NCBI GenBank assembly: GCA_965223545.1
Contig: OZ245006.1
Location: forward strand, 6,400,001 to 6,464,000
DNA length: 64,000 bases
Reading direction: 5' to 3'
DNA from: Planctomycetota bacterium
Lineage (GTDB): Bacteria > Planctomycetota > UBA1135 > UBA2386
Positions within the stretch are counted from its first letter, which is position 1, and every line of letters begins with the position of its first letter. This document shows, piece after piece, positions 1-64,000 of the stretch. Under the pieces are notes generated by a model. It was not told where the DNA came from. It did not search any database and was given only the letters and a program-made list of their open reading frames with translations. The position numbers and the translations under genes are program-made.

Positions 1-2
1 CG

Positions 3-776
3 GAGGAGCGACCGGCATTCTGGCTGCACGTCGGCGACGTCGCCTACCCCTGGGGTCATCAGGAGCACTACAACGCCGCGTTCTTTCGCCCGTTCGCAGC
101 CCTGCTGGCCGACGCGCCGTGCTACCTCGCGCTCGGCAACCACGACGTGCTCGACGATCGCGGCCGGCAGGCGCTCGCCAACTTCCACCTGCCACGCGGC
201 GAGTGGACTGGCGACGAGCGGTGCTACGCGTTTTCCTGGGGCAGCGTGCGGATCGTCGTGTTGGATCTCAATGCGGCGGTCGATGCCGGTCACCCCGCCC
301 TCGGCGCGCTGCGGCGCGGCTTCGCGGGCCACGCCGAGCCGTGGCGCGTGGTGGTGGCGCACCACCCGGTGTACTCGGCGTCACGGCAGGGTGACCGCCG
401 CGATCTGGTCGAGCACCTGGCGCCGGCGTTAATCGAGGCGCACGTCGACCTGTTGTTGGTCGGCCACGATCACAACTACCAGCGCTTCGCGCCGCTCGGC
501 GGCGTGCGCGGGCCGGTCATGGTGGTGACGGGCGGCGGCGGTAAGAGCCTGTACGATCTGGTGCCGCACAGCGAGTTGCGCGCCAGCTACCGCGGCTTCC
601 ATTTCCTGTCGGTGGAGGTCGCCGGCCCGGAACTCCGCGTCACCGCGCTCGGCACGGACGGCTCCGCCGTCGATCGCTTCGCGCTGCACCTCCGCGACCG
701 CGCCGACCGCGGCCAGCGCGACCCCACACAGCGCGATCGCGACCGGCGCGTCGGCGCCCTGTTGTCCGAACACTGA
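3..776 (+). CDS. Calcineurin-like metallophosphoesterase (purple acid phosphatase-like), 5'-truncated by the window edge
   Basis: The frame is open from the window start. Motifs: GDVAY, GNHD, HHP, GHDHNY. Confidence 0.88.
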   Translation, partial: EERPAFWLHVGDVAYPWGHQEHYNAAFFRPFAALLADAPCYLALGNHDVLDDRGRQALANFHLPRGEWTGDERCYAFSWGSVRIVVLDLNAAVDAGHPALGALRRGFAGHAEPWRVVVAHHPVYSASRQGDRRDLVEHLAPALIEAHVDLLLVGHDHNYQRFAPLGGVRGPVMVVTGGGGKSLYDLVPHSELRASYRGFHFLSVEVAGPELRVTALGTDGSAVDRFALHLRDRADRGQRDPTQRDRDRRVGALLSEH

Positions 777-895
777 GAGGCGGCGCGTAGCGTCGGCGCC
801 CGCGATCAGGACCTCCCTGGCCCGCAAGGCTGAGTCCGCTGCCATCGGCTGGAACGCGCCGCCGCGTCGCGAGCGCTATACTCCTGCAACACCCA

Positions 896-2086
896 ATGCC
901 CGTTCTCCGCGAATCTCGCTACCTGCGCGTAAAGCTCGACATGGTGGGCCGGTGCCAGCTGCGCTGCATCATGTGCCACTTCGCCCACCCCGACTTCGTC
1001 GAGAACAAGACGACCATGGGGCGGGAGTTGCTCGAGAAGGTTGCCGGCGAGCTGTTTCCGCGCGCCCACGATGTCGTGCTGTCGTCGAGTGCCGAACCGC
1101 TAATGGCGCCGGATTTGCCGCGCGCGTTGGAGCTTTGCCGCGAGCACGACGTCCCCAACTTCCACTTCTCGACCAACGGGCTGAGTCTGACGCGCGCGAT
1201 CGTCGACAAGACCATCGAAGTGCAGATGCCGCTGCTGACGATCTCGATCGATGCGGGCACCAAGGAGACCTTCGAGCGCATTCGCACTCCGGCCAAGTGG
1301 GAGCGCGTCATCAGTCGTTTCGATCTGATCCGCGATGCCAAGCGCGAACTCGGCTCCGATCTACCGGCGGTGAGTGCCACCGCCGTCCTGATGCGGAGCA
1401 ACATCCGGGAGATGCCGGGCCTGGTGCGGCTGATGCGCGACAAGGGCGTCACTCAGATGAACTTCGTGCACATGGCGGTCATGGGCGGGCTGGGCATCGA
1501 GCACGAGAGCCTGCTCAACGATCCCCAGCTGTGCAACGAGATGCTGGCGGAGATCCGCGCCACCGCGGACGAGGTTGGCATGTTGGCGCAGATTCCAATG
1601 CCGATCCCGGTCGATCTGCGCAGTGGTGAGGCCGAGGTCACCGATGCGGCGCGCAGCAGCGAAGGCGGTGGGTCGGCGTTGCTTCCCGACGAGGAGCGGC
1701 TGAAGGCGGGCGCGTTGGACGTCGCCGAGTACCTCAACGGCAAGAACCGCGAGTTCTTGCTCCGCGCCAAGCAGAAGCAGCACCACAACCGGCCGTGCTA
1801 CTTTCCGTGGTATTACATCCACGTCAACCCGGATGGCACCGTGTTCCCGTGCGGGAGCTGGTTCGAGTTCTCCTCGTTCGGCGACTTCAAGACGCAGACG
1901 TTTCGTGAGATCTGGACCGGAAAGCCGTACCGGGAGCTGCGCCGGCAGCTGTACCACATGCAGCTGCGCGACGTCTGCGCCAACTGCTCGGTGGCGAACA
2001 TGGGGCGGCCCGACGTCAAGGCCTCGTTCAGTCACCGCGTCAAAGTGCGCCGGCAGCGTCAGGCCGCTGCCCGAGCCGGCGACTGA
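896..2086 (+). CDS. Radical SAM protein with SPASM/twitch domain
   Basis: CQLRCIMC (CxxxCxxC), STNG and ISID motifs. C-terminal CYFPW...DGTVFPC...CANC. Confidence 0.9.
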   Translation: MPVLRESRYLRVKLDMVGRCQLRCIMCHFAHPDFVENKTTMGRELLEKVAGELFPRAHDVVLSSSAEPLMAPDLPRALELCREHDVPNFHFSTNGLSLTRAIVDKTIEVQMPLLTISIDAGTKETFERIRTPAKWERVISRFDLIRDAKRELGSDLPAVSATAVLMRSNIREMPGLVRLMRDKGVTQMNFVHMAVMGGLGIEHESLLNDPQLCNEMLAEIRATADEVGMLAQIPMPIPVDLRSGEAEVTDAARSSEGGGSALLPDEERLKAGALDVAEYLNGKNREFLLRAKQKQHHNRPCYFPWYYIHVNPDGTVFPCGSWFEFSSFGDFKTQTFREIWTGKPYRELRRQLYHMQLRDVCANCSVANMGRPDVKASFSHRVKVRRQRQAAARAGD

Positions 2087-2205
2087 ACCCGGCGTGGTGG
2101 CCGCGCCGATCGGTGGTCGCGGCCGAGGCGGGGCACGCTATTGTAGAGGCACATGCCCGCCGCGGGCGCACCGCCCCACTACTGTCCACTGTTGCCACCA
2201 CTGTC

Positions 2206-3210
2206 ATGAATGCCGCCGTCTTCGTCGACTTCGAGAACCTGTATCTGTCACTCAAGAGCCGCAACGACGGCACAGGTGTGCGCACGCGCGAGCTGAGCTT
2301 GCAGATCTTGGAGGGCATGTTGGCGCGCTTGCGCAAGCGCGGTCACCCGATGGTGATCGGCCGGTCGTACGCGGCGTTCGACACCTATCCCGGAGTCGAG
2401 GTCGCGCACGATCTTGCGCTGATGGGGCTGGACCCTCAGTACGTCTTGATCAGCCATTCGGGCAAGAACTCCGCCGACGTCCAGCTGGCGCTCGACGTGG
2501 CGCGCGTCGTGTTCCAGCGCCGAGACATCGAGCTCATCGTTATCGTCTCGGGGGATCGCGACTTCATCCCTCTCGCGCGCCAAGTGCTCGAAGAGGGGCG
2601 CGAGCTCCGCATCGTCGCGATTCCGGATACCACCAGCGGCGATTTGCGCGAACGCGTCGGTGAGCAGCGCTTCGTCAACGCCCTCGAGCTGATCCAGTCG
2701 CCGGTCAATCTGCTCAAGCCCGCCGAAGCCCCGGCCGCGGAGCGTCCGAGCCGCGAGCGCCGCCGGCGCGAAATCGACAGCGCCAACGGATCCGCCGTCG
2801 TCGATGCCGCGCCCAGCAACACGGACGAGGCGGCGCCACCCGACGACGAGCCGAGCCCGCCCAACGTCGTCGGCCATGTCCCCGTGACTTGGCAGACACA
2901 GCGCAGCGTCAGTCCGGAGGAGCACGAGGATCGGTTGCGCGAGTGCCTGGAGATGCTGGTCAAGGCGCGGCTACGGCACAACTCACCCGACATCTGGCTG
3001 TCGCCGTTCCTCAAGGGACCGATGAGCCAGCACTTCTCCAACCTCGTCCATCCCGAACGTCGAGCGTTGATCAACGAGCTGCGCAACCGCGGAGTGATCC
3101 AGGTCGAAGAGCGCGACAACGCCTACGCCGACCACCCCTACTCAGTGATCGTCATCGCCGAGGATCACCCGATGGCGCAGGCCGCGTGGGACCGCACAAC
3201 CCGCAAGTGA
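2206..3210 (+). CDS. NYN (LabA/DUF88, PIN-fold) domain protein with a C-terminal helical domain
   Basis: VFVDFEN, GKNSADVQL and IVSGDRDF motifs. ATG at 2206. Confidence 0.88.
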   Translation: MNAAVFVDFENLYLSLKSRNDGTGVRTRELSLQILEGMLARLRKRGHPMVIGRSYAAFDTYPGVEVAHDLALMGLDPQYVLISHSGKNSADVQLALDVARVVFQRRDIELIVIVSGDRDFIPLARQVLEEGRELRIVAIPDTTSGDLRERVGEQRFVNALELIQSPVNLLKPAEAPAAERPSRERRRREIDSANGSAVVDAAPSNTDEAAPPDDEPSPPNVVGHVPVTWQTQRSVSPEEHEDRLRECLEMLVKARLRHNSPDIWLSPFLKGPMSQHFSNLVHPERRALINELRNRGVIQVEERDNAYADHPYSVIVIAEDHPMAQAAWDRTTRK

Positions 3211-3311
3211 AAGTACGGATCCAGGCTCCCGTTCATCACTTGGTTCCACAACTCCCACCTTGGCGGCTGCCCGAGCCAAGTGATGAACGGGAGCCTGGAT
3301 CCGTACTTTCA
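3208..3311. repeat. Perfect 36-bp inverted repeat with a 32-nt loop (MITE-like element or bidirectional terminator)
   Basis: 3208-3243 TGAAAGTACGGATCCAGGCTCCCGTTCATCACTTGG is the exact reverse complement of 3276-3311. Confidence 0.9.
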
Positions 3312-4822
3312 TCTGGATCCGTGCCTTCACAGCGGGCTGTCAGGGCGTCGTGGATGGCGAGGATTGCGTGCGCGCGGTGGCGGCCGTGGGCCTGCAGCTG
3401 CTCGGTCAGCTTGTCTCGGGTCGTGGCGCGGGTGCGGGTGCGTAGCATGCGGCGAAACGCTGCCGTTGCCTCGCTGCTCGAGAACAGCTCTTCTTGGTCG
3501 TGCGCTGCGTCGCCGTCCTCACCGACCGACACCAGGGTTCGGTGCACGCTCGCCAGGTCGAACTTGCCGCGAAACTCCGGCGCGTAGACGCCGGCCTCGA
3601 TCAGCTGGCTGAGATCGAAGTGCGCCATGTGTAGCAGGGCGCGGGCCTGGGTCTTTTGCTGTGGCAGGTCCTCGAGGAGTGCGCGCAGGGTTTTCTCGAC
3701 GTGCCCGCCCCAAGTCACCAGGGTGCCCCGCAGCCGCGCCAGCTCGGACATCGTCGCCAGGAACTCCGAGCGCGGATCGTCCTTGCCGTTCGCGGTGAAC
3801 TCGAGGATCTCGCGCCGGCCACCCTCGTGGACGACCACGTCGGTCCACTGGTATGCGAGCTGTTGCCAGGGTCGCATGCTGTCGTACAGCGGCAGGGCTT
3901 CGAGCGTCGAGGAGACGTGGACGAAGTGCAGCGGGTAGTCCACGTCGTGGAGCTCCTCGCCGACGAATGGCTCGATGACCACCTCTCCCGTGCGCAGCGC
4001 GCGGAGCGCCCGCCGCTGCACTGGGGTCAGCCCCTTCTGTTTGGCGTCGATCTGGCCGAGCTCCTCGACCCCGTCTTCGTGCAGGGCCGTCTCCAGATCG
4101 CGGGACAGCCCGGGAAGGTGCAGCAGCGGCTGATCGGGGCCGGCTGCCAAGCACTCGGGTAGGTAGCCGCACTCGAAGGGATTCCGACACCAAGTGCCGG
4201 TCGGCAGTTCGGCGGTCGCCGGATCGTCGAGCAAGGCGGCGTAGCTGGCGACATGGGTGGCGACGCGGTCGATCTGCTCGCGCACCTTGGCAGTGATGTC
4301 GGCGTAACGAAACAGCTCCTGCACCGGGTAGGAGTCGCCGCCGCGGTGTCGGTACTTGGCGTTGATGTGCAGGATCGTCGCCGAGTGAACCGTGGTGCCC
4401 GCGCGCTCGATGACGTGCACGTGGAAGGCGACGTCGCGCACGTAGCGGGTCTTGATCTTGGTGCCCGACTTGACCTCGAACAGGTCGATCCCGCCGTTCG
4501 GCTGCGGGATGACGACGTCCGCGCGCACCCGCGCACCCTCGAACGAGAACGCCGCGTCGAACACCGGCCGTGGCACGCCGGCGGTCAGTGCCGCCGCGGT
4601 CTGCTGGGCGGCGAGGTCGAAGTCGTCGGGGTCGCACTGCACGCTGGCCGGAAACGCCTGCCGCGCGAGCTGGACCAGCCGCAGGCCCACTTCCTGCATC
4701 TCCTGGCGCTCCGCATTCGGGGCCGGCATGCCATCGGGGTGGTGATAGTCCAGATAGAGGCGCTTCGCGCACTGCTGGCCCGATGCGAACAGGGACTTGT
4801 CGATTCCAGGCGGAATGGGCAC
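3236..4822 (-). CDS. DUF2779-family protein: Cas4/RecB-like PD-(D/E)XK nuclease plus RNase H-like C-terminal domain
   Basis: QCAKRLYL, RADVV...FEVKS, CRNPFECGYLPEC and RPWQQLAYQW motifs. The GTG start at 4822 is inferred. Confidence 0.75.
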   Translation of the reverse strand: MPIPPGIDKSLFASGQQCAKRLYLDYHHPDGMPAPNAERQEMQEVGLRLVQLARQAFPASVQCDPDDFDLAAQQTAAALTAGVPRPVFDAAFSFEGARVRADVVIPQPNGGIDLFEVKSGTKIKTRYVRDVAFHVHVIERAGTTVHSATILHINAKYRHRGGDSYPVQELFRYADITAKVREQIDRVATHVASYAALLDDPATAELPTGTWCRNPFECGYLPECLAAGPDQPLLHLPGLSRDLETALHEDGVEELGQIDAKQKGLTPVQRRALRALRTGEVVIEPFVGEELHDVDYPLHFVHVSSTLEALPLYDSMRPWQQLAYQWTDVVVHEGGRREILEFTANGKDDPRSEFLATMSELARLRGTLVTWGGHVEKTLRALLEDLPQQKTQARALLHMAHFDLSQLIEAGVYAPEFRGKFDLASVHRTLVSVGEDGDAAHDQEELFSSSEATAAFRRMLRTRTRATTRDKLTEQLQAHGRHRAHAILAIHDALTARCEGTDPDESTDPGSRSSLGSGSRQGGSCGTK

Positions 4823-5037
4823 CGAGTGAATACAGCTGAAGAGGGAGCCGGTTGCGTGGAGAGTCGATCGAGGCCGTGAACGCGCGCCGCGCCGTCGTTG
4901 CGCCAGTCGCCGTTCGTCGGTCGTCGGGTCGCCGGTGTCGCTCACCCGCACGGTGAACCCGTCGAAGCCCTCCAAAGGGGCCGCGGCCGGCCCCACCGCT
5001 TGTCAGCCCAAGAACCTAGCCGCCGCGCCGATCCAGC

Positions 5038-5775
5038 TCAAGCGATCGCGCGCTTGCGCAGTACCATCAGTGCAATCCCCACCAAGGCGCCGATCACCGC
5101 CGGGTAGAGCAATCGCTGACCGACCGACGGGTTGCCGCGGGCCGGTCGCGACACCCGCAGCGTCGACGCCAGTGCCCGGTAGTCCGGCAGCAGGGCGTCG
5201 AACTCATCCTCGAAGGCGCGAAAGCCGAGGATCAGGGTGTCGCCGTTGGTCGGCACGAACACCTCCAGCGAGCGCAAGGGTTCCCCCCCGGCGGCCGGCA
5301 CCATCCGCGTGATGCACTCGAACACCGGATGCTGCGCCTCGCCGTACTCGGTGGCTCGCGCGTCGAGCACGGTGCGTTGCCAGAGCCCACCCTCGGTGTC
5401 CTGCATGCTCGTGATCTGGGCGACGCCCTCCTCGCCCTCGTCGGGCTCTCCCGCCACCTTGGCGATGGTCAGGCAGCGGCCATCGAAACCCTCCTCCAGC
5501 CACCGTGTGACGTCGGCGAACGGGTAGAACGGCAGCGGCCGCGCGCTGACCAGGTCGGGTGGAAAGCCCGCCTCGGGGCGCTTGGAGAGGCTGCGTGCCT
5601 GGTCCGGCGTGAGCTGTTGCCACTCGACCGGGAGCAGCAGCGCGAAGGCGCGATCGATGCTGAACACCTGCTGCTTGTCGCCGCGCAGCACTTGCCAGTC
5701 GTGCGCAGTCCCCTCCTGCGCCGCAATGGGGACGGCGGCCAGCGAGCCGAACGCGATCGCCAGGACAACGCGCAT
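5038..5775 (-). CDS. Hypothetical exported protein with a C-terminal membrane anchor
   Basis: Signal peptide MRVVLAIAFGSLAAVPIAA. Hydrophobic C-terminal helix followed by RKR. Confidence 0.7.
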   Translation of the reverse strand: MRVVLAIAFGSLAAVPIAAQEGTAHDWQVLRGDKQQVFSIDRAFALLLPVEWQQLTPDQARSLSKRPEAGFPPDLVSARPLPFYPFADVTRWLEEGFDGRCLTIAKVAGEPDEGEEGVAQITSMQDTEGGLWQRTVLDARATEYGEAQHPVFECITRMVPAAGGEPLRSLEVFVPTNGDTLILGFRAFEDEFDALLPDYRALASTLRVSRPARGNPSVGQRLLYPAVIGALVGIALMVLRKRAIA

Positions 5776-5785
5776 GGAACGCAGC

Positions 5786-8700
5786 CTACTGCTGCTGCAG
5801 CAGCCGCGCGAACGCCGAGTCCAGGTAGGTCGCGGTGCCGGGGTGCCAGCCGACGCCGGCGCGCAGTCCGGGGTCGCCCTCGAACTGCACGATCCCACGG
5901 CGGTCGATCAGCAGCACGCGGGGCATGCCGTGGAAGCCGGGCTTCACGTAGTAGCTCGACATCGTCAGAAACGTGCGGTCGAGGCCGATGTGTGCCGCCG
6001 GCATCGGGTGCTCGGCCAGGTAGCCGTCGAGCTCCGCCGCGGTGGTCGCCGGATCACAAATGACCACGAGCGCCAAGCCGTGCTCCGCGCCCTGGTCGGC
6101 GAGGTGGTTGTAGAGCCGGGTCGTCGGGATCACCTCGTCCTGTCCCGGGGACCAGAACACCAGCATGACCGGACGGCCGACGAGGCCGGCAAGGGTCACG
6201 GCATCGCCCTGCGCCCACTCGACCTTGGCTAGCTCCGGCGGGCGCACCCCGGCGAAGCTGCCCTCTTGCCGGAGACTCTCGTCGGCCATGATGCGCTCCA
6301 TGGCCAGCGCGCGTTCGACGCGCGCCGCCGGGTCGTAGCGCTCGCGCGGGAGGATGCGGACGTTGCGGTAGAACGCCTTACCGGGGCCGGTGATCAGGCC
6401 GAAGGCGCCACTCACCGACTCGCGCGACGGAAACTCGAGGCCGCGCACGTAGCGGCCGTCGAAGTAGACGTCGAGGGTGGTGCCGGTGACGTCGATGCGC
6501 ACCGTGTGCCAGTCGGTGCCGACCGGCATCGAGCGGTGGTCGCGGATGTCCCACACTCCGCCCTGGCTGGTCGAGATGTCCATGAAGCCCTTCGGGTGCA
6601 GCACCACGGCGTGAAAGTCTTGGGCGCCCTTGCGGCCGAAGCACAGGCCCATCAGCGAGCCGTCGAAGTTGCCCGCGTCGTCGCCGGCGATCCGCATCTC
6701 GGCTTCGAGCGAGAAGTCCGAATCGAAGGTGACGTCGCAGGCGAGCTCGCGAGTGTCGAGCGTGTTGTCGGACCCGGCGACGTCGACGTTGGCGCGGATC
6801 ATGTCGCCGTAGGCGGTGTAGGCGCCGCCGCCGCCGGACCAGCCGGCCAGCGAGTGCTCGTCGTAGGCGACGCGCCAGCGCGCCAGGGAGACGCCGGTCT
6901 CGCGGGCGACGCGCGTGTAGAACTCGAGCGCTTTGGAAATCGAGAAGTTCGCGCTCATCCGCCGCGCGATCTCCAGCGCCATGGTCGGCAGCCCGCGCTC
7001 TTCGTAAGAGGTGGCCAATGCCAACCCGTTGTCGGAGAGCTGCCGTTTGATGCGCTGGTAGCGCGCCGCCAGCGGATCCAGATCGAGGACCTTCTTGGCC
7101 GCGCTCGACCGCAGTGGGTCGTCGCCGCGGCCGGTGGCGTCCAGCTCCCGCAACAGCTTGCGGTAGGTCGCCGCCGCGAGTGCGTTGCGTTCGAGCTTCT
7201 CCTGACAACGGGCCAGCTTGTCGAGGATGTCGATGTCGCCCGGGTTCTGCTCGGCGGCTTCCTCGTAGAACTCCGCGGCCAGCTCGAACTCGCCCCGCGT
7301 GACGGCCGCATCGCCGTAGTGGACGAGCTTCTTCTCGCGCTTGCCGGTGACGCTGTGCACGTTGCGCAAGCCGAGAATGTACTCGCGCCAGATCGGGTCG
7401 AGCTCCGCCAGCGTTTGCACCGGCGACAGCGGCGCACCACGCAGGACGATCTCCTCGAAGTTGGCCACTGGATCCGGGGTGTGACCGCGCTTGAACGAGC
7501 TGTAGTAGTCGTGCAGGGCATCGCGGTAGACGGTGCGGCCGTCATCCGCACGGTAGTTGTACAGGAAGTACACGACACCCCAGGTCGGCGCGTACCAGGG
7601 CGGTCCCCACTCGTAGTCGCCGGCGACGACCTGCGCGAACGTCGGCGCCTTGAATGGCGTCGCCCACTCGCCCGTTTCGTCGCGCACACCGTCATCGGCG
7701 CTCTCCATCCAACCGACGAGCATGCGCTGCGCCAACGGGTACAGCCGCCGCGGCGGGACTTGGTTCCACTCCACCGTGCCGTTGCTCAGGATGGTGCAGC
7801 CCTCGAAGAACGACGCGTAGGCCTCGTTGAGCCAACCCGGCACGAAGCCGCCGGTGAGGCTGACGAACTGGTGCGCCGCCTCGTGGAACAGAGTCTGGTA
7901 CATCTCGCGGATCGACTCGGTGCCGGTCACGCCGCCGATGTAGGTCTCCACCGCGCTGCCGATGAAGTGTCCACCCGACCATTCTGCCGGGGATTGCCCG
8001 AGCTCGAGGTACTCCTCGCGGGATTTGAAGATGCGGATCTCGATCTTCGGCGTGCGTCCACCGTCGAGCTTGTAGCGGAAGAACTTGCGATAGAAGCGGT
8101 TCATCTGCTCCATCGCGATCGCCGCGGTCTCCAGCACCAGGTAGCCGGCATCGGTCCGGTAGCGGTAGTTGTCGGTGTTCTTCCGCCAAGCGGTCGCCCA
8201 TGTGTCGTGCTTGGCGTTCTCCTTCTCGATCTGCTCCGGCGTCTTGCCGAAGCTCGGGTCGGCGCCGGCGAACACGTCCTCGACCGCGACCTCGGGGCCG
8301 CCCGTGCGCCGCACTTCGGTGATGGCGGCCGCCGCCGTCGTGTGCCGCGGGTCGATCTGCAGCATGTGGCTGTAGACCTCCAGAGCGGCGAGGAAGTCCT
8401 CGCGCTTCTGGTACTCCTTGCCGAGCGACTGCAGCTCGCGCAAGTAGGTCTTCACCAGTCGTTCCCAGGTCGAGGCCTCGGGGTCGAGCTCGGCCAGCGC
8501 CTCGGCGCGTTCCTTGCGCGTCTTGTAGGGCACGGGTGACGGCTTGGCGATGGCGACGAGGTCGGACCACCGGTGCATGGCGTGCACCGCGCGGTCCATG
8601 TCGTGCATCTCCTGCGCGAGTTCGGCCTCGAGCTCGAGGGCGCGCAGGCTGTTGGCGTTGCGCTCGAGCGCGCGCTGCACCGCCGCCATCGCTGCCGGGA

Positions 8701-8815
8701 TGTCTCCCTCGCCGCGCAGGTGCTCGGCCTTCACGACGTACTTCTCGAGGAACGTGCTCGGCTGCTGATCGGGCTGCAAGCAGAGCAGCGCGGTGAGAAT
8801 CAGGGTCGGTGCCAT
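5786..8815 (-). CDS. Large secreted protein: TPR, DUF1570-like zinc peptidase, DUF1080-like and thioredoxin-like domains
   Basis: Signal peptide, TPR-like helices, HEAAH...WLNEAYASFFE, WHTVRIDVTG...VYFDG, and C-terminal MPRVLLIDRRG. Confidence 0.75.
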   Translation of the reverse strand: MAPTLILTALLCLQPDQQPSTFLEKYVVKAEHLRGEGDIPAAMAAVQRALERNANSLRALELEAELAQEMHDMDRAVHAMHRWSDLVAIAKPSPVPYKTRKERAEALAELDPEASTWERLVKTYLRELQSLGKEYQKREDFLAALEVYSHMLQIDPRHTTAAAAITEVRRTGGPEVAVEDVFAGADPSFGKTPEQIEKENAKHDTWATAWRKNTDNYRYRTDAGYLVLETAAIAMEQMNRFYRKFFRYKLDGGRTPKIEIRIFKSREEYLELGQSPAEWSGGHFIGSAVETYIGGVTGTESIREMYQTLFHEAAHQFVSLTGGFVPGWLNEAYASFFEGCTILSNGTVEWNQVPPRRLYPLAQRMLVGWMESADDGVRDETGEWATPFKAPTFAQVVAGDYEWGPPWYAPTWGVVYFLYNYRADDGRTVYRDALHDYYSSFKRGHTPDPVANFEEIVLRGAPLSPVQTLAELDPIWREYILGLRNVHSVTGKREKKLVHYGDAAVTRGEFELAAEFYEEAAEQNPGDIDILDKLARCQEKLERNALAAATYRKLLRELDATGRGDDPLRSSAAKKVLDLDPLAARYQRIKRQLSDNGLALATSYEERGLPTMALEIARRMSANFSISKALEFYTRVARETGVSLARWRVAYDEHSLAGWSGGGGAYTAYGDMIRANVDVAGSDNTLDTRELACDVTFDSDFSLEAEMRIAGDDAGNFDGSLMGLCFGRKGAQDFHAVVLHPKGFMDISTSQGGVWDIRDHRSMPVGTDWHTVRIDVTGTTLDVYFDGRYVRGLEFPSRESVSGAFGLITGPGKAFYRNVRILPRERYDPAARVERALAMERIMADESLRQEGSFAGVRPPELAKVEWAQGDAVTLAGLVGRPVMLVFWSPGQDEVIPTTRLYNHLADQGAEHGLALVVICDPATTAAELDGYLAEHPMPAAHIGLDRTFLTMSSYYVKPGFHGMPRVLLIDRRGIVQFEGDPGLRAGVGWHPGTATYLDSAFARLLQQQ

Positions 8816-8876
8816 CGGCGCCAATCTACCGGAACCGCCGGGCGGCCACCGCTCGCATCGGTGATGGTGGCCCGGA

Positions 8877-9719
8877 TCAGGCCGGCCGCAGGGCGTCCTC
8901 GAGCGCGGTGCGCGCGTCGGTGCGCGCATCGCGGTACTTGACGATCAGCGGCGTGGCGACGCACAGGCCGCGCGCGGCGGCGAACGCGCCCTGCGCCGGC
9001 CGGCTGCCCATCACCACAACGGCGCCGTCGGGCACCTCGAGGACGCCGCCGTTGGGGGTGTGGACCGTCTCGTGCACGAGGTCGTGCAACACCATGCTGC
9101 CGGTGAGCACCACGCCGGCGCCGATCACTGCGCGACGGCGGACGAGCACGCCCTCGTACAGGCCGCAGTTGCCGCCGATCATGGCCTCGTCCTCGACGAC
9201 CACCGGCAGCTGCCCGGCGGGCTCCAGCACGCCGCCGATCTGAGCCCCCGCGCTCAGGTGCACGCGCTCACCGATCTGGGCGCAGGAGCCGACCAAGGCG
9301 TGCGAGTCGACCATCGCGCCGCGGCCGACGTGGGCGCCGATGTTGACGTAGCTCGGCGGCATCAGCACGCAGCCGGCGCCGATGTGCGCGCCCGAGCGCA
9401 CCGTGGCGCCGCCCGGAACGACACGCACGTCGGACGGCATCGTGCCGACGTCGCGCGGTGGCAACAGGTCGAGGTCTCGGTGGCGGTGCGGTGCGGGCTG
9501 CTCGGGCATCACCGTGCGGCCGAGGCGGAAACACAGCAGAATGCCTTGTTTGATCCAGGCGTGCACCTGCCAACGGCCGTCGTCGGCGCGGCTGGCCGCG
9601 CGGAGGTGGCCGTCTTCGAGGCCGCGCAGCAGAGCGGTGGCGGCGGCCCGCGCGCGGTCCGGGTCGGCGATCGTCCCGCGGTTTCGTTCGATCTCGGTGC
9701 GGATCTGCGCGGCGTCCAT
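8877..9719 (-). CDS. dapD: Tetrahydrodipicolinate N-succinyltransferase
   Basis: WIKQGILL, RVVPGG, YVNIGA, GSCAQIG and GGVLEP motifs. Confidence 0.93.
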   Translation of the reverse strand: MDAAQIRTEIERNRGTIADPDRARAAATALLRGLEDGHLRAASRADDGRWQVHAWIKQGILLCFRLGRTVMPEQPAPHRHRDLDLLPPRDVGTMPSDVRVVPGGATVRSGAHIGAGCVLMPPSYVNIGAHVGRGAMVDSHALVGSCAQIGERVHLSAGAQIGGVLEPAGQLPVVVEDEAMIGGNCGLYEGVLVRRRAVIGAGVVLTGSMVLHDLVHETVHTPNGGVLEVPDGAVVVMGSRPAQGAFAAARGLCVATPLIVKYRDARTDARTALEDALRPA

Positions 9720-10636
9720 CAGCGTGCCTCCGCGGTGGCGACTTCGGCCGGCTCCAACGCGGACAGCGCGGCGCGCAGCGCGGCGTGGTGCGGTGCTACG
9801 AGTGGACGCAGCGGCGGCCGCAGTGTGTTTGATGCCAGGTCGAGCATCGCCATCGCCGCCTTGACCGGAATCGGGTTGACCTCCAGCGCCTGGGCGCGGA
9901 TCAGCGGCAGCAGGCTCTGGTGCAGGCCGCGAGCCGCCGCGCTGTCGCCGGCGCGGGCGTGGGCGACCAGCCGGACCAGCGCGTGGGGTGCCACGTTGCC
10001 GACGACCGAGATGGTCCCGCCGGCGCCGAGCAAGAGCATGGCCAGCGCCCAGGCGTCTTCACCGGACCACACCTCGAGGGCCGGTGGCCGCTGCGCCAAC
10101 AGGTCGACGGCGTCGTGGAAGGAGCGGGGCGCCGTCTTGATGGCGACGATGTTGGGGTGCTCCGCGAGGGTGAGCGTCGCGTCGAGTCCGAGAGCGCAGC
10201 TCGTGCGGGCGGGGACGTCGTACAGCGCGATCGGGATCGGTGAAGCGTCCGCGATCGCGGTGAAGTGCGCGATCAGCGCGTCCTGTGGTGGCCGGTTGTA
10301 CGGCGGCACCACCGTCAGCGCGGCGTCGGCCCCGCATCGCCCCGCGCGCCGTGCGTCGGCGATCGCCGCGCGCGTGTCGTTGCCGCCGCCGCCGGCGATC
10401 ACGGCCGCACGGCCGCGGGTCACCTCGACCGCGGTGCGCACCAGGAGCTCGCGCTCGGCAGCGCGCAGCGTGGCGGATTCGCCCGTCGTGCCGGCGACGA
10501 CCAGCAGGTGGACGCCGGCTTCGAGCTGGCGTTCGAGCAGGCGCACGAAGCAGTCGACATCGACCTCGCCGTGCGGGTCGAAGGGAGTCACCAGCGCGGT
10601 GCCGGCGCCGCGCCATTGCAGTCGAGTGTGGGTCAT
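9719..10636 (-). CDS. dapA: 4-hydroxy-tetrahydrodipicolinate synthase
   Basis: ALVTPF, GTTGES, PPYNRP, LYDVP, IVAIK and NPIPVK motifs. ATG overlaps the dapB stop. Confidence 0.93.
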   Translation of the reverse strand: MTHTRLQWRGAGTALVTPFDPHGEVDVDCFVRLLERQLEAGVHLLVVAGTTGESATLRAAERELLVRTAVEVTRGRAAVIAGGGGNDTRAAIADARRAGRCGADAALTVVPPYNRPPQDALIAHFTAIADASPIPIALYDVPARTSCALGLDATLTLAEHPNIVAIKTAPRSFHDAVDLLAQRPPALEVWSGEDAWALAMLLLGAGGTISVVGNVAPHALVRLVAHARAGDSAAARGLHQSLLPLIRAQALEVNPIPVKAAMAMLDLASNTLRPPLRPLVAPHHAALRAALSALEPAEVATAEAR

Positions 10637-11397
10637 GTTCGTTCTCCGGAGTCGGGGCCGTCGCTGTCCAGATCGTCGATGGTGAACCAGCCGACGCGGC
10701 CGATCAGCCACTCGGCGGCGCGCACCGCGCCGTGTGCCAGGCTCTCTCGGTCGCGCAGGGTGTGGCAGAGCTCGAGGGTGTCGTGGCCGCAGTCGACGAC
10801 CACGCGGTGCTGGCCGGGGTGGGCGCCGCCGCGGACGGAGACCACCATCAGGTCGTCGTCGCGAAGGGGAGCCTCGCCGAGCGTCGTGCGCAGCCGCTGC
10901 TTGCCCGGCAATGCGCGCAGCAGAGTCTCGCCGAGCAGCAACGCCGTCCCGCTGGGCACGTCGCGCTTGCCGCGGTGATGCGTTTCTTCGATCCAAACGT
11001 CGCTGTGCGGGTCGTCGCCGACCAGCGTGGCGAGGGCGTGTGCCAGTCTGCGCAGCCGAGCCGCGCCGAGCGAGAGGTTGGCGGCCTCGAGCACCCCGAT
11101 CTCCGCGCGCCCTGCGTCGCGCCGCAGGGCGTCGCGCCGCTCGGGCGTCGCCCAGCCGGTCGTGCCGATGAGCAGGGGCCGCCGCGCCTCGGCGGCGATG
11201 CGCAAGTGCTCTTCGACTGCGGCGCCGGCGGAGAAGTCGAGCAACACGTCGACGTCGCCGGGTTCGACGCGGTCGTCGCGCCCCGCGCTCCAGGCGATCG
11301 CGTGCCCAGCGCGGGCGACAGCGCGTGCCACGGCGAGGCCCATGCGGCCGCGGCCGAACAGGCCGATGCGCAGCGGTGACGCGGGTGGGGTCAGCAT
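10633..11397 (-). CDS. dapB: 4-hydroxy-tetrahydrodipicolinate reductase
   Basis: GRGRMG, DFS, GTTG and ETHHRGKRDVPSGTA motifs. Confidence 0.92.
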   Translation of the reverse strand: MLTPPASPLRIGLFGRGRMGLAVARAVARAGHAIAWSAGRDDRVEPGDVDVLLDFSAGAAVEEHLRIAAEARRPLLIGTTGWATPERRDALRRDAGRAEIGVLEAANLSLGAARLRRLAHALATLVGDDPHSDVWIEETHHRGKRDVPSGTALLLGETLLRALPGKQRLRTTLGEAPLRDDDLMVVSVRGGAHPGQHRVVVDCGHDTLELCHTLRDRESLAHGAVRAAEWLIGRVGWFTIDDLDSDGPDSGERT

Positions 11398-12773
11398 GAG
11401 ACGGGCTCCAGGAAGCGTGCGTGCAAGCGGCGGACGGCATCGTCGGCGTGCGCCGCCGGCATCGCGCAGGTCAGGTTGAGGTCGGTGGAGTCGAGGCAGA
11501 CCAGGTCGAGCGGGATGTCCTCGAGGGCGGCGAGGGCAGTGCCGATCGCGGTGGGCGACTGCAGCAAGCGGTGTGCGATCAGGCAGACCAGCGCGCGGTC
11601 GCGGCGGACGTGGACGTCGCCGAGGTGTCCCAGCGCCGCGGTGAGCTGGGGCAGCGCGTCCGTGTCTTCGACGCTGATCGAGATCGCGACTTCGGCGGTG
11701 GTGACCACGTCGACCGACACTTCGAGCTCGGCGAAGACGGCGAACACGCGCGCGATGAAGCCGGGAGCGCCGAGCATCCGCGTCGAGCGGACGCAGACGA
11801 GGTGGACGCCGCGCTTGGCCACCACCGCGATGGGGCGGGGCTCGCCGCTCGGGTGGTCGCGGTCGTCCGCCGGTCCGCGTGCGTCGATCGTCGTGCCCGG
11901 GTGCGCCGGCGCGTGCGTGTTGCGCACGCGGACGGCGACTCCGCGCGCGACCGCGGGCTGTATCGACGCCGGGTGCAGCACCCGGGCGCCGAAGGTGGCC
12001 AGCTCGGCCGCCACCGCGAACGAGACGTGATCGAGCGAGCGGGCGCCGTCGATCAGCCGAGGATCGGCGGTCATCATGCCGTTGACGTCGGTCCAGATCT
12101 GCACTTCGTCGGCATCCAGCGCGGCGCCGAGCAGGGTCGCGGTCAGGTCGCTGCCGCCGCGGCCGAGCGTCACCGTGCGGCCGCCGCGGCTGCGACCGAC
12201 GTAGCCGCCGGTCACCGGCACGATGCCCGTGCACAGCAGGGGGCGCAGCAGCGTCGCGCAGCGCGCGCGCAGCGTGTCGGTGTCGACCCGACCGCTGCCG
12301 AACCGCTGGTCGGTCGGCACCAGCTCGCGCGGGTCGACCGGTTCGGCAGCGACTCCTCTGGCGCGCAATGCCAGGGCGAACAGCCGGTGGGACACCAGTT
12401 CGCCCAGGCTCGCGATGGCGTCGCGCGTGCCTGGCGAACACTCGCCGACCAAGGCCGCGCCGGCGGCCAGGTCGCGCAGGGTGGTGGCGGCTTCGTCGAT
12501 CCAGGCGAGGGCTTGCCGGCGGGCGTCGGCGGACAGCGCCAGCGGACGCGCCGTGGTCCGCCAGTGGTCGAGGACGTCCATCGCGTAGCGCTGGGCGGCG
12601 GTTGGCGCCTCGGCGCAAGCGTCGGCGATTCGCAGGAGAAGGTCGGTGACCCGCGCCTGGGCCGAGACGACGACGACCAATCCCTCTGCCGTGTGGGCCG
12701 CAGCGATCGCGGTGGCACGATCGATTGCTGTGGCGTCGGCGACGGAGGTACCACCGAACTTGAGAATGCGCAT
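11391..12773 (-). CDS. lysC: Aspartate kinase
   Basis: [20 protein letters not shown] and GARVLHP motifs, plus C-terminal ACT domains. Confidence 0.95.
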
Positions 12774-12937
12774 CACGAGGTGCTCCAGGTCGACATGGGG
12801 GTAACGAAGATCACGCGCGCGGGCCAAGGCCCCAGCGGTTGGGGGCCAAAGACCCTGGCGGCGACGGCGGACGGCCGACCTGTCGTCCCCGTCAACCGGG
12901 GCAGGTCAGTCGCGGCGCGGCTGGTGCGCGACCGCCG

Positions 12938-13060
12938 TCAGGCGACCGGTTTCGTCGCGCCTGCGTTTGCCCGCGGACGGGCGGCAGGTTTCACGCGGCG
13001 GGCTTCGCGGTGGCAGGCCACGGGAAGGCGCGTGATCGAGGCGACGTGGTGATGGACCAT
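12938..13060 (-). promoter_or_regulatory. Candidate 40-aa leader ORF upstream of lysC
   Basis: ATG-started ORF with two AAA Lys codons, followed by GC-rich hairpins before lysC. Confidence 0.3.
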
Positions 13061-13120
13061 GATGGTTGCGCGCACGGTAGCCGTGTTAGCGTGGCGATAC
13101 AAGCGCCGAGCATCGCGGTG

Positions 13121-14107
13121 ATGAGTGCAACAACGAACGACTTTCCCGTGCGCGTCGTACTGCGCGGTTTCGCGCTGGCGACCGTTGTCCTGATCGGCTG
13201 CGGAGCGCCGCCGCCAAACCCGCGCGCCAGCGACGCCGGCGCGAACGGCGTCGAGCTCGTCGTCCTCGGCGTCGCGCAGGACGGCGGAGTACCCCACCTG
13301 GGGTGTGAGCGCGTCTGCTGTGCGGCCGCGCGACTTCGCGGTGAGCACCTCTACCCGGCGTCGCTGGGGTTGCGCGCGGCCGATGGCCGCCTGCTCTTGG
13401 TCGAGGCGACTCCCGCGATCGATGCCCAGGTCGCGTTGCTGCACCGGACCTTCGGGGTCAGCGGGCGCGGGCGGCGACCCGTCGACGCCATTCTGCTGAC
13501 CCACGCGCACATCGGCCACTACCTCGGCCTGGCCCAGCTCGGCCGCGAGGTCGCGGGTGCGCCCGGCGTCGAGGTCTGGGTCAGCCCGCGGTTCGCCCGC
13601 TTCCTGCGCGAGAACGGTCCGTGGAGCCAGCTCGTGCAGCTCGGCCAGATCGTGCTGCGCGAGTTCGCGCCCGGTGCGCGCTTCTCACCGTTGCCCGGCA
13701 TCGAGGTGACCGCCCTGCCGGTGCCGCACCGGGACGAGTATTCCGACACGATGGCCTACGTGCTGCACGGTCCGCGGCGCAGCGCGCTGTTCGTGCCGGA
13801 CATCGACCGCTGGGAGAATGCGTCGAGTGTGTTTCGCGCCGCCCTCCAGGCGGCCGACGTCGCGTTTCTCGATGGCACGTTCTTCGACGGCAGTGAGCTC
13901 CCCGGCCGCGACCTGGACGAGATCCCGCACCCGCCGATGGTCCGCACGATGGAGTGGTTGGCCGACCGCGCGGCCGCGGCGCCGGGTGCGCTGCGGTTTC
14001 TGCACTTCAACCACACCAATCCCGTGCTGCGCGATGCGCAGGCGGCGAGTGCAGTGCGAGCGCTCGGGTTCGCGCTGGCGCAGCGCGGCGACACGGTGAC
14101 CTTGTGA
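13121..14107 (+). CDS. MBL-fold metallohydrolase, PqqB-like, probable lipoprotein
   Basis: LGVAQDGGVPH, THAHIGHY, VPHRDEY and HFNHTNP motifs. Lipobox-like LIGC. Confidence 0.85.
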   Translation: MSATTNDFPVRVVLRGFALATVVLIGCGAPPPNPRASDAGANGVELVVLGVAQDGGVPHLGCERVCCAAARLRGEHLYPASLGLRAADGRLLLVEATPAIDAQVALLHRTFGVSGRGRRPVDAILLTHAHIGHYLGLAQLGREVAGAPGVEVWVSPRFARFLRENGPWSQLVQLGQIVLREFAPGARFSPLPGIEVTALPVPHRDEYSDTMAYVLHGPRRSALFVPDIDRWENASSVFRAALQAADVAFLDGTFFDGSELPGRDLDEIPHPPMVRTMEWLADRAAAAPGALRFLHFNHTNPVLRDAQAASAVRALGFALAQRGDTVTL

Positions 14108-14136
14108 AGCGGAGCGCGTGGTCCGGCTGCCCGCCG

Positions 14137-16092
14137 TCATGGCGCCGCTGACGCGGCCTCGGAGGTGCGGGTCTCCAGCAGCGGCGGCAGCGGGCAATCC
14201 ACGCTGTCGGCGATGGCGCGCAGCAGCTCCGCCTCACGCGGCTGCACGACGCCGTCGTGGCAGGCGGTCTCGGCGCAGGCGCGCAGCACCGCGCGCTTGC
14301 ACCCGGGTGTCGACTGTGCCAGCCGGTCGAGCGCCCGATCCACCGGCGCCAGCCCGGCAGCGCTGCGGTCGAGCAAGGGGCGCGGGTAGCCATCGGTCGG
14401 CAGGGTCACCATCCCCGCCCGAAACGCCGCTTCGACTTCGGCCAGGTCCGGATGGCCGACCCGCGCCAGACAGCTGAGCACGACCTGACAGTCCGGCAGC
14501 AGGGCCTGGATCCGGTGGAAGCGCACGCCGCGGTCGGCGGGACCGTCGAAGTGGGTCGCGAGGTGGCGCAGCAACACCTTGTGCAGCGTGAACTCCCACA
14601 AGTCGATGCGCCCGTCGGCGTCGATCAGCCCGCGCACCGAGCGCCGGAACTGGCCGTACTGCTGGTACGACATGTCGCGCAGGGCGGGCAGGCAGAGGTC
14701 GATCAGGATCAGGTGGAGGCCTCGGTCCAGTCCCGCGGCGGTCGGTCGGAGCTCGGCGGTGCGGTGCACGGTCTCCTCGTCGGTGCGGTAGCCGAGTAGC
14801 TCGAGCTGCGCCTCGCGGACGCGGCGCTCCCCGCTGAGCAACAGGGACAGCACCAACGCGCGGGCGGCGAACGGCTCGTGCAGCGCGCTGCTGATCTCGA
14901 GCGGCAGCTGCCGCAGGAGCCGGTCGGTCAACTCGAGGTGCGCGTCGGTGGGGTGACCCACCGACTCGATCAGGCGTGATGGCAGCCGTTCGCTGGCCTC
15001 CGGCGTCGCCGCTGCCGCGGCGCTGGCGCCGGCGAAGCCCGCGGTCCGCGGCGACTGCACGTCGTGCACTCTCGAATGGGATGCGACGTCCGGCAGGGCC
15101 GCGCCGCGTTCGATGCGCTGGATGCGCTCGGGCAGCGGTGGGTGGGTCGCGAACCAGCCGGCGAACGCCGAGGAGACCGCGCTGCTGAAGAACATGTGGC
15201 TGGCGGCCTCGGCCTGCGCGTTGTGCATGCGCGACCCAGCGCCGATGCCGCCGATCTTGCGCAGCGCGCCCGCGATGCCGGCCGGGTTGCGCGTGAACTG
15301 CACCGCGGATGCGTCCGCCAGGAACTCTCGCTGCCGGGAGACCGCGGACTGGATCAAGCGGGCGAAGAACACGCCGATGTAGCCCACCGCGACCAACCCG
15401 GCTCCGAGTGCGAGCACGGCGATGGTGCCGCCGCCGCGGTCGCTGCGCCGGCGCCCGACGCCGTGATAGGCGCCCGACCGCAGCAGCATGTAGCCCGCGA
15501 GGGCGACGCACAGAATGCCGTGCAGCACGCCCATCAGCCGGATGTTGAGCCGCATGTCGCCGTTGAGGATGTGGCTGAACTCGTGCGCGACGACGCCCTG
15601 CAGCTCGTCGCGGTTCAGCTCTGCCAGGGTGCCGCGGGTGACCGCGACGACGGCATCACCCGGTGCGTAGCCCGCGGCAAACGCGTTGATCGCCGGCTCC
15701 TCATCCATGATGTAGATGCCGGGCACCGGCACGCCCGAGGCGACCGAGATCTCCTCGACGACGTTGATCAGCGTTCGCTCTTGTTGGTCACGGGTGTTGG
15801 GCTGTACCGGGCGCGCACCCATCAGCCGGGCCACGACTTGGCCGCCCGCGCGCAGCTGCAGCAGCCGGTAGCCGGTGCCACAGCCGACCACCAGGAGGGT
15901 GCCGCCGGCGACCGCGGCCAGCAGCTGCGGATTCCACCAGCCCCGCGCCCCGGCGCTCGCCGGCGAGAATTCGAACACGCCGATGGCGATCGCGTAGATC
16001 GCGGCGACCATGCACACCACCGCCAACACGAACAGGGCGACCAGGGTCTTGCTGTTGCGCAACGCCCGGTCCTGGTGGCTGAAGAAGTCCAT
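14137..16092 (-). CDS. M48 (HtpX-like) membrane zinc metalloprotease with C-terminal extension
   Basis: INAFAAG, HEFSH, SRQREFLAD and THPPL motifs, with TM helices. Confidence 0.9.
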   Translation of the reverse strand: MDFFSHQDRALRNSKTLVALFVLAVVCMVAAIYAIAIGVFEFSPASAGARGWWNPQLLAAVAGGTLLVVGCGTGYRLLQLRAGGQVVARLMGARPVQPNTRDQQERTLINVVEEISVASGVPVPGIYIMDEEPAINAFAAGYAPGDAVVAVTRGTLAELNRDELQGVVAHEFSHILNGDMRLNIRLMGVLHGILCVALAGYMLLRSGAYHGVGRRRSDRGGGTIAVLALGAGLVAVGYIGVFFARLIQSAVSRQREFLADASAVQFTRNPAGIAGALRKIGGIGAGSRMHNAQAEAASHMFFSSAVSSAFAGWFATHPPLPERIQRIERGAALPDVASHSRVHDVQSPRTAGFAGASAAAAATPEASERLPSRLIESVGHPTDAHLELTDRLLRQLPLEISSALHEPFAARALVLSLLLSGERRVREAQLELLGYRTDEETVHRTAELRPTAAGLDRGLHLILIDLCLPALRDMSYQQYGQFRRSVRGLIDADGRIDLWEFTLHKVLLRHLATHFDGPADRGVRFHRIQALLPDCQVVLSCLARVGHPDLAEVEAAFRAGMVTLPTDGYPRPLLDRSAAGLAPVDRALDRLAQSTPGCKRAVLRACAETACHDGVVQPREAELLRAIADSVDCPLPPLLETRTSEAASAAP

Positions 16093-16100
16093 GTCGGTCG

Positions 16101-16694
16101 CTACTCCGCCTTCTCTAACTCGTACAGCACCGCGCTGGCGCGATGCGTCAAGAACAGGCCGCCGCCGCAGTTGGTGAAGTGGGGGGCGAGCGCGCGCCGG
16201 TACCAGGCCACGGGGCGCAGGAACACGTCGCCATCGGTGACTTCGCGGTCGCAGTTCTGCTGCCAGTCCTCGCGGGTCAGTGCCTCGAGGTACACCGCCC
16301 CGTGGCTGAGGCGGGTGAGGTTGCGGATCGCGCGCCGCGCATCGCGGGCGCCCAAGTACTGGAGGACGCCGTGGCAGACGACCAAGTCGAAGCTGGATTT
16401 CGGATCCCAGTCGACCACCGAGCCCTGCTGCCATCCGTAGCGCTCGCACAGATAGTCGCTGACCTCGACTCCGGTGTAGCGCACACCGCGCCGGTGCTTG
16501 CGCAGGGCGGTGCGCCAGAGGCCGAGGCCGCAGCCGACATCCGCCACCGTGCGCAGCGGCAAGTCCAAGTGGCGCATGTAGGCCACAACGAAGCCGACCA
16601 ACCGATCGGTTTCGGGGCCGGAGGTCACCCGGCGGTTCCGGTCTCGATAGAACCGATCGTAGTAGGCGCTGTCGAAGGAGAACGAGCGAGTCAT
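16101..16694 (-). CDS. Class I SAM-dependent methyltransferase
   Basis: VADVGCGLG and FDLVVCHGVLQY motifs. Confidence 0.85.
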   Translation of the reverse strand: MTRSFSFDSAYYDRFYRDRNRRVTSGPETDRLVGFVVAYMRHLDLPLRTVADVGCGLGLWRTALRKHRRGVRYTGVEVSDYLCERYGWQQGSVVDWDPKSSFDLVVCHGVLQYLGARDARRAIRNLTRLSHGAVYLEALTREDWQQNCDREVTDGDVFLRPVAWYRRALAPHFTNCGGGLFLTHRASAVLYELEKAE

Positions 16695-16813
16695 CGCAGT
16701 GGCTCGGCGGCTGCCGGCCAATTCCACCTGAGCCGAGACGCGGTACCAAGGCCGCAGTCGCTCAGCGCTGCGCCGTGTTTCGCATCGAGCGCCGGTCGTG
16801 GCACACTACAGCC

Positions 16814-17914
16814 ATGTCGAGCCCCGCGCCGCGGCGTGATCGAGCCCGGACGGGGGTCGACCGCCTGACATCCAACGCCGTGCGCCGGGGGATGGCGGCG
16901 CTGGTTCGCTGCGCGGTGGACGGAACGGTGCGCGTGCTGGCGGTCGGAACCCTGCTGCAGATCACCGTCGAGATCGTCGGCGACACCGCTCCTGTGCGCG
17001 GTTGGATCGGGCTCGGAGTGCTGCCAGCGGTGCTCGAACGCGCGCTGTTGGCGGGCTTCGCCGCCGGCGTGTGCGGCTGGCGTTGGCTGCCCGGTGCGGC
17101 GCGCGCCGCGGTACGGGCTGCGGGCGCGGTGCTGGCCGCGGTGTGCGCGAGCCAAGCGGCGCAGTTCTGGTGGTGGTGTGCCGCCGGGCACCTCGCCAGC
17201 GGTTTCCCGATCCCGGCCGGGGCCTGGTGCGCGCTCGCGCTGGGTTGCTGGGCATGGCGCCCGTGGGGCGGCACGCAGCCCGCCAGGGGCGGGGTCTGGG
17301 TGGTGGTCCGCCTCGGCCGCGACGCGGTCATCGCCGCCGCGGGTCTGGCTGCCTTCGCCATCGGATTCGGCAGCACGGACTACGCGCGGCCGGCGGACGC
17401 GATCGTCGTTTTTGGCGCGGGGGTCAAGGGCGACGGCACTCCCTCGCCGTCGCTGCGCGAACGGGTGGAACGCGCCTGTGCCCTGTATCGCGACGGCCTC
17501 GCGCCGGTGATTCTGTGCTCAGGCGGCGTCAGCCAGCAGGTGCCGGTCAGCGAGGCGGAATCGATGCAGCGGCACGCGCAGACGCGCGGCGTGCCGGCCG
17601 CCGCTCTACTCGGCGACGAGACCGGGGTGAACACCCTGGCGACGATGCGCACCGTCGTCCGCCTCGCGCACCAGCGCGGATGGCGATCGGTGCTGCTGGT
17701 CAGCCACTCCTACCACCTGCCGCGGATCAAGCTGTTCAGCCGGCGATTGTCGATTCGCGCCTATACGGTGCCGTGCGCGACGACGCGGCGATTCGGGATC
17801 TTGGCGCGCGCCTGGCTCCGGGACCTGGGGGCGCTGCTGTTCTACTACTTCTCACCGCACCTGACGGCGGTGCCAGCGGCCACCGATCCCCAGCCGTCGG
17901 CCGTGGGCGGTTGA
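16814..17914 (+). CDS. YdcF/DUF218 (SanA/ElyC-like) membrane protein
   Basis: DAIVVFGA, SGG, SEAESM and VSHSYHLPR motifs after N-terminal TM helices. Confidence 0.85.
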   Translation: MSSPAPRRDRARTGVDRLTSNAVRRGMAALVRCAVDGTVRVLAVGTLLQITVEIVGDTAPVRGWIGLGVLPAVLERALLAGFAAGVCGWRWLPGAARAAVRAAGAVLAAVCASQAAQFWWWCAAGHLASGFPIPAGAWCALALGCWAWRPWGGTQPARGGVWVVVRLGRDAVIAAAGLAAFAIGFGSTDYARPADAIVVFGAGVKGDGTPSPSLRERVERACALYRDGLAPVILCSGGVSQQVPVSEAESMQRHAQTRGVPAAALLGDETGVNTLATMRTVVRLAHQRGWRSVLLVSHSYHLPRIKLFSRRLSIRAYTVPCATTRRFGILARAWLRDLGALLFYYFSPHLTAVPAATDPQPSAVGG

Positions 17915-17919
17915 CGGCC

Positions 17920-19464
17920 TCACCACCACTTGGGGTTGCGGATGATGTAGTCGATGATGCCGAGGAACTTGGGCGCCGTGGCCCAGTCCTGGTCGTGGTA
18001 CTCGAGCGCGCCCCAGCTGCCCCACATCGAGTAGGTGCCGATGGCGGTGTAGTAGCAGAACATCTGCCCGCCGGCCTGCCGCCACTGGTCCAGCGCGTAG
18101 GAGGTCAGCGGGTACATCCACGGGTGGCGGTTGGCAGTGGTGAACAGATTGGTCAGCGCTTGGTTGGTCTGCGCGCCGCCGAACCCGACGAGGTGTTGGC
18201 CGCCTTCGTAGGCGACGAGCTCCAGGCCGCGGGCGCGGGCGATGGAGGCGTTGGCGGTGGCGTTGGTGGTCGACTTGGCGATGTCGTAGTAGCACGCGAC
18301 CAAGACGGCCGGCACCGTCATGCCGAGCACGGTGCCGACGGTCGACGGGTTGCCGAGGTCGATGCCGAAGTACGGCGCCACGGCGAGGACGTCGGCGCTG
18401 CGGTACGCCTGCCGCCAGTCGAGAATCTGTTGGCCCAACCACGGGTTGGCGTTCTGGCCGGCGAGCACTCGGACCATGCGGCTGGCGCCGATGATGGGGG
18501 TGAACTGGTTGAAGATCTCGACCGACCGATCGGCGTAGAACCGCAGGCCGGCTTCCACCGGGTTGGCGGACAGGCCGCGCCACTGCCCCTGCTGTTGGGC
18601 GTAGCCCGCCTGCGTGAAGCCGCCGTTCCACACCTCGTTGGAGTACTCGACCCAGACCCGCAGGCCGGGCGAGAGGCGGTCGCGGAACAGCGTCGCGAGG
18701 TTGCGCACGTAGTCATCGGTGGCCTCGTGCGGAACGCAGATCCACGGCTCCGCGCCGGTCTCGTTGCACAGGTCGATGATGACCTCGTAGGCGACGCCGT
18801 GGGGGGCATCTTGCGTGTAGTGCGTCGGCTTGGTGCGCTCGCTCCAGTCGCGCACCGGCGAGTTGTTGGTCCGCAGGAAGTCCATGAAGCGGATCACGCC
18901 GTACGGCTGCATCATGAACGTGAACGCGGGATGGAAGTCGCTGGTGAGGAACTCGTACTGCTTCTCGAAGACTCGGATGTTGCGCAGGTAGTCGCCGGGA
19001 TTGGTGCGCACCAGCTTCAGGTAGATGCCGTTGTCGCTCGGCGTGACGTCCATCTCGATGCGGCCCGGCGAGCGCCAGACTTCACGTGCGTCGAAACCCA
19101 CCTGTAAATCGCCGTCACCGTCGTAGGTCACGACGTAGCGCCCGCCCGGGTAATGCCCGTCGAGGCCCCGGTACATCAGCGTGCCGGCAGCTTGGTTCCA
19201 CTGCAGGGACTTGACCCAACCATCGCCATCGCGGTCGAGCCAGCTCCCGGTGGACCACTGCGAGGAACTGACTTCTTGCGACCACCACGGCGCCGCTTGG
19301 TCGAAGGCGTTGCGGAACACCCACTGCGACGTGAAGTAGCGCAGTTCGGAGAGATTGGTGCCGATTGGGGAGCGCTGGTTCAGGCGCTGCGCGGGGAGCA
19401 TCGCTGCGCACAGCGCGATGGCCGTGCACAACCCCAGACGTCGACCGTGGCTGGTGTTTGTCAT
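17920..19464 (-). CDS. Secreted putative glycoside hydrolase / cellulose-binding-type protein
   Basis: Signal peptide. IRFMD, WICVPH, VEYSNEVWN and AYEGGQH motifs. Confidence 0.65.
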   Translation of the reverse strand: MTNTSHGRRLGLCTAIALCAAMLPAQRLNQRSPIGTNLSELRYFTSQWVFRNAFDQAAPWWSQEVSSSQWSTGSWLDRDGDGWVKSLQWNQAAGTLMYRGLDGHYPGGRYVVTYDGDGDLQVGFDAREVWRSPGRIEMDVTPSDNGIYLKLVRTNPGDYLRNIRVFEKQYEFLTSDFHPAFTFMMQPYGVIRFMDFLRTNNSPVRDWSERTKPTHYTQDAPHGVAYEVIIDLCNETGAEPWICVPHEATDDYVRNLATLFRDRLSPGLRVWVEYSNEVWNGGFTQAGYAQQQGQWRGLSANPVEAGLRFYADRSVEIFNQFTPIIGASRMVRVLAGQNANPWLGQQILDWRQAYRSADVLAVAPYFGIDLGNPSTVGTVLGMTVPAVLVACYYDIAKSTTNATANASIARARGLELVAYEGGQHLVGFGGAQTNQALTNLFTTANRHPWMYPLTSYALDQWRQAGGQMFCYYTAIGTYSMWGSWGALEYHDQDWATAPKFLGIIDYIIRNPKWW

Positions 19465-19691
19465 GCGTTGAAGATTCGGGAGCGCGGCATGGCCGCAGGT
19501 CGGCGAGACGGGGAGACCATCCGTGGTTGAAGGACTCCGTGCCACTGTTTCTGCGCAATTTCACGCGGCCAAAAATGGGTGGCATTGCCGGTGGCGCAGC
19601 TCGGCTCGCGAGCTTTCGAAAAGCAGATAACGCCGCGGCGCGCGCGTGGTCCGGCGCCGGTTCTCCAGCACGACAGGCTCCTGGCCGCAGC

Positions 19692-20657
19692 TCAGATGCC
19701 GCGGTGCATCCACCAATCGACAGCGCCGAACCAAAGACGCGATAGCCCCTTGCGGAAGCGTTCCGAGTTCCCGCCGAGGTACATTCCACGGGCTGCCCAC
19801 AGCGCGTAGCCGGCGGCCCAATGCAACAGGGCTTGCTCCTCGTCTCGGGGAAGACCCAAGGAGTGCACGACGCGCGCGTACTCGGTGCGGGCCCAGGCGA
19901 CGTTTTCGCGGTAGTGCCGGAAGGTGGGCACCAAGTGAACTCCGAACAGCGCGCGCAGATTCTGGTGATCGCAGAAGATCCGCTTGCCCTCGGCGATCGG
20001 TGTTCGGTTGTGCGAATGGATGACCGCACTGCGCGGCTCGAACACGATGCGGTGGCCGCCGAGGATCAGGCGCTTGCCGAACGCGACGTCCTCGCCGAAA
20101 CGCCGATGGCCAAAGGGGTGCCGTTGCCATGCCGCGCGGCGCACGCTGCCGGCGACGTTGTCGTAGGCGCACCGCTGCAGGCGTTGCATCGGCTCCAGGG
20201 TGGCGAACTCCGCTTCGCTGGCGGGCTCTTGGACGGCGGGCTCGGTCTTGCCGGCGGTCCATTCAGCCAGCCGCTTCGCGATGAACGGATTGCAGTCCGG
20301 GCGGGGAATCTGCCGGCAGTAGGCCGCACCGACGGCGGCATCGTCGTATGCGGCGAGCAGCCGCGATAGCCATTGGTCGTCGGCAGGCGTGGCGTCCTGA
20401 GTCAGCAGCACGATGACGTCACCGCGCGTGCTGGCGATGGCCTGGTCCCGGGTGGCGCCGTGGTTGAACTCCGCTTGGTCGATCACGGTCACCGAAAAGC
20501 CGTGCCGCTGCAGGCACTCGACGGTGCCGTCGGTCGAGCCGCTGTCGATGGCGACCCGCTCGAGCTGCTGCGCGCCGGGCTGGCGATCGACGGCGGCAAG
20601 CACTTCGCCCAGCAGCGGCATGCCGTTGAGGGTGGGGATGACGAGGCTTGCCTGCAC
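19692..20657 (-). CDS. Glycosyltransferase family 2 (rhamnosyltransferase-like)
   Basis: VIPTLNG, DSGSTDGT, FNHGATR, LTQDA and HSHN motifs. Confidence 0.88.
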   Translation of the reverse strand: MQASLVIPTLNGMPLLGEVLAAVDRQPGAQQLERVAIDSGSTDGTVECLQRHGFSVTVIDQAEFNHGATRDQAIASTRGDVIVLLTQDATPADDQWLSRLLAAYDDAAVGAAYCRQIPRPDCNPFIAKRLAEWTAGKTEPAVQEPASEAEFATLEPMQRLQRCAYDNVAGSVRRAAWQRHPFGHRRFGEDVAFGKRLILGGHRIVFEPRSAVIHSHNRTPIAEGKRIFCDHQNLRALFGVHLVPTFRHYRENVAWARTEYARVVHSLGLPRDEEQALLHWAAGYALWAARGMYLGGNSERFRKGLSRLWFGAVDWWMHRGI

Positions 20658-20779
20658 GCGGTCTATCAGCGTCGCGCAAAGGCGTGCGCGACGCCAGCTT
20701 CGGCCCGTGCTCGCCACGACCGTGGTCGAGAGCTACCTTGGTCCACCGCCGCGCCGCCGCGCGGCCCGTCCGGCGACGC

Positions 20780-21985
20780 ATGCACATTCTCGTCTTGACC
20801 CCGCAGCCGGTCGACCGACTGGACCACGGCGGCCGCATCCGCACCCGGATGCTCCTCGACGCCGCGTTGACGATCGGGCGCGTGACGGTGGCCGCGCCGC
20901 GGCCCGAGGTCGACGAGGCGGGAGTCCGGGAACGCATGCGCGCGATGGGCGTGCAGGTCGAGTGGCTGCCAGCGGGGGCCGGCGTCTCGTCGTGGTCGGC
21001 CAAGGTGCGCTGCTGGGCGAGGGGTCGCAGCCAAGTGATGACGCGGCGCTGGGGCGCGGGCGCCCCGCAGGCGGTGTCCGCCTTGCTGGCTCGGGGGGTC
21101 GACCTGCTGGTCGCCGATGCGAGTCACGCGCTGCCGGCGTTGCCGGAGTCCTTGCCGGTGCCGTTGGTCGTCCAGTTCCACAACATCGAGTCGGCGGTGC
21201 TATCGCGGCGGGAAAGCGTGCGCCGCGGCCCCGCCGAGCTCTTCGTGCGCAGGATCGAAGCCCGTTGCACGCGCGCGTTGGAGAGGCGGTGGGCCGCGCG
21301 CGCGGCGGTCTGCGTGCCGGTTTCCGAGCTCGATGGGAGGCGGTTGCGGGAGGTGGAGTCGCGGGCGGTGGTCGAAGTCGTGCCCAACGCGGTCGCGGTC
21401 GAGACCCTGCCGCTGTTGCCGCCGCCGCCGCGCGGTGCGCCGCGGTTGCTGTTCGTCGGCAGCTTCGATTACCCACCCAATCGCCAGGCCGCTCTCGAGC
21501 TACTGCGCGAGCACCTGCCCGTTCTCGCCGCGTCGCATCCGGACCTCGAGGTCTGCCTCGTCGGCGAGGACCCATTCGGCGAGATCGCCGCGCACGCGTC
21601 GGCCGCCGGCGCGACCGCCACGGGCAGGGTCGATGACCTCGAGCCGTACTACCGCGCGGCCACCGCGGTCTACTTGCCGATCCGGTCGGGCGGTGGGACG
21701 CGGATCAAAGTGCTCGAGGCGATGGCCCACGGTCGGCCGGTGCTGTCGACGGCGGTGGGGGTCGAGGGCTTGGACTTGGCGCCGGACCGTCACTACTTGC
21801 GTTTCGAGCGCCCCGCCGAGGGGGTCGCGGCGGTCGACGCGCTGCTGCGCGACGGCGTCGCCGACATGGTCGAGCGCTGCCGTCAGCTGGTCTGTCGCGA
21901 CTTCGACCAGAGGGTCGTGGTCCCGCGGCTCGCCACCATTCTGCGCCGTGCCGTAGAGGGCGGCGTGCACCAGCGGGAGCGGTGA
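20780..21985 (+). CDS. Glycosyltransferase family 4
   Basis: HNIES, FVGSFDYPPN and GGGTRIKVLEAMA motifs. Confidence 0.88.
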   Translation: MHILVLTPQPVDRLDHGGRIRTRMLLDAALTIGRVTVAAPRPEVDEAGVRERMRAMGVQVEWLPAGAGVSSWSAKVRCWARGRSQVMTRRWGAGAPQAVSALLARGVDLLVADASHALPALPESLPVPLVVQFHNIESAVLSRRESVRRGPAELFVRRIEARCTRALERRWAARAAVCVPVSELDGRRLREVESRAVVEVVPNAVAVETLPLLPPPPRGAPRLLFVGSFDYPPNRQAALELLREHLPVLAASHPDLEVCLVGEDPFGEIAAHASAAGATATGRVDDLEPYYRAATAVYLPIRSGGGTRIKVLEAMAHGRPVLSTAVGVEGLDLAPDRHYLRFERPAEGVAAVDALLRDGVADMVERCRQLVCRDFDQRVVVPRLATILRRAVEGGVHQRER

Positions 21986-22185
21986 CTCAGCGCGGCCGAG
22001 GCCGCAACCAACTCGGAGCATTCCGCGACCCGAGCGTCGGTCGCGGGTCCCGCGGTCGCCGGCGGCCGCCCTGAGCCCAGAGGCCAGTGTTGTCTTCGAG
22101 CCTCCGGGAGCTGCGTTGTCGAAGTTCCAGCGACATCGAGCCTTCCGAAAGGTTGTCGCCGCGCGAAGATTTGCGGACCCTGAGG
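21986..22185. repeat. Degenerate copy (200 bp) of the 195-bp palindromic repeat
   Basis: Starts CTCAGCGCGGCCGAGGCCGCAAC and shares CTGAGCC, GAGCCTCCGG and GTTGTCG blocks with 37271-37859. Confidence 0.75.
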
Positions 22186-22234
22186 CTCAGCGCGGCCGAG
22201 GCCGCAACGGTATGTGTGGTTCCATGATCTGCGA

Positions 22235-22565
22235 AGCTAGAGTTCTCCACACCCGTCGCGCCGTAGCGGTGTGGAAGACTCGCGCGATGGTGCAGCCGCA
22301 GGAGTCGTGTCGGGAGTCTGGTCATCGGCCGCAAGAGAGCTTAGGGTCCCCCGGCGTGCGACGGAGAGGTTTCGCGATCTGCCGCAATGGTGGCGCTTCG
22401 AGCGGCCCCTCATTTGGTTCTGCGACTCTCCTCCCGCGTGGGGGACCCGATTTAGGAGATTGGCGGCGTGAGAAATCACGGCCCCGAAACACGAACCGTT
22501 TTGGCGACTCGCCTCCTCAGGCGGACTGCGCGGGTAGGGAGAGTCCTCTCGTCGACACTCACTCG
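22235..22565 (+). ncRNA. Candidate bridge RNA (ends approximate)
   Basis: Nested stems including GGGTCCCCC 22344-22352 / GGGGGACCC 22440-22448. Loop segments match target left (22381-22388), target right (22413-22419), donor left (22452-22460) and donor right (22489-22499). Confidence 0.82.
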
Positions 22566-22582
22566 TTGAACATGGAGGGGAC

Positions 22583-24085
22583 ATGAATCGATTCGTTGGA
22601 TTGGATCTCGGCTTGAGGAGCAAGCACCGAGCCGTCGTTCTGGATGGTGCGAAGTCTCGGGGCAGACCGTTTTCAGTCGAGAACAGCCGTGAGGGTATTG
22701 ACCTTCTGCTGCGCCGTGCACAGGAAGGTGCCGAGGGTCCGGTGAGCTTCGTGATGGAACCAACGGGGTTGGCGTGGCTGCCCATCGCGGCGCACGTGAA
22801 CGCCGCAGGGTTCCAGATCTACGTGAGCAAACCACAGAAGCTGAGCGACCTGCGGAAGTTCTATAGCAAGCACACCAAAACCGACGTAGTAGACGCCGAG
22901 GCCGCTGCGCGTCTGCCGCAGATGGATCCAAAGGGCGTCCACCAGCTGCGTGTTCCAACTGCCGACGAGACGACGATCCGTCGACTCGTGAAGCGGCGTG
23001 AGCGGTTGGCGCGCGAGCTCAGCGACCACAAGCGTCGTGTGCACGCGATACTGGTACTGGCGAATCCCAGCCTCATGAAGGCCTTGGGGGCAGAGAAGTT
23101 CAGTGCCGCTAAGATGGGGTTTCTGCGGCGCTACGTCGATCCGGTGAAAGCGGTCGGCCTTGGGAAGAGTCGCTTGGAGCGCTTCTTGACGAAGCGATCC
23201 AAGGGAACGCATGACCCGTGCTTGGTCGACCGCGTGCTCGAGTCCTGCCGACAGGCCGCCGAGTACTACGCTGAGCTGCGAGCTGCGGGGCAGATGCCGT
23301 TCGACTACGAGGCCATCCAAGAGGATGTGGTGTACGAGCTGGATGAGATCGAGCGCAAGAACACGGACGTTCGCAAGCTCGACGCAAAGATCAAGAAGCT
23401 CTACCTGGGCGTCGATCCTGACCGAACACTCGAGCAACTGCGCGGCGTCGGTCCCACGATCGCTGCGGCCATCGAAGCCTTGGTAGGCGACATCGCGCGG
23501 TTCTCGAACGGCAAGAAGTTCGTGAGCTACTGCGGACTGTGTCCACGCCGGAAGCAGACGGGCATGAGCGACCCCTCGATGCCAATCACCAAAACCGGCC
23601 AACGAGTACTCAAGAAGTACCTCTACCTAGCAGCTGACGTCGCTCGCCAGTGGGATCCGGATTTCGCGGCGTACTACGCTCGCCGCTACGCCGCAGGTGA
23701 TCACCACAACCTCATCCTCATCGCATTGGCTGGCAAGATGGCGCGCCGCGTCTACGCCCTCCTGAAGCGTCGCGACAGCCAGCGCGCCGATGACAAGCCG
23801 GCGTCGACGCAAGTCCGCTACGTCCTGCGAGACGCCGACGGCAACGAGCTCACGAAGGTTGCCGCGCGCGCGCTCATCGCAGCCAAGTTCACGCGCAGCA
23901 TCGTCGCGCCACAGCGGCATGAGCGCGACCAACGGCGACAGGGACGAGTGGGGACTCCGACGACGAGGGACTTGAGTGGCCGCCCAATGGACGCCACAGG
24001 CCTGGCCGTGGAATCCCCACGTCAACCTCACCCGATCGGTGATCTCATGCAAGAACACTTCCCTGGTCTTGTGGAAGAGTCCTGA
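22583..24085 (+). CDS. IS110-family recombinase/transposase (DEDD RuvC-like plus Tnp20 domain), 500 aa
   Basis: GLD8, ME59PTG, KTD101VVD104A, LRGVGP and GLCPRRKQTG motifs. RBS GGAGGGG upstream. Confidence 0.95.
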   Translation: MNRFVGLDLGLRSKHRAVVLDGAKSRGRPFSVENSREGIDLLLRRAQEGAEGPVSFVMEPTGLAWLPIAAHVNAAGFQIYVSKPQKLSDLRKFYSKHTKTDVVDAEAAARLPQMDPKGVHQLRVPTADETTIRRLVKRRERLARELSDHKRRVHAILVLANPSLMKALGAEKFSAAKMGFLRRYVDPVKAVGLGKSRLERFLTKRSKGTHDPCLVDRVLESCRQAAEYYAELRAAGQMPFDYEAIQEDVVYELDEIERKNTDVRKLDAKIKKLYLGVDPDRTLEQLRGVGPTIAAAIEALVGDIARFSNGKKFVSYCGLCPRRKQTGMSDPSMPITKTGQRVLKKYLYLAADVARQWDPDFAAYYARRYAAGDHHNLILIALAGKMARRVYALLKRRDSQRADDKPASTQVRYVLRDADGNELTKVAARALIAAKFTRSIVAPQRHERDQRRQGRVGTPTTRDLSGRPMDATGLAVESPRQPHPIGDLMQEHFPGLVEES

Positions 24086-24127
24086 ACAAGCCGTGCACAC
24101 GCGATGTCGAGCCCCAGCGAAAACCCC

Positions 24128-24133
24128 TTGACA
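24128..24133 (+). promoter_or_regulatory. -35 hexamer in the IS right end (half of the circle-junction promoter)
   Basis: Perfect TTGACA. In the circle it lies 17 nt before TATGTG (22211-22216). Confidence 0.7.
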
Positions 24134-24325
24134 TGACTTAGGAGATATCAAACACGGATGCCGCTCTTGCCGGAGCGGCTTGGAAGGTCCGACCCATCCG
24201 CCGCCGCGCTGAGCCCGGAGGCACTGTCTCTCGGAGCCTCCGGCGCGGCGGCGACGTTGCCATGTCGGCGGCGTCGCCTCGAGAATGTTGTCGAAGCTCG
24301 ACGGTTCGAGGCGCCGGAGGCTCAC

Positions 24326-24451
24326 TCAGCCTTCGGTTGGTCGGCGCACCTGACGCAGCGCGTACCAGCAGACCAGGTAGACGGCGCCGAGCGGCCGCCC
24401 GATGCGCCGCGCGATCCAGCGGACGTAGCGTTCGAGCGGCAATCGCCTCAC
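24326..24451 (-). CDS. 41-aa small basic/hydrophobic protein (MRRLPLERYVRWIARRIGRPLGAVYLVCWYALRQVRRPTEG)
   Basis: GTG start overlaps the upstream TGA (GTGA). GGAGG RBS lies 7 nt upstream. Too short for the supplied ORF track. Confidence 0.6.
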   Translation of the reverse strand: MRRLPLERYVRWIARRIGRPLGAVYLVCWYALRQVRRPTEG

Positions 24452-26082
24452 GCCGATTCCTCCGCCGCGGCGCGGCACAACGCGGCGACGGCCTCGCGGT
24501 CGTCGGGGGCGCCGACCGCGCAGCGGAGTCGCGGTCGCAGCGCCGCGATCGTCTTGGCCTCGCGCTCGCGCGCGCAGAGCACGCCGCCGAGCCGCGCCGT
24601 CAGGCCTCGCCAGAAGTGCAGCTCGCGCATGTTTTCCAGACTCGCCTCGGGCTCATCGAGCGCCGGCAAGACCAACAGGCAGCTCTCGTCGATCAGCGGT
24701 CGGGGCGCGCAGGCCAACGCCCACGGGTCGCGGAAAACGACCGCGTCGTAGTCGGTCTCGCGAAGGGCGTCCCGCACGCGTTCGGTGGCGAGGACGTCCC
24801 CGGTCGCGCCCCAGTAGCGGCGTGGAACGAGGCCGAACACGTCTTGCGTCGGCGGCTCCGCCCTGCTGGTCAGCGGGATGGTGTGTTCGATCCAGACCGT
24901 ATCGTCGGGGGCCGGCGTCGGCTCCGGCTCGTCGCAGCCGACGGACAGGATGCGCAGTGGTTGCCGCAGCCGTGGATCGATCGTTCGGCGGTGACGGCTG
25001 ACGTGGTTGGCGACCCGCAACACCTCGCGGTCGCTGCGGGCGTGGTGGATCCGGCTGCGCGTGCGCGCCCACCACGCGCGCGGCAGGCGGGGCAGCGTCG
25101 CCAGCAGCGCCGCGGCTTGGTCCCGCGCGGACAGCTGGGCGCGGTCCTTGAGCAGGTTCCACGGCAGCAGCAGCGCGCGCCGCAGCACCATGTCGGGCGC
25201 GGTGACACTGCGCCAGAAGAGGAGCTCGCGGTTGCGGCGGTCCAGCCGTCGCACGCGCTGGCGTCCCAGCACGGAGACCGTGGTGCCTTGAAAGCCGTGA
25301 TGGGCGATGGCGCCGGGTTCGTACAGCACGCGCCATCCGCGTCGCCATGCTTGGTAGGACAGGCTCATGTCCTCGACGTAGCACGGGTGGTACAGATCCT
25401 CGAAGCCACCGAGCGCCAGATATTTCGCCCGGTCGAACGCGCTGCTGCCGCCGCCGGCCCACATCGCCGGCACCAGGTCCGTCGCCTGGTGCTGCACCTG
25501 GACTTGGTGGATCGCGCCGGCGCGAAACTCCGCGCGGGTCAGACCGGTCTCGAAGCGCGTGCCGTCCATCTCGATGCGGGCGGTTACCGCGAACACGTCG
25601 TTGGCACCGAACCGGGCGAGCAACCGCCGCAGGAAGTCCCGTTCGACGCGCATGTCGTTGTTGACGAACACGAGGATGTCTCGGGTCGCCGCCTCGACGC
25701 CGGCGCGGTTGCCGCGGATGAAGTAGCGGTTGGTGTCGAGCTCGACGAGCCGCACACCTTCGTGCGCGCGCACGACGTCGCAGGACTCGTCCTCGCTGCC
25801 GTTGTCGACCACGATGATCTCGTGGTCCCCCGGCGTCGCATCCACCGCCTCCTGCAGCGGTGGCAGGATGGCCCGCAGGTAGGCGGCGCGGTTGTAGTTG
25901 AGGACGATCACCGACGCGTTGTGCGCCGGGGGCTCCGGCGCGGGGCGCTGCCGCGCGCGCAGCATTCCGACGACCGGCGTCGCGATGAGATCGAGGACCA
26001 GGGTGACTGCGGCGACGGCCCAGCCGTAGAGCGCGACCGGCGGAATCAGCACCAGTCCCAGTGCTGCCCGCACGCGCTTCAA
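24448..26082 (-). CDS. Glycosyltransferase family 2 with N-terminal TM segment and C-terminal extension
   Basis: VIVLNYN, VVDNGSED, FVNND and YVEDMSL motifs. TTGA overlap start. Confidence 0.85.
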   Translation of the reverse strand: MKRVRAALGLVLIPPVALYGWAVAAVTLVLDLIATPVVGMLRARQRPAPEPPAHNASVIVLNYNRAAYLRAILPPLQEAVDATPGDHEIIVVDNGSEDESCDVVRAHEGVRLVELDTNRYFIRGNRAGVEAATRDILVFVNNDMRVERDFLRRLLARFGANDVFAVTARIEMDGTRFETGLTRAEFRAGAIHQVQVQHQATDLVPAMWAGGGSSAFDRAKYLALGGFEDLYHPCYVEDMSLSYQAWRRGWRVLYEPGAIAHHGFQGTTVSVLGRQRVRRLDRRNRELLFWRSVTAPDMVLRRALLLPWNLLKDRAQLSARDQAAALLATLPRLPRAWWARTRSRIHHARSDREVLRVANHVSRHRRTIDPRLRQPLRILSVGCDEPEPTPAPDDTVWIEHTIPLTSRAEPPTQDVFGLVPRRYWGATGDVLATERVRDALRETDYDAVVFRDPWALACAPRPLIDESCLLVLPALDEPEASLENMRELHFWRGLTARLGGVLCAREREAKTIAALRPRLRCAVGAPDDREAVAALCRAAAEESA

Positions 26083-26309
26083 CCCGCCGGCTCGTCCTTG
26101 AGCTTGGCCAGCTCGGCCTTCGCCGCGGCTAGCTGCTCGAGCACAGCCAGACCCTGCGCCGCCATGGCGTCGATGCGTGGCTGCTGCGCCTCGCGCTGTT
26201 CGCGCGCGGCCAGGGCTGTGCACAACGCCGCGAGCTGCTGCTCGATGCGGTCGAGCTGCGCTTGCATGGCGTCCAGGCGTTGTTCGAAGCGAGCGATGCG
26301 GAAGACCAC
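26079..26309 (-). CDS. Small coiled-coil hypothetical protein
   Basis: Heptad-like EQRLDAMQAQLDRIEQQL. It fills the operon gap and its stop overlaps the next start. Start uncertain. Confidence 0.55.
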   Translation of the reverse strand: MVFRIARFEQRLDAMQAQLDRIEQQLAALCTALAAREQREAQQPRIDAMAAQGLAVLEQLAAAKAELAKLKDEPAG

Positions 26310-26331
26310 CAGACTGCGAAGGGGCGTGAAG

Positions 26332-27675
26332 TTAGCGTTCGGCCGCGTCGGGCACCACGTGTGAACCGCCGCCGGCGTAGACGGCGGCGAAGCGATCGTA
26401 GTTGCCGCTGATTCGGCCGGCAGGAAGTGGGCGAAGGCGGGCGAGGCGGCTCGGGTCGGCCAAGCAGCGGCGCAGCACCTCGCGCAGCGCGGCGGCATTG
26501 CCGGCCTCGAACAGATAGCCGTTCTCGCCCTCGCGGATCAGCTCGGACATGCCGCCGAGATCGGATGCCAGGACGGGCACACCGGCCTCGAAGGCCTCGA
26601 GGATCACGAAGGGCGTGTTCTCGTACCAGGTCGACGGAACGATCAGCAGGTCGGTGTCGGCGAGGACGGCGCTGATGCGGTCGCGGTCGAACGGGCCGGG
26701 GAACGCGATGCGCGCATCGCTCGCCGCCCGCTCCCGCATCTGCGCGATGTAGTCGGCGAACATCGGCTCTTCGGTGCGACCGTGGACTTGCAGCCGCAGG
26801 TCTCCCGCCAGCTCGCGCACCGCGTCGACGACGAGGTGGGGGGCCTTCCAGGGCGACAGCACCCCGGCGAACGCGAGCCGCAGCGGGGTGCGCGGCCGCT
26901 CCACCTCGACGCGCTGCACCCGGCCCGGCTCGAGCCCGTAGGGCTCGACCTGTAGCCGCTCGCGCGGCACACCGTTGCGGGCGAACATGTCGGCGAGGAA
27001 GCGGGACGGGGCAAAGACGGCGTCGGCCAGGGCCAGCCGTCGCAGCTGGATCTCGCGCCGATGCACGAGTGCTGCCAGCTGTTCCGGCTTGTGCCAACTC
27101 GGTCGGCCCTGCCCGCGCGCCTTCGCCAGCTGCAAGGCGAGCGCGGCGTGGCCCTCCGGCACCGCTGCGCCGAGGTGCGGATAGTGGCACGGGACGCAGC
27201 CGAGGCCGCCGTCGGGAGGCCCTTCGCACAGCGTGCCGTCACTGCGCAGCAGAGTGAAGCGCGGGCACACGTACCAGAAGTCCATCAGGTGCACGGCCGT
27301 GCGCACGCCGTGGTCGCGGGCGGTCTCGATCCAGTCGGAGCCGAGGTTGCGCAAGTGGAAGAAGTGCACGGCGTCGGGGCGCAGCGACTCGAGCACGGAG
27401 CCGAACTTCGCCGCGAGCAGCGGGTTGTCGTAGTCGCGCAGCACTTCGTTGGGAGCCAGGCCCCACCAGTAGCGCAGCCGCAGCACCGGGGTGCCGTCAT
27501 AGCTCTCTTCCCGCAGCTCGAGCGGTGGGTTGTCACAGCCGAGGTCGGGGTCCAAGGCGAGCACCGTCACCTCGTCGCCCCGCCGCCGCGCCTCTCGCGA
27601 CACGGCCAGCACGTACTGCTCGGTGCCCGAAAAACACTCCGGGAAGTACTGGTGGACGACGTAGAGCAGCTTCAC
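26332..27675 (-). CDS. Glycosyltransferase family 4
   Basis: HQYFPE..SGTE, DFWYVCPR and PSTWYENTPFVILEA motifs. Confidence 0.9.
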   Translation of the reverse strand: MKLLYVVHQYFPECFSGTEQYVLAVSREARRRGDEVTVLALDPDLGCDNPPLELREESYDGTPVLRLRYWWGLAPNEVLRDYDNPLLAAKFGSVLESLRPDAVHFFHLRNLGSDWIETARDHGVRTAVHLMDFWYVCPRFTLLRSDGTLCEGPPDGGLGCVPCHYPHLGAAVPEGHAALALQLAKARGQGRPSWHKPEQLAALVHRREIQLRRLALADAVFAPSRFLADMFARNGVPRERLQVEPYGLEPGRVQRVEVERPRTPLRLAFAGVLSPWKAPHLVVDAVRELAGDLRLQVHGRTEEPMFADYIAQMRERAASDARIAFPGPFDRDRISAVLADTDLLIVPSTWYENTPFVILEAFEAGVPVLASDLGGMSELIREGENGYLFEAGNAAALREVLRRCLADPSRLARLRPLPAGRISGNYDRFAAVYAGGGSHVVPDAAER

Positions 27676-28706
27676 GACAGGATTGCGCGATAGGCGGCGT
27701 TCATCTGCTGGCCGACGATCGGCCACCGGTAGTGTTCGTCGACGCGCCGGCGCGCCAACGCGCCCAGCTGGTCGACGCGGCTCGAGTCGTCGCTGAGCGC
27801 TCGCAGCGTCTCGACGGCGGCATCGACGTCGCCCGGCCCGACCAGCACTCCACCCTCGCCCACGTACTCAGGGGTGCCACCGGATTGGGTGCTGACCACG
27901 GGCGTGCCGCAAGACATGGCCTCGAGCACCGCGTTGTTGGAGGTGGCGAGCTTCAGTGGCAGAAACAACGCCGTGGCCCGGCGGTTCTCCTCGAGCAGCT
28001 GCTCGTCGTGGATGTTGGACATCACGCGAGTGTTGCGGCAGCCGTCGAACTGGGCGGCGTGCTGCTCGAAAGTGACGACGCGGAAGTGGATCCGCGGCTC
28101 GAGCTCGTTGAGGCGCCGAATGGTCGCCACCACCATGTCGATGTCGCGCAGCCATTGGCCGACGACCAAGAACGTCGGCTCGGGCCACCTCTCGACCTCG
28201 GGGTCGGGGGCCCAATACGCGTCGTCGACGCCGTGCGGCACGTGGTGGATGCGGTTCTCGGGCAACAGCTCGCGGAAGAACGGCAGCTGCGAACGGGACA
28301 TGATCACGACCGCGCTGGCGCCCTTGATGTAGCGCAGGTCCTCGACGTGGGATGCCAAGAACTCGGGTGGCTGGTGGAACGAGCCGACGATGCGGTTGTT
28401 GAGCTTCGGCTTCCACAGCGAGCTGATGCGTAGGTCGTTCTCGGCGTAGAAGAAGTGGAACAGCGTGCGCACCGGTTTGAGCATGCGCAGGCAGATCTCC
28501 AGCTCGCGTCGCATCTGTGGTCCGCCGTACCAGTTTGAGTGATAGTACGGCAGCTTGCGGATGCGTCGCCACGAGACCTTGTCCACCATGCGCTTGGCCA
28601 GCCCGCCGCTGACGAACGCCTCGCCATCGACGTACTTCGCGAGCTGGTCGTAGCCCGAGAACCGCGCGTGGTGGTCGATGTGGTTGTAGATGAGGCGGAC
28701 AGCCAT
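27672..28706 (-). CDS. Glycosyltransferase family 4
   Basis: VPHGVD and NNAVLEAMSCGTPVV motifs. Confidence 0.88.
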   Translation of the reverse strand: MAVRLIYNHIDHHARFSGYDQLAKYVDGEAFVSGGLAKRMVDKVSWRRIRKLPYYHSNWYGGPQMRRELEICLRMLKPVRTLFHFFYAENDLRISSLWKPKLNNRIVGSFHQPPEFLASHVEDLRYIKGASAVVIMSRSQLPFFRELLPENRIHHVPHGVDDAYWAPDPEVERWPEPTFLVVGQWLRDIDMVVATIRRLNELEPRIHFRVVTFEQHAAQFDGCRNTRVMSNIHDEQLLEENRRATALFLPLKLATSNNAVLEAMSCGTPVVSTQSGGTPEYVGEGGVLVGPGDVDAAVETLRALSDDSSRVDQLGALARRRVDEHYRWPIVGQQMNAAYRAILS

Positions 28707-28734
28707 GCCAGCTTCGGGGCGGTGCTCCTCTGGG

Positions 28735-30972
28735 TCAGCCGTTGCCGATGGCGCGCTTGGCCTTCGGGAACAGCCGGCGTGCGATGTCGAAGGCGTGCGC
28801 GCGGCGCAGCAGGCGCACCAGGCGCATCTGCTTGAGCGCGTTGTGCTCGGCGAAGACGCGCTCGAGCTCGGCGAGTCGGTCGGCGTCGATCGTGGGTTCT
28901 GTCGGCGCCGGTGGGGGCGGCTCCTCGGCCGGAGGCGGCACGGTCACTGCCACTGCCGTGTTGCCGAGCACGGCGATGTGCGCATTGAGCATGCCGAGGC
29001 TCTCCAAGTAGCCCGCGATGCGTGTCTGCGCCTCTTCGTCGACCACCGGCATCGGACCGTAGAAATCGCCGCACACGGAACCGACGTGTCGGACGGCGAG
29101 ATCGCCGTGCGCACAAGCCGCCGCCGCCAGTGCGCAGATGCGGTGCGTCGGTTCGAGCAGGCCGGCGAGATGGCGGCAGCGGGCGAGCGCCGCGGCCCGC
29201 GCGCAGAACGCGGGGGGCGCTGGCTGACCGGCGACCAGCAGGTCTTCGGCGCCGAAGTCGGGGCGGTACGGAAACACCTTCGCCGTTGCCGGGCGGAGCC
29301 AGGGAAAGCTGGCGCAGGCGGGGCCGTCCTCGAGGACTTGTTGCGCGACGCGCAGCAGCCCACCGGTGTCGAACGCGGTGCCTGCCATGGCCCACAAGAC
29401 CGGCGTGTCGTCGTCGAGGGCCAGCCACGGCAGCGGGTCGTGCACGGTGAACGGTGTGAAGCCGGGTGGCGCGTCCACGCTGCCATCGGCGGGCACCAGC
29501 ACCCACCGCGTCCAGTCCGACCCGGTGAGCTCTTGTTGGATCGAGGCCGCACCCGCCGCGAGGGCGGCGTCGTCGGCCCCGATCGCATCGAGGATCAGCG
29601 CGCCCGCACCGGGCACGGCGGGTGGCGTTCGCTCCGGGTGGAAGCGCGCCGGCAGATCGAACTGCGCGGCAAAGGTCGGCTTCTCCGTCTCGGCTGCGAC
29701 GACTTTTTGGAACAGGTCGAGCTTGGCTGCGGTGAGGCGGGTCGGGTCGGTGATGGCCTGCGCGCGCTGCACCGCGCCGGCGCGCAGGCGATCGGCCAGC
29801 GCGCGGTCGTCGAGCACGTTCTCGAGTGCGCGGCTCAGTGCGCCGGCGTCGCCGCGGGCGAACACCGCCCCGCTGACCGCATCCTCGACCATCTCGGCGT
29901 GCCCGCCGTGGTCGGAGACGACGCACAGGCCGCCGACGGACATCGCCTCGAGCACCGCACACGGGTAGTTGTCCCAGGGGGCGGCGTGCACGAACGCCGC
30001 CGCTGCCCGGGCCGCTGCCAGGGCGTGCGCGCGCGGGACGTTGCCGAGCCGGAGGACGCGATCGCGGTAGGCATCGGGCACGATGCTGCGCAGCACGTCG
30101 GCGAAGCGCTCGCCGACGTGCCACATCTCCTTGCCCAAGAACACCAGCCGCAAGTCGGGGCGCCGGGGAGCGAGTTCGGCGAACGCGCGCAGCACCAGAT
30201 CGGAACCTTTGCGGGGTTCGATGCGGCCGGTGCACAACAAGTACGCGCGGCCATCGCGCAGCGGGGCGGGCAACTCGTCGACCGCCTCCGGCAGCTCGAC
30301 GTGATAGGGGATCACCGCGCGGAGTGCGGGCAGCGTGTCGTCGAACTGCTGCTCGTAGCGCTGCATCAGCGAGTGCGACGGAGTGATCAGCGCGTCGGCG
30401 TGGCGGATGCAGTACTCCTCGTGCAGCATCAGGTGCCGGTGCGGCCGATAGCCGAGTTCCCAGGTGTGCTCGTTGGTGGTGAAGGCGATGCGCGAGCTGG
30501 TGTGGCCGTGGATGCACACCGGCGGAAAACGGTGCCGGTCGCCGCTGCGGCGGCGCCGGATCACGTAGAGCGCCTCGGCAAAGAACTCCGGCGACTCGAT
30601 CACATCGAGGCCGACTTCGTCGTGCAGCATCTCGATGTAGTTGGCGGCACGGTGGGCGGCAATGTTGGCGGCGTGCAGCGCCCACAGCCGGTGAGGCCGT
30701 TCGTAGTCCCGCGGGTTGACGTCGAAGAAGCGCGCGTCGGGGGGAGGTTGCCGCTTCTCGTCGAAGCAGCGCACGCGGTGGATGGTCAGGTTGCCCTCGC
30801 GCCACATCGCCTCGGTGTCGCGCGCCGCGGTGCTGCCCCAAGCCGCGCGGTTGGTGACCACGTGCACTTCGTGTCCGGCGGCCGCGAGATGGCTGGCAAC
30901 GGCGTTGTGGTAGGTGGCGATGCCGCCCCCCGGAAACGGTGCGAACTCGTGGCTGAGCAGGCAGATCTTCAT
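28735..30972 (-). CDS. Glycosyltransferase family 4 with C-terminal extension
   Basis: GGGIATY, GRIEPRKG and DNYPCAVLEAM motifs. ATGA overlap start. Confidence 0.88.
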   Translation of the reverse strand: MKICLLSHEFAPFPGGGIATYHNAVASHLAAAGHEVHVVTNRAAWGSTAARDTEAMWREGNLTIHRVRCFDEKRQPPPDARFFDVNPRDYERPHRLWALHAANIAAHRAANYIEMLHDEVGLDVIESPEFFAEALYVIRRRRSGDRHRFPPVCIHGHTSSRIAFTTNEHTWELGYRPHRHLMLHEEYCIRHADALITPSHSLMQRYEQQFDDTLPALRAVIPYHVELPEAVDELPAPLRDGRAYLLCTGRIEPRKGSDLVLRAFAELAPRRPDLRLVFLGKEMWHVGERFADVLRSIVPDAYRDRVLRLGNVPRAHALAAARAAAAFVHAAPWDNYPCAVLEAMSVGGLCVVSDHGGHAEMVEDAVSGAVFARGDAGALSRALENVLDDRALADRLRAGAVQRAQAITDPTRLTAAKLDLFQKVVAAETEKPTFAAQFDLPARFHPERTPPAVPGAGALILDAIGADDAALAAGAASIQQELTGSDWTRWVLVPADGSVDAPPGFTPFTVHDPLPWLALDDDTPVLWAMAGTAFDTGGLLRVAQQVLEDGPACASFPWLRPATAKVFPYRPDFGAEDLLVAGQPAPPAFCARAAALARCRHLAGLLEPTHRICALAAAACAHGDLAVRHVGSVCGDFYGPMPVVDEEAQTRIAGYLESLGMLNAHIAVLGNTAVAVTVPPPAEEPPPPAPTEPTIDADRLAELERVFAEHNALKQMRLVRLLRRAHAFDIARRLFPKAKRAIGNG

Positions 30973-32102
30973 GACACCGCCCGGATTGCCGTGCTCTCGC
31001 CGGGTTCCAGGGTCGACAGGGCCTCGCGCCACCGCTCCAGTCGGTCGATCAGATCCGGCAGCTTGGGAATGTTCATCAAGGCCCACTTGAGGTCGGCCAG
31101 AGCCACCGCCGCCGGCGAGACCTGACCGATGAGCCGGATGTCGATCGGCGCGATCGCCTGCCAGATCGGCTTGAAGTCGGCCCACTGGCGCGAGGCGATC
31201 AGGCGTTCTACCGGTTCGAGCAACAGGGCGCGGGTACGGGAAAGAGAGAAGTAGGCGGGTGCGACGAAGCCCTCCGGTGCGCCCCACTCGTCGAGCTCGA
31301 AGCGGTCGCCGAGTAGGGCTGTCTTGCGCCGGCCCTGCAAGTACCACGGGATCACGCGGCGGGCGAGGAAGAACCACTCGTGCTGCAGGTGGTCCTTGCC
31401 GAAGTTGCGGTCGAAGACCGCGATGTTCTTCGTCGCCGAACGGCCGCCGAAGATCGTGTCGTGCGGGATGTGAAAGATGTAAGCGCCCGGATCGGAGTAG
31501 CAGGTCGCGCCCGCGTGTTGCGCGCGCAGGCTGAACTCGAACTCGTCCATGCCGTAGCTGCCCTCGTAGATGCGGTCGAAGCCGCCGAGGAGCTTCCACA
31601 GCGACTTGCGGAACGAGGTGTTGGCGCCGACCGGCACGACGTAGGTGGCGTGCGGAAAGTGCGCGGTCTCCAGGGTGAAGAACGTCGTGCCGAACGCTCC
31701 GGTGGAGCCCTGCAGGAACTCGAAGCGCGGGCCGGTGCCGACGCGCATCGACGTCTCGTGGATCGCGTGGTGGGAGGCCAGCGAGTGCGGGCCGAACAGA
31801 CAATCCGAATCGGACATCATCACCACGCCGTCGAGAGCGTTGGCGATCGCGGCGTTGCGCATGGTCTGCAGCCGGTAGCGCGCGACGCGCGGATGCCGCA
31901 GGATCTTGTAGGCAAGGTCGTGCTGGCGCAGCGCGTGCTCGGCGACGTCCGGCGTGCCGTCGGTCGATCCGTCGTCGGAGATCACCACCAGGTCCGGGCG
32001 CAGCGATCCCCTGGCGACCGAGGCGATCGCCAGGCTGATCACGTCGGCCTTGTTGTAGCTGACCAGAACCAAGGTCAGGGGTTGGCGTGATCCGGCGGGC
32101 AT
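30969..32102 (-). CDS. Glycosyltransferase family 2
   Basis: SDDGSTDGT, SDSD and GGFD...YGMDE motifs. Confidence 0.88.
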   Translation of the reverse strand: MPAGSRQPLTLVLVSYNKADVISLAIASVARGSLRPDLVVISDDGSTDGTPDVAEHALRQHDLAYKILRHPRVARYRLQTMRNAAIANALDGVVMMSDSDCLFGPHSLASHHAIHETSMRVGTGPRFEFLQGSTGAFGTTFFTLETAHFPHATYVVPVGANTSFRKSLWKLLGGFDRIYEGSYGMDEFEFSLRAQHAGATCYSDPGAYIFHIPHDTIFGGRSATKNIAVFDRNFGKDHLQHEWFFLARRVIPWYLQGRRKTALLGDRFELDEWGAPEGFVAPAYFSLSRTRALLLEPVERLIASRQWADFKPIWQAIAPIDIRLIGQVSPAAVALADLKWALMNIPKLPDLIDRLERWREALSTLEPGESTAIRAVS

Positions 32103-32275
32103 GGCGTCGTTCTCCGCGCGTCAGTTGGCCGAATCGAGAGTGGGTTGCTCGGTGCCGCAGAGCGCCGGGCGCGGCACCCTAACCACGGCCCGAAAACCGG
32201 TCAACTCGACCAGCGGGCGCGCTGGTAGTTCTCCGGCCGCCCCACGTCGGCGGTTGCGCAATCCGGTGGATCGCC

Positions 32276-35200
32276 TCATGGCCGGGTCTCCCCGCCGCCG
32301 GAAGCCGTGGTCGGTGCCGCCTGCAGGAAGTCCCGCACGCGCGCGACGAACGCGGGGTCGGCCGTGCCCGGGGCCAGCTTGTCGGCGAAGGCGCGCCGGG
32401 CGCGCTGCCCGGCTTCGGCGCGGCGCTCGGCATCCGTCAATCGCTGCAGCAACGCCGTGAGCGCCGCCGCGTCGCCGCTGTCGACCAACAGCGCGCCGCG
32501 TGGCGCCAGCGCCTCCGCCATCGCGGTCTCGGGGTGGCACACGGTCGCGACCCCCGCGGCCAAGGCGGCGACCACGCCGGCGTCCAGCCCCGGCACGCCG
32601 CGGTGCGCCAGCGCGAGAACGACGTCGGTGTCCGCCGGTGGCCAGAGCCCGTGTTCGAGGCGGCGCAGGACCGTGAGTCGCGAGCCGTGCGCGGTGATGT
32701 GCAGGCGATCGCGCAGATCTTCGAGCGCCGCCAGATCATCCAACAGCCGCGGCTGCAGCACGCGGAGCTGCAACTCGAGGCCGGCGTCGGCGGCCCGGCC
32801 GACGGCGTCGACCAAGGTGGCCATGCAATGCCCGCGCAGCGGTCCGCCCAGCAGCACGCGCAGGCCGCCTTTGGCGGGCGCCGGTGGCGGGGCCGCATCG
32901 GCGTAAATGGCCGGTGACTGTGGGGTGCAGGGCGCGAGGTCGGCGGAGATCGCCGTCGAAAGCGCTGCGTGGGTCTGCGCACAGTCCACCGCCAACGCGG
33001 CTGCGTCGATCAGCGCGTGGCGGTCGGCGAGCGAGCGGTCGAGTGCGTGCTGCACGTCCTCGCCGCCGACGCTGAGCCCGTATTCGCGGCCGCAGAGACG
33101 CGCCACGGCGCGCACGACCATCGCGGTTTCGCCGCCGCCGATGCCGTGCACGTAGCGCGACTTCTGGATGTCGGCGACCCGCGCTGCACCAAATACGCGG
33201 GCGAGCGCGCTGGGCGCGTCGCGCAGCTCGCGTTCGACCGCGGCGACGGCATCCGCGTTGCGCCCGAGCCAGAAGGCGCGGTCGCGCTGCTGCTGATCGC
33301 CATCGTCGTGCAACACCGTGCAGCGTTGCCGCGCGCTGGCGTTGATCGCGCCGATCGCTGCCGCGTCGGCGTTGCCCCAGGCGACCAGCCGCAACGGGAT
33401 GCCGGCTTCGGTCATGCGCCGCGCCTCGAACGACAGCCGCTCGGCGGCGATGCGGTCGAGGGGACCGAAGCAGACCAGGAGCGCGGTCGGCCCGCTCTCG
33501 TCGCGCTGCGCACGGCGCGCGCCGCGATACGCGCGCCAGTTGTGGTAGCGGGCCAGCAGGCGGTGCGCGGTCTTCCAGACCGGCGCCAGGCGCAGGCCGA
33601 ACAGCACCGCTTCGCCGGCCTGCCACTCGTGCGTCAGCCAGACGTTCTTCAGCAGCTCCTCGCGTTCGAGGTAGGTCTGGGCCCGGGCGATCTGACCGGC
33701 GGTGGCCAGCTGCTCGTGCTCGAGCCGCTCGCGATCCCGCTCTCGGCGCAGCTCGCGTTGGCGCGCCCGGCTCTTGCGGTCGAGCTCGCTCAGCTTCTTC
33801 GTCGTGCTGCGGTACTGCCAGCCCAGCTCGTCCCGCCGCGCTTCGGCATCCTTGAGCTTGCGCTGCAGGTTGTCGACGCGGTAGCGCAGCTCGGTGCGGC
33901 GCTGGCGGAACAACGCCAGCTCTTCGCGCAGCTGGCGGATCTCGTCCGCCTGCGCCAGCAGGTCGCCGACGCCGCGCGCCGAGGGGGGAGCGCCGTCGGC
34001 GTCCCCGTTGCCCTGATGGGGTGCAGTGCGCGCGAGATCGCGCTGGCAGCGCAACTCGTGGGCGCGCAGCGCGAAGGCCTCGGCGAGCGGCGCCAGGGCG
34101 CGCAGCTGCGCGCCATCGCGGGCCAGGGCGCGCAACTCCCAGGGCGAGGTGTCGAGGTCGCCGAGCACCGCCTCGCGGGCCGCGCGCCGGGTGGCGTCGT
34201 CGGCCAGCGCGTCGAGCGCAGCCGGCAGCGAGCTGCCCTGCGCGTCGGCCAGCGGCGCCAACGCCGCGTAGGTCATGGCGAAGCCGTCGGCGTCGCTGTG
34301 CGCGGCGACGGCTTCGTGCAGCGCCGTCGCCAATCGGCAGCGCGCGGCGTCATCGCCACCGTGGTGCAGCTCGCGGTCGACGATCTGCTCGAGGGCGCGC
34401 AGCAGGACGCGGTTGACTTCGAGCACGTAGTCGCCGCGACCACCGTCGTCGAACCAGACGGTGTTGTTGGCGTGGAACCGATAGGCGAGCAGCGGCTGGT
34501 CGATGAAGTGCAGCCCACCGTCGATCGCCGCGCTCAGAAAGAGCAGCCAATCGAGGGTGTACTTGAGATCGCGCAGCCGCGGCATCTGCTGCCGCAGGTA
34601 CTCGGTGCGCACGACGATGTTCGACGAAGTCGCCAGGTGGTTGTGGCGCAGCAGGTGGTCCATCGAGGCCCAGTCGTCGAACGAGGGATCGGCGGTGATC
34701 TCCGCGAACCACTGCAGCCAGCCATGGGTTTTCGGGCCGACGTCGATCGCACAGCTGGTCTCGGCTGTGAGCTCGCGGGATTCACCGTCGATGAACGCCA
34801 AGCCGGTCGCGACCAGTTGGCGCTGGGGATCCTCGTCGAGGCTGGCGAGACAAATGGCCAGTCGGTCCGGGTGGAACAGGTCGTCGGAGTTGAGCAGCGC
34901 GACGTACGGCGTGTCGACGTCGCGCAGCGCGGCCTCGACGGACGCGCCGAGGCCGAGGTTGGTGGCGTTCTGGCGCACCGTCAGGCGTGGATCGTCGATC
35001 TCCTCGGCGCGGGCGAGCGTGGCGTCCGGGCTGCGGTCGTCGACCAGCAGGACGCGGACCGCGACGTCGGCTTGGCGCAGGGCGCTGTGCGCGGCGTCGG
35101 CGACGAACTGCTCGTGCCGGTAGGCGGGGATCAACACGGTGACGCGGGGTGCGTCGGTGGGTACCGCCGGGGTGGGGTCGGGCGGCTCGGAATTCTCCTG

Positions 35201-37117
35201 TGCCAGGGAGGAGCGTTCCGTCGGATCGAGGTCGGGCGAGGTCGCGGCGCGGACCGTAACGGGCGCCGGTCGGTACAGCGGCCGCGGCAACGGGGCGTGA
35301 AGACCCAGGGCCTGCAGTCGCTGCAGCGCCTCGGCGGGCAGCTCGCGGCTGTCGAGGTCTTCGGCGACCACCGCGGCGTGCGTCGCGGGGTCGCGGTAGA
35401 TGCGGCGGAGGCAGCTGTAGGTCGCCGGCGTCGGTCGCCGTTCGGCGGCGAGCAGAGCCAGCCGCCGCAGCTCCGGTCGGGTGCGCGCCTCGACCGCGAA
35501 CTCCGGATCGGCGACCTGCTCGACGAGCCAGTCCTGCACCTCCGTCCAGGACTGCACCTGCGCCACCTGGCCGACGATCCACGCGCCGAGAGCGCCGGCG
35601 AACATCGGGTGTCGGAACCCGGGCAGGGTGACGCCGAGACCGTCCTGTGGCGTGGCGCCGCGAGCGCGCACCGCCTCGGCGACCTCGAGGTGCAGGTCGT
35701 GCAGAGCCCGCAAGAAGTCGCCCTCTTCGCTCTGCCAATCGTCTTCGCCGGCTCCCCAGCTGCGCATCAGGATGCCGTCGACGAGCCGCAACGCCTCCAG
35801 GGGGAGCCGCGCGAAGAGGGGCAGACCCGACTCGTCGAGGGCGAGCCCGGGTGGCTGCCGGCGAGTGTCGGCGAGCCACCACGCACTGTGCCAGTTGTCC
35901 GGCGCCAACAGATGGCGTGGTGCCGCGCCGTTGGTCGGCACCGCTCGGACCGGTGCGGTCGCCGCCGCACGATCGACGACCGATTGATAGATGGCGATGC
36001 TGCGGCGCGCCGTGCGGCTGGCGTCGTACTGGCGCTCCACGCGTTTGCGTGCCCGGTGCCCCAATTGCCGGCGCAGCGCGTCGTCGTCGAGTAAGCGACG
36101 GCAGCTCCGCAACAGCGCCTCGCGATCATCGGTGGCGATCAGCGCGCCGGCGTCGCCAGCCTCGAGTAGCTCGGCGAGACCACCCGTGCGCCACGCGACG
36201 ATGGCTCGCCGCAGCGCCATGGCCTCGAGCGCGGCGCGCGGCGCGCTGGCGTCGCGCATCGCGCACAGCACGACGTCGGCGGTGGCGAGCCAGTGGCGCC
36301 GCGTCGCCGCGGTGGCACCGGGAAGGCGCAGCACCGCGCCACCTTCGGCCGCGGCCGGAGCCGCTTCGAGCGCGCGGTCATCGTTGCCGGCGTCTTCTCG
36401 CCAGTACACCACGGTGATGTCGAGCGCGGTCGCCAGCTCGTCGAGCAAGCCGAGATCGTCGGGCCCGCAGTCGGGTGCGACCAGCAGTTGCCGGTCGCCG
36501 TCGGGCAGCTGTCCTCGTGGGTCGGTGCGGCGCTCATCGTCGAGCGCGGGCAGCGAGATCCCCGGCGGACAGACCGCGGCGCGCGCCGCCGCGCGCTGGT
36601 CTGGCCAATGCCGGCGCAGCCACTGCGAGGTGGCGACCAGCACGCCGGCCCCGCGGGCGGCGGCGCGCCCGAGTGCGCGGTTGGCAGCGTCGTCGAGGTT
36701 GGTCGGCGCGGTGGGGGTCTCGACAACCCGCACCACGAGCGGCACGTCGCCGAGGGCGAGCAGGGCTGCCGCGCTCAGCTCTGCGCCGGCGTCGACCACG
36801 TCCACCACTTCGCGCCGTAGGTGCCGGCGCAGGCCGCTGATCAGGGCGCTGCCGTGCGCCAGAGCCGACGCGGTGCGCGGCGAGGAGGAGGCCAGCAGCC
36901 GCGCGCGGCGCGGTAGGGCGCCCGCCGCGATGCGCGTGATCGCCACGCGCCCGTCGTACTGGGTGTGGTCGGCGCCGGCGTCGTCCTCCGCCAGAGTCAG
37001 GACGTGCACTGTGTGGCCGAGCGCCGCGAGCGCGTGCGCGCGGTCGTAGCTGTCGAGATCCGCCTCGGTGGCGTCGGCCGATGGTGGCAGCGCCTGGGTG
37101 AGGATCGCGATCTTCAT
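32276..37117 (-). CDS. Multidomain glycosyltransferase (~1613 aa): GT4, linker, GT2, coiled coil, degenerate GT4
   Basis: ALEAMA, VLIPAY, VDDRSPD and LLNSDD motifs, plus a coiled-coil segment. The ATG at 37117 lies downstream of the repeat array. Confidence 0.85.
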   Translation of the reverse strand: MKIAILTQALPPSADATEADLDSYDRAHALAALGHTVHVLTLAEDDAGADHTQYDGRVAITRIAAGALPRRARLLASSSPRTASALAHGSALISGLRRHLRREVVDVVDAGAELSAAALLALGDVPLVVRVVETPTAPTNLDDAANRALGRAAARGAGVLVATSQWLRRHWPDQRAAARAAVCPPGISLPALDDERRTDPRGQLPDGDRQLLVAPDCGPDDLGLLDELATALDITVVYWREDAGNDDRALEAAPAAAEGGAVLRLPGATAATRRHWLATADVVLCAMRDASAPRAALEAMALRRAIVAWRTGGLAELLEAGDAGALIATDDREALLRSCRRLLDDDALRRQLGHRARKRVERQYDASRTARRSIAIYQSVVDRAAATAPVRAVPTNGAAPRHLLAPDNWHSAWWLADTRRQPPGLALDESGLPLFARLPLEALRLVDGILMRSWGAGEDDWQSEEGDFLRALHDLHLEVAEAVRARGATPQDGLGVTLPGFRHPMFAGALGAWIVGQVAQVQSWTEVQDWLVEQVADPEFAVEARTRPELRRLALLAAERRPTPATYSCLRRIYRDPATHAAVVAEDLDSRELPAEALQRLQALGLHAPLPRPLYRPAPVTVRAATSPDLDPTERSSLAQENSEPPDPTPAVPTDAPRVTVLIPAYRHEQFVADAAHSALRQADVAVRVLLVDDRSPDATLARAEEIDDPRLTVRQNATNLGLGASVEAALRDVDTPYVALLNSDDLFHPDRLAICLASLDEDPQRQLVATGLAFIDGESRELTAETSCAIDVGPKTHGWLQWFAEITADPSFDDWASMDHLLRHNHLATSSNIVVRTEYLRQQMPRLRDLKYTLDWLLFLSAAIDGGLHFIDQPLLAYRFHANNTVWFDDGGRGDYVLEVNRVLLRALEQIVDRELHHGGDDAARCRLATALHEAVAAHSDADGFAMTYAALAPLADAQGSSLPAALDALADDATRRAAREAVLGDLDTSPWELRALARDGAQLRALAPLAEAFALRAHELRCQRDLARTAPHQGNGDADGAPPSARGVGDLLAQADEIRQLREELALFRQRRTELRYRVDNLQRKLKDAEARRDELGWQYRSTTKKLSELDRKSRARQRELRRERDRERLEHEQLATAGQIARAQTYLEREELLKNVWLTHEWQAGEAVLFGLRLAPVWKTAHRLLARYHNWRAYRGARRAQRDESGPTALLVCFGPLDRIAAERLSFEARRMTEAGIPLRLVAWGNADAAAIGAINASARQRCTVLHDDGDQQQRDRAFWLGRNADAVAAVERELRDAPSALARVFGAARVADIQKSRYVHGIGGGETAMVVRAVARLCGREYGLSVGGEDVQHALDRSLADRHALIDAAALAVDCAQTHAALSTAISADLAPCTPQSPAIYADAAPPPAPAKGGLRVLLGGPLRGHCMATLVDAVGRAADAGLELQLRVLQPRLLDDLAALEDLRDRLHITAHGSRLTVLRRLEHGLWPPADTDVVLALAHRGVPGLDAGVVAALAAGVATVCHPETAMAEALAPRGALLVDSGDAAALTALLQRLTDAERRAEAGQRARRAFADKLAPGTADPAFVARVRDFLQAAPTTASGGGETRP

Positions 37118-37270
37118 GGCAACCGCGCCCCTCGAGCTCGAAGTGGACAGCGGAGAGAATCGGTCGAAACGCGCATTGGCCTGCCGATCATAGTCCGCGC
37201 TTGCGACGTTCCACGCCGCAAACGCGGAGCCTGGGGTGGTGGCGAGGAGCCTGCGCGCGCGGTGCGGGTG

Positions 37271-37859
37271 CTCAGCTCGGCCACGGCCGCAATGAACCTC
37301 GGATGCCGCTCTTGCCGGAGCAGCTTGGAAGGCCTGACCCATCCGCCGCCGGGCTGAGCCAGGAGGCACTGTCTCTCCGAGCCTCCGGCGCGGCCGCGCC
37401 GTCGCCATGGAGGCGGCGTCGCCTCGAGAATGTTGTCGCAGCTCGACGATTCGTGGCGCCGGAGGCTCAGCTCGGCCACGACCGCAACCAAGTTCGGATG
37501 CCGCTCTTGCCGGAGCAGCTTGGAACCTCCGACCCATCCGCCGCCGGGCTGAGCCAGGAGGCACTGTCTCTCCGAGCCTCCGGCGCCGCGGCGTCGTCGC
37601 CATGGCGGCGGGGTTGCCTCGAGATTGTTGTCGAAGTTCGACGATTCGTGGCGCTGGAGGCTCAGCTCGGCCACGACCGCAACCAAGTTCGGATGCCGCT
37701 CTTGCCGGAGCAGCTTGGAACCTCCGACCCATCCGCCGCCGGGCTGAGCCAGGAGGCACTGTCTCTCCGAGCCTCCGGCGCCGCGGCGTCGTCGCCATGG
37801 CGGCGGGGTTGCCTCGAGATTGTTGTCGAAGTTCGACGATTCGTGGCGCCGGAGGCTCA
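37271..37859. repeat. Three tandem 195-bp palindromic repeat units (REP/BIME-like)
   Basis: Units start at 37271, 37466 and 37661. Units 2 and 3 are near identical. Each holds two inverted-repeat pairs. Confidence 0.95.
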
Positions 37860-37863
37860 CGGC

Positions 37864-39438
37864 TCAGCGCTTCGCGTTCTCGCGCAGCACCTGCTTCAGC
37901 CGAATGCGCAACGCCGCCCCGGACTGGTCGGGAGCGAAGTCGGCAGCGAAGCGAGCGCGCGCCTGCTCGCCGAGGGCCATGCGCAGAGTCAGATCACCGC
38001 ACAGTCGGGCCAGCGCTCTGGCGAGCGCTCGGGTGTTGTCCGGCGGCACCAGCACGCCTTCCTCCCAATCGCGGATGACGCCGTCCAGCGGACCTCCGCG
38101 ATGCGCGACTACCGGCACGCCGGCCGCCATCGCGGCCAGCACGACGACCGGAATCCCCGAGTTGGCCGGCGCGGCGCCGTGCCGGTGCAGTGCCAACAGC
38201 AGCGAAGACTCCGCCAACCGGTCGCGCAGTGCGGGGAACTCGTCTTCACCCGGCTGCCAGCAGTGCGACTCCAAACCGTGATGCTCGAGGCGCTCGTAGA
38301 GGGTGGCGGTGTCCGTCGGCCTCGACCGGGAGGCGATCTCGCGACCGAGCAGCGAGAGGTGCAGGTCGCCGCCGCCGTCGACCACCTGTTTGGTGGCGTC
38401 GGCGATCTGCATCAGTACTGCCGGGTGCACCGGCCGCGCGACCAGCGCGCGGATTTGGCTACTGGCCGGAACCCCGGCCGGCGGCGGCTCGTGGTAGACG
38501 GCCGGCGGCTTGATCGCCAAGTGCTCGATCTTGCCCTGGGCGAGCCGGAGCACGACCTGCGCGGTCTGCTCGCAGTCGGCGACGACGACGCCGGCCCCGC
38601 GCAGCAACGCGCCCGCCAACTCGGAGTCGACGCGCCGGCCGTCGGCGTCGGGGCCGGCAACGGCCAGCCCGTACGGAATGCGCAGCAGGCGGGCAGTCCA
38701 CTGCACCAGCGACGCGCCATCGCGCAGGCCGAAGCCGTGCAGGTAGGAGGGTCGCAGCGCGGCGGCCGCGCGGGCGAAGATCAGGGCGCGCCGGCAGAGA
38801 TCGGGCTGGCTCTCGAGGGAGGTCTCGAGCTCCTCGAGCACCTTCGGCAACCGCTTGGCCCAGTAGCCTCGGCTCAGCCCATGGCCGCGCGGGTCGTCGG
38901 TCAGGGTTCGGCAGCGGCGCAACAGGGCGCGCTCGATCGCGTCCATCTCCCGCGGCGGGCCCTTGCTCCAGGCCAGCAATCGGGCGTCGAAGCCGCCGTC
39001 GAGCAGGTGTTTGGCCTCCCACGCGATGTGGCCGTGCTCGGGAGAGGGGAAGGGACCGGGGCACGCGAGGACCACGCGCCGGCCGCCGCCGCCGCGCAGG
39101 CTGGTCAGGTGGCCGATGGTCCGGTCCGCGTGCAAGCGCAGCGAATGCCAGCCCTCCACCAGCGTCGTGCGCATCTGCTCGAGGCGGGACTCCTGGGGCG
39201 GGCAATCTTCCTCCCACTCCTGGTCGTCGGCCTCGAAGTCGTCCTCGTAGTTGCCTTCCTCGAAATCGCTTTCTTCGTAGTCGCCTTCTTCGAAGTCGTC
39301 TGCGAACGAGTCTTCGTCTTCGGTGCCGACTTCGTAGCCGTCGCCCGCGTCGTCACCGTCGCCGTACTCTTCGTAGTCGTCGACGTCGGCGAACCGATCC
39401 CGCTGGTCGGTGCCCTGCTTGAACCTTGGATGCCTCAT
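37864..39438 (-). CDS. GT4-like glycosyltransferase with a highly acidic N-terminus
   Basis: GIPVVVLAAMAAGVPVV and GVLVPP motifs. First ~85 aa are D/E-rich. Confidence 0.75.
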   Translation of the reverse strand: MRHPRFKQGTDQRDRFADVDDYEEYGDGDDAGDGYEVGTEDEDSFADDFEEGDYEESDFEEGNYEDDFEADDQEWEEDCPPQESRLEQMRTTLVEGWHSLRLHADRTIGHLTSLRGGGGRRVVLACPGPFPSPEHGHIAWEAKHLLDGGFDARLLAWSKGPPREMDAIERALLRRCRTLTDDPRGHGLSRGYWAKRLPKVLEELETSLESQPDLCRRALIFARAAAALRPSYLHGFGLRDGASLVQWTARLLRIPYGLAVAGPDADGRRVDSELAGALLRGAGVVVADCEQTAQVVLRLAQGKIEHLAIKPPAVYHEPPPAGVPASSQIRALVARPVHPAVLMQIADATKQVVDGGGDLHLSLLGREIASRSRPTDTATLYERLEHHGLESHCWQPGEDEFPALRDRLAESSLLLALHRHGAAPANSGIPVVVLAAMAAGVPVVAHRGGPLDGVIRDWEEGVLVPPDNTRALARALARLCGDLTLRMALGEQARARFAADFAPDQSGAALRIRLKQVLRENAKR

Positions 39439-39597
39439 CGTTGTGGGAGTGCCTGGTCAGACATCGGCACCACGGCAGGTTCAACTTGGCCTCCTCGCGG
39501 CTTGCACCGCGATGTTCGTCACGCGACCGGCGGCCCGGCAGCGGTCGGCGGCCGAGTGTCGAGCATTGCGACACTCCGCGACCGGGTTTGGCGCGGT

Positions 39598-40806
39598 TCA
39601 GGGCTGCTGGAGGTGCGCGTGGTACAGCGCCACCGCGCGCTCGGCGATCGCGACGTCGGTCAGTCTGGTCGTCACCGTGCGGCGCGCGGCCTCTCCCAGC
39701 CGCGCCCGCAGCTCGGCATCCTCGATCAGCTCCGCGAGCGCCGGCACGTAGCTCTGCGCGTCGCCGTTGCGCGCCAGCAGCCCGTTCTCGCCGTGCTGGA
39801 TCAGCTCGGGCATACCGCCGCAATCCGAGGAGACGATGGCGCGACCGGCGGTCATCGCCTCGATGCACGAGTAGGGGCAGTTCTCCCAGAGACTCGGGAT
39901 CAGGAAGATGTCGATGGTCTTGAGCACCGCCCGCACCGATGGCAGGTCGAGAGCGCCGAGGTGGTGGAACCGGCTGTGCAGGTTCTTGGCGTGCAGCCGG
40001 GGCACGACGCGGTCGCGCAGATAGCCGAACAGGTCGCGGCCGGCGAGTACGAAATGGACGTGGGGGTAGCGCTCGAGGATCGGGATCGCCATTTCCGCGA
40101 CCAGGTGGATGCCCTTGCGCTCCTCCATGCGGTTGGCGAAGAACACGGTGACCGCGTCGCGCGGGAGCGCGAACTCCCGATGCGGATCGATGCCCTCGTC
40201 GCGGTCGAAGAGCTCCACGTCGATGCCGTTCGGCACCACGTGGATCGGCGCGCGGACACCCATCTTGCTGCGCACTTCCTCGGCCAAGAAGGCGCTGCAC
40301 GAAGTGTGCACGTCGGCTTGGTTGATGGCGATCTGCTCGGCGAACGCGGTCAGCTCCCAATCGGTGCGCGGCACGTCGTAGATGCCCATGATCAGACGCG
40401 CCGGCGAGTGGTACTTGATGGTGGTCGGAATCTGCAGCAGCGTGCTCACCACGGCGCCGTCGCCGCCGCACTCGGGCATCTCGATCATGTCGATCTGCTG
40501 CCGCTGGGTCAGGTGGACCAAGGCTTCGTAGGCGGCGTGCGCGGTCTCGACCCGGGCGCCGAACCACCAACAACGCTTGGCGCGGGCATTGCCGAGCAGG
40601 CGCCGCAGCCAGCCCTCGCGCTGAATCCTCGTCACCCGCACGCCGTCGTGCTCGCTGTCGCTCCGGCCCGGGGAGTTGGCGCCGGCGATCACGTGGACGT
40701 TGTGGCCGAGCTTGGCGAGCGCCCGCGCGTGGTAATACGAGTAGGTGCCGATGCCGCCGTAGCCGGTGTCCGGCGGATACTCGTAGGACAGCAGGGCGAG
40801 ATTCAT
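39598..40806 (-). CDS. Glycosyltransferase family 4
   Basis: YEYPP..GGIGTY, VPNGID and [15 protein letters not shown] motifs. Confidence 0.9.
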
Positions 40807-40984
40807 GCCCGTGTTCTATCGGCTCGGCTGGGGGGCGCGCCATCGCTCGGGGGCGGGGTTCGGGCCGGCCGGCAGCGGTGAGGCGGCTCCTCTTGCCGCT
40901 GCCAGCGCGTCGACCTACACTCCCGCCCCTGACATCCCGGAGCGGTCCGCCGTTGCGGCCGCGACCCACCCCTACGGAGGTTTT

Positions 40985-41203
40985 GTGGCGAAAGAGGAAT
41001 CCATCACGCTCGAGGGCACGGTTATCGAGGCCCTCCCCAATGCGCGCTTCCGCGTCGAGGTCGACAAGGGGCACCGCATTCTGGCGCACGTATCCGGCAA
41101 GATGCGACGCTACTACATTCGCATCCTCCCCGGCGACAAGGTGACCGTCGAGGTCTCTCCCTACGACTTGACGCGCGGCCGGATCACCTACCGCGAGCGG
41201 TAG
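40985..41203 (+). CDS. infA: Translation initiation factor IF-1
   Basis: [19 protein letters not shown]...SGKMR...[20 protein letters not shown]. Confidence 0.97.
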
Positions 41204-41283
41204 AGCAAGAATGGGGGCCTGGCCCGACTGGGGGCCGAGCGCCCGAGTTTGGGCGGGATGTCACGCGCGATCGGCTCGGGCCG

Positions 41284-41961
41284 TCAGTTGAACGGCTTGA
41301 TCGCGTTGCGGTAGCGGTGCAGCTTCACCGGTCGTCCGAGGCTGGGGTCGCGCAGCCACTCGGTGGGCTGCACGCGGAGTAGGCGATGCTCCTTCGTCAG
41401 CAACGTCAGCAGACCGTTCTCGTCGACCGGGGGCTTGCTGTCGGGGGTGATCTTGATGGTTTCGTAGGTGACGCACGTGAGCAGGAAGCGGCCGTGCGGC
41501 GAGACCTCGAGGGACAGCTTGGCGACGTGGTCGGCGACCACGCGCGACGCCCCGTTCTGGCTGCGCACGACGCGACCGCGGGCGTCGGTGGTGTAGGTGA
41601 TCGGCGGGCTCCACAGCGGTCGGATCTCGCCGGTCGACGCGGTCGCGCTCTCCAGCACGCTGATGCTGAACGCGGACCGCCCGGTGGTCGTGTCCACCCA
41701 GGTGCGGTAGCGCCGGTCACCGGTCATCGGGTCGGTGTCGGTGCCGGCGCGGCGCAGCTCGGTGGCGATCTTCTCCAAGAAGTCGCGGTAGCGGGTCTCC
41801 TCGGCGATCTTCGCGCTGGTGCGCTGGTTGGCGTCGGCGACGGTGATGATCGTCTGGTAGCTCGCCAGCAGCACCGCGAGGAACAGCCCTCCAGCGACCG
41901 TGACTTCGGTCAGGGTGAAGCCGCCGTTTGCCGCGGCGCCGCTGCAGGAGTTCCTTTTCAT
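41284..41961 (-). CDS. Prepilin-type N-terminal cleavage protein (minor pilin/pseudopilin-like)
   Basis: G|FTLTE followed by a hydrophobic helix. Confidence 0.75.
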   Translation of the reverse strand: MKRNSCSGAAANGGFTLTEVTVAGGLFLAVLLASYQTIITVADANQRTSAKIAEETRYRDFLEKIATELRRAGTDTDPMTGDRRYRTWVDTTTGRSAFSISVLESATASTGEIRPLWSPPITYTTDARGRVVRSQNGASRVVADHVAKLSLEVSPHGRFLLTCVTYETIKITPDSKPPVDENGLLTLLTKEHRLLRVQPTEWLRDPSLGRPVKLHRYRNAIKPFN

Positions 41962-41998
41962 GTCCCGGCGGCATTGTCGGCCCGCCGGGCTCCCGGTT

Positions 41999-43549
41999 TC
42001 ACCGCTTCGCCGGCTGTGTCTCGATTTCGGACGGTGGGCTCCAACCGGCGTATTCGGCGAGGGCGCCGACGAACGCGTCGACCGCCGCCTTGGCGTCGGC
42101 GGTTGGGCAGGTGAAATTGTTGGTCAAGATGGAGAACGCCAGCGGCGGGCGGCTCGGGTCGGGGCGGGGCACGTAGCCGGAGAGGGCAACGACGCGGCTG
42201 ATGAAGCCGGTCTTGGCCCGCACCCGGCCGGTCGCGGCCGACGCCGGGAAGCGGCGCGCGAGCGTGCCGTCGACGCCGGCGATCGGCAGCGTCGAGACGA
42301 ACAGCGCGCGCTCGGGTGCGCGCCACATCGCCGAGAGCAGCGCCGCCAGCTGGCGCGGCCGGACCAGATTGAGGCGGGTCAGCCCGGACCCGTCGGCGAT
42401 CACCAGGCCGTCGGTGTCCACACCGTGCGCGCCGAGCACGGCCTGTGCGTGTGCGGCGGCCGACGGCATTCCGCCATCGCCGCCCTCGTGGCGCGCCGCC
42501 GCGCGCACCAGCTGCTCGGCATACAGGTTCTGGCTGGCCTTGTTGACCGCGGTCAAGATCGCGTGCAGCGGAGGCGAGTCGTGCCACGCCAGCGTCGCGC
42601 TCGCTCCCGCGGGGTCGCCGGGCGGCAGCTCGTCGCGGTCGGCGGCGCCGCCGGACACTTCGATGCCGGCGCGGCGCAGCTCCTGCACCAGGAGGTGCGC
42701 CGCGTAGCGCGTCGGGTTCTCCACTGAGAGGACCACGCGTTTCGGCTCGGGAGCAGCGGCCATGCTACCGGCCAGCTGAATGTGATTGCGGCCCCGCGCG
42801 CGTTCGACGATCAGCGCCGCTGGCGGCTCGGCGTCGGCCGCCGCGACGGTGACGCTACCATCGACGGTCAAGTAGTCGCTTTCGGGGACCAGGGTCACGC
42901 TCGCCTCGGCGCCGGCGCGCTCGCCCGCCAACAGCACGGCGACGCAGTTCTCGGCGAAACACAGGCCCGAGACCTGCGCGGCGTAGCCAGCACCTTGATA
43001 GCCCCAGGACCAGCCTTCACCCATGATCTCGTCCGGCTGACAGTCGTCGTTGCCGAGGACGCGGCCGCGCACCTCGCGCAGGCCGGTGGCGGCCAGCGCT
43101 TCTGCCCAGCGACGCAGCGGCGCGGTCGGGCCGTCGACTTCGTGGCGGCCGCCGAAGGTCGGGTCTCCGCTGCCGACGATCTCGAGGTCGCCGTGCAGGA
43201 CTCCCTCCCGCACGACGCCGTGCGCGCGCAGCTCGGTGCGAAACACATGGCCGGCTCCCAGGGTCCACAGCGCGACCGCGCTGCTGATCAACTTCATGTT
43301 GGATGCGGTCATGAAGCCGTGGTCCGCGTCGTGCGCGCACGGAACGCTGTCGTCGGCCAGGTCGACGACGATGGCCCCGACCCGGGCGCCGCGCAGCGGG
43401 GGACTCGAGACCAGCTCGTCCAGCGCCGTGGTCAGGGCCGGTGTGCCCGGCGTCCCGCTCTGCGCGGCGAGTGCCGTGGTTCCGGACCCGGTTGGCAGGA
43501 AGAGTGCCGTGGTGAAGGTGGCGACCAGGGCGGTGCGTGGCGCGGGCAT
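41999..43549 (-). CDS. dacB: D-Ala-D-Ala carboxypeptidase/endopeptidase (PBP4, S13)
   Basis: SNMK, SQN, DGSGL and KTG motifs. Confidence 0.92.
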   Translation of the reverse strand: MPAPRTALVATFTTALFLPTGSGTTALAAQSGTPGTPALTTALDELVSSPPLRGARVGAIVVDLADDSVPCAHDADHGFMTASNMKLISSAVALWTLGAGHVFRTELRAHGVVREGVLHGDLEIVGSGDPTFGGRHEVDGPTAPLRRWAEALAATGLREVRGRVLGNDDCQPDEIMGEGWSWGYQGAGYAAQVSGLCFAENCVAVLLAGERAGAEASVTLVPESDYLTVDGSVTVAAADAEPPAALIVERARGRNHIQLAGSMAAAPEPKRVVLSVENPTRYAAHLLVQELRRAGIEVSGGAADRDELPPGDPAGASATLAWHDSPPLHAILTAVNKASQNLYAEQLVRAAARHEGGDGGMPSAAAHAQAVLGAHGVDTDGLVIADGSGLTRLNLVRPRQLAALLSAMWRAPERALFVSTLPIAGVDGTLARRFPASAATGRVRAKTGFISRVVALSGYVPRPDPSRPPLAFSILTNNFTCPTADAKAAVDAFVGALAEYAGWSPPSEIETQPAKR

Positions 43550-43575
43550 TGGTTCGATGGTGGCGACGAGAGCGG

Positions 43576-44679
43576 TCAGTGGAAGTGGGCAACGGGCGCG
43601 CCGACGACGTCGTCGCGCAGGCGGATGCCGAGTCCCGGCGCGTCGCTGCAGGCGATGCGTCCGGCGTCTCGCCGCGGCGCGTCATGCGCGGTGCTGACGG
43701 TGACGTAGCTATTGAAATCGGTCGTGGTGAGCAGCAGCTCGGCCGGCGTGCTGTGGGCGAGGTGGGCGATCGCTGCCGTGGCGACGTCGCCGCCCCAGCT
43801 GTCTTCGATGGTCACCGCGATCCCCAGACTGGCGCAGAGGTCGCGCGCTTGCTTGGCGCGCGTCAGGCCGCCGAGCTTGCCGATCTTGAGGTTGACGGCG
43901 TCGGCGGCGCCGTCGGCGGCTGCCCGCAGAAGAGCCGGCACTCCGTCGATGACCTCGTCGAGGACGAACGGGTGATTCGTCGCCCGCCGCACGCGCAGGC
44001 ACTCTTCGTAGCTCGCGCACGGTTGTTCGATGTAGACGTCGACGTCGCCGACGCCGCGCACGACCCGCAACGCGTCGCCGGACAGCCACCCGGTGTTGGC
44101 GTCGGCGATCAACAGGTCGCCGGGCTCCAGCGCATCAGCGCAGGCGCGGATGCGCTGGATGTCCGTGACCACGTCCGCTCCCACCTTGAGCTGGAACTTG
44201 CGGTAGCCCTCGGCGCGGTATTGCCGCACCCTGGCAGCCATCTCGTCGGGCTCTTGCTGCGAGATGGCGCGGTAGAGAGGCACTGACTCGACGTGACGGC
44301 CTCCGAGCAGCGCGCAGGTGGGCATCCCGGTGGCCTGCCCCAGCAGATCCCAGCAGGCGACGTCGATCGCGGACTTGGCGTAGGGATGACCTTTCAGCAC
44401 TCGGTCCAGCACGTGTGCGACGCGCTCGGGTTGGGTGGGGTCGAGGCCGAGCACATGCGGCGCGAGCTCGGCGATTCCCGCGCGCGCTCCCGCCGCGTAC
44501 GCCGGCAGGTAGGCCGGCCCGAGTGGACACACCTCGCCGACTCCGCGCAGCCCGGTCTCGGTGGTCAGTCGGACGATCGTCGCGTCGAACACGTCGACCG
44601 CCTTGCCGCCAGACCAGGCATAGCGCCCCTCGTGCAACGGCAGGTCGACCTGGAACACCTCGATCTCGCGGATGTGCAT
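43576..44679 (-). CDS. Enolase superfamily MR/MLE enzyme (hydroxyproline dehydratase / betaine epimerase-like)
   Basis: GEVCPLG, QLKVG, DAN, EQP, LDE and EDSWGG motifs. Confidence 0.85.
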   Translation of the reverse strand: MHIREIEVFQVDLPLHEGRYAWSGGKAVDVFDATIVRLTTETGLRGVGEVCPLGPAYLPAYAAGARAGIAELAPHVLGLDPTQPERVAHVLDRVLKGHPYAKSAIDVACWDLLGQATGMPTCALLGGRHVESVPLYRAISQQEPDEMAARVRQYRAEGYRKFQLKVGADVVTDIQRIRACADALEPGDLLIADANTGWLSGDALRVVRGVGDVDVYIEQPCASYEECLRVRRATNHPFVLDEVIDGVPALLRAAADGAADAVNLKIGKLGGLTRAKQARDLCASLGIAVTIEDSWGGDVATAAIAHLAHSTPAELLLTTTDFNSYVTVSTAHDAPRRDAGRIACSDAPGLGIRLRDDVVGAPVAHFH

Positions 44680-44819
44680 GGCAAGAGCACACTATGCGCC
44701 CCGAGCGACCAGGCGTTGCGGAACGTACGGTGTCTGACTCGATTTTCTCGCTTCCGCCGCCAGCCGCCGCGCGCCTTGCCCCTGACTGCTCGACAGAGTT
44801 GCCAGACGCAGTGACTGGT

Positions 44820-47800
44820 TCACCATTCGGGTGGTAGCGCGATCGAGACCAGCGCCCCGCCGGTCCCCGCCAGCGTCACGGCGAGCGAAGATGCGCGTTG
44901 TGGCTGGCGTCGCACTTCGTAGCGGCCGGGCGGCAGGGCGGGGATGCGCAGGTTGCCGTCGTCGTCGCTGTGGCCGAATGCGCGAGCACCACCCGCTGCG
45001 ACGGTGGACCACAGCCAGACGCCGGTCGCGCGGGCCGGTTCGCCGTCGCGGCGCAGCGCGAGAGTCACCGCGTGCGCGGTGTCCTTTGGCGCGATCGTGT
45101 GCGTGGTGCCCGGCCTGACCGACAGCCAGTCGGTCAGCCGCCACGTCGCCGTCGTGCTGCCCTCGGTCGCCTCGGCCCACAGTCGGTAGCGGCCCGCGGG
45201 CAGGTTGGCGAACGCGAAGCGGCCGTCGGCGGCGACCACTGCGGTGGCGGCCTGCCGACCGAGGCCGCTGTCTGGTGCCGAACCGAGCTCGAACGCCTCG
45301 AGCGACAGCCGACCGATCGCGGTGCGCGCCGGCGGGCGGTCGATGTGGATCTGTCCGTGCAGCATGCCGAGCGCCAGGCGGCTCCCGTCGAGCGTCAGCG
45401 CGGTGGTTTGTCCCTCGGTCAGACGGATCTCGTCGGCGAGGGCGAGACGATTCCACGCCGGGGTCACGCCGCCGATCTCGAAGCGCTCGAGCACGGCCCG
45501 CCACCTGCCGGCCGGCAGCCCGTGAAAGTCGAAGCTACCGTCGGAGCCGACGGCCATCGTCGCGGTGATGCCGACCAGCCGGTCGGCAGTCGCCGCGAGC
45601 TCCTCGACGTGGGCGTTGGGCAGGACGCGCGCCCCATCGATCTCGACCAGCGCGAGGCGGCCGAAGCGGCACCGAGGCGGGGCGTTGGTGATCCGGCCGG
45701 TCAGCCGGGCGCCGTCGGCAACCGTCAGCCGGACGGTGCCGGCCTCGCCGGCGACGTCGGTCGAGAGCGACGGCGCGTGGCCGGGTCCGAGGGCGCGCAG
45801 CGAGTAGCGCAAGCCGCGCCCCGCGCGCAGGGTGACCACTCCATCGCGGTCGCTGATGCCGTGGTCGATCAGGGTCGGCCCGTGGCTGTAGCCGTCGGGG
45901 TTGTCGGCCGGCTCGGCGGGTCGCGACACCGTGTTCCACTCGATTCGAGCGGCGGCGGCAGACCACTCGCGGACCCAGCGCGGCGTTCGCAGCAGCTCGA
46001 CGCGCGTCGCCGCCACCGGTTCGCCGGAAGCGCGCCGGACCTCGACGCGCAGCGGCAGCGCCGGCGGCGCGTTGAGCCGAATGGTCGGCGAGGCACCTGC
46101 GCGGTGGTCGTAGCGCGTGGTCTCGCTGGGTAGAGCGCGCTCGTCCGCGGGGAATGCAGTGATGAAGTTGGCTCCGGCGCGCACGCCGCGCAGCACCGCG
46201 GCGCGGGTCTCCGGGTCGCTGCGCGCCCGCAGGAGTGCGCCGCCGCGCGCGTGCGCACAGCGCACGACGAAGTCTGCGATCGGCGTGCCGGTCTCCGCAT
46301 CCAGCAGCTGCACCGCGACCCGACTGCCGGCTGTCGAGGTCAGCGTGATGGTGACGTCGGTCTCGCCCCACGGCATGACGCGAGGCGTGGGGGCATCGTA
46401 GCCATCGGGTGCGAACACCGAGAGCTCCGCGTGGGGGCCGGCGGACACCAGCTCGGCCGGAGTCAGGCGAAAACGACCGTCGGCGCCGGTCTCCACCGAA
46501 GTCAGGCTCGCGCCGCCGGTCATCACCGTTACGCCGGCAACCGGGCGGCCGGCTTCGTCGACTGCGGTGCCCGCGATCACCCGGCTGCCGGTGCGCCCGC
46601 GCAGCACGATAGTGGCGTGGTGCGGGCCGGGGGCGGCGACGTCGATGGTGACCGGAGCCGCGGTCGTGTGCGGCCACCGCGGCTCGATCCGCCAGCGGCC
46701 GACGGCGAGCTCACCGGCGTCGATCTCGCCGTTCGCGTCGCTACTGCTACCCAGCGCCGGGGTGCGCGGCAGCAGCGCTTGTTCGGGCCAGGCGCGATCG
46801 CGGTGCAACGCGAGCCGCACCCCGAGCACCGGTGCCAGGTCGGAGTCGACGATGCGTAGAGTCACGGCCGTGGCGCGTGGCAGCGCGAGGTCGCCCAGGT
46901 CGTCGCCGCGCACGGTCCCACTGATGTCGACTCGGCCGGCAGCGCTGCCGTGCAGCTGCAAGGATGTGGCGTCGGCCGGCAGCGGCAGCGAGAAGCGGCC
47001 ATCCGCGCCGGTCGTCGTCCGCCCGACGCGCTGCGGGTGCGCGTGGTCCCGCGGAGTGGTCAGCAGCACGAACTCGACGCCCGAGAGCGGCGCCCCGGAC
47101 TCCATCGCGATCGCACGCCCGCGGAGCGCACTCCGCGCTCCCGTGGTCCGCGGCGCGAGCGGACGGCGGTCGGTTTCGGCAGCGACGGCCTCGCCAATGC
47201 CGGTCGGCGCCGCCGCGGCCGGCGTCGCCGCGGCCGGTGCCGCCGCCGACGGCGGCGGTGGCGGGGACCACACGGCCAGCGCCGCAATCAGCAACAGGCC
47301 GACTCCCGCGATCCACAGACTGGTCTTCATCAATAGCAACCCGAACAGGTGAGGCCACGCCGCGGCGGCGGCGCCCGTGGCGCCGGCGGGGGTGTGGGCG
47401 AGGACGCGGCGCCGCATGGCGGCGAGGTCGGCCATGGGAGCGATCACCGCGGTCGCCCCGGCAATCCCTGCCGGCAGCGCGCGCCGCAGATGCTCGAGGC
47501 CGCGCGAGAGCTGCGATCGCACCGTCCCGGCGGGCCGGTCCAGCGCGCGCGCGATCTGCTGTGGGGCGAGGTCGTGCTCGAGGTGCAGGCGCAACACTTG
47601 CGCGGTCGGCCGCGGCAGACGATCGACGGTCGCCAGCAGTTGGTCGCGGAGGTCGGCGGCGGCCACCGCGGCGGCGGGGTCTTCGGCGGTCGAGTCGGTG
47701 CCGCTCACGTCTTGCCTCTGCGCGGTGAGCACCCGCTGGCGGGTGCGGTGTGCCCGCCAACGCCGCGCGTGGTTGGCGGCGATGCCGACCATCCAGGGCA

Positions 47801-48011
47801 GCACGGGGCGGTCGCGGTCGAGTTCGGCGGCGCGATCGACGAAGGTCAGGAAGGTCTCTTGCACCACGTCCTCGGCGGCGTGCGGGTCGCCGGTCAGCCA
47901 CCTCGCCACCCGCAGCAGCTCGCCGGCGGTGGCGTCGAACAGCGCGGCCAGGGCGCGAGGGTCGCCGTCGGCGGCGAATCGGGCGGCGTGGCGATCGGCG
48001 GGCGCGGTCAA
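44820..48011 (-). CDS. ECF sigma factor fused to a TM helix and carboxypeptidase-regulatory-like repeats
   Basis: AEDVVQETF and GTVRSQLSRGL motifs, a TM segment, and repeated TGADGRF beta domains. Start inferred. Confidence 0.85.
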   Translation of the reverse strand: MTAPADRHAARFAADGDPRALAALFDATAGELLRVARWLTGDPHAAEDVVQETFLTFVDRAAELDRDRPVLPWMVGIAANHARRWRAHRTRQRVLTAQRQDVSGTDSTAEDPAAAVAAADLRDQLLATVDRLPRPTAQVLRLHLEHDLAPQQIARALDRPAGTVRSQLSRGLEHLRRALPAGIAGATAVIAPMADLAAMRRRVLAHTPAGATGAAAAAWPHLFGLLLMKTSLWIAGVGLLLIAALAVWSPPPPPSAAAPAAATPAAAAPTGIGEAVAAETDRRPLAPRTTGARSALRGRAIAMESGAPLSGVEFVLLTTPRDHAHPQRVGRTTTGADGRFSLPLPADATSLQLHGSAAGRVDISGTVRGDDLGDLALPRATAVTLRIVDSDLAPVLGVRLALHRDRAWPEQALLPRTPALGSSSDANGEIDAGELAVGRWRIEPRWPHTTAAPVTIDVAAPGPHHATIVLRGRTGSRVIAGTAVDEAGRPVAGVTVMTGGASLTSVETGADGRFRLTPAELVSAGPHAELSVFAPDGYDAPTPRVMPWGETDVTITLTSTAGSRVAVQLLDAETGTPIADFVVRCAHARGGALLRARSDPETRAAVLRGVRAGANFITAFPADERALPSETTRYDHRAGASPTIRLNAPPALPLRVEVRRASGEPVAATRVELLRTPRWVREWSAAAARIEWNTVSRPAEPADNPDGYSHGPTLIDHGISDRDGVVTLRAGRGLRYSLRALGPGHAPSLSTDVAGEAGTVRLTVADGARLTGRITNAPPRCRFGRLALVEIDGARVLPNAHVEELAATADRLVGITATMAVGSDGSFDFHGLPAGRWRAVLERFEIGGVTPAWNRLALADEIRLTEGQTTALTLDGSRLALGMLHGQIHIDRPPARTAIGRLSLEAFELGSAPDSGLGRQAATAVVAADGRFAFANLPAGRYRLWAEATEGSTTATWRLTDWLSVRPGTTHTIAPKDTAHAVTLALRRDGEPARATGVWLWSTVAAGGARAFGHSDDDGNLRIPALPPGRYEVRRQPQRASSLAVTLAGTGGALVSIALPPEW

Positions 48012-48102
48012 GACTGTTCTGTTCTTCGCGCGGCGGGCGGGCGTTGCGGGATTCTCGCAAAAAAGCCAGGCCGCCGGCGCCGCGGTATCATCGGCGGCCG
48101 AG

Positions 48103-49062
48103 ATGGTGTTGCGCGCGGGCCTCTGTTCGCTGGTCCTGGTGGCTGTCGCCGGCGGCCAGACCGTGCTCCGGCTCGGCAACAAGCCGGCGGACGGCGCCGG
48201 TGACTACCGCGCCGCCGTGCTCTCCCTGGCGTTGGCCGGTGACGGCACTCCCGCCGAGCAGCGCCGCGACGCGCGGCAGTTCTTGGACAATGTGCTGAGC
48301 CACCCGAATTCGTCGTTTCGCAGCGAGGCGCTGGCGTGGGTGGAGCGCAACCGCATGGCCATGGCACAAGTTCGGGTCGCCACGGCGCGCCCACATTGCG
48401 CCTTTCAACGGTCACCCCAAGGCGTTTCCGAGTTCGAGGATCTACGTGACGGCATCGTCGCGCTGGCGCTGGCTTGGCTGGTCGAGCTGGGCGAGCAGGT
48501 GACGCGCGGCGCGTCCGACGAGGCGGCCGCGGCGCTGCGCGTCGCCCTGGGTGTCGTCGACCATCTGGAGCACGAGGTCGCCGCCGCGTCGTTGGTGCCC
48601 GGCCTCGAGCGCCTCGCCTTCATCACGGCCGCGGCCCAGCTGGCCCGCTCCGACCTGACGTCCGGCACGCGCGCTGCGTTGGTGCAGGTCTTGCAGGACG
48701 AACGACAACGGCAGACGGCCGCCCAGCGCCTGCGCTCGATGCAGCCGGATCTGGTGGTGTCGGCTCGGCGCGTGGCGGGTGACCTACCGGTCGCGGCGGC
48801 GGCCGAGGCCCTGCTCGCCGGCTTGGAGGCCAAGCGGCCGGCCGAGCTGGTGGCGGTGCTCGACGAGCCGGTCTGGGATCGCGGCCTGCGCGAGTGGCGG
48901 GCGCGGGCGGAAGCGGGCGCGCGTGAACGACGCGACGCGGCTGCTGCCGCCGTGTTGCACGTGTTGCCGGAGCCCGGTGCGTGGGCGGTGGGCAGAGTGC
49001 TGGCCGAGCACCGGCTGCTTCGCGTGCTGCGCGATCACGGTGTCGACCGAGCACGCCGCTGA
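48103..49062 (+). CDS. Hypothetical helical protein with an N-terminal signal/TM segment
   Basis: The ORF fills the gap between divergent and convergent genes. No recognised motif. Confidence 0.55.
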   Translation: MVLRAGLCSLVLVAVAGGQTVLRLGNKPADGAGDYRAAVLSLALAGDGTPAEQRRDARQFLDNVLSHPNSSFRSEALAWVERNRMAMAQVRVATARPHCAFQRSPQGVSEFEDLRDGIVALALAWLVELGEQVTRGASDEAAAALRVALGVVDHLEHEVAAASLVPGLERLAFITAAAQLARSDLTSGTRAALVQVLQDERQRQTAAQRLRSMQPDLVVSARRVAGDLPVAAAAEALLAGLEAKRPAELVAVLDEPVWDRGLREWRARAEAGARERRDAAAAAVLHVLPEPGAWAVGRVLAEHRLLRVLRDHGVDRARR

Positions 49063-49096
49063 GGTGGTTCGGTCGGCGTGCCCGGTCGCGCGGCGG

Positions 49097-50143
49097 TCAG
49101 GACGTACCGCGTCGTCGCCTGAGCGAGCGTTCGGCGCGGGCGCGGGCGACGGCTTGCATGTCGACGTGCTCGTCGTGCTCGTCGACGATCTCGGCCCCCA
49201 GCAGCGCTTCGAGCACGTCCTCGAGGGTGACGATTCCCTCGAGCCCGCCGTACTCGTCGGCGACGGCGAGGATGTGCCGCTTGTCGCGGAGAAACTTCGC
49301 CAGCAGCTGCGGTGCCCGCATGGTCTCGGGAATGAACTCGAGCGGTTGCAGCAGCGCGTCGACCGAGCTGTCTGCGTCCCCATGCGCGATCGCGTCGTAG
49401 ATGTCGCGGCGGTAGACCACGCCGTTGACGTGATCGAGGTCACCGGCTCGCTCGGTCACCGGCAGGCGGCTGTGGCGCAGCGCTTCGGGCCGGCGTTGGA
49501 CTTCGGCCAGGGTCATGCCGGTGGCCAAGCTCTGCACCACGGTGCGGGGTGTCATCAGGTCGCGCGCGGTGACCTGGTCCAGCAGCAACGCGTTCTCCAC
49601 CCACAACGACTCGAACTCGCTGAGTGCCCCCTGGCGCTGCGCTGTCTTGGCCAGCGCGATCACCTCGGCCTCGGTCGCCAGGTGGCCGGCGCCGGTGCCG
49701 GTGAGCTTGTGCATCAGCCAGCTGCACAGCCGCGCGATCGGCCACGAGATCCAGATGAAGAACTGCAGCGGCCAGACGAGGAACGGAATCAAGCGGGCGC
49801 CGAACTTGACCCCGAGGCTCTTGGGGACGATCTCGGTCAGGAACAGCACCGCGAGCGTGAACAGCGCGGTGAACCAGCCAAGCGCCCCGCCGAACTCGGC
49901 GCCGACCAAGGCGCCCAGCACCGTGGCGCCGACGGTGTGGGCCACCGTGTTGATCGTCAGGATGGCGGCGATCGGGCCGTCGATGTGGGCGCGAAAGCGC
50001 TTGAACCGGCGTGCGCCGACTGTGCCCTGCTTGGCCAGTACGTCGAGCTGCGCCGGCGTAACCGAGTACAGCGCGGCCTCCAAGACCGAGCACATGAAGG
50101 ATGCCGCCAGCGTCAATGCTGCGACAATCAGGATCAGGGTCAT
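49097..50143 (-). CDS. CNNM (DUF21)-CBS membrane protein
   Basis: CSVLEAAL, EIVPK, MTPR, HSRLPV and DEYGGLEGIVTLED motifs. Confidence 0.92.
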   Translation of the reverse strand: MTLILIVAALTLAASFMCSVLEAALYSVTPAQLDVLAKQGTVGARRFKRFRAHIDGPIAAILTINTVAHTVGATVLGALVGAEFGGALGWFTALFTLAVLFLTEIVPKSLGVKFGARLIPFLVWPLQFFIWISWPIARLCSWLMHKLTGTGAGHLATEAEVIALAKTAQRQGALSEFESLWVENALLLDQVTARDLMTPRTVVQSLATGMTLAEVQRRPEALRHSRLPVTERAGDLDHVNGVVYRRDIYDAIAHGDADSSVDALLQPLEFIPETMRAPQLLAKFLRDKRHILAVADEYGGLEGIVTLEDVLEALLGAEIVDEHDEHVDMQAVARARAERSLRRRRGTS

Positions 50144-50165
50144 CGCGCGCGGGTTGGAATGGTGC

Positions 50166-50717
50166 CTACGTCTCGGGGGTCACGTGGTGGGCGAGAGTCA
50201 CCGATGAGATGTAGACGTGGGTGGGTTGCTCGACGATCCACAGCACCACGCGGGCGACGTCCTCGGGGCTGAGCTTGGGGCCCGGCGTGTTGGCCACCGA
50301 CGCGGTGTCGACGAACCCCGGTCGAATGTTGACCACCCGCGGCCGCTGGTCGGGCCGGTTGAACAGCTGTTGGCTGGCTGCGTCGATCGCGTGCTTGTAC
50401 ACCGCGTACAGATCGGGTCGCCCGAGAATGTAGCACTCGCCGGCGCGCGAGCCGATGTTGATGATGGTCTTGTCCTGGCCCTGCCATTCGTGGACCAGCT
50501 TGTACAAGATCTGCAGCTGGGTGTCGTCGTTGTACTGGTGGCGGTTGTTGACGAAGAGGTCGCACTTCGCGGCGGCTCGGACGATCTTGTCGCGATGCTT
50601 GGGGAGCTTGTACCCCGTCGACTTCGACAGGCCGACAACCTCGTCACCGCGGGCGCGGAATGCGTCGGCGATGGCCAGCCCGATGCCCTTGGTGTGGCCG
50701 GTGATCGCCACTTTCAT
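50166..50717 (-). CDS. Short SDR-family oxidoreductase
   Basis: TGHTKGIG, NIGS and YAVYK (YxxxK) motifs. Confidence 0.85.
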   Translation of the reverse strand: MKVAITGHTKGIGLAIADAFRARGDEVVGLSKSTGYKLPKHRDKIVRAAAKCDLFVNNRHQYNDDTQLQILYKLVHEWQGQDKTIINIGSRAGECYILGRPDLYAVYKHAIDAASQQLFNRPDQRPRVVNIRPGFVDTASVANTPGPKLSPEDVARVVLWIVEQPTHVYISSVTLAHHVTPET

Positions 50718-51334
50718 TTGAATCGCCTCCACCACTTGGCGCGCTTGGTACTCGCGCTTGTCGAGCGGCGCAAGGTGATCGAGCTGATGGTGATCGCGGG
50801 ACCGTTGTCGATGATCATGGCGACGACGTCGGCGACCTCGTCGTACTCGAGCAGGTCTTCGATCTGACGGCCGGTGTGCTTGGCCAGCTGCTCGACGATC
50901 TCGCTGCGGATCCAGCCGGGACGGACGGTGCTCACCCGGCATCGGCCCGGCTTGCAATTGAGCTCGGTGGCGACCACGTCGAGCGCGGCCTTGGCGGCGC
51001 GGTAGCAGCTCGTTCCGGCGTGGAAGCCCTGCGTCGGCCGATCCGGGGCTTCCGAGCCGATGCTGACGATGTGCTTCTCCTGGTCCTGCCAATGGTGAAA
51101 CATCGAGGCCAGCAGTCTGGCCTGGTCCATGCCGTGCTTGTCGCGATCGTGCGCGCAGTTGACGAAGACGTCGCATTCCACGGCACCGAACACGATCTTC
51201 TTGAAGCCGTCCTCGGTGGTGAAGTCGAACCCGTTCTCCAGAGAGAATCCGACGATCTCGTGTTCGTCCCGCGCCAGCCGTTCCGCGATGGCTTTGCCCA
51301 AGCCGGCGGCATGTCCGGTCACAGCGATCTTCAT
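50714..51334 (-). CDS. Short SDR-family oxidoreductase (paralog of the downstream gene)
   Basis: TGHAAGLG, SIGS and YRAAK motifs. Stop overlaps the next ATG. Confidence 0.85.
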   Translation of the reverse strand: MKIAVTGHAAGLGKAIAERLARDEHEIVGFSLENGFDFTTEDGFKKIVFGAVECDVFVNCAHDRDKHGMDQARLLASMFHHWQDQEKHIVSIGSEAPDRPTQGFHAGTSCYRAAKAALDVVATELNCKPGRCRVSTVRPGWIRSEIVEQLAKHTGRQIEDLLEYDEVADVVAMIIDNGPAITISSITLRRSTSASTKRAKWWRRFK

Positions 51335-51388
51335 CCCGCGCAACACTAGTCGGCGGACTCGGAGGTGCACACCGAAAATCCGCGCCCC

Positions 51389-51415
51389 AAAACCCCGCAG
51401 CGGAGGCGGCGGGTT
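51389..51415 (-). terminator. Possible intrinsic terminator
   Basis: CCCGC...GCGGG stem followed by a short T run, just after the stop at 51419. Confidence 0.35.
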
Positions 51416-51418
51416 CCC

Positions 51419-54400
51419 TCAGTCCGGTGCGGTGGGGCGTTGGATCGAGAGCTTCACTTCGTGGTGGCTGACGTGCACGCCGCTGGTTCCGTGGTAGCAG
51501 TCGACGCGGACGACGTAGTTGCCGGCCGGGAAGTCGTCTGTCGGGGTCGGCATCAGATAGGACTCGTCACCGGGACCGGCGTCCGCGAGGCGGCGCAGGA
51601 TCGCCGTCGGCTGTTCGCCGGGCGTGGCCGGTGATCGGTCCACGGCGTAGTACCACTGACTGCTGGCGTCGGTGCGGTAGCACACCGTGTAGACGAGCTG
51701 GCTCTCTTGGCTGTTGGTCGGGTCCGGGTAGCTGGCGGTGTAGCGCTCGCCGTCGAACCGCGTGAAGCTCGTCGACCACAGCAACGGGATCGCGCCCGGG
51801 TCGGAGACCGACTGCTGTGGAGTGGGGTCGACCAGCTGCACGCGCGGTAGGTGGAGCGCCGGCGTTGCCATCAGCCGGGGGGCTCCGGCGACGTGCAGCG
51901 CGCGCAGCGAGTACGCCAGCGAGCGCAGGCTGGCGGCCTGGTGCTCGGTGGTGGTCCGCGGTGTCTCGCCGAACGGCACGAAGTACGCCGTCCGCCCGGT
52001 GCTGACCGGGTGGTCCAGCGCGATCAGCGCGGCCCCGTGGCCGGCGAGGTTGCCGGCGGAGAAGGACTCGAGCAGCTGGCCGCGGTGGTCGGGGTAGTCG
52101 GCGGCATGCGCGCGCTGGGGCAGGACCGCCGTGATGCCCGAGGGGAGCTGGATCGGCAGCTCGGCGGTGACGTAGGACGGCGTCAAGAGCCCCATGCGCT
52201 GGATCAGCTGCGTCAGCTCGTCGGTGAGCGTGGCGTAGTAGCGCGGTCGGACTTCGAGCTCGGCCCCCTCGGTCGTCATCGGCGCCATCAGGGCTTCCTC
52301 CTCGGCGACCGGCGGCAGGCCGAGGCGCAGCGTGCTCTCGGGCGGGCCGACTTGTACCAGGCTCGCGGGTCCCGCTTCTCCCAGCGTCGAGCCGGACGGG
52401 TACGCGAACAGGGTTCCGGCCGGCAGCGCGGCGAGCGAGGCGTTGGCGCGGACCGCGCGGCGGACCGTGCTGGTCGGCAGATTGCAATCGGCGTGGAACG
52501 CGTTCATCTGCGCCGGCGGGGCGAGCTCGCCGAGCCACGGCTTGGCCCAAAACGTCGTGCCGTTGCCGACCAACACCGGGCGGCCGATGCGCCTGCCTTC
52601 GGTGAGTTCCGCCACCATGCTGATGTCGTCGACCCCAACGGTGCCGGCCGCGCCGTAGAGGTCACCGTGCACGACCACCGGTGCCGCGCCGCCCGCGTTG
52701 TCGGGCAGCGCGATCTCGCCGCCGAGCAGCAGGCGCTCGGCGAGCACCCCGCCGGGATTGGCGAACACGGCCTGCGTCGACTGCAGGGCCTCGCGCCAGA
52801 TCTGCAGCATGCGCGGCACGTCCTCGTTCATCCCGGCGAAGCCGTCGGCGAGGCGCGCGGTGTCGAACGCGCTCCACGGTGCGCGCGCGTCCCCGGTCTT
52901 GGCGACGAGGTCGTCGAACCACCAGTTGTAGCCGTGTGCGAAGGTCGTTCCGTCGCCGCCGACGTCGAGGTACGGGTTGAAGCGCGGGTCGCCGATCAGC
53001 TGGTAGCGCTCGGTGATCGGCACGTCTGCCGGATCGGTGCTGATCCAGGCGTGGGTCGTGCTCTCGTTCTCCGGTGTCTGCTGCGTCGGCCAGACGCGGC
53101 GGGGGTAGTGGCCGGTGCCAATGAACGTCGTGGCGCTGTACAGCACCTGGTTGGGCGACTCGGCCTGTAGCGCGGCCTGCGGCAAGCGAATCCGCCAGCG
53201 CATCGTGTTCTTCGGCTGGGGGCTCGCATCGACCGCCGAGAGCGGCTTGAACGCGCCCGCCGTGACCGGCGACGGAATGTAGTCGGTCCCGTACAGGCGC
53301 GCCGCCGGATCGATGCCTTGCCCGGCGACCGGCGGGCAGGACAAGGGTGTGTTGTACAGCAGCAGGTAGGTGTGTGGGAACGGCGCCGCGGCGTAGTGCA
53401 CCGTGTAGTACATCTCGTTCGCCGAAGCACCCGCACCGCCCCGGCGTGCGGTGTGCACGGCGTATGGCTCGGCCGCCACGTTGCCGGTCTTGATGTCGAT
53501 CCCACCCGATTGGCAGTCGACGACCACCGAGCCGGTGTAGTCGCCGCCGGGGATCTCCACCGAGATCGGTTCCGACAGCACGGTGGGGCCGGCGTCCGGA
53601 TCGGTCTTGTAGGCGTGCACGCGGAACTCGACCGGCTCACCGCCGGCCTGCCGCATGGTGTGCAGCCGGCGGGCGTGGCTGACGACGCGCACCGTGGGCC
53701 AGTCCTCGTGCTTGGCGGCGTCGGATACGTTGCGCAACGGTGGGAACGGCAAACCGCTGCCGTGCAGGTTGATGAACAGCGCGTTGCGGTAGCGCTGCGG
53801 GTTGCTGCACATGTCGGCGAGCAGCAGCTGCAGCGGCGGTTCGTCCTCGTTCTCCAGGCCGGCGGCGACGCGGCGGGCGAACAGCTCTTGCGCGTCCGGC
53901 GTGCGCATGCAGTGGTTGAAGCGGTCGGCGACCGCGTGCGGCTGCGGGTTGTCGGTGGCGTCGTAGTCGTTGAGGACGCCGCTCTCGGTGCGCAGGCGGC
54001 CGCTGAACAGCTCCGCCGAGTACAGCGTGCTGGCGCCGGCGCCGGCCGCCAAGCGGCCCGGGTACCAGTAGACCCAAGGCGCCGCGGCGTCTGCTGTGGC
54101 GCTCTGGTTGACGTAGGGCGTGTAGAGCAGGTTGCGGCCGTAGCCGAGCTTGGTGATCCAGTGCAGGCGGAAGCGCAGGTGGGGGTTGGCGCTCTCGACC
54201 GCGGTTGCCGTCGACTGCAGCTGAGCGCGCAGCGCCGGCAGCGGCAGCCAGAGCGATGGCGCTTCGGCGATCGCCAGCACGTAGACATCGAACTCGGTCA
54301 CCATCGGCTCTGGCGTCACCGGCACGCTGATCAGGCCTGCCGTGCCGGCCACGTGCAGCGCGACGCCGAGGTCGTTGACGCGCAGCACCTGGATCTTGGC

Positions 54401-54814
54401 GTAGCGGATGCGGTCCAGACCTTCGATCGGCTCGAGCTCGATCGTCCGCGACCAGCGCCACGTGCCCTGCGAGGTCCGGCTGTTGCCCGACAGGATGTCG
54501 TCGGGGGCGGCGACGGGGTGGGTGGTCAAGTACGGACTCGGCTCGGGCGCCGCGGCGGCGTCGAGTTCGGCGAGCGTGGTGATGCGACGCTGGTCGATGC
54601 TGGACTGGAGCTCGGCCAGCAAGGCGACCGCCTTGCCGTGCGCAAACTGCACCGCGGCGTCTTCGCTGACCGCGCGGGTCGAGACCGCCACTTGGTGGAC
54701 GAGCAGAGTCAGCGAGATGCTGACGACCGAGATGGCGAACAGCAGCTCGATGAACGTCGAGCCAGCGCGCGGGCCGAGACGGTTCGGGCCCCCGGTCGCG
54801 CACTCGGCTCGCAT
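51419..54814 (-). CDS. Very large (~1130 aa) prepilin-type protein
   Basis: G|STFIELLFAISVV followed by a long uncharacterised region. Confidence 0.7.
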   Translation of the reverse strand: MRAECATGGPNRLGPRAGSTFIELLFAISVVSISLTLLVHQVAVSTRAVSEDAAVQFAHGKAVALLAELQSSIDQRRITTLAELDAAAAPEPSPYLTTHPVAAPDDILSGNSRTSQGTWRWSRTIELEPIEGLDRIRYAKIQVLRVNDLGVALHVAGTAGLISVPVTPEPMVTEFDVYVLAIAEAPSLWLPLPALRAQLQSTATAVESANPHLRFRLHWITKLGYGRNLLYTPYVNQSATADAAAPWVYWYPGRLAAGAGASTLYSAELFSGRLRTESGVLNDYDATDNPQPHAVADRFNHCMRTPDAQELFARRVAAGLENEDEPPLQLLLADMCSNPQRYRNALFINLHGSGLPFPPLRNVSDAAKHEDWPTVRVVSHARRLHTMRQAGGEPVEFRVHAYKTDPDAGPTVLSEPISVEIPGGDYTGSVVVDCQSGGIDIKTGNVAAEPYAVHTARRGGAGASANEMYYTVHYAAAPFPHTYLLLYNTPLSCPPVAGQGIDPAARLYGTDYIPSPVTAGAFKPLSAVDASPQPKNTMRWRIRLPQAALQAESPNQVLYSATTFIGTGHYPRRVWPTQQTPENESTTHAWISTDPADVPITERYQLIGDPRFNPYLDVGGDGTTFAHGYNWWFDDLVAKTGDARAPWSAFDTARLADGFAGMNEDVPRMLQIWREALQSTQAVFANPGGVLAERLLLGGEIALPDNAGGAAPVVVHGDLYGAAGTVGVDDISMVAELTEGRRIGRPVLVGNGTTFWAKPWLGELAPPAQMNAFHADCNLPTSTVRRAVRANASLAALPAGTLFAYPSGSTLGEAGPASLVQVGPPESTLRLGLPPVAEEEALMAPMTTEGAELEVRPRYYATLTDELTQLIQRMGLLTPSYVTAELPIQLPSGITAVLPQRAHAADYPDHRGQLLESFSAGNLAGHGAALIALDHPVSTGRTAYFVPFGETPRTTTEHQAASLRSLAYSLRALHVAGAPRLMATPALHLPRVQLVDPTPQQSVSDPGAIPLLWSTSFTRFDGERYTASYPDPTNSQESQLVYTVCYRTDASSQWYYAVDRSPATPGEQPTAILRRLADAGPGDESYLMPTPTDDFPAGNYVVRVDCYHGTSGVHVSHHEVKLSIQRPTAPD

Positions 54815-55027
54815 CACGGGCTCATCGGCAGATCACCGCGATCGCCTTGAACGGCGGTCTCGATGTGGGACTCGCGGCCGCCGCCGGTGGGCGGTGCCGC
54901 CGATGGCAGCGGTGCTGCACGCTCGCTTGTAAGCCGCGCGGGGGCAATCTATGGTGCCGGCCTTTCCGACGATCCCCGCGGCGGGCTTTCGCGCCGGCGG
55001 GTACGCGAGCCAGGGAGGGCTTGGCGC

Positions 55028-57474
55028 TTGGTCAAACGGTCCAAAAAGAGCTCCGGTCAGCTGCCGTTCTCGGGTACACCCCCTTCGGGTGGCGCGGGTG
55101 GCGGAGCCGGCGGAGACGGAGAGACCGCGATCGCTCTGCACGAGGCGGCACAGGCGCGCTACCTCAACTACTCGCTCTCGGTGATCACCAGCCGCGCCCT
55201 GCCCGACGTGCGCGACGGCCTGAAGCCGGTGCAGCGGCGCATCCTGTACACCATGCTGCGCGAGCGCATGCTGCCCGACGCCAAGCCGCGCAAGTGCTCG
55301 GGCGTGGTCGGTTCGGCGTTGCGCGACTTCCACCCGCACGGCGGCGACGCGCTGTACGACGCGCTCGTGCGCCTGGCGCAGCCGTGGGTCATGCGCCATC
55401 CGCTGGTCGATGGGCACGGCAACTTCGGCTCGGTGGACGGCGACGCGGCGGCCGCGTTTCGCTACACCGAGTGCCGACTGGCGCCGGCGGCGATGCCGCT
55501 GCTGGACGACATCAAGAACGACACCGTCGCCTTCCGCCCCAACTACGACAACACCAACACCGAGCCCGTCGTACTGCCGGCGCGGATCCCCAACCTGTTG
55601 ATCAACGGCGGCGCCGGGATCGCGGTTGGCATGGCGACCAACGTGCCGCCGCACAACCTCGGCGAGGTGATGCGAGCGTGTCTCAAGCTGCTCGCGGACC
55701 CGGACATCCAGGACTACCGGCTGGTGGCCAACGACGCCGTGCAGGGCCCCGACTTTCCCACCGGTGGAACGGTGGTGACCACGCGCGAGGCTCTGCGCGA
55801 GATCTACAAGACCGGCAGTGGCACGCTCAAGCTGCGCGGCACCACCACGCCGGAGACTCGTGGCAAGCCGCGCGGCCAGCGGGGCGCCAAGGCGCAGAAG
55901 ACGCTGCTGATCGACTCGATTCCGTACGGCGTCAACAAGGCCACGCTCGTCGAGCAGATCGCGCAGATCGTCCTCGACCGCAAGATGGCGCTGCTGCTCG
56001 ACGTGCGCGATCTGTCGACCGAGGACGTGCGCATCCAGCTGGTGCTGCAGGCGGGGGCCGACGAGCAGAAGGTGCTCGCCTACCTGCACAAGCACACCAG
56101 CCTGCAGGTAAATTTCAGCTACAACCTGACCTGTCTGGTGCCGACCGAGAACCCGGAGGTCGGCGCGCCGGCGCGGCTGGGTCTGAAGGAGATCCTCTGG
56201 CACTTCCTGCACTTCCGCTTCGACGTCGTGACGCGGCGGCTCGAGCACGAGCTGCGGACGCTCGACAAGCGCATCCACATCCTCGATGGGTTCGCGCTGA
56301 TCTTCGACGCGCTGGACGAGATCCTGAAGATCATCCGCGCCTCGGACGGCAAGCAGGACGCGGCGAAGAAGATCCAGAAGCGCTTCGCGCAGCTCGACGA
56401 GGTGCAGATCGAGGCGATCCTCGAGCTGAAGCTGTACCGGTTGGCCAAGCTCGAGATCAACCTCGTCACCGGTGAACGCAAGGAGAAGCGGGCCCAGGCC
56501 AAGCGCATCCGCGCGCTTTTGTCCGACGACGCCAACGACACCACCGGCGCCGGCCGCTGGGGCATCGTGCGCAGCGAGATCGAGGAGATCTTGGCCGAGC
56601 ACGGCAAGGCGGACGCCGCCAAGCGGCGCACCGCGATCGAGCTCGGCGCCGAGGAGATGGAGTACGCCGAGGAGGACTTCATCGTCGCCGAGGACTGCCA
56701 CGTCCTGGTCACCGCCGACGGCTGGGTCAAGCGGCAGAAGGAGATCAAGGAGCCGAGCAAGTCGCGGATTCGCGAGGGCGACCGCGTGCTGGCGTGCGTC
56801 GCCGGCTCGACGCGGGCGACGGTCGGCTTCTTCTCCAGCCTGGGTACCTGCTACACGGCGCGGTTCATCGACCTGCCGGCCTCGACCGGCCACGGCGAGC
56901 CGATCCAGAAGCTGTTCAAGTTGAAGGACCGCGAGCGCATCGTCGCGGTGGTCAGCTTCGATGAGCGGGCACTGGCCGCGTCGATCGCCGAGGATCCCGC
57001 GCGGCCCGACGTCTGCCCTCTGCTGCACGGCTTGGCGGTCACCAGTGATGGCTACGGCTTGCGCTTCGGTCTGCAGAAGTTCGTCGAGGTCTCGAGCCGC
57101 GCCGGCCGGCGCTACGCCCGGCCCGCCGCCGAGCAAGAGGTGATCGGGGTCGCGGCAGTGCACGGCAGCGAGACCTTGCTCGGCATCAGCCGCAAGTGCC
57201 GGGCGATCGTCTGCAAGGTGGAGGAGATCAACTACCTCGGTGGGCCGGGCAAGGGCGTGCGCGTTCTGAAGGTCGCCGCCGCGGATCGAATGCTCGGTTT
57301 CAAGGCGAGCACCGGCGACCGGGACCTGCTCGTCGTCGAGACCAACCGCGGGGCCAGCAAGACGGTGTCGACGGTGAAGTACCGCGTCACCGCCCGCGGC
57401 GGGGCGGGGGTGGAGATCCAGAAGAACGGCAGCATCGCCCGCATCGTCGAGGATCCCGTGACGGCGCCGCAGCT

Positions 57475-57478
<4 letters not shown>
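55028..57478 (+). CDS. Type IIA DNA topoisomerase subunit A (GyrA/ParC family)
   Basis: [29 protein letters not shown] and GIAVGMAT motifs. RBS before TTG 55028. Confidence 0.93.
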
Positions 57479-59403
<1,925 letters not shown>

Positions 59404-59413
59404 GGTGGTCCGG

Positions 59414-61168
59414 ATGCGAGTCCCAGCCTCCATTGCCGTCAGCGCGTTGCTCGCCGCCGCTGTGGGCGCGCAGCCGCGATCGGTCTACGTGCCCATGCCG
59501 GACGGGGTGCGCCTCGCGGTCGATGTCCATTTGCCCGGGGACGGCGATCACGCGGTGCCCGCCCTGTTCGAGCTGACGCGCTACTGGCGCGCGCGCGAGC
59601 ACGGCCGCACCGGCGCGCGGCTGCCGGCGTTGAACGCGATCGACCGGGCGTTTCTCGAGCACGGCTACGCAGTGCTCAAGGTCGACGTGCGGGGCACCGG
59701 GGCGTCGTTCGGCGAGCGCCAGGCCGAGTACGGCCGGCAGGAGGCCCGGGACTGCCACGCGCTCGCCGAGTGGGCGGTGCGCCAGCCCTGGTGCGACGGC
59801 AACCTGGGCGCCTACGGCATCTCGTACTCGGGCACCACCGCGGAGCTGATGGCCGCGAGTGGGCATCCGGCGGTCAAGGCGGTGGTGTTGGGTTGGTCGG
59901 ACTTCGATACCTACCGCAGTCCCGTGCGCCCGTACGGCCTCTACGCCGAGAGCCTGGTCGCGGAGTGGAGTCGGATGGTCGCCGCGCTCGACCGCAACGA
60001 CGCGCGCCGGCTCGGGGCGCACGTCGCCCGCGTCGATGGCGATGACGACGGTGCCCTCCGCTCTGCTGCGGTTGCCGAGCACGTCCACAACTTCGATGTC
60101 GCGGAGTGGATCGAACGCTGCGAGTTCATCGATCAACCGATGGGGCGCTTGCGCGAAGGCGTCGAGCGCGACAGCTACCTGCAGGCGAGCGCCGTGCGTT
60201 GGCGGGCCCAGGTCGAGGCCGCTGCGGTGCCGATGCTGGTCTTCGCCAGCTGGTTCGACGCCGGTACGGCGCGCGGCGCCCTGCGCCGGTTTCGAACCTA
60301 CCGCAACCCACAGTGGCTGGTCTTGATGGCGTCCAGCCACGGTGGGCGTTGGCACGCCAGTCCGTACGCGGGCCGAGCGCAGCCACCGGCTCCCTCCGCT
60401 GCGGAGCAGACCGCGCTGCGGATCGCGTTCTTCGACCACCACCTGAAGGAGCCCGGCGACGAGGTGCCGGCCTGGCCCGCGGTGCGCTACTACAACGTCG
60501 GCGAGGAAGCCCTGCGCAGCGCCGGCGATTGGCCGCCGCCCGGAGTCGGGGAGCGCGTGCTGGCGCCGACCGCCGATGGCCGACTCCTGGCCCATGCCGA
60601 GGCCGCAGTGGTGGGCTACGACGTCGACTTCGAAGTCGGCACCGGATCCGCGAATCGCTGGGCGACGCAGATGGGTGGGCCGGTGCGGGGGCTCGACCAA
60701 CGCGCGCCCATGGACGCGCGCATGCTGGTGTTCGACACGCCGGCGCTGGCCGAGCCGCTGCAACTCGCCGGCGCCGCGGTCCTCGAGCTACGAATGTCCG
60801 TGGACCGCGAGGACGCCGCGGTGCTGGTCTACCTGCACGACGTCGATGCCGACGGCCGCAGTCGCTATCTGACCGAGGGCGGCCTGCGCCTCCTCCATCG
60901 GAAGCTGACGGTGGACCGCGCTCCGATGGAGCCGCTGCACTCGTTCGCGGAAGCCGACGCGCTGCCGCTGCGACCCGGAGAGGTGGAGACCGTGACGGTC
61001 GCGCTGCAGCCCGTGGCGGCGCGGCTCCCCGCCGGTCACCGATTGCGGCTGGCGGTCGCGGGGGCCGATGCCCACACGTTCGCCAGGGTCCCAGCGGCCG
61101 GAGCGGTGCATTTTGTCGTGCACTGCGGTCCGGCGGGATCCCGGCTGCGCCTGCCGGTCGTCGAGTGA
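59414..61168 (+). CDS. CocE/NonD family (S15) secreted serine hydrolase
   Basis: MPDGVRLAVD, DVRGTGASFG and GISYSG motifs. Confidence 0.9.
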   Translation: MRVPASIAVSALLAAAVGAQPRSVYVPMPDGVRLAVDVHLPGDGDHAVPALFELTRYWRAREHGRTGARLPALNAIDRAFLEHGYAVLKVDVRGTGASFGERQAEYGRQEARDCHALAEWAVRQPWCDGNLGAYGISYSGTTAELMAASGHPAVKAVVLGWSDFDTYRSPVRPYGLYAESLVAEWSRMVAALDRNDARRLGAHVARVDGDDDGALRSAAVAEHVHNFDVAEWIERCEFIDQPMGRLREGVERDSYLQASAVRWRAQVEAAAVPMLVFASWFDAGTARGALRRFRTYRNPQWLVLMASSHGGRWHASPYAGRAQPPAPSAAEQTALRIAFFDHHLKEPGDEVPAWPAVRYYNVGEEALRSAGDWPPPGVGERVLAPTADGRLLAHAEAAVVGYDVDFEVGTGSANRWATQMGGPVRGLDQRAPMDARMLVFDTPALAEPLQLAGAAVLELRMSVDREDAAVLVYLHDVDADGRSRYLTEGGLRLLHRKLTVDRAPMEPLHSFAEADALPLRPGEVETVTVALQPVAARLPAGHRLRLAVAGADAHTFARVPAAGAVHFVVHCGPAGSRLRLPVVE

Positions 61169-61173
61169 GGCCG

Positions 61174-62535
61174 CTACTGCAGGAGCAGGTCGTGCCGGCC
61201 GCCCGACTCGAACGCGGCGGGTGAACCGAGCCGGAGGGCGATCGGCTGCGCGTAGGCGGTCAGGCCGATGAGGCTCGGGTTGGACGGCACCGGCAGCGTC
61301 GCCGAGCCCGGCACGCCGAGCGCCAGGCTCATCACCAGGCTGCTCAGGTCCACAGTGATCAGGCCGTAGGGCTGGATGACGACCGACGTCGGCTGCACGC
61401 CGATCAGCACGACCGCGCCGAACACGGTCGTGCGGGTCGAGGTCACCGAGAACGTCGCGCCCTGACCGGGGGCCCAGTTGGTCACCGTCATCGCGATGCG
61501 CGCCGCTTCGTACGCGCCGACGTCGGCGACCGCGTTGCGGTCGCCGTTGGCGTCGCTGACGCGGCCGCTGCCGTAGTAGTCGTTGACGCGATAGGGCAGC
61601 GTTCCGGTCCAGCCGCCCTCGATGCCGGGCGAGCCCGGCTGCAGCCGGAAGTCACCGCCGGCTGCGTTGACGAAGTTGAGCGGAGTGTTGAGGTTGGTCG
61701 GCGGCGGCGTGAAGTTGAAGTTCGAGACGCATTGCGCCGCGTAGTTGTTCATCATCACTGCCGACGCGGGCACCGAGCTGTCGGGGAAGCCGATGTTGCA
61801 GTTGACGACCGCGTTGTTGCAAATCCACTGCTGGGTGGGGTTCTGGTCGAACGAGATGCCGTGGCCACAGTCGTAGAACGTGTTGTGATACACGTAAGTG
61901 CGGTCGCCGTTGCTGCCGGTGTAGTACTGCGTGCGAATGCGGATCGCGACGCCGGATTGGTTGGTGCCGATGAAGATGTTGTCGTGCACCGCACAGTCGA
62001 ATCCGCCCCAGAGAATCACCGAGCTGTTGCAGTCCTCGAAGCGATTGTTGTGGATGTCGACGCGCCGCACCGGACTCGGGTTGATCGCGATGGCGCCGTT
62101 GCCCCACGGTGAGATCCCCGCGTTGCGGAACGTGAGGTTGGCGATCTCCAGACCGTCGGTGGCCTGGCCGTCGATCTGCAAGAAGCCCCACTGACCGTCG
62201 GCCCCGTTGAAGTCGACGATGCAGGTGGCCACGTCGCTGCCGGTGATCGCCACGTTCTTGTAGTCGGTCAGCACCAGCGCCGCGCCCGCCGAGGTCACCG
62301 GGTCCCAAAAGTCGCCCGTGGTCTGCGGGCCGTACGTCGCGGGCAGAATGTGGTAGACGGCGTCCTGGTTGGTCGTGGTCAGCCCGAACGTCAGGGTCTT
62401 GAACGGTGCGGCTTTGCTACCGGGGTTGGCATCGCTGCCGTTGGCCCCGTCGATCCAGTAGTGCGTGACCTGCGCGGGACCCACCGCGCAGGCGAGAACG
62501 GTGGCGAAGACAGAGAGGATGGCGGGCTTGAGCAT
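61174..62535 (-). CDS. Secreted right-handed beta-helix protein (DUF1565-like N-terminus)
   Basis: Signal peptide, GSDANPGSKAAPFKT, N-rich repeats and DFRLQPGSPGI...DVGAYE. Confidence 0.8.
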   Translation of the reverse strand: MLKPAILSVFATVLACAVGPAQVTHYWIDGANGSDANPGSKAAPFKTLTFGLTTTNQDAVYHILPATYGPQTTGDFWDPVTSAGAALVLTDYKNVAITGSDVATCIVDFNGADGQWGFLQIDGQATDGLEIANLTFRNAGISPWGNGAIAINPSPVRRVDIHNNRFEDCNSSVILWGGFDCAVHDNIFIGTNQSGVAIRIRTQYYTGSNGDRTYVYHNTFYDCGHGISFDQNPTQQWICNNAVVNCNIGFPDSSVPASAVMMNNYAAQCVSNFNFTPPPTNLNTPLNFVNAAGGDFRLQPGSPGIEGGWTGTLPYRVNDYYGSGRVSDANGDRNAVADVGAYEAARIAMTVTNWAPGQGATFSVTSTRTTVFGAVVLIGVQPTSVVIQPYGLITVDLSSLVMSLALGVPGSATLPVPSNPSLIGLTAYAQPIALRLGSPAAFESGGRHDLLLQ

Positions 62536-62777
62536 GGAGTTCCTATACGGCTCGGAGGAAGGCTGGCGAGTATAGGAGAGCGCTCGCTCGCCCGCACTTG
62601 GTCGGGCGCACTGACGCCGCGACGTATTCGGCGGGCCCCGCCGCCAACCAATCGCGCTGTGTGCGATTCGGTGCTAACGGCGCAGCGGGTGCGTGGTCCC
62701 TGGTGCAAATCATCCCGGTGCGCCCTCGTTGCGCCGCTGCCCTCTTCGCACCCCTGACGCTTCCCCCCACTGTCACT

Positions 62778-64000
62778 ATGGGCAATCCCGTGCCGCGTCC
62801 GTCTCGGCGCACCCCCACAGTCGGTCTCACGCGCCTGCTGCCGAGCGGTGCAGCGCTGGCCCTCGCCGCTGGGCTCGCCGCGCAGACGACGGTCCCCGCC
62901 GGCTTCGTCGATGAGCACGTGCTCAACGCCGGGGAGTCGCCGGCGGCCCTGAAGTTCTCGCCCGCGGGCGATCTGTACTTCGCCCGCCGGATCCAAGGCG
63001 AGCTGTGGCGCGTGCCCTTCGGCCAGTGGAGCAGCCCCCGACTGCTCTACACATTCGACGTACCGAAAGACGGCAGCGGAAAGCCGGCGGCCCATCGCTC
63101 GTCGGGCCTGCGTGACTTCACGTTCAGTGCCGATGGTCGCTCGCTCTTCGTGTTCTACATGAAGAACAATCCGCGGCAGAATCGGCTGGTGCGGCTGGCG
63201 ATCGATCCAGGCAACCCCGATCGCGTGATCCCCGGCAGCGAGACCCTGCTGCTCGATCTGCCCTTCAACGGCGGCTCCGCCTCGGGCAGCCACAACGGCG
63301 GCGCCGTGGAGATCGGCAGCGACGGCATGGTCTACGTCACCACCGGTGACGGCTGGAGCGGCGGCGACAACGTCCAATCGCTGAGCACACACACCGGCAA
63401 GGTGTTTCGCGTCGCGCAGGATGGCTCGATCCCGACCGACAACCCGTTCTACGGCCAGACCTGGGGCCCGTACCGCGCGGTCTACGCGCTCGGCTGCCGC
63501 AACCCGTTCTCGATGAGCTGGAATGCGGGTGACGGTCGGCTCTACGTCAACGAGACCACGGGCACCAACAAGGGCGAGGTCTTCCGCGTCGACCGCGGCG
63601 CCAACTTCGGCCACCAGGGCTTCGGCGGGATCGGCACGTACGCGGCCGCGTGGACCAATGCATCGGCGGTGGCGCCGTTGAACACCGGCGGCGCGTGGTA
63701 CGACGGCTGGCGGTTTCAATCCGCGCAGCGGTCGTGGCCGTCGACGTACCACGGCGGCTACTTCGTCTGTCAGTGGGGAGACAACAACCAGACGCCCGGC
63801 AGCATCGTGTTCGTTCCCCCGGGCAACCGCTGGCCGCAGCCGTTCGCCGGTTCGATGAAAGCGCTCGACCCGAACGGCGCGCTGCTCAAACCGACCTGCG
63901 TGCGCGTCGGTCCCGACGGACACCTCTACTACCTGATGACGACGTACGACACCAGCCAAGGTGAAGTGCGGCGCATTCGCTACGGCGGCGGGGCCGCCGC
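62778..64000 (+). CDS. PQQ-dependent glucose/sorbosone dehydrogenase family protein, 3'-truncated by the window edge
   Basis: Translated by hand: HNGGAVEIGSDGMVYVTTGDG, GKVFR..DGSIPTDNPF, GCRNPF. Absent from the ORF track because no stop lies in the window. Confidence 0.88.
   Translation, partial: MGNPVPRPSRRTPTVGLTRLLPSGAALALAAGLAAQTTVPAGFVDEHVLNAGESPAALKFSPAGDLYFARRIQGELWRVPFGQWSSPRLLYTFDVPKDGSGKPAAHRSSGLRDFTFSADGRSLFVFYMKNNPRQNRLVRLAIDPGNPDRVIPGSETLLLDLPFNGGSASGSHNGGAVEIGSDGMVYVTTGDGWSGGDNVQSLSTHTGKVFRVAQDGSIPTDNPFYGQTWGPYRAVYALGCRNPFSMSWNAGDGRLYVNETTGTNKGEVFRVDRGANFGHQGFGGIGTYAAAWTNASAVAPLNTGGAWYDGWRFQSAQRSWPSTYHGGYFVCQWGDNNQTPGSIVFVPPGNRWPQPFAGSMKALDPNGALLKPTCVRVGPDGHLYYLMTTYDTSQGEVRRIRYGGGAA

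Follow-up and report, generated by a model that had tools for sequence, protein, structure and literature searches.

An apparently recently active IS110-group element with a candidate left-end bridge RNA and unequal flanking cores in a planctomycete genome

Bridge recombinases are being developed for programmable DNA insertion, and it is actively debated whether in nature they act on one strand or two and by cutting or copying. In the element IS621 of Escherichia coli, as described in PMC11208160 and PMC11208158, a recombinase with DEDD RuvC-like and Tnp domains lies between a long left end and a short right end that carries a -35 box, the RNA presents a target loop and a donor loop with guides in the order LTG, RTG, LDG and RDG (5' guides sense, 3' guides antisense), and insertion takes place into a repeated extragenic hairpin element. 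The planctomycete element described here shares these features, with a putative RNA and a -35-like box, as well as the fold of the recombinase. It differs from IS621 in having about 20% sequence identity, a protein of 500 rather than 326 residues with threonine at the position of S241, a core that is A-C/T and unequal between the two sides instead of CT, and an LDG that stops before the core; moreover, its close relatives have, in place of a simple internal loop, a donor loop shut by a long-range helix within which the target arm is nested.

Other described systems resemble it in part. ISCro4 / IS622 (9t56; 10.1101/2025.05.14.653916) is the best sequence match among solved structures and an equal match in fold, and at the protein level, at which the two were compared, the differences are those listed for IS621. 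For CazIS110-1 of Caloranaerobacter azorensis, the reported top-strand copy-out and insertion (10.1101/2025.10.25.684509) predict that the left side keeps the target core and the right side the element core, as observed here; CazIS110-1 was studied by experiment, and the present element offers a sequence footprint. ISPpu10 from Pseudomonas putida is described as targeting copies of an intergenic repeat in which a GC-rich stem-loop precedes the paired site on its 5' side (10.64898/2026.03.19.712850), a likeness to the present locus, although here a hairpin is missing from one of 11 insertions. A recombinase of the same family occurs in IS1111-group elements, many of which bind their donor through multiple loops according to PMC11208160, but their RNA lies in the right end and not, as here, in the left.

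The sequence-only reading had assigned the locus to a published system class while allowing that the ortholog might be new. This was borne out: the element is a well-supported new example of that class and no new kind, and the recombinase/RNA pair is presumably intact and programmable, as that reading had put it. The genome has a G+C content of 70% and offers about a hundred natural target sites to this distant orthologue, which was apparently active recently and whose four guides can all be read. Enzymological work could also start from the threonine at the nucleophile position and from the additional C-terminal domain.

The element, its copies and their target site

The features discussed below are collected in Table 1, with positions counted in the window, the whole stretch of 64,000 nucleotides that was analysed. 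The genome holds 11 copies of the element without a single difference across 1,940 bp, and mapping them, a check that had been proposed from the sequence, placed every copy at a common 12-bp site, with GCCGCAAC| on one side of the insertion and |CAAA on the other. In empty-site contigs from two other runs, 22208 is joined straight to 24149. The insert is therefore 22209-24148, and the span given earlier, 22208-24147, was off by one base; 95 empty sites in the genome set the same boundaries. The non-coding left end, estimated beforehand at about 375 bp, measures 374 nt, the right end is 63 nt long, and by reading the termini GGTATGTG and GGAGATAT are not inverted repeats. GGTAT[AG] begins the element in relatives as well, and all 27 distinct left ends have TAT[GA]NN at positions +3 to +8. 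An alternative set of boundaries, in which the element starts at GTGTGG and an AT core stands on both sides, was suggested by two GCCGCAAC-GGTAT-CAAA sites; we rejected it because relatives whose flanks are unrelated also keep GGTAT at the beginning of the element, and because the RTG bridges the two flanks with no GGTAT between them (9 nt in the relative L050).

Table 1. Features of the element and its flanks, by position in the window
Feature	Position	Strand	Remarks
REP-like target hairpin GCGGCC-GA-GGCCGC	22192..22205	+	3' arm overlaps left target
Left target GCCGCA with target-derived core AC	22201..22208	+	common to 11/11 left junctions
IS110-group insertion sequence	22209..24148	+	1,940 bp; includes right core AT at 24147-24148
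Left-end terminus GGTATGTG	22209..22216	+	GGT: right donor for the putative RDG
-10-like TATGTG	22211..22216	+	-10-like upon end joining
5' stem-loop CCACAC ... GTGTGG	22246..22275	+	paired in MFE fold; outside model R1
Candidate bridge-RNA body, family RNA model match	22337..22552	+	157.1 bits, E 2e-37
Target-binding arm, basal stems	22355..22440	+	22355-22376 with 22421-22440; enclose loop and hairpin
Putative LTG GCCGCAAU (DNA GCCGCAAT)	22381..22388	+	sense copy of left target and core
Target-binding-loop hairpin	22389..22409	+	95.7% of cells paired
Putative RTG UUUGGUU (DNA TTTGGTT)	22413..22419	+	reverse complement of AAC|CAAA spanning empty site
Putative LDG UUAGGAGAU (DNA TTAGGAGAT)	22452..22460	+	sense copy of right-end positions -11..-3
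Donor-binding-loop hairpin, GAAA loop	22462..22485	+	98.3% of cells paired
Putative RDG ACCGU	22495..22499	+	reverse complement of core AC and GGT
Recombinase, 500 aa	22583..24085	+	DEDD/Tnp; DEDD residues D8, E59, D101, D104
-35-like TTGACA	24128..24133	+	15 nt from element end
Left donor TTAGGAGAT with element-borne core AT	24138..24148	+	11/11 right junctions
Right target CAAA	24149..24152	+	11/11 right flanks

There are 95 intact GCCGCAACCAAA sites in the genome and a single GCCGCAATCAAA. The empty site, predicted as AA[C/T]CAAA, is thus now observed, with the qualification that its core is AC and that the T variant occurs just once genome-wide. The 95 intact sites lie mostly inside a REP-like hairpin repeat, whose copies form arrays spaced 195-201 bp; these arrays sit elsewhere in the genome, and Tandem Repeats Finder run on 20500-26000 returned nothing. 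Exact GCGGCCnnGGCCGC sites are followed by AACCAAA in 90 cases and by AACGGTA in 10, the latter being eight full copies and two GGTAT scar sites. Eight of the 11 insertions stand at an exact GCGGCCnnGGCCGC hairpin and a ninth at a variant that differs by one base; of the two others, one is at a different hairpin and one has no hairpin but keeps the 12-bp site.

The recombinase matches PF01548 (RuvC-like DEDD, 1.9e-24) and PF02371 (Tnp, 4e-21), and scores 208.7 bits against a cut-off of 140 with NF033542, the NCBIfam model of the 'IS110 family RNA-guided transposase'. Searches with phmmer gave E values of 9.2e-17 for ISCro4, the best among solved structures, and 2e-13 for IS621, and an AlphaFold model (pLDDT 87.6) found its best folds in IS621 (8wt6/8wt9) and ISCro4 (9t56), with TM by target of 0.74-0.79. 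The four DEDD residues are conserved in 36-38 of 38 relatives. T326-G327 aligns with S241-G242 of IS621, so that threonine stands where the serine nucleophile sits; in this column the relatives carry threonine in 16 cases and serine in 22, and G327 is invariant. Residues 398-500 form a C-terminal extension of roughly 100 residues. Among 60 related genomes no relative was found at E 1e-30 or better, and a scan of genome contigs gave eight loci, the best at 42% identity. The relatives used in our comparisons were taken from the protein database and from metagenome contigs, some of which may be chimeric.

A candidate bridge RNA in the left end

The family RNA model has a sole match in the window and 11 in the genome, one per copy. 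This covariance model (R1) matches 58 of the 88 sources searched, always on the + strand and directly upstream of the recombinase gene. For 13 left ends RNAalifold returned 55 pairs, 26 of them with compensatory change, and in the model alignment, which was fitted to R1 and is thereby biased toward structure, 90.6% of cells are paired versus 69.7% when shuffled and 42-48% when slid, with double changes in 44 of 46 model pairs. Rfam 15, searched with an E limit of 10, yielded four chance-level matches and no bridge-RNA family. The 5' stem-loop aligns as CCACAG ... CTGTGG in 11 of 13 relatives' left ends and is absent in L060 and L068. All basal stems of the target arm carry compensatory changes across the family, and in the window 13 of 13 model pairs inward from 22355/22440 are standard, while the outer 22353/22442 is not. 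A small hairpin had been noted between the members of each guide pair, and both are present at 22389-22409 and 22462-22485, with nine of nine and eight of eight window pairs standard.

Folding of single sequences was less informative. The MFE fold of the whole left end (z -1.93) is uninformative on the loops. When the window's copy is folded alone, LTG and RTG have a mean unpaired probability of 0.21 versus 0.32 overall and are predicted to be partly paired to one another; the family consensus leaves both open. Close relatives shut the donor loop with a long-range helix, of whose 15 model pairs just seven are retained in the window. An alternative closing duplex there (-47.4 kcal/mol versus -41.6 +/- 4.4 for shuffled sequences, z about -1.3) was unsupported and was set aside.

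The four guide segments lie at the coordinates first proposed for them and in the order LTG-RTG-LDG-RDG. The first pair reads the 12-bp GCCGCAAC|CAAA, and the second the right end TTAGGAGAT together with the left end (core plus GGT). In both loops the 5' guide has the sense of the DNA and the 3' guide is antisense, and this strand rule, like the guide order, agrees with the account of IS621 (PMC11208160). The final U of the LTG stands opposite the target C (U.G with the bottom strand). For the donor side, the sequence-only reading was upheld in part. The identity of TTAGGAGAT at 22452-22460 with 24138-24146 is exact over 9 nt and stops 2 nt before the element end, so the LDG does not cover the core, unlike in the IS621 description; TTAGGAGAT and GGTATG both stand as donor halves, and with the core corrected the donor reads TTAGGAGAT-AT-GGTATG. 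ACACGAACCGT at 22489-22499 is complementary to 22207-22217 at nine of 11 positions, as had been proposed for an 11-nt RDG. Within it, ACCGT (22495-22499) is conserved and covaries, and 22489-22494 is window-specific and unsupported by relatives.

How readily such matches arise was gauged with 20,000 shuffles of 22230-22582, scored for the observed match lengths. The left-target match (8 nt) was reached in 1,077 shuffles, the reverse-complement match to the target (7 nt) in 2,428, the right-end match (9 nt) in 50 and the reverse-complement match to the left end (5 nt) in 14,866; all four lengths jointly were reached in none. Given these counts, and because the longest left-target match in the left end falls outside the LTG, at a second and distinct site (22327-22334), we grade the guide evidence from the single sequence as moderate, and it is the covariation across the family that is decisive.

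The folding and covariance analysis that had been proposed as a check was run, and it showed that the stems covary and that the guides track their own flanks across relatives. The longest run between an LTG and its own left flank averages 6.13 nt (31 rows), as against 3.07 with the flanks of other elements (866 pairs, six of which reach 6). Between each RTG and its own reconstituted target the runs are 5, 7, 7, 9, 8, 8, 4, 7 and 7, whereas they are at most 4 with the targets of others (64 pairs). In 27 of 31 rows the base that directly precedes GGTAT is complementary to the RDG base (C-G in 16, T-A in six, G-C in five), and the core bases of RTG and RDG agree in 41 of 42. Donor covariation on the left is weak because the left donor and LDG are near-invariant in the family, the sole variable position agreeing in five of eight elements. 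The register of the LTG relative to its hairpin shifts by up to 2 nt between relatives.

Might the left-end RNA instead be simply a structured leader of the recombinase mRNA, with the site chosen by the protein through the REP hairpin and the resemblance to guides incidental? The insertions at the exact hairpin, its one-base variant and another hairpin (eight, one and one of 11) speak for this, as does ISPpu10, in which the target stem-loop is reported to contribute to recognition (10.64898/2026.03.19.712850), and three of the four guide matches are individually not rare in a single sequence. Nevertheless we consider a leader very improbable: guides change along with flanks across elements with different targets, the one insertion that lacks a hairpin still has the 12-bp site, and the 12 conserved target bases are the exact union of the LTG and RTG footprints. 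It is equally hard to credit that the element is a dead relic whose copies were spread by another process, its threonine marking an inactive enzyme. That residue does replace a serine described as highly conserved (PMC11208160), but its presence in 16 of the 38 aligned relatives points to tolerance, not decay; the recombinase reading frame is intact, and the 11 difference-free copies occupy 11 different sites with precise junctions. We conclude that 22209-24148 is very probably an active or very recently active IS110-group element that finds its site via its own left-end bridge RNA.

Unequal cores and the mode of strand transfer

The core on the left of the element is AC, from the target, and that on the right is AT, from the element, in all 11 copies; the first core base is the same on both sides and the second differs, so the two sides do not share one core. 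Left C with right T is seen in the window and in the relatives L050, L052, L054 and L064, T/T in L055 and L057 and C/C in L070, and left T with right C in none of the rows. That the left core is always the target AC and the right always the element AT points to a transfer of the top strand alone, with replication completing the copy. Two preprints (10.1101/2025.10.25.684509; 10.64898/2026.08.31.748434) report copy-out and insertion of the top strand.

The ends of the element, when joined, would by reading place TTGACA from the right and TATGTG from the left around a 17-nt spacer, and this junction would drive the bridge RNA; the recombinase-RNA complex would pair the target with the joined ends and exchange strands after the core. 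The hexamer positions are conserved in the family, and the -35-like hexamer has at least four of six matches in nine of 12 distinct right ends. The integrated left end has no internal sigma-70-like site, and no joined ends (circle junction) were found in the contigs of the three runs examined.

We tentatively propose that this subfamily, with proteins of about 500-545 residues and serine or threonine at the nucleophile position, may not need identical cores in donor and target, unequal cores being the possible footprint of top-strand-only transfer. At the second core base the target would have C and the element T, read through G.T and U.G wobble, the G in RTG and RDG and the U at the LTG end each tolerating C or T at this position. 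The two GGTAT scars at otherwise intact targets could be by-products of the same top-strand pathway.

The alternative is a canonical two-strand Holliday-junction exchange as in IS621, in which the C/T difference arises otherwise, through biased mismatch repair, selection for T at the right end or a single founder arrangement. Cryo-EM states of IS621 with bottom-strand cleavage are described (PMC11208158). Selection for the T is plausible because T at 24148 and G at 22209 supply, in joined ends, a TG one base upstream of TATGTG (an extended -10), and the four relatives with equal asymmetry have near-identical donor loops and so are not fully independent. Yet left C with right T recurs in 11 of 11 copies at different sites and in four relatives with three targets, and never in reverse, whereas unbiased heteroduplex segregation would be expected to yield both arrangements; the two preprints cited above likewise describe excision and insertion dominated by the top strand. 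We regard two-strand exchange as unlikely here. Top-strand-only transfer is directly testable with the enzyme, since the unequal flanking cores mark which strand's core goes to which side.

Two rows of the core comparison stand apart: L065 breaks the core rule, and the left boundary of L068 is ambiguous.

Copies, limits and target site of the element

The source genome (8.1 Mb, 70% G+C) carries 11 copies of the IS110-group element in 11 different places, with zero differences across 1,940 bp. The junction sequence is GCCGCAAC|GGTATG at the left of all 11 copies and TTAGGAGATAT|CAAA at the right; the empty site GCCGCAACCAAA is present 95 times in the genome and GCCGCAATCAAA once, and contigs of two other public sequencing runs join window position 22208 directly to 24149. 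From these junctions, empty sites and joined contigs we place the insert at 22209-24148, one base on from the extent of 22208..24147 given in the sequence-only reading, which had correctly located an element here. Mapping of other genomic copies, a check that this reading had called for, thus returned identical copies at one shared 12-bp site. These 12 bp are common to all insertions, hairpin (see below) or not, and are the exact union of what the left target guide (LTG; GCCGCAA plus U) and the right target guide (RTG; reverse complement AACCAAA) would read.

A palindromic hairpin, GCGGCCnnGGCCGC, has the target on its 3' side and belongs to a repeat that forms arrays with a spacing of 195-201 bp. 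There are ~180 such hairpins genome-wide (360 over both strands, as a palindrome), 90 exact ones being followed by an intact target site. Both flanks of the element (window 22150-22208 and 24149-24200) belong to this repeat family, which has over 100 matches, some of them arranged in tandem. The exact hairpin is missing at three of the 11 insertions (a one-base variant, a different hairpin and no hairpin, one each). An unoccupied variant site, GCCGCAAC-CAAC, lies in another repeat copy ~200 bp upstream of the element (window 22001-22012), and AACCAAC follows five exact-hairpin sites in the genome. Long ORFs flank the element on both strands (window 19692-21985 and 24448-27726) in a very G+C-rich region.

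Two target sites, otherwise intact, read GCCGCAAC-GGTAT-CAAA (source-genome contig G000:C1, about 611,325-611,337 on the + strand and about 537,452-537,464 on the - strand). GGTAT, at the insertion point, equals bases 1-5 of the element, and the right end, too, finishes in TAT. The sites look like 5-bp scars of element loss between the terminal TAT repeats, or of aborted insertions, and specialists might pursue them. Pieces of the element with 0 to 3 differences, most of those listed having none, occur in contigs of three public runs with other organism labels (X5, X6 and X7; compared over window 22100-24260), and many of these contigs switch to unrelated sequence at GATC.

The recombinase

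The recombinase ORF matches the Pfam domains DEDD_Tnp_IS110 (1.9e-24) and Transposase_20 (4e-21), and its residues 4-397 match NCBIfam NF033542, 'IS110 family RNA-guided transposase', with 208.7 bits (cut-off 140). Among solved structures, its sequence matches ISCro4 (9.2e-17) and IS621 (2.2e-13), which are also the best folds for its AlphaFold model (pLDDT 87.6; TM by target 0.74-0.79, ~20% identity). T326-G327 (codons at window 23558-23563) aligns with S241-G242 of IS621, where S241 is described as the nucleophile (PMC11208158). The element has Thr at the nucleophile position, unlike IS621, a point that specialists might pursue; across 38 aligned relatives this column is Thr 16 times and Ser 22 times, and G327 is invariant. 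At 500 aa, the protein is also larger than that of IS621, and comparable lengths (about 500-545 aa) occur throughout the subfamily. In the modelled C-terminal extension, residues ~413-455 are confidently folded as a hairpin plus helices and 456-480 are disordered.

Features of the element in the window
Feature	Window coordinates	Strand	Remarks
Recombinase ORF	22583-24085	+	500 aa; ORF reading of the window
C-terminal extension	23774-24085	+	residues 398-500; outside the NCBIfam model
Family RNA model match	22337-22552	+	157 bits, E 2e-37; sole match in the window
-35-like TTGACA	24128-24133	+	15 nt from the element end
-10-like TATGTG	22211-22216	+	left end

A covarying predicted RNA whose guides follow the flanks

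Relatives came from a protein collection search (103 matches, the best sharing 73% identity; most lie on contigs ~2 kb long), for which 79 metagenome loci were retrieved; chimeras are possible among metagenome contigs, and related elements do not count as independent. Thirteen elements have left ends that align well, for which RNAalifold yields 55 pairs, 26 with compensatory changes. The covariance model, built from this alignment with two predicted helices that would bury the left and right donor guides (LDG and RDG) removed, has matches in 58 of the 88 sources, each on the + strand and directly upstream of the gene; its 11 whole-genome matches fall one to each element copy. In the 58-row alignment, which was fitted to the model and so favours the structure, standard pairs fill 90.6% of cells (69.7% when shuffled, 42-48% with partners slid), and 44 of 46 pairs have changes on both sides.

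The predicted RNA runs from the target arm through the LDG strand and a second hairpin to the RDG strand, the target arm comprising basal stems, an internal loop with LTG and RTG as its sides, and a hairpin. In closer relatives a 15-bp long-range helix pairs the region 5' of the target arm with that 3' of the RDG, and would therefore place the donor loop at a three-way junction. This helix is poor in the window copy (7 of 15 pairs), and an alternative duplex closing its donor loop was no better than shuffles. Folded as a single sequence, the window RNA has LTG and RTG partly paired together. After the donor loop lies a conserved CGCGCGG-like element (window 22529-22535 and the homologous columns of alignment A3), which resembles the 3' strand of the target arm's basal stem, varies along with that strand among relatives and may be an alternative pairing partner.

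All four guide segments named in the sequence-only reading are present in the window copy at the coordinates it gave. Four such matches in one sequence alone are only moderately unlikely, as judged by shuffles. The covariance model from homologous left ends, which that reading had proposed, allowed guides to be compared across elements, and they track their flanks. Each LTG shares with its own left flank a longest run of 6.13 nt on average (31 rows; at least 6 in 20), against 3.07 for flanks of elements with unrelated LTGs (866 pairs; 6 reach 6); among relatives, the LTG register relative to the hairpin shifts by as much as 2 nt. The reverse complement of the RTG shares 5, 7, 7, 9, 8, 8, 4, 7 and 7 nt with its own reconstituted target in the nine elements with both flanks, against a maximum of 4 in 64 cross-comparisons.

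For the donor, the variable base of the RDG pairs with the base just 5' of GGTAT in 27 of 31 rows (C-G 16, T-A 6, G-C 5). The four non-fitting relatives are L065, L068 (unclear boundary), L070 and L112 (no RDG base called); the L070 misfit is an artefact of the search pattern, and L070 fits when read by eye. Corresponding bases of RTG and RDG agree in 41 of 42 rows. Within the proposed 11-nt RDG, ACCGU is conserved, but the additional ACAC...GTGT matches are particular to the window copy. Covariation is weaker on the donor side, where both the LDG and the right end (GAyTWAGGNGAT plus two bases) hardly vary in the family, and the single variable position agrees in five of eight elements. Pairing of the LDG covers positions -11 to -3 of the right end and leaves out the core, a difference from IS621.

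With guides that follow flanks and an RNA that covaries, the comparative evidence supports the earlier interpretation as a bridge-RNA IS110 system, and its view that the class is published holds. The element belongs to that class as a distant new member; the kind of system is not itself new.

At window 22327-22334, upstream of the target arm in a stretch absent from relatives, the left target occurs a second time as an 8-nt copy, GGCCGCAA; this match is longer than that of the LTG, and its length was reached in 1,077 of 20,000 shuffles.

Joined ends and unequal cores

When the ends join, TTGACA and TATGTG are separated by a 17-nt spacer that includes the GG of the left end. Of 12 distinct right ends, 9 match the -35-like hexamer at four or more of its six bases; all 27 distinct left ends have TAT[GA]NN at +3..+8, and the integrated left end contains no sigma-70-like site. 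Joined ends were not seen in the X5-X7 contigs. In IS621 a promoter is reported to span the joined ends (PMC11208160); the candidate hexamers here likewise come together on joining, and by analogy we infer that the joined ends would form a promoter.

The dinucleotide cores are AC on the left and AT on the right in 11 of 11 copies, AC being supplied by the target, as in the 95 empty sites, and AT carried by the element. For IS621, by contrast, the core is described as CT on either side without variation, its T being almost invariant (PMC11208158, PMC11208160). Left AC with right AT also occurs in the relatives L050, L052, L054 and L064, at three different targets; L055 and L057 have T with T, L070 has C with C, and left T with right C appears in none of the rows among the copies and relatives compared.

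Preprints on CazIS110-1 and IS621 describe top-strand-dominated copy-out and insertion (10.1101/2025.10.25.684509, 10.64898/2026.08.31.748434). Were top strands cut after the core and then exchanged, the left junction would keep the target core and the right junction the element core; if replication then completed with no further exchange, every copy would read left AC/right AT. Two-strand exchange with unequal cores would instead leave both junctions heteroduplex and should yield both arrangements among descendants, yet the unequal-core rows show only left C with right T. Taken with the preprints' reports, the asymmetry can be read as a natural footprint of top-strand copy-out and insertion, a reading to which we give roughly an even chance. 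Selection for T at 24148 is a plausible co-factor, since this T, followed by G 22209, puts a TG shortly before the -10-like hexamer. The unequal cores are a further point that specialists might pursue. The guides would tolerate both cores because G in the RTG and RDG can pair with C or T, and the final U of the LTG with G or A.

Follow-up and report, generated by a model that had tools for sequence, protein, structure and literature searches.

An IS110-group element in a palindromic repeat, with target and donor dinucleotides that appear to differ at the join

We identified an IS110 element of 1,940 bp at positions 22209-24148 on the + strand of the window, by which we mean the whole stretch of 64,000 nucleotides that was analysed from a Planctomycetota bacterium. 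It is probably an active IS110-group, IS621-like bridge recombinase element, which joins its partners after position 9 and does not need them to match at positions 8 and 9. In the numbering of IS621, the sequences show that the target core (positions 8-9) is AC and the donor core AT, and that the join follows position 9. The position of the join is derived from filled versus empty sites, and the site, the non-identity and the guide covariation are likewise read from sequence.

The element, its copies and its target sites

The element was located within a two-unit array of a palindromic repeat, flanked by two convergent glycosyltransferase genes, and the empty first unit began directly after the stop codon of the upstream gene. 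The features of the locus are as follows.

21986..22185, + strand: empty unit of the genome-wide palindromic repeat, 200 bp, carrying an imperfect target, GCCGCAACCAAC, at 22001
22186..22208, + strand: left half of the split repeat unit, 23 bp (halves summed against the period)
22192..22205, + strand: hairpin with a 5-bp stem and a 4-nt loop; the left target forms its 3' arm (DNA fold)
22200..22208, + strand: left target positions 1-7 and target core AC (positions 8-9, 22207-22208)
22209..24148, + strand: IS110 element, 1,940 bp (comparison of the copies in contig C1)
22209..22216, + strand: right donor GGTAT and a weak candidate -10 box (22211-22216; left end conserved in relatives)
24128..24133, + strand: TTGACA, predicted to be the -35 box of a promoter on the circle, with 15 nt between it and the end of the element
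24140..24148, + strand: left donor AGGAGAT and donor core AT (24147-24148)
24149..24320, + strand: right half of the split unit, 172 bp, beginning with the right target CAAA
37270..37859, + strand: empty three-unit array with a period of 195

The interrupted repeat unit, consisting of 23 bp at 22186-22208 and 172 bp at 24149-24320, contained no duplicated base, and the sum of the halves matched the 195-bp period of the empty array at 37 kb, which upheld the statement of an earlier note on this DNA that the halves sum to exactly 195 bp without a target duplication. The lack of a duplication is normal for the IS110 family (PMC11187229).

Contig C1 contained 11 copies of the element, which did not differ at any position corresponding to 22215-24140 and had the same ends. 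Both junctions were identical in all 11 copies, the left one being GCCGCAAC/GGTATG and the right one GGAGATAT/CAAA, where the slash marks the join; in the window they read GCAAC/GGT and GATAT/CAA, with the letters given in the earlier note. The left junction had a C and the right junction a T in 11 of 11 copies, and all 22 junctions followed the top strand. The repeat was present on both sides of 9 copies, on the right side only of the copy at C1:7273463 and on neither side of the copy at C1:5137697, such that 10 of the 11 copies touched the repeat family. The flanks diverged leftwards from position 1 and rightwards from position 14, and the right junctions ran into three different repeat bodies. 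Because the flanks differed just outside the recognised site, we consider the 11 copies to be separate insertions. All copies were examined for unrelated sites, a 2-nt core or a duplication, which the earlier note had named in advance as evidence against its claims, and no such pattern emerged.

Empty sites of the type GCCGCAACCAAA occurred 95 times in the genome, compared to 0.8 expected from the base composition, and in view of this excess and of the 11 identical junctions in 11 copies the pattern is not due to chance. The sequence GCCGCAAC/CAAA was read at these sites 95 times and the form with a T once, and the single T-form site was itself empty. Among 187 repeat heads matched under loose criteria, 164 had a C as their ninth base, 15 an A, 5 a G and 3 a T. 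Since the empty sites carried C over T by 95 to 1, the C at the left junction must be that of the target and the T at the right junction that of the element, and the join is therefore placed after position 9, the base that follows the A. The earlier note had taken this A for a single shared core base; it is indeed common to both partners at position 8, but it is, on the sequence of these sites, not the crossover point. The empty copies that the note had listed were also recovered, with GCCGCAACCAA at 22001 and ACCGCAACCAA at 37481 and 37676; at position 13, all three carried a C or G where the filled sites have an A.

In contigs without the element, CGGCCGCAAC-type ends were joined to 24149 in the runs X1 and X6. 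The right junction was found in low-depth contigs of X5 and X6 and the left junction in those of X6 and X7, which together represent three other samples. Neither a circle junction nor an empty allele specific for this locus was seen in the contigs of four runs. A candidate joint that skipped from 22208 to 24151, with one letter between, was traced to another repeat copy with one A fewer. A search of 40 related genomes for the element DNA gave nothing beyond short weak matches, and the recombinase protein was absent at E<=1e-40 among 400 genomes of the phylum.

The repeat family was palindromic and comprised 171 heads in 113 clusters, with units that were 85-90% alike. Altogether, 94 of the 95 perfect empty sites were situated in repeat heads, and 71 of the 95 lay between the frames of a crude map of ORFs, which took up 82% of the contig, so that the sites were mostly intergenic. 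The proposal that the repeat family is the preferred target was thus borne out by the copies, 9 of which had it on both sides. The related suggestion of a safe harbour describes the outcome, and the preference itself is explained by the guide match since 94 of the 95 perfect sites lie in repeats. It was also noted that at least 3 interchangeable bodies occur between a common head and tail, and that many heads contain small deletions right at the target site. Partial matches to the repeat, and only these, were found in 4 of 40 related genomes. A RAYT-REP link was rejected, as the nearest of 14 PF01797 matches was 6.8 kb from any repeat head, and the repeat is REP-like without being assigned as a RAYT-REP system. 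Partial matches to PF01797 also marked an element that recurred at 12 places in C1 (e.g. 1355010, 1632801 and 2260328), unlinked to the repeats.

The hairpin at the target is suggestive of a role in site choice. The sole insertion outside the repeats had such a hairpin arm by inspection, its best fold being another hairpin, and the related elements L020 and L021 (54% protein identity) had an identical target, GCCGCAAC/CAAA, next to a comparable hairpin in otherwise unrelated surroundings. The insertion site at C1:7273463 had no hairpin, and a hairpin arm was present at 28 of 863 non-repeat GCCGCAAC sites.

Two repeat heads, at C1:537461 (-) and C1:611328 (+), read GCCGCAAC-GGTAT-CAAA in different repeat bodies. 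The GGTAT fits a 5-bp footprint of the left end, left behind by loss of the element via the TAT common to both ends, and it destroys the target site. A second IS110-family element, which was IS1111-like with a short left and a long right end, was identified at C1:614437, 5087205, 6849574 and 7067772. It used a different site within the repeat family, its two junctions had an AG in common in the conventional manner, and one of its copies was about 85 bp from a copy of the 1,940-bp element. Elsewhere in the window, an inverted repeat of 39 bp with 97% complementarity and 26 nt between its arms was located at 3208-3311.

Recombinase, predicted bridge RNA and guides

The coding and RNA features of the element are listed here.

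22340..22530, + strand: predicted two-stem-loop bridge RNA region (alignment of 18 sequences)
22381..22387, + strand: left target guide GCCGCAA, for target positions 2-8 (alignment)
22413..22420, + strand: right target guide TTTG, followed by G (position 9), T (position 8) and handshake TC
22454..22460, + strand: left donor guide AGGAGAT, for donor positions 1-7
22495..22501, + strand: right donor guide ACC, followed by G (position 9), T (position 8) and handshake TT
22583..24085, + strand: IS110 recombinase of 500 aa with PF01548 and PF02371 (profile matches, residue alignment)

The element extended 374 bp on the 5' side of the ORF and 63 bp on the 3' side, which is the layout of the IS110 group and not of IS1111, and the RNA guides were located in the long left end (22381-22501), as in the IS110 group. 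No pair of element ends was present among the 25 longest inverted repeats listed. The recombinase matched PF01548 and PF02371 with scores of 86.7 and 75.6 bits, respectively, above the cut-offs, and NF033542 with a score of 208.7 (cut-off 140). The DEDD residues were D8/E59/D101/D104, and the only sequence matches in PDB were ISCro4 and IS621. The conserved catalytic serine was absent, Thr326 (window 23558-23560) being aligned with Ser241 of IS621. Among 103 homologs, this position was part of SG in 51 and TG in 39, while 4 had another S and the motif was not found in 9; many of the Thr relatives had no Ser nearby. The replacement of Ser by Thr is a conservative change that does not lower the family assignment, and it is a difference from IS621; a literature search on threonine at the IS110 catalytic serine found nothing. 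About 100 residues extended beyond the region matched by NF033542 (window 23770-24085), and the relatives were also 480-600 aa long.

Alignment of the left ends of 18 relatives yielded two stem-loops, in which 22 of the 38 predicted pairs had changed on both sides. The fold of the single sequence was weak (z -1.8), and a search against Rfam gave a chance match only. The alignment suggests two internal loops with four guides that covary with the target and the donor, as in IS621-type RNAs. Within the clade described below, all 4 pairs of the right target guide were formed in 15 of 17 elements and 3 of the 4 in the other 2. In both right guides, a G was placed opposite position 9, which makes a Watson-Crick pair with the C of the target and a wobble pair with the T of the donor. 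The handshake over positions 6-9 of this element had 5 Watson-Crick pairs before the exchange and 4 after; across the 17 elements the count rose in 10, stayed level in 6 and fell only in this one. The sequence GAGAAAT near 22471 was considered as a left donor guide and rejected, being a hairpin loop that varies in the relatives.

Of the two circle junctions named in the earlier note, GATACGG and GATATGG, the latter is predicted. Such a circle would combine a perfect -35 box, at a spacing of 17 nt, with a -10 box that matches 3 of 6 consensus bases, and the segment at 22209-22216 may thereby serve in a promoter; we would guess that the donor T gives this promoter an extended -10 TG. When the linear element was scanned for promoters, no junction promoter was detected.

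Related elements and the nature of the exchange

We used a homolog set of 88 loci, 79 of which were scanned for ends. The close group consisted of 28 loci with 41-56% identity; 5 without a findable left end, 5 without a findable right end and 2 duplicates were dropped, leaving 16 relatives and, with this element, a set of 17 with both ends, for which the guide positions were taken from alignment columns. Support for the clade, in a tree with 20 clade rows, was 100/97 and the root was placed at the midpoint. The 17 elements are related by descent and thus not independent. Empty sites were available for 2 of the 17 (this element and L037/L038), the others being placed via the guide register, and some of the short metagenome contigs of the relatives may be chimeric.

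The junction dinucleotides were identical in 3 of the 17 elements, had one base in common in 6 and none in 8, which supports the proposal that a core mismatch, here AC against AT, is tolerated. The sequences of the relatives join GC, GG, CC or TG targets to AT. Both right guides paired with the target base at position 9, that is, the base of the left junction, in 17 of 17 elements, whereas with the right-junction base at this position they paired in 5, wobbled in 8 and clashed in 4. At position 8 both guides had a U, which paired with the donor A in all 17 and with the target in only 7, and the handshake of the target loop paired with donor position 6 in 15 and with donor position 7 in 14 of the 17. 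Counted by hand, the base at position 9 changed at least 5 times on the tree, and every such change was common to the two guides and the left junction. The donor base at position 9 was the same as that of the target in 5 of the 17 (L028, L029, L032, L034 and L041), and the near-identical L041 and L044 end in C and T, respectively.

At L037/L038, the element is inserted in a gene of the HNH type, whose left part is 99% identical to an intact protein, P0105. P0105 has an Ala across the junction. Of 113 homologs, 13 lacked the motif, and the other 100 all had this Ala as well, which fixes the target core of L038 as GC, against AT in the donor. In the outgroup, the same CT (9 loci) or GT (6 loci) was present at both junctions in 15 of 15 loci with both ends, the left end having been chosen between two candidates by a group motif in three of them; three outgroup loci had no left end and L046 stayed unresolved. 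These sequences suggest that T was the original base at position 9 of the donor, and that the target has since been freed from the need to match it. No residue that explains the loss of the core was found in a comparison of ingroup and outgroup: the A61/G63 motif was the same in both, and the equivalent of N84 was Lys in the ingroup and also in the GT outgroup.

It was also noted that the elements at L001, L024, L034, L036, L039-L043 and L045 (also L031) were inserted one base before an ATG or GTG that opens a frame. The insertions were located 5 nt after a TAnnnT box in 10 of the 13 loci with enough flank, with one more at +1, a sequence pattern that points to promoters of leaderless genes. 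The right end supplies the downstream gene with AGGAGA, a motif resembling a ribosome site, and transcripts from the host promoter would extend into the element. A literature search on IS900 and start codons found nothing. The relative L001 was present as a single copy in its genome.

In IS621, the top strands are cut after position 9 and the bottom strands between positions 9* and 10* (PMC11208158). In the reading that we prefer for our element, a two-loop bridge RNA from the left end would recognise a site of 12-13 nt, GCCGCAAC/CAAA, which adjoins the base of a short hairpin. The excised circle, in which the AT end would abut GGTAT to give the GATATGG junction, and the target would be connected through their top strands at the point given by the filled and empty sites, directly behind position 9, with a chemistry taken from IS621, which is joined there too. 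The right guides hold the partners of target position 9 and donor position 8, as their covariation shows, leaving the donor T on a G-T wobble, and the stretch between the offset top and bottom cuts, positions 6-9 in IS621, would contain one more mismatch. This could be resolved to the top strand by host repair or replication; for overlap mismatches in IS621, host repair was suggested by the authors as a possibility (PMC11208158). Donor position 9 would be the last base of the element, mostly the ancestral T, with changes in the target base and the guides, and the right donor guide would track the target base, which it meets after the exchange and at the left junction during excision. The staggered cutting of the bottom strand is assumed by analogy with IS621, with which the likeness is 27-35% in matched stretches only, and the mapping of the cut at 9*/10* to top positions 6/5 is our reading of the IS621 numbering, which agrees with "positions 6-9". 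Counting against this reading, the handshake falls from 5 to 4 pairs here, whereas that of IS621 favours insertion (PMC13626964). Furthermore, the clade must differ from IS621 in some way, because recombination in IS621 is blocked by non-matching cores (10.64898/2026.04.29.721476).

Alternatively, the partners could be joined at the same point by a blunt cut at 9/10, or by an exchange of the top strand only that is resolved by replication, in neither case with a mismatched overlap. Such an exchange fits the junctions equally well, as all 22 follow the top strand and 8 of the 17 elements have no identity at positions 8-9, and the excision of IS621 in vitro is mostly single-stranded (10.64898/2026.08.31.748434). 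We nevertheless hold it to be rather unlikely, since the bottom cut is 4 nt away in the IS621 structures (PMC11208158), and since the agreement of donor and target at position 9 in 5 of the 17 and the C versus T of L041 and L044 fit an occasional conversion of the overlap, although plain mutation would also account for the latter pair. A broader version, in which the whole clade is coreless, with any target dinucleotide joined to a fixed donor end, one guide base per loop, a top-strand-only or blunt exchange, a threonine nucleophile and a handshake instead of homology at positions 6-9, is put forward tentatively, as a possibility that we would not bet on.

The remaining explanations are hard to reconcile with the junctions. 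If the A were a one-base core, the element would read CGGT...GATA, its circle GATACGG, and its targets would have been the rare sites with a T. In favour of this, ACCGT of the right donor guide pairs perfectly with ACGGT, and a T follows the left target guide, but that T belongs to the conserved scaffold, the T form of the target is outnumbered by 95 to 1 and empty (3 of 187 heads have T at position 9), the right target guide fits the left-junction and not the right-junction base in 17 of 17, L038 would encode Val/Ile instead of the observed Ala, and 8 of the 17 elements share neither base, such that a common A is not needed; this makes an A core very improbable. Still harder to credit is the idea that gene conversion or duplication copied a single insertion along with the adjoining repeat, which would deprive the 11 junctions of their independence. 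The high copy number of the repeat and the similarity of its units (85-90%) would favour such a process, and it is refuted for most copies by the different flanks, the three repeat bodies and the copy outside any repeat. We give the least credence to a one-base C core with duplication, as suggested by the C at both junctions (22208 and 24149). The required target, GCCGCAACAAA, occurs once in the genome and outside the repeats, the halves with both C's already sum to the 195-bp period, and the first base of the right target varies in the relatives (C, T or G) and pairs with the guide.

Comparison with known systems

A shared core is assumed in PMC13626964, 10.1101/2025.05.14.653916 and PMC13604230, and bridge-editing designs require matching CT or GT cores (10.1101/2025.05.14.653916, 10.64898/2026.04.29.721476). 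The core dinucleotide has been named as a limit to targeting in a recent review (PMC13604230), a limit that would be removed by a clade that joins AC, GC, GG, CC and TG targets to an AT donor, if this is shown in the laboratory. The natural clade would also offer ready scaffolds for bridge editing, and its mismatched cores constitute a strand marker with which the resolution of the bottom strand becomes testable. Mining pipelines assign or force a shared core (PMC11208160, 10.64898/2026.10.21.760802), so that coreless elements may be mis-bounded or dropped. That such elements turn up is known, because one pipeline mentions elements without a predicted core, for which a core is fitted or which are discarded (10.64898/2026.10.21.760802). 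Our literature search, the coverage of which excluded most subscription journals, found no paper on a natural mismatch between donor and target cores, and 10.64898/2026.08.14.744561 contributed nothing on the point.

Like IS621 (PMC11208160, PMC11208158, PMC13626964) and ISCro4/IS622 (10.1101/2025.05.14.653916), our element combines PF01548 and PF02371 with a long left end and a predicted two-loop RNA with four guides. It also resembles IS621 and ISCro4 in the handshake bases, the predicted split promoter, the join after position 9, the repeat targets and the lack of a duplication. In contrast to IS621, which has a CT core in both partners, 326 aa and Ser241, it has differing cores, 500 aa and a Thr. 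The CT core of IS621 is invariant and always pairs with the guides (PMC13626964), whereas the guides are chimeric over positions 8-9 here. The outgroup IS110 loci (27-35% identity) share with our element the TTGAC/TTAGG layout of the right end, the EPTG motif and the RNA scaffold, and differ from it by a CT or GT core in both partners and a canonical TATACT/TATATT -10 box.

The targeting of REP sequences by IS110 elements is already known (PMC11208160, PMC12288879). ISPpu10 of Pseudomonas putida (10.64898/2026.03.19.712850) likewise has a REP-type target with a 5-bp stem and a 4-nt loop, the 3' arm of which is the left target; it differs in having CT at both ends, and the need for the hairpin, which is only suggested here, was tested there. 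ISPpu9 (PMC12288879) is also an IS110 element with multiple copies in REP/BIME repeats, and its target is likewise associated with a palindrome, but it has an invariant AG at both ends. The ISEc21/seekRNA elements (PMC11187229) have in common with ours an upstream non-coding region, abutted ends and no duplication. In this company the targeting of a repeat is ordinary, and what is new compared to IS621 is the core mismatch in most of the clade.

Follow-up and report, generated by a model that had tools for sequence, protein, structure and literature searches.

The window, a stretch of 64,000 nucleotides from contig OZ245006.1 of a Planctomycetota bacterium, carries an IS110 element in which the target core (AC) and the donor core (AT) differ at 11/11 genomic copies, the dinucleotide not being shared as it is in IS621; the best-studied members of the family depend on such a match. 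The region upstream of the recombinase gene is the guide-RNA (bridge RNA) left end of this element. Judged by its sequence features, the element works like an IS621-type bridge system and departs from it in the shared core. We consider it probable that this is an IS110 element with the ordinary four guides in an enlarged bridge RNA, from a clade that has lost the shared core and completes its reaction in a top-strand manner, all parts taken jointly. The unlike cores are a stronger and less expected result than the dedicated excision guide proposed earlier for this region, which would have been striking had it held, but does not hold. Workers on IS110 disagree on whether these elements recombine by Holliday-junction exchange at a shared core or by copy transposition that transfers the top strand only, and a recently expanded element with naturally differing cores makes this mechanistic question directly testable. 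Moreover, if true, unlike cores would lift the matching-core rule used in the choice of sites for bridge editing.

Element, recombinase and genomic copies

The element extends over positions 22209-24148 (+) of the window (1940 bp) and is found in 11 copies in the genome, identical in protein and DNA (0 differences). These bounds follow from the junctions and from the reading of the empty sites: all 11 left junctions show GCCGCAAC followed by GGTATG, all 11 right junctions show GAGATAT followed by CAAA, and the empty site GCCGCA-AC-CAAA has 95 genomic copies. The left end of 374 nt holds the bridge RNA and the right end measures 63 nt. As read from the junctions, insertion joins the left target and AC to the left tip of the element, and the right end and AT to the right target. 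A one-base core C was considered and rejected; the empty site that it predicts occurs once, against 95 occurrences of the site with two C. The features of the region are the following.

21986-22208 (+), dispersed genomic repeat of ~200 bp serving as target, with left target GGCCGCA (22200-22206) and target core AC (22207-22208)
22209-22217 (+), right donor arm GGTAT..., the left tip of the element; GGTAT opens the left end in most close homologues
22240-22281 (+), 5' stem-loop of the bridge RNA, kept in closer homologues and different in the L001 group
22290-22346 (+), linker and 5' strand of the outer helix, with two similar sub-repeats as candidate registers
22327-22334 (+), second GGCCGCAA, not conserved and probably there by chance, its CCGC partly explained as a stem strand
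22344-22448 (+), target-binding arm with long base stem
22381-22387 (+), left target guide GCCGCAA, followed by a conserved TGG (22388-22390); the zone tracks the cognate target
22413-22419 (+), right target guide TTTG with core-reading GT and T
22433-22441 (+), segment b, with two mutually exclusive partners, the 5' strand of the target arm and the 3' tail (22526-22534)
22452-22460 (+), left donor guide TTAGGAGAT, matching 24138-24146 and ending short of the donor core
22489-22500 (+), right donor guide ACACGAACC with core-reading GT and T, containing ACCGTT; direct reading against 22206-22217
22505-22534 (+), 3' strands of the outer helix, with tail c (22526-22534)
22543-22582 (+), pyrimidine stretch (22543-22550) predicted to be able to pair with the ribosome-binding site (22575-22582)
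22583-24085 (+), IS110 recombinase reading frame, 500 aa, with D8, E59, D101 and D104, and Thr326 at the place of IS621 Ser241
24128-24148 (+), right end, with TTGACA (24128-24133), left donor arm (24138-24146) and donor core AT (24147-24148)

The recombinase combines PF01548 (DEDD RuvC-like, 1.9e-24) with PF02371 (Transposase_20, 4e-21), its DEDD residues are intact, and its solved structural relatives are ISCro4 and IS621 only. Thr326 (23558-23560) aligns with Ser241 of IS621. Serine and threonine interchange often at this position in the clade: threonine stands there in 22/76 loci and in 45/103 proteins including the query, serine in 58. Since the element is present in 11 identical copies, the threonine probably serves as nucleophile in place of the catalytic serine. 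The recombinase was not found in the genomes of relatives (60 and 400 genomes searched); a plasmid search gave only matches of ~30% identity, and viral scans gave four motif loci without recombinase match and two weak protein matches. Four further loci of the same genome (G000 C1 615170, 5086472, 6850307 and 7064540) show weak tblastn matches to the Tnp domain (34% over 70 aa) and probably represent another multicopy element.

The 11 copies are inserted in the dispersed ~200-bp repeat or in sites resembling it. The repeat family (21986-22208 and 24149-24330 in the window) is both tandem and dispersed, with well over 100 related genomic stretches, and two of its sub-types flank the insertion at 22209-24148. 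Two repeat copies, at 537464 (-) and 611325 (+) of G000 C1, hold a five-base remnant GGTAT between the left target with core and the right target. These remnants may possibly be excision scars, as if an element had been lost between the TAT of the left tip and the TAT of the right end.

In the circle junction as reconstructed, TTGACA is followed by 17 nt and then by a -10 box with a 3/6 match, a predicted promoter. The circle joint was not found in the contigs of 4 of 24 listed runs, an absence that proves nothing, and the donor sequence used here is therefore a reconstruction; no sequence variants within the element were seen in the contigs of the same 4 runs. Among the 25 longest of 264 listed pairs, none is an inverted repeat that joins the two tips. 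The IS1111 arrangement, an RNA in the right end and subterminal inverted repeats of 7-17 bp, does not apply, the guides sitting in the left end.

Guides and fold of the left end

For comparison, 88 homologous loci were fetched and 24 with a recognisable left end were chosen. Alignment A1 holds 19 of the 24 ends and the window, five identical or near-identical ends having been dropped and L035 moved to alignment A2, which comprises 12 long-type ends. In a cognate-target test on the 17 homologues whose left junction is complete (all but L081 and L033), the left-guide zone matched its own target over 6.12 nt against 3.70 nt for shuffled partners, and 0/2000 shuffles scored as high. In 16/16 elements having both ends, 4-6 of the 6 positions of the right target guide are complementary to the right target. 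The left donor guide has a 9-nt match to the element end, and the right donor guide pairs with its end at 7 Watson-Crick positions and one wobble position out of 9; covariation of the donor guides is weak because donor ends vary little. Three features of an IS621-type bridge RNA are thus present, namely a long left non-coding end, target-loop guides covarying with the target, and donor guides complementary to both ends. The original prediction of an IS110 bridge RNA longer than the 177-nt RNA of IS621 is borne out. Length alone is not special, as left ends of 272-378 nt are usual in this wider group. An Rfam scan of the region gave 0 matches. Among members of the clade (window 22381-22390 compared with L009, L011, L012 and L019) the left target guide extends 0, 1 or 2 bases into the core, so that its position with respect to the cut varies among the ends compared.

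The fold had been described as a structured region of ~330 nt, with a 5' hairpin, a 9-bp stem closing the target loop and two long-range helices that place the target arm and the donor guides in one multiloop. The hairpin (22246-22253/22268-22275) and the 9-bp stem (22344-22352/22440-22448) are present. The ~330 nt measure a span of DNA, and folding beyond chance is not found: the 326-nt strand folds at z = -1.11, with 9/100 shuffles as good, and since the region folds no better than shuffles, pairs read from the single sequence are no evidence. The unconstrained minimum-energy fold was discarded, since the guides are buried in it and shuffled sequences fold equally well. The strings of the long-range helices are there (GTGTCG 22307-22312, first given as ~22306, CGACAC 22553-22558, GAGTC 22314-22318, GACTC 22506-22510), but they do not covary: 52.6% of cells are paired against 51.6% after shuffling, with 222/500 shuffles as high, the GAGTC/GACTC half of this test being weakened by columns that are mostly gaps in the homologues. 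GAGTC and GACTC each occur three times in the region.

Another helix does covary, so that an enclosing helix stands even though those originally named do not. It joins the linker just 5' of the target arm to the stretch just 3' of the donor loop, and is found in 9/20 aligned ends, those that possess the 3' stretch. Its cognate duplex test gave 19/5000 permutations, and the whole nested model reached 86.1% paired against 80.9% (0/500 shuffles; slid controls 30-49%), statistics that both ignore kinship. At least 5.7 expected pairs of the outer helix were obtained in 7/8 long-type homologues and in 0/11 short-type ones. Together with the target arm and the donor loop it is predicted to form a three-way junction, with the donor guides still closed by a short stem of their own (93.8% paired, with little covariation). 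In the window, the ensemble values are -136.5 for the homologous register, -139.6 for the pairs originally proposed and -147.9 for a shifted outer helix (22290-22312/22505-22531). Nesting of both arms in this element, where IS621-type RNAs have side-by-side arms, is likely on these models, because all three candidate registers enclose both arms. Diverse bridge folds, including donor guides in multi-loops, have already been reported in the accessible text of PMC11208160 and 10.64898/2026.10.21.760802, and it is the accessible text of the publications cited here to which all statements on published systems refer.

Unlike cores and alternative explanations

Empty-type sites carry AC in 106/116 cases and AT in 0. 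Within the clade, the cores are identical in 3/16 members having both ends, and several members differ at both core bases, with GG, CC, GC or TG against AT. An automatic motif rule was run on 87 loci, of which 41 lacked an end or a motif and were passed over, and 5 were removed as duplicates. By this rule the cores are identical in 24/26 distant relatives against 2/15 loci of the GGTAT class; one of these two, L060, is probably a mis-picked distant locus. The core dinucleotide of the two right guides (GT, CT or AT) is the same in both loops in 19/19 ends. The base of this dinucleotide next to the cut forms a Watson-Crick pair with the target core in 19/19, whereas against the donor core it is Watson-Crick in 4, wobble in 8 and mismatched in 4 of 16 members. 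A tree of 27 rows shows several changes of the guide dinucleotide, in both loops together, and has unlike cores in both main branches.

Both right guides therefore read the target core, and the donor guide fits the integrated left junction. ACCGTT (22495-22500) had been proposed to read this junction as part of a special guide; the fit is real, and the special role falls away, since ACCGTT is the right donor guide with its core and handshake positions. According to PMC11208158, once the top strands have been exchanged in IS621, its right donor guide base-pairs with the core and handshake bases that come in with the target, and single-strand excision has been described for the same element (10.64898/2026.08.31.748434). 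In the mechanism that we favour, the recombinase would, like that of IS621, cut the top strands on the 3' side of the core, and the right donor guide would form its core pairs only once exchange has taken place, an extended handshake that would account for the fit of ACCGTT to the integrated left junction. Completion would probably proceed by top-strand transfer with replication or repair and not by bottom-strand exchange across a homologous core, because the cores need not match. Excision would use the same four guides, and the outer helix would enclose both arms in part of the clade. Several points weigh against this explanation: the donor sequence is a reconstruction; the ends of homologues come from single metagenome contigs and were located by motif and not by empty sites, a weakness eased by the pairing of the right target guides in 16/16; 3/16 members of the clade do have identical cores; and the members are related and non-independent.

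Both cores of this element begin with A, and the single mismatch that remains could be passed by Holliday-type exchange and mismatch repair. An ordinary Holliday-junction bridge recombination that works as in IS621, tolerates a core mismatch and leaves it to later repair or replication is nevertheless unlikely in our judgement. The domains and the DEDD residues are those of IS621, wobble lets GT read AC and AT alike, and the few members with matched cores agree with it; but the left-derived core is kept on both sides in 11/11 copies, the members differing at both core bases and the frank guide mismatches at the donor core are left to be explained, and the left donor guide ends before the core. 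Far less probable still is the proposal that 22327-22334 and 22495-22500 form a guide pair dedicated to excision, bound to the integrated left junction. The two strings do exist and adjoin each other on the junction, and the second copy matches over 8 nt, against 7 nt for the true left target guide. The best constrained fold places this copy within the multiloop, its predicted opening cost is only 2.9 kcal/mol, and it could be a recent private gain, given that DNA context is available only for relatives of at most 56% protein identity. Conservation of 22327-22334, on which the original prediction had made the guide depend, is clearly absent: 0/19 homologues carry their own target at the aligned columns, the copy is in or beside a 19-nt window-only insertion (in it in alignment A2), and L009, whose target and right guide are those of the window element, lacks it, its best match being 6 nt in the 5' hairpin. 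Nor does the copy covary with the target. The zone 5' of the target arm matches the cognate target over 5.18 nt against 4.84 nt when shuffled (223/2000 shuffles as high), and the copy lacks the TGG scaffold of the true guide. By prediction it is also partly paired, even in the fold first proposed, where 22328-22330 have an unpaired probability of 0.02-0.04 and two A's are open. An 8-nt match to the 12-nt left target arises in 5.5% of 3000 shuffles of the window's left end, and in 16.8% if any of the four junction arms on either strand is counted. Four of the 17 homologues (L001, L023, L025 and L028) have target matches of 7-8 nt upstream of the target arm, a point against the unlike-core explanation; these lie at other places, and the matching words are largely common to relatives having other targets. 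Furthermore, a dedicated excision guide is unneeded, because IS621 excises with the same four guides as it integrates (PMC13626964) and does so independently of target pairing (10.64898/2026.08.31.748434). The second GGCCGCAA is thus probably incidental. Its origin by tandem duplication of the linker was tried as well and found weak (201/5000 shuffles, chosen post hoc).

A further reading, compatible with the unlike-core explanation, takes the extra length to be regulatory, the segment b switch coupling guide folding or processing to exposure of the ribosome-binding site of the recombinase; we regard this as a serious possibility, while leaning against it. The exclusive a-b and b-c helices both covary (each 0/5000 cognate permutations), and the b-c helix is 92.2% paired (0/500 shuffles). 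It reaches at least 5 expected pairs in 8/11 short-type ends and is predicted to vanish on cutting the tail. Structured 5' leaders inhibit translation in ISPpu9, and loop-only RNAs, target-only or donor-only, exist in CazIS110-1. On the other hand, pairing of the pyrimidine stretch with the ribosome-binding site shows no covariation (860/5000), b-c is predicted to be disfavoured in the window element (ensemble -136.4 against -147.9), and for the control pairs a-c and a-e just 2 and 3 of 5000 permutations in the short group were as high, from which the covariation test must be taken as inflated by relatedness. On these models segment b may reasonably be read as a switch, or as part of two alternative stems that would close loop-only RNAs. 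The unlike-core explanation can be widened to a core-free clade of bridge recombinases, in which the core positions of the donor loop would act as a target-programmed handshake, transfer would be top-strand-only, serine and threonine would interchange as nucleophile, and the RNA would nest both arms and contain a fold switch controlling its own processing or recombinase translation. As a whole, this wider proposal is put forward tentatively, with the balance close to even and slightly unfavourable.

Relation to known systems

With IS621 and IS622 (ISCro4) the element shares the DEDD and Tnp domains, a long left end with a 5' stem-loop, a target loop and then a donor loop, left guides that match the top strand and right guides complementary to it, a right end with a -35 box, a dispersed repeat as insertion site, and junctions of the kind that a cut of the top strand on the 3' side of the dinucleotide would leave. 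It differs from them in the size of the recombinase (500 aa against 328-341) and of the left end (374 nt against a 177-nt RNA), and in the covarying outer helix of part of the clade. Moreover, the cores differ here, whereas IS621 has a shared CT, an identical dinucleotide being read there by both loops on both strands, and IS622 designs, as described, filter for matching cores; the left donor guide omits the core, and threonine takes the place of Ser241. CazIS110-1 (10.1101/2025.10.25.684509) is likewise a multicopy IS110 element, for which copy-out, top-strand-only transfer and target-only and donor-only RNAs have been reported; its RNA differs in being ~170 nt long with two loops, and the main text of that report does not use the word core. 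The IS1111-group bridge/seekRNAs (ISPa11, ISEc11) and ISEc21 offer another comparison: many IS1111 RNAs reportedly have donor guides in a multi-loop (PMC11208160), and PMC11187229 argues for insertion 'without duplication'. IS1111 RNAs are, however, mostly located downstream of the gene, with long subterminal repeats and a reversed order of guides, and PMC11187229, in its accessible text, counts as part of the element a duplication that does exist, whereas in the present case the dinucleotides are truly different. ISPpu9 resembles the element in a long structured leader limiting recombinase translation and differs in a shared AG core and in the antisense RNAs Asr9/Ssr9.

The comparison also took in the accessible text of 10.1101/2025.05.14.653916, 10.64898/2026.03.19.712850, PMC12288879 and PMC13604230. 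In the literature searched we found no description of naturally unlike or absent cores, nor of a threonine nucleophile, although unexamined figures, supplements and subscription papers may hold one. A nested or switching bridge-RNA fold was not found described there either; Fig. 6d of PMC11208160 and Fig. S12 of a 2026 preprint, for example, may show one or another of these features. Mining pipelines take a shared core as the basis for rebuilding sites and drop those elements for which no firm boundaries are obtained, as stated in the accessible part of 10.64898/2026.10.21.760802; because a shared core is assumed in this way, a clade with unlike cores may have been passed over.

Two further observations concern the right ends of homologues. 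In L086 and L087 these break off after TTAGG into unrelated sequence, perhaps owing to a second insertion into the donor arm. In L016, L020, L024-L028, L030-L033 and L001, a right end containing AGGAGA stands directly before CATG or CGTG, and these homologues seem to insert just ahead of start codons, supplying a ribosome-binding site to the gene downstream.
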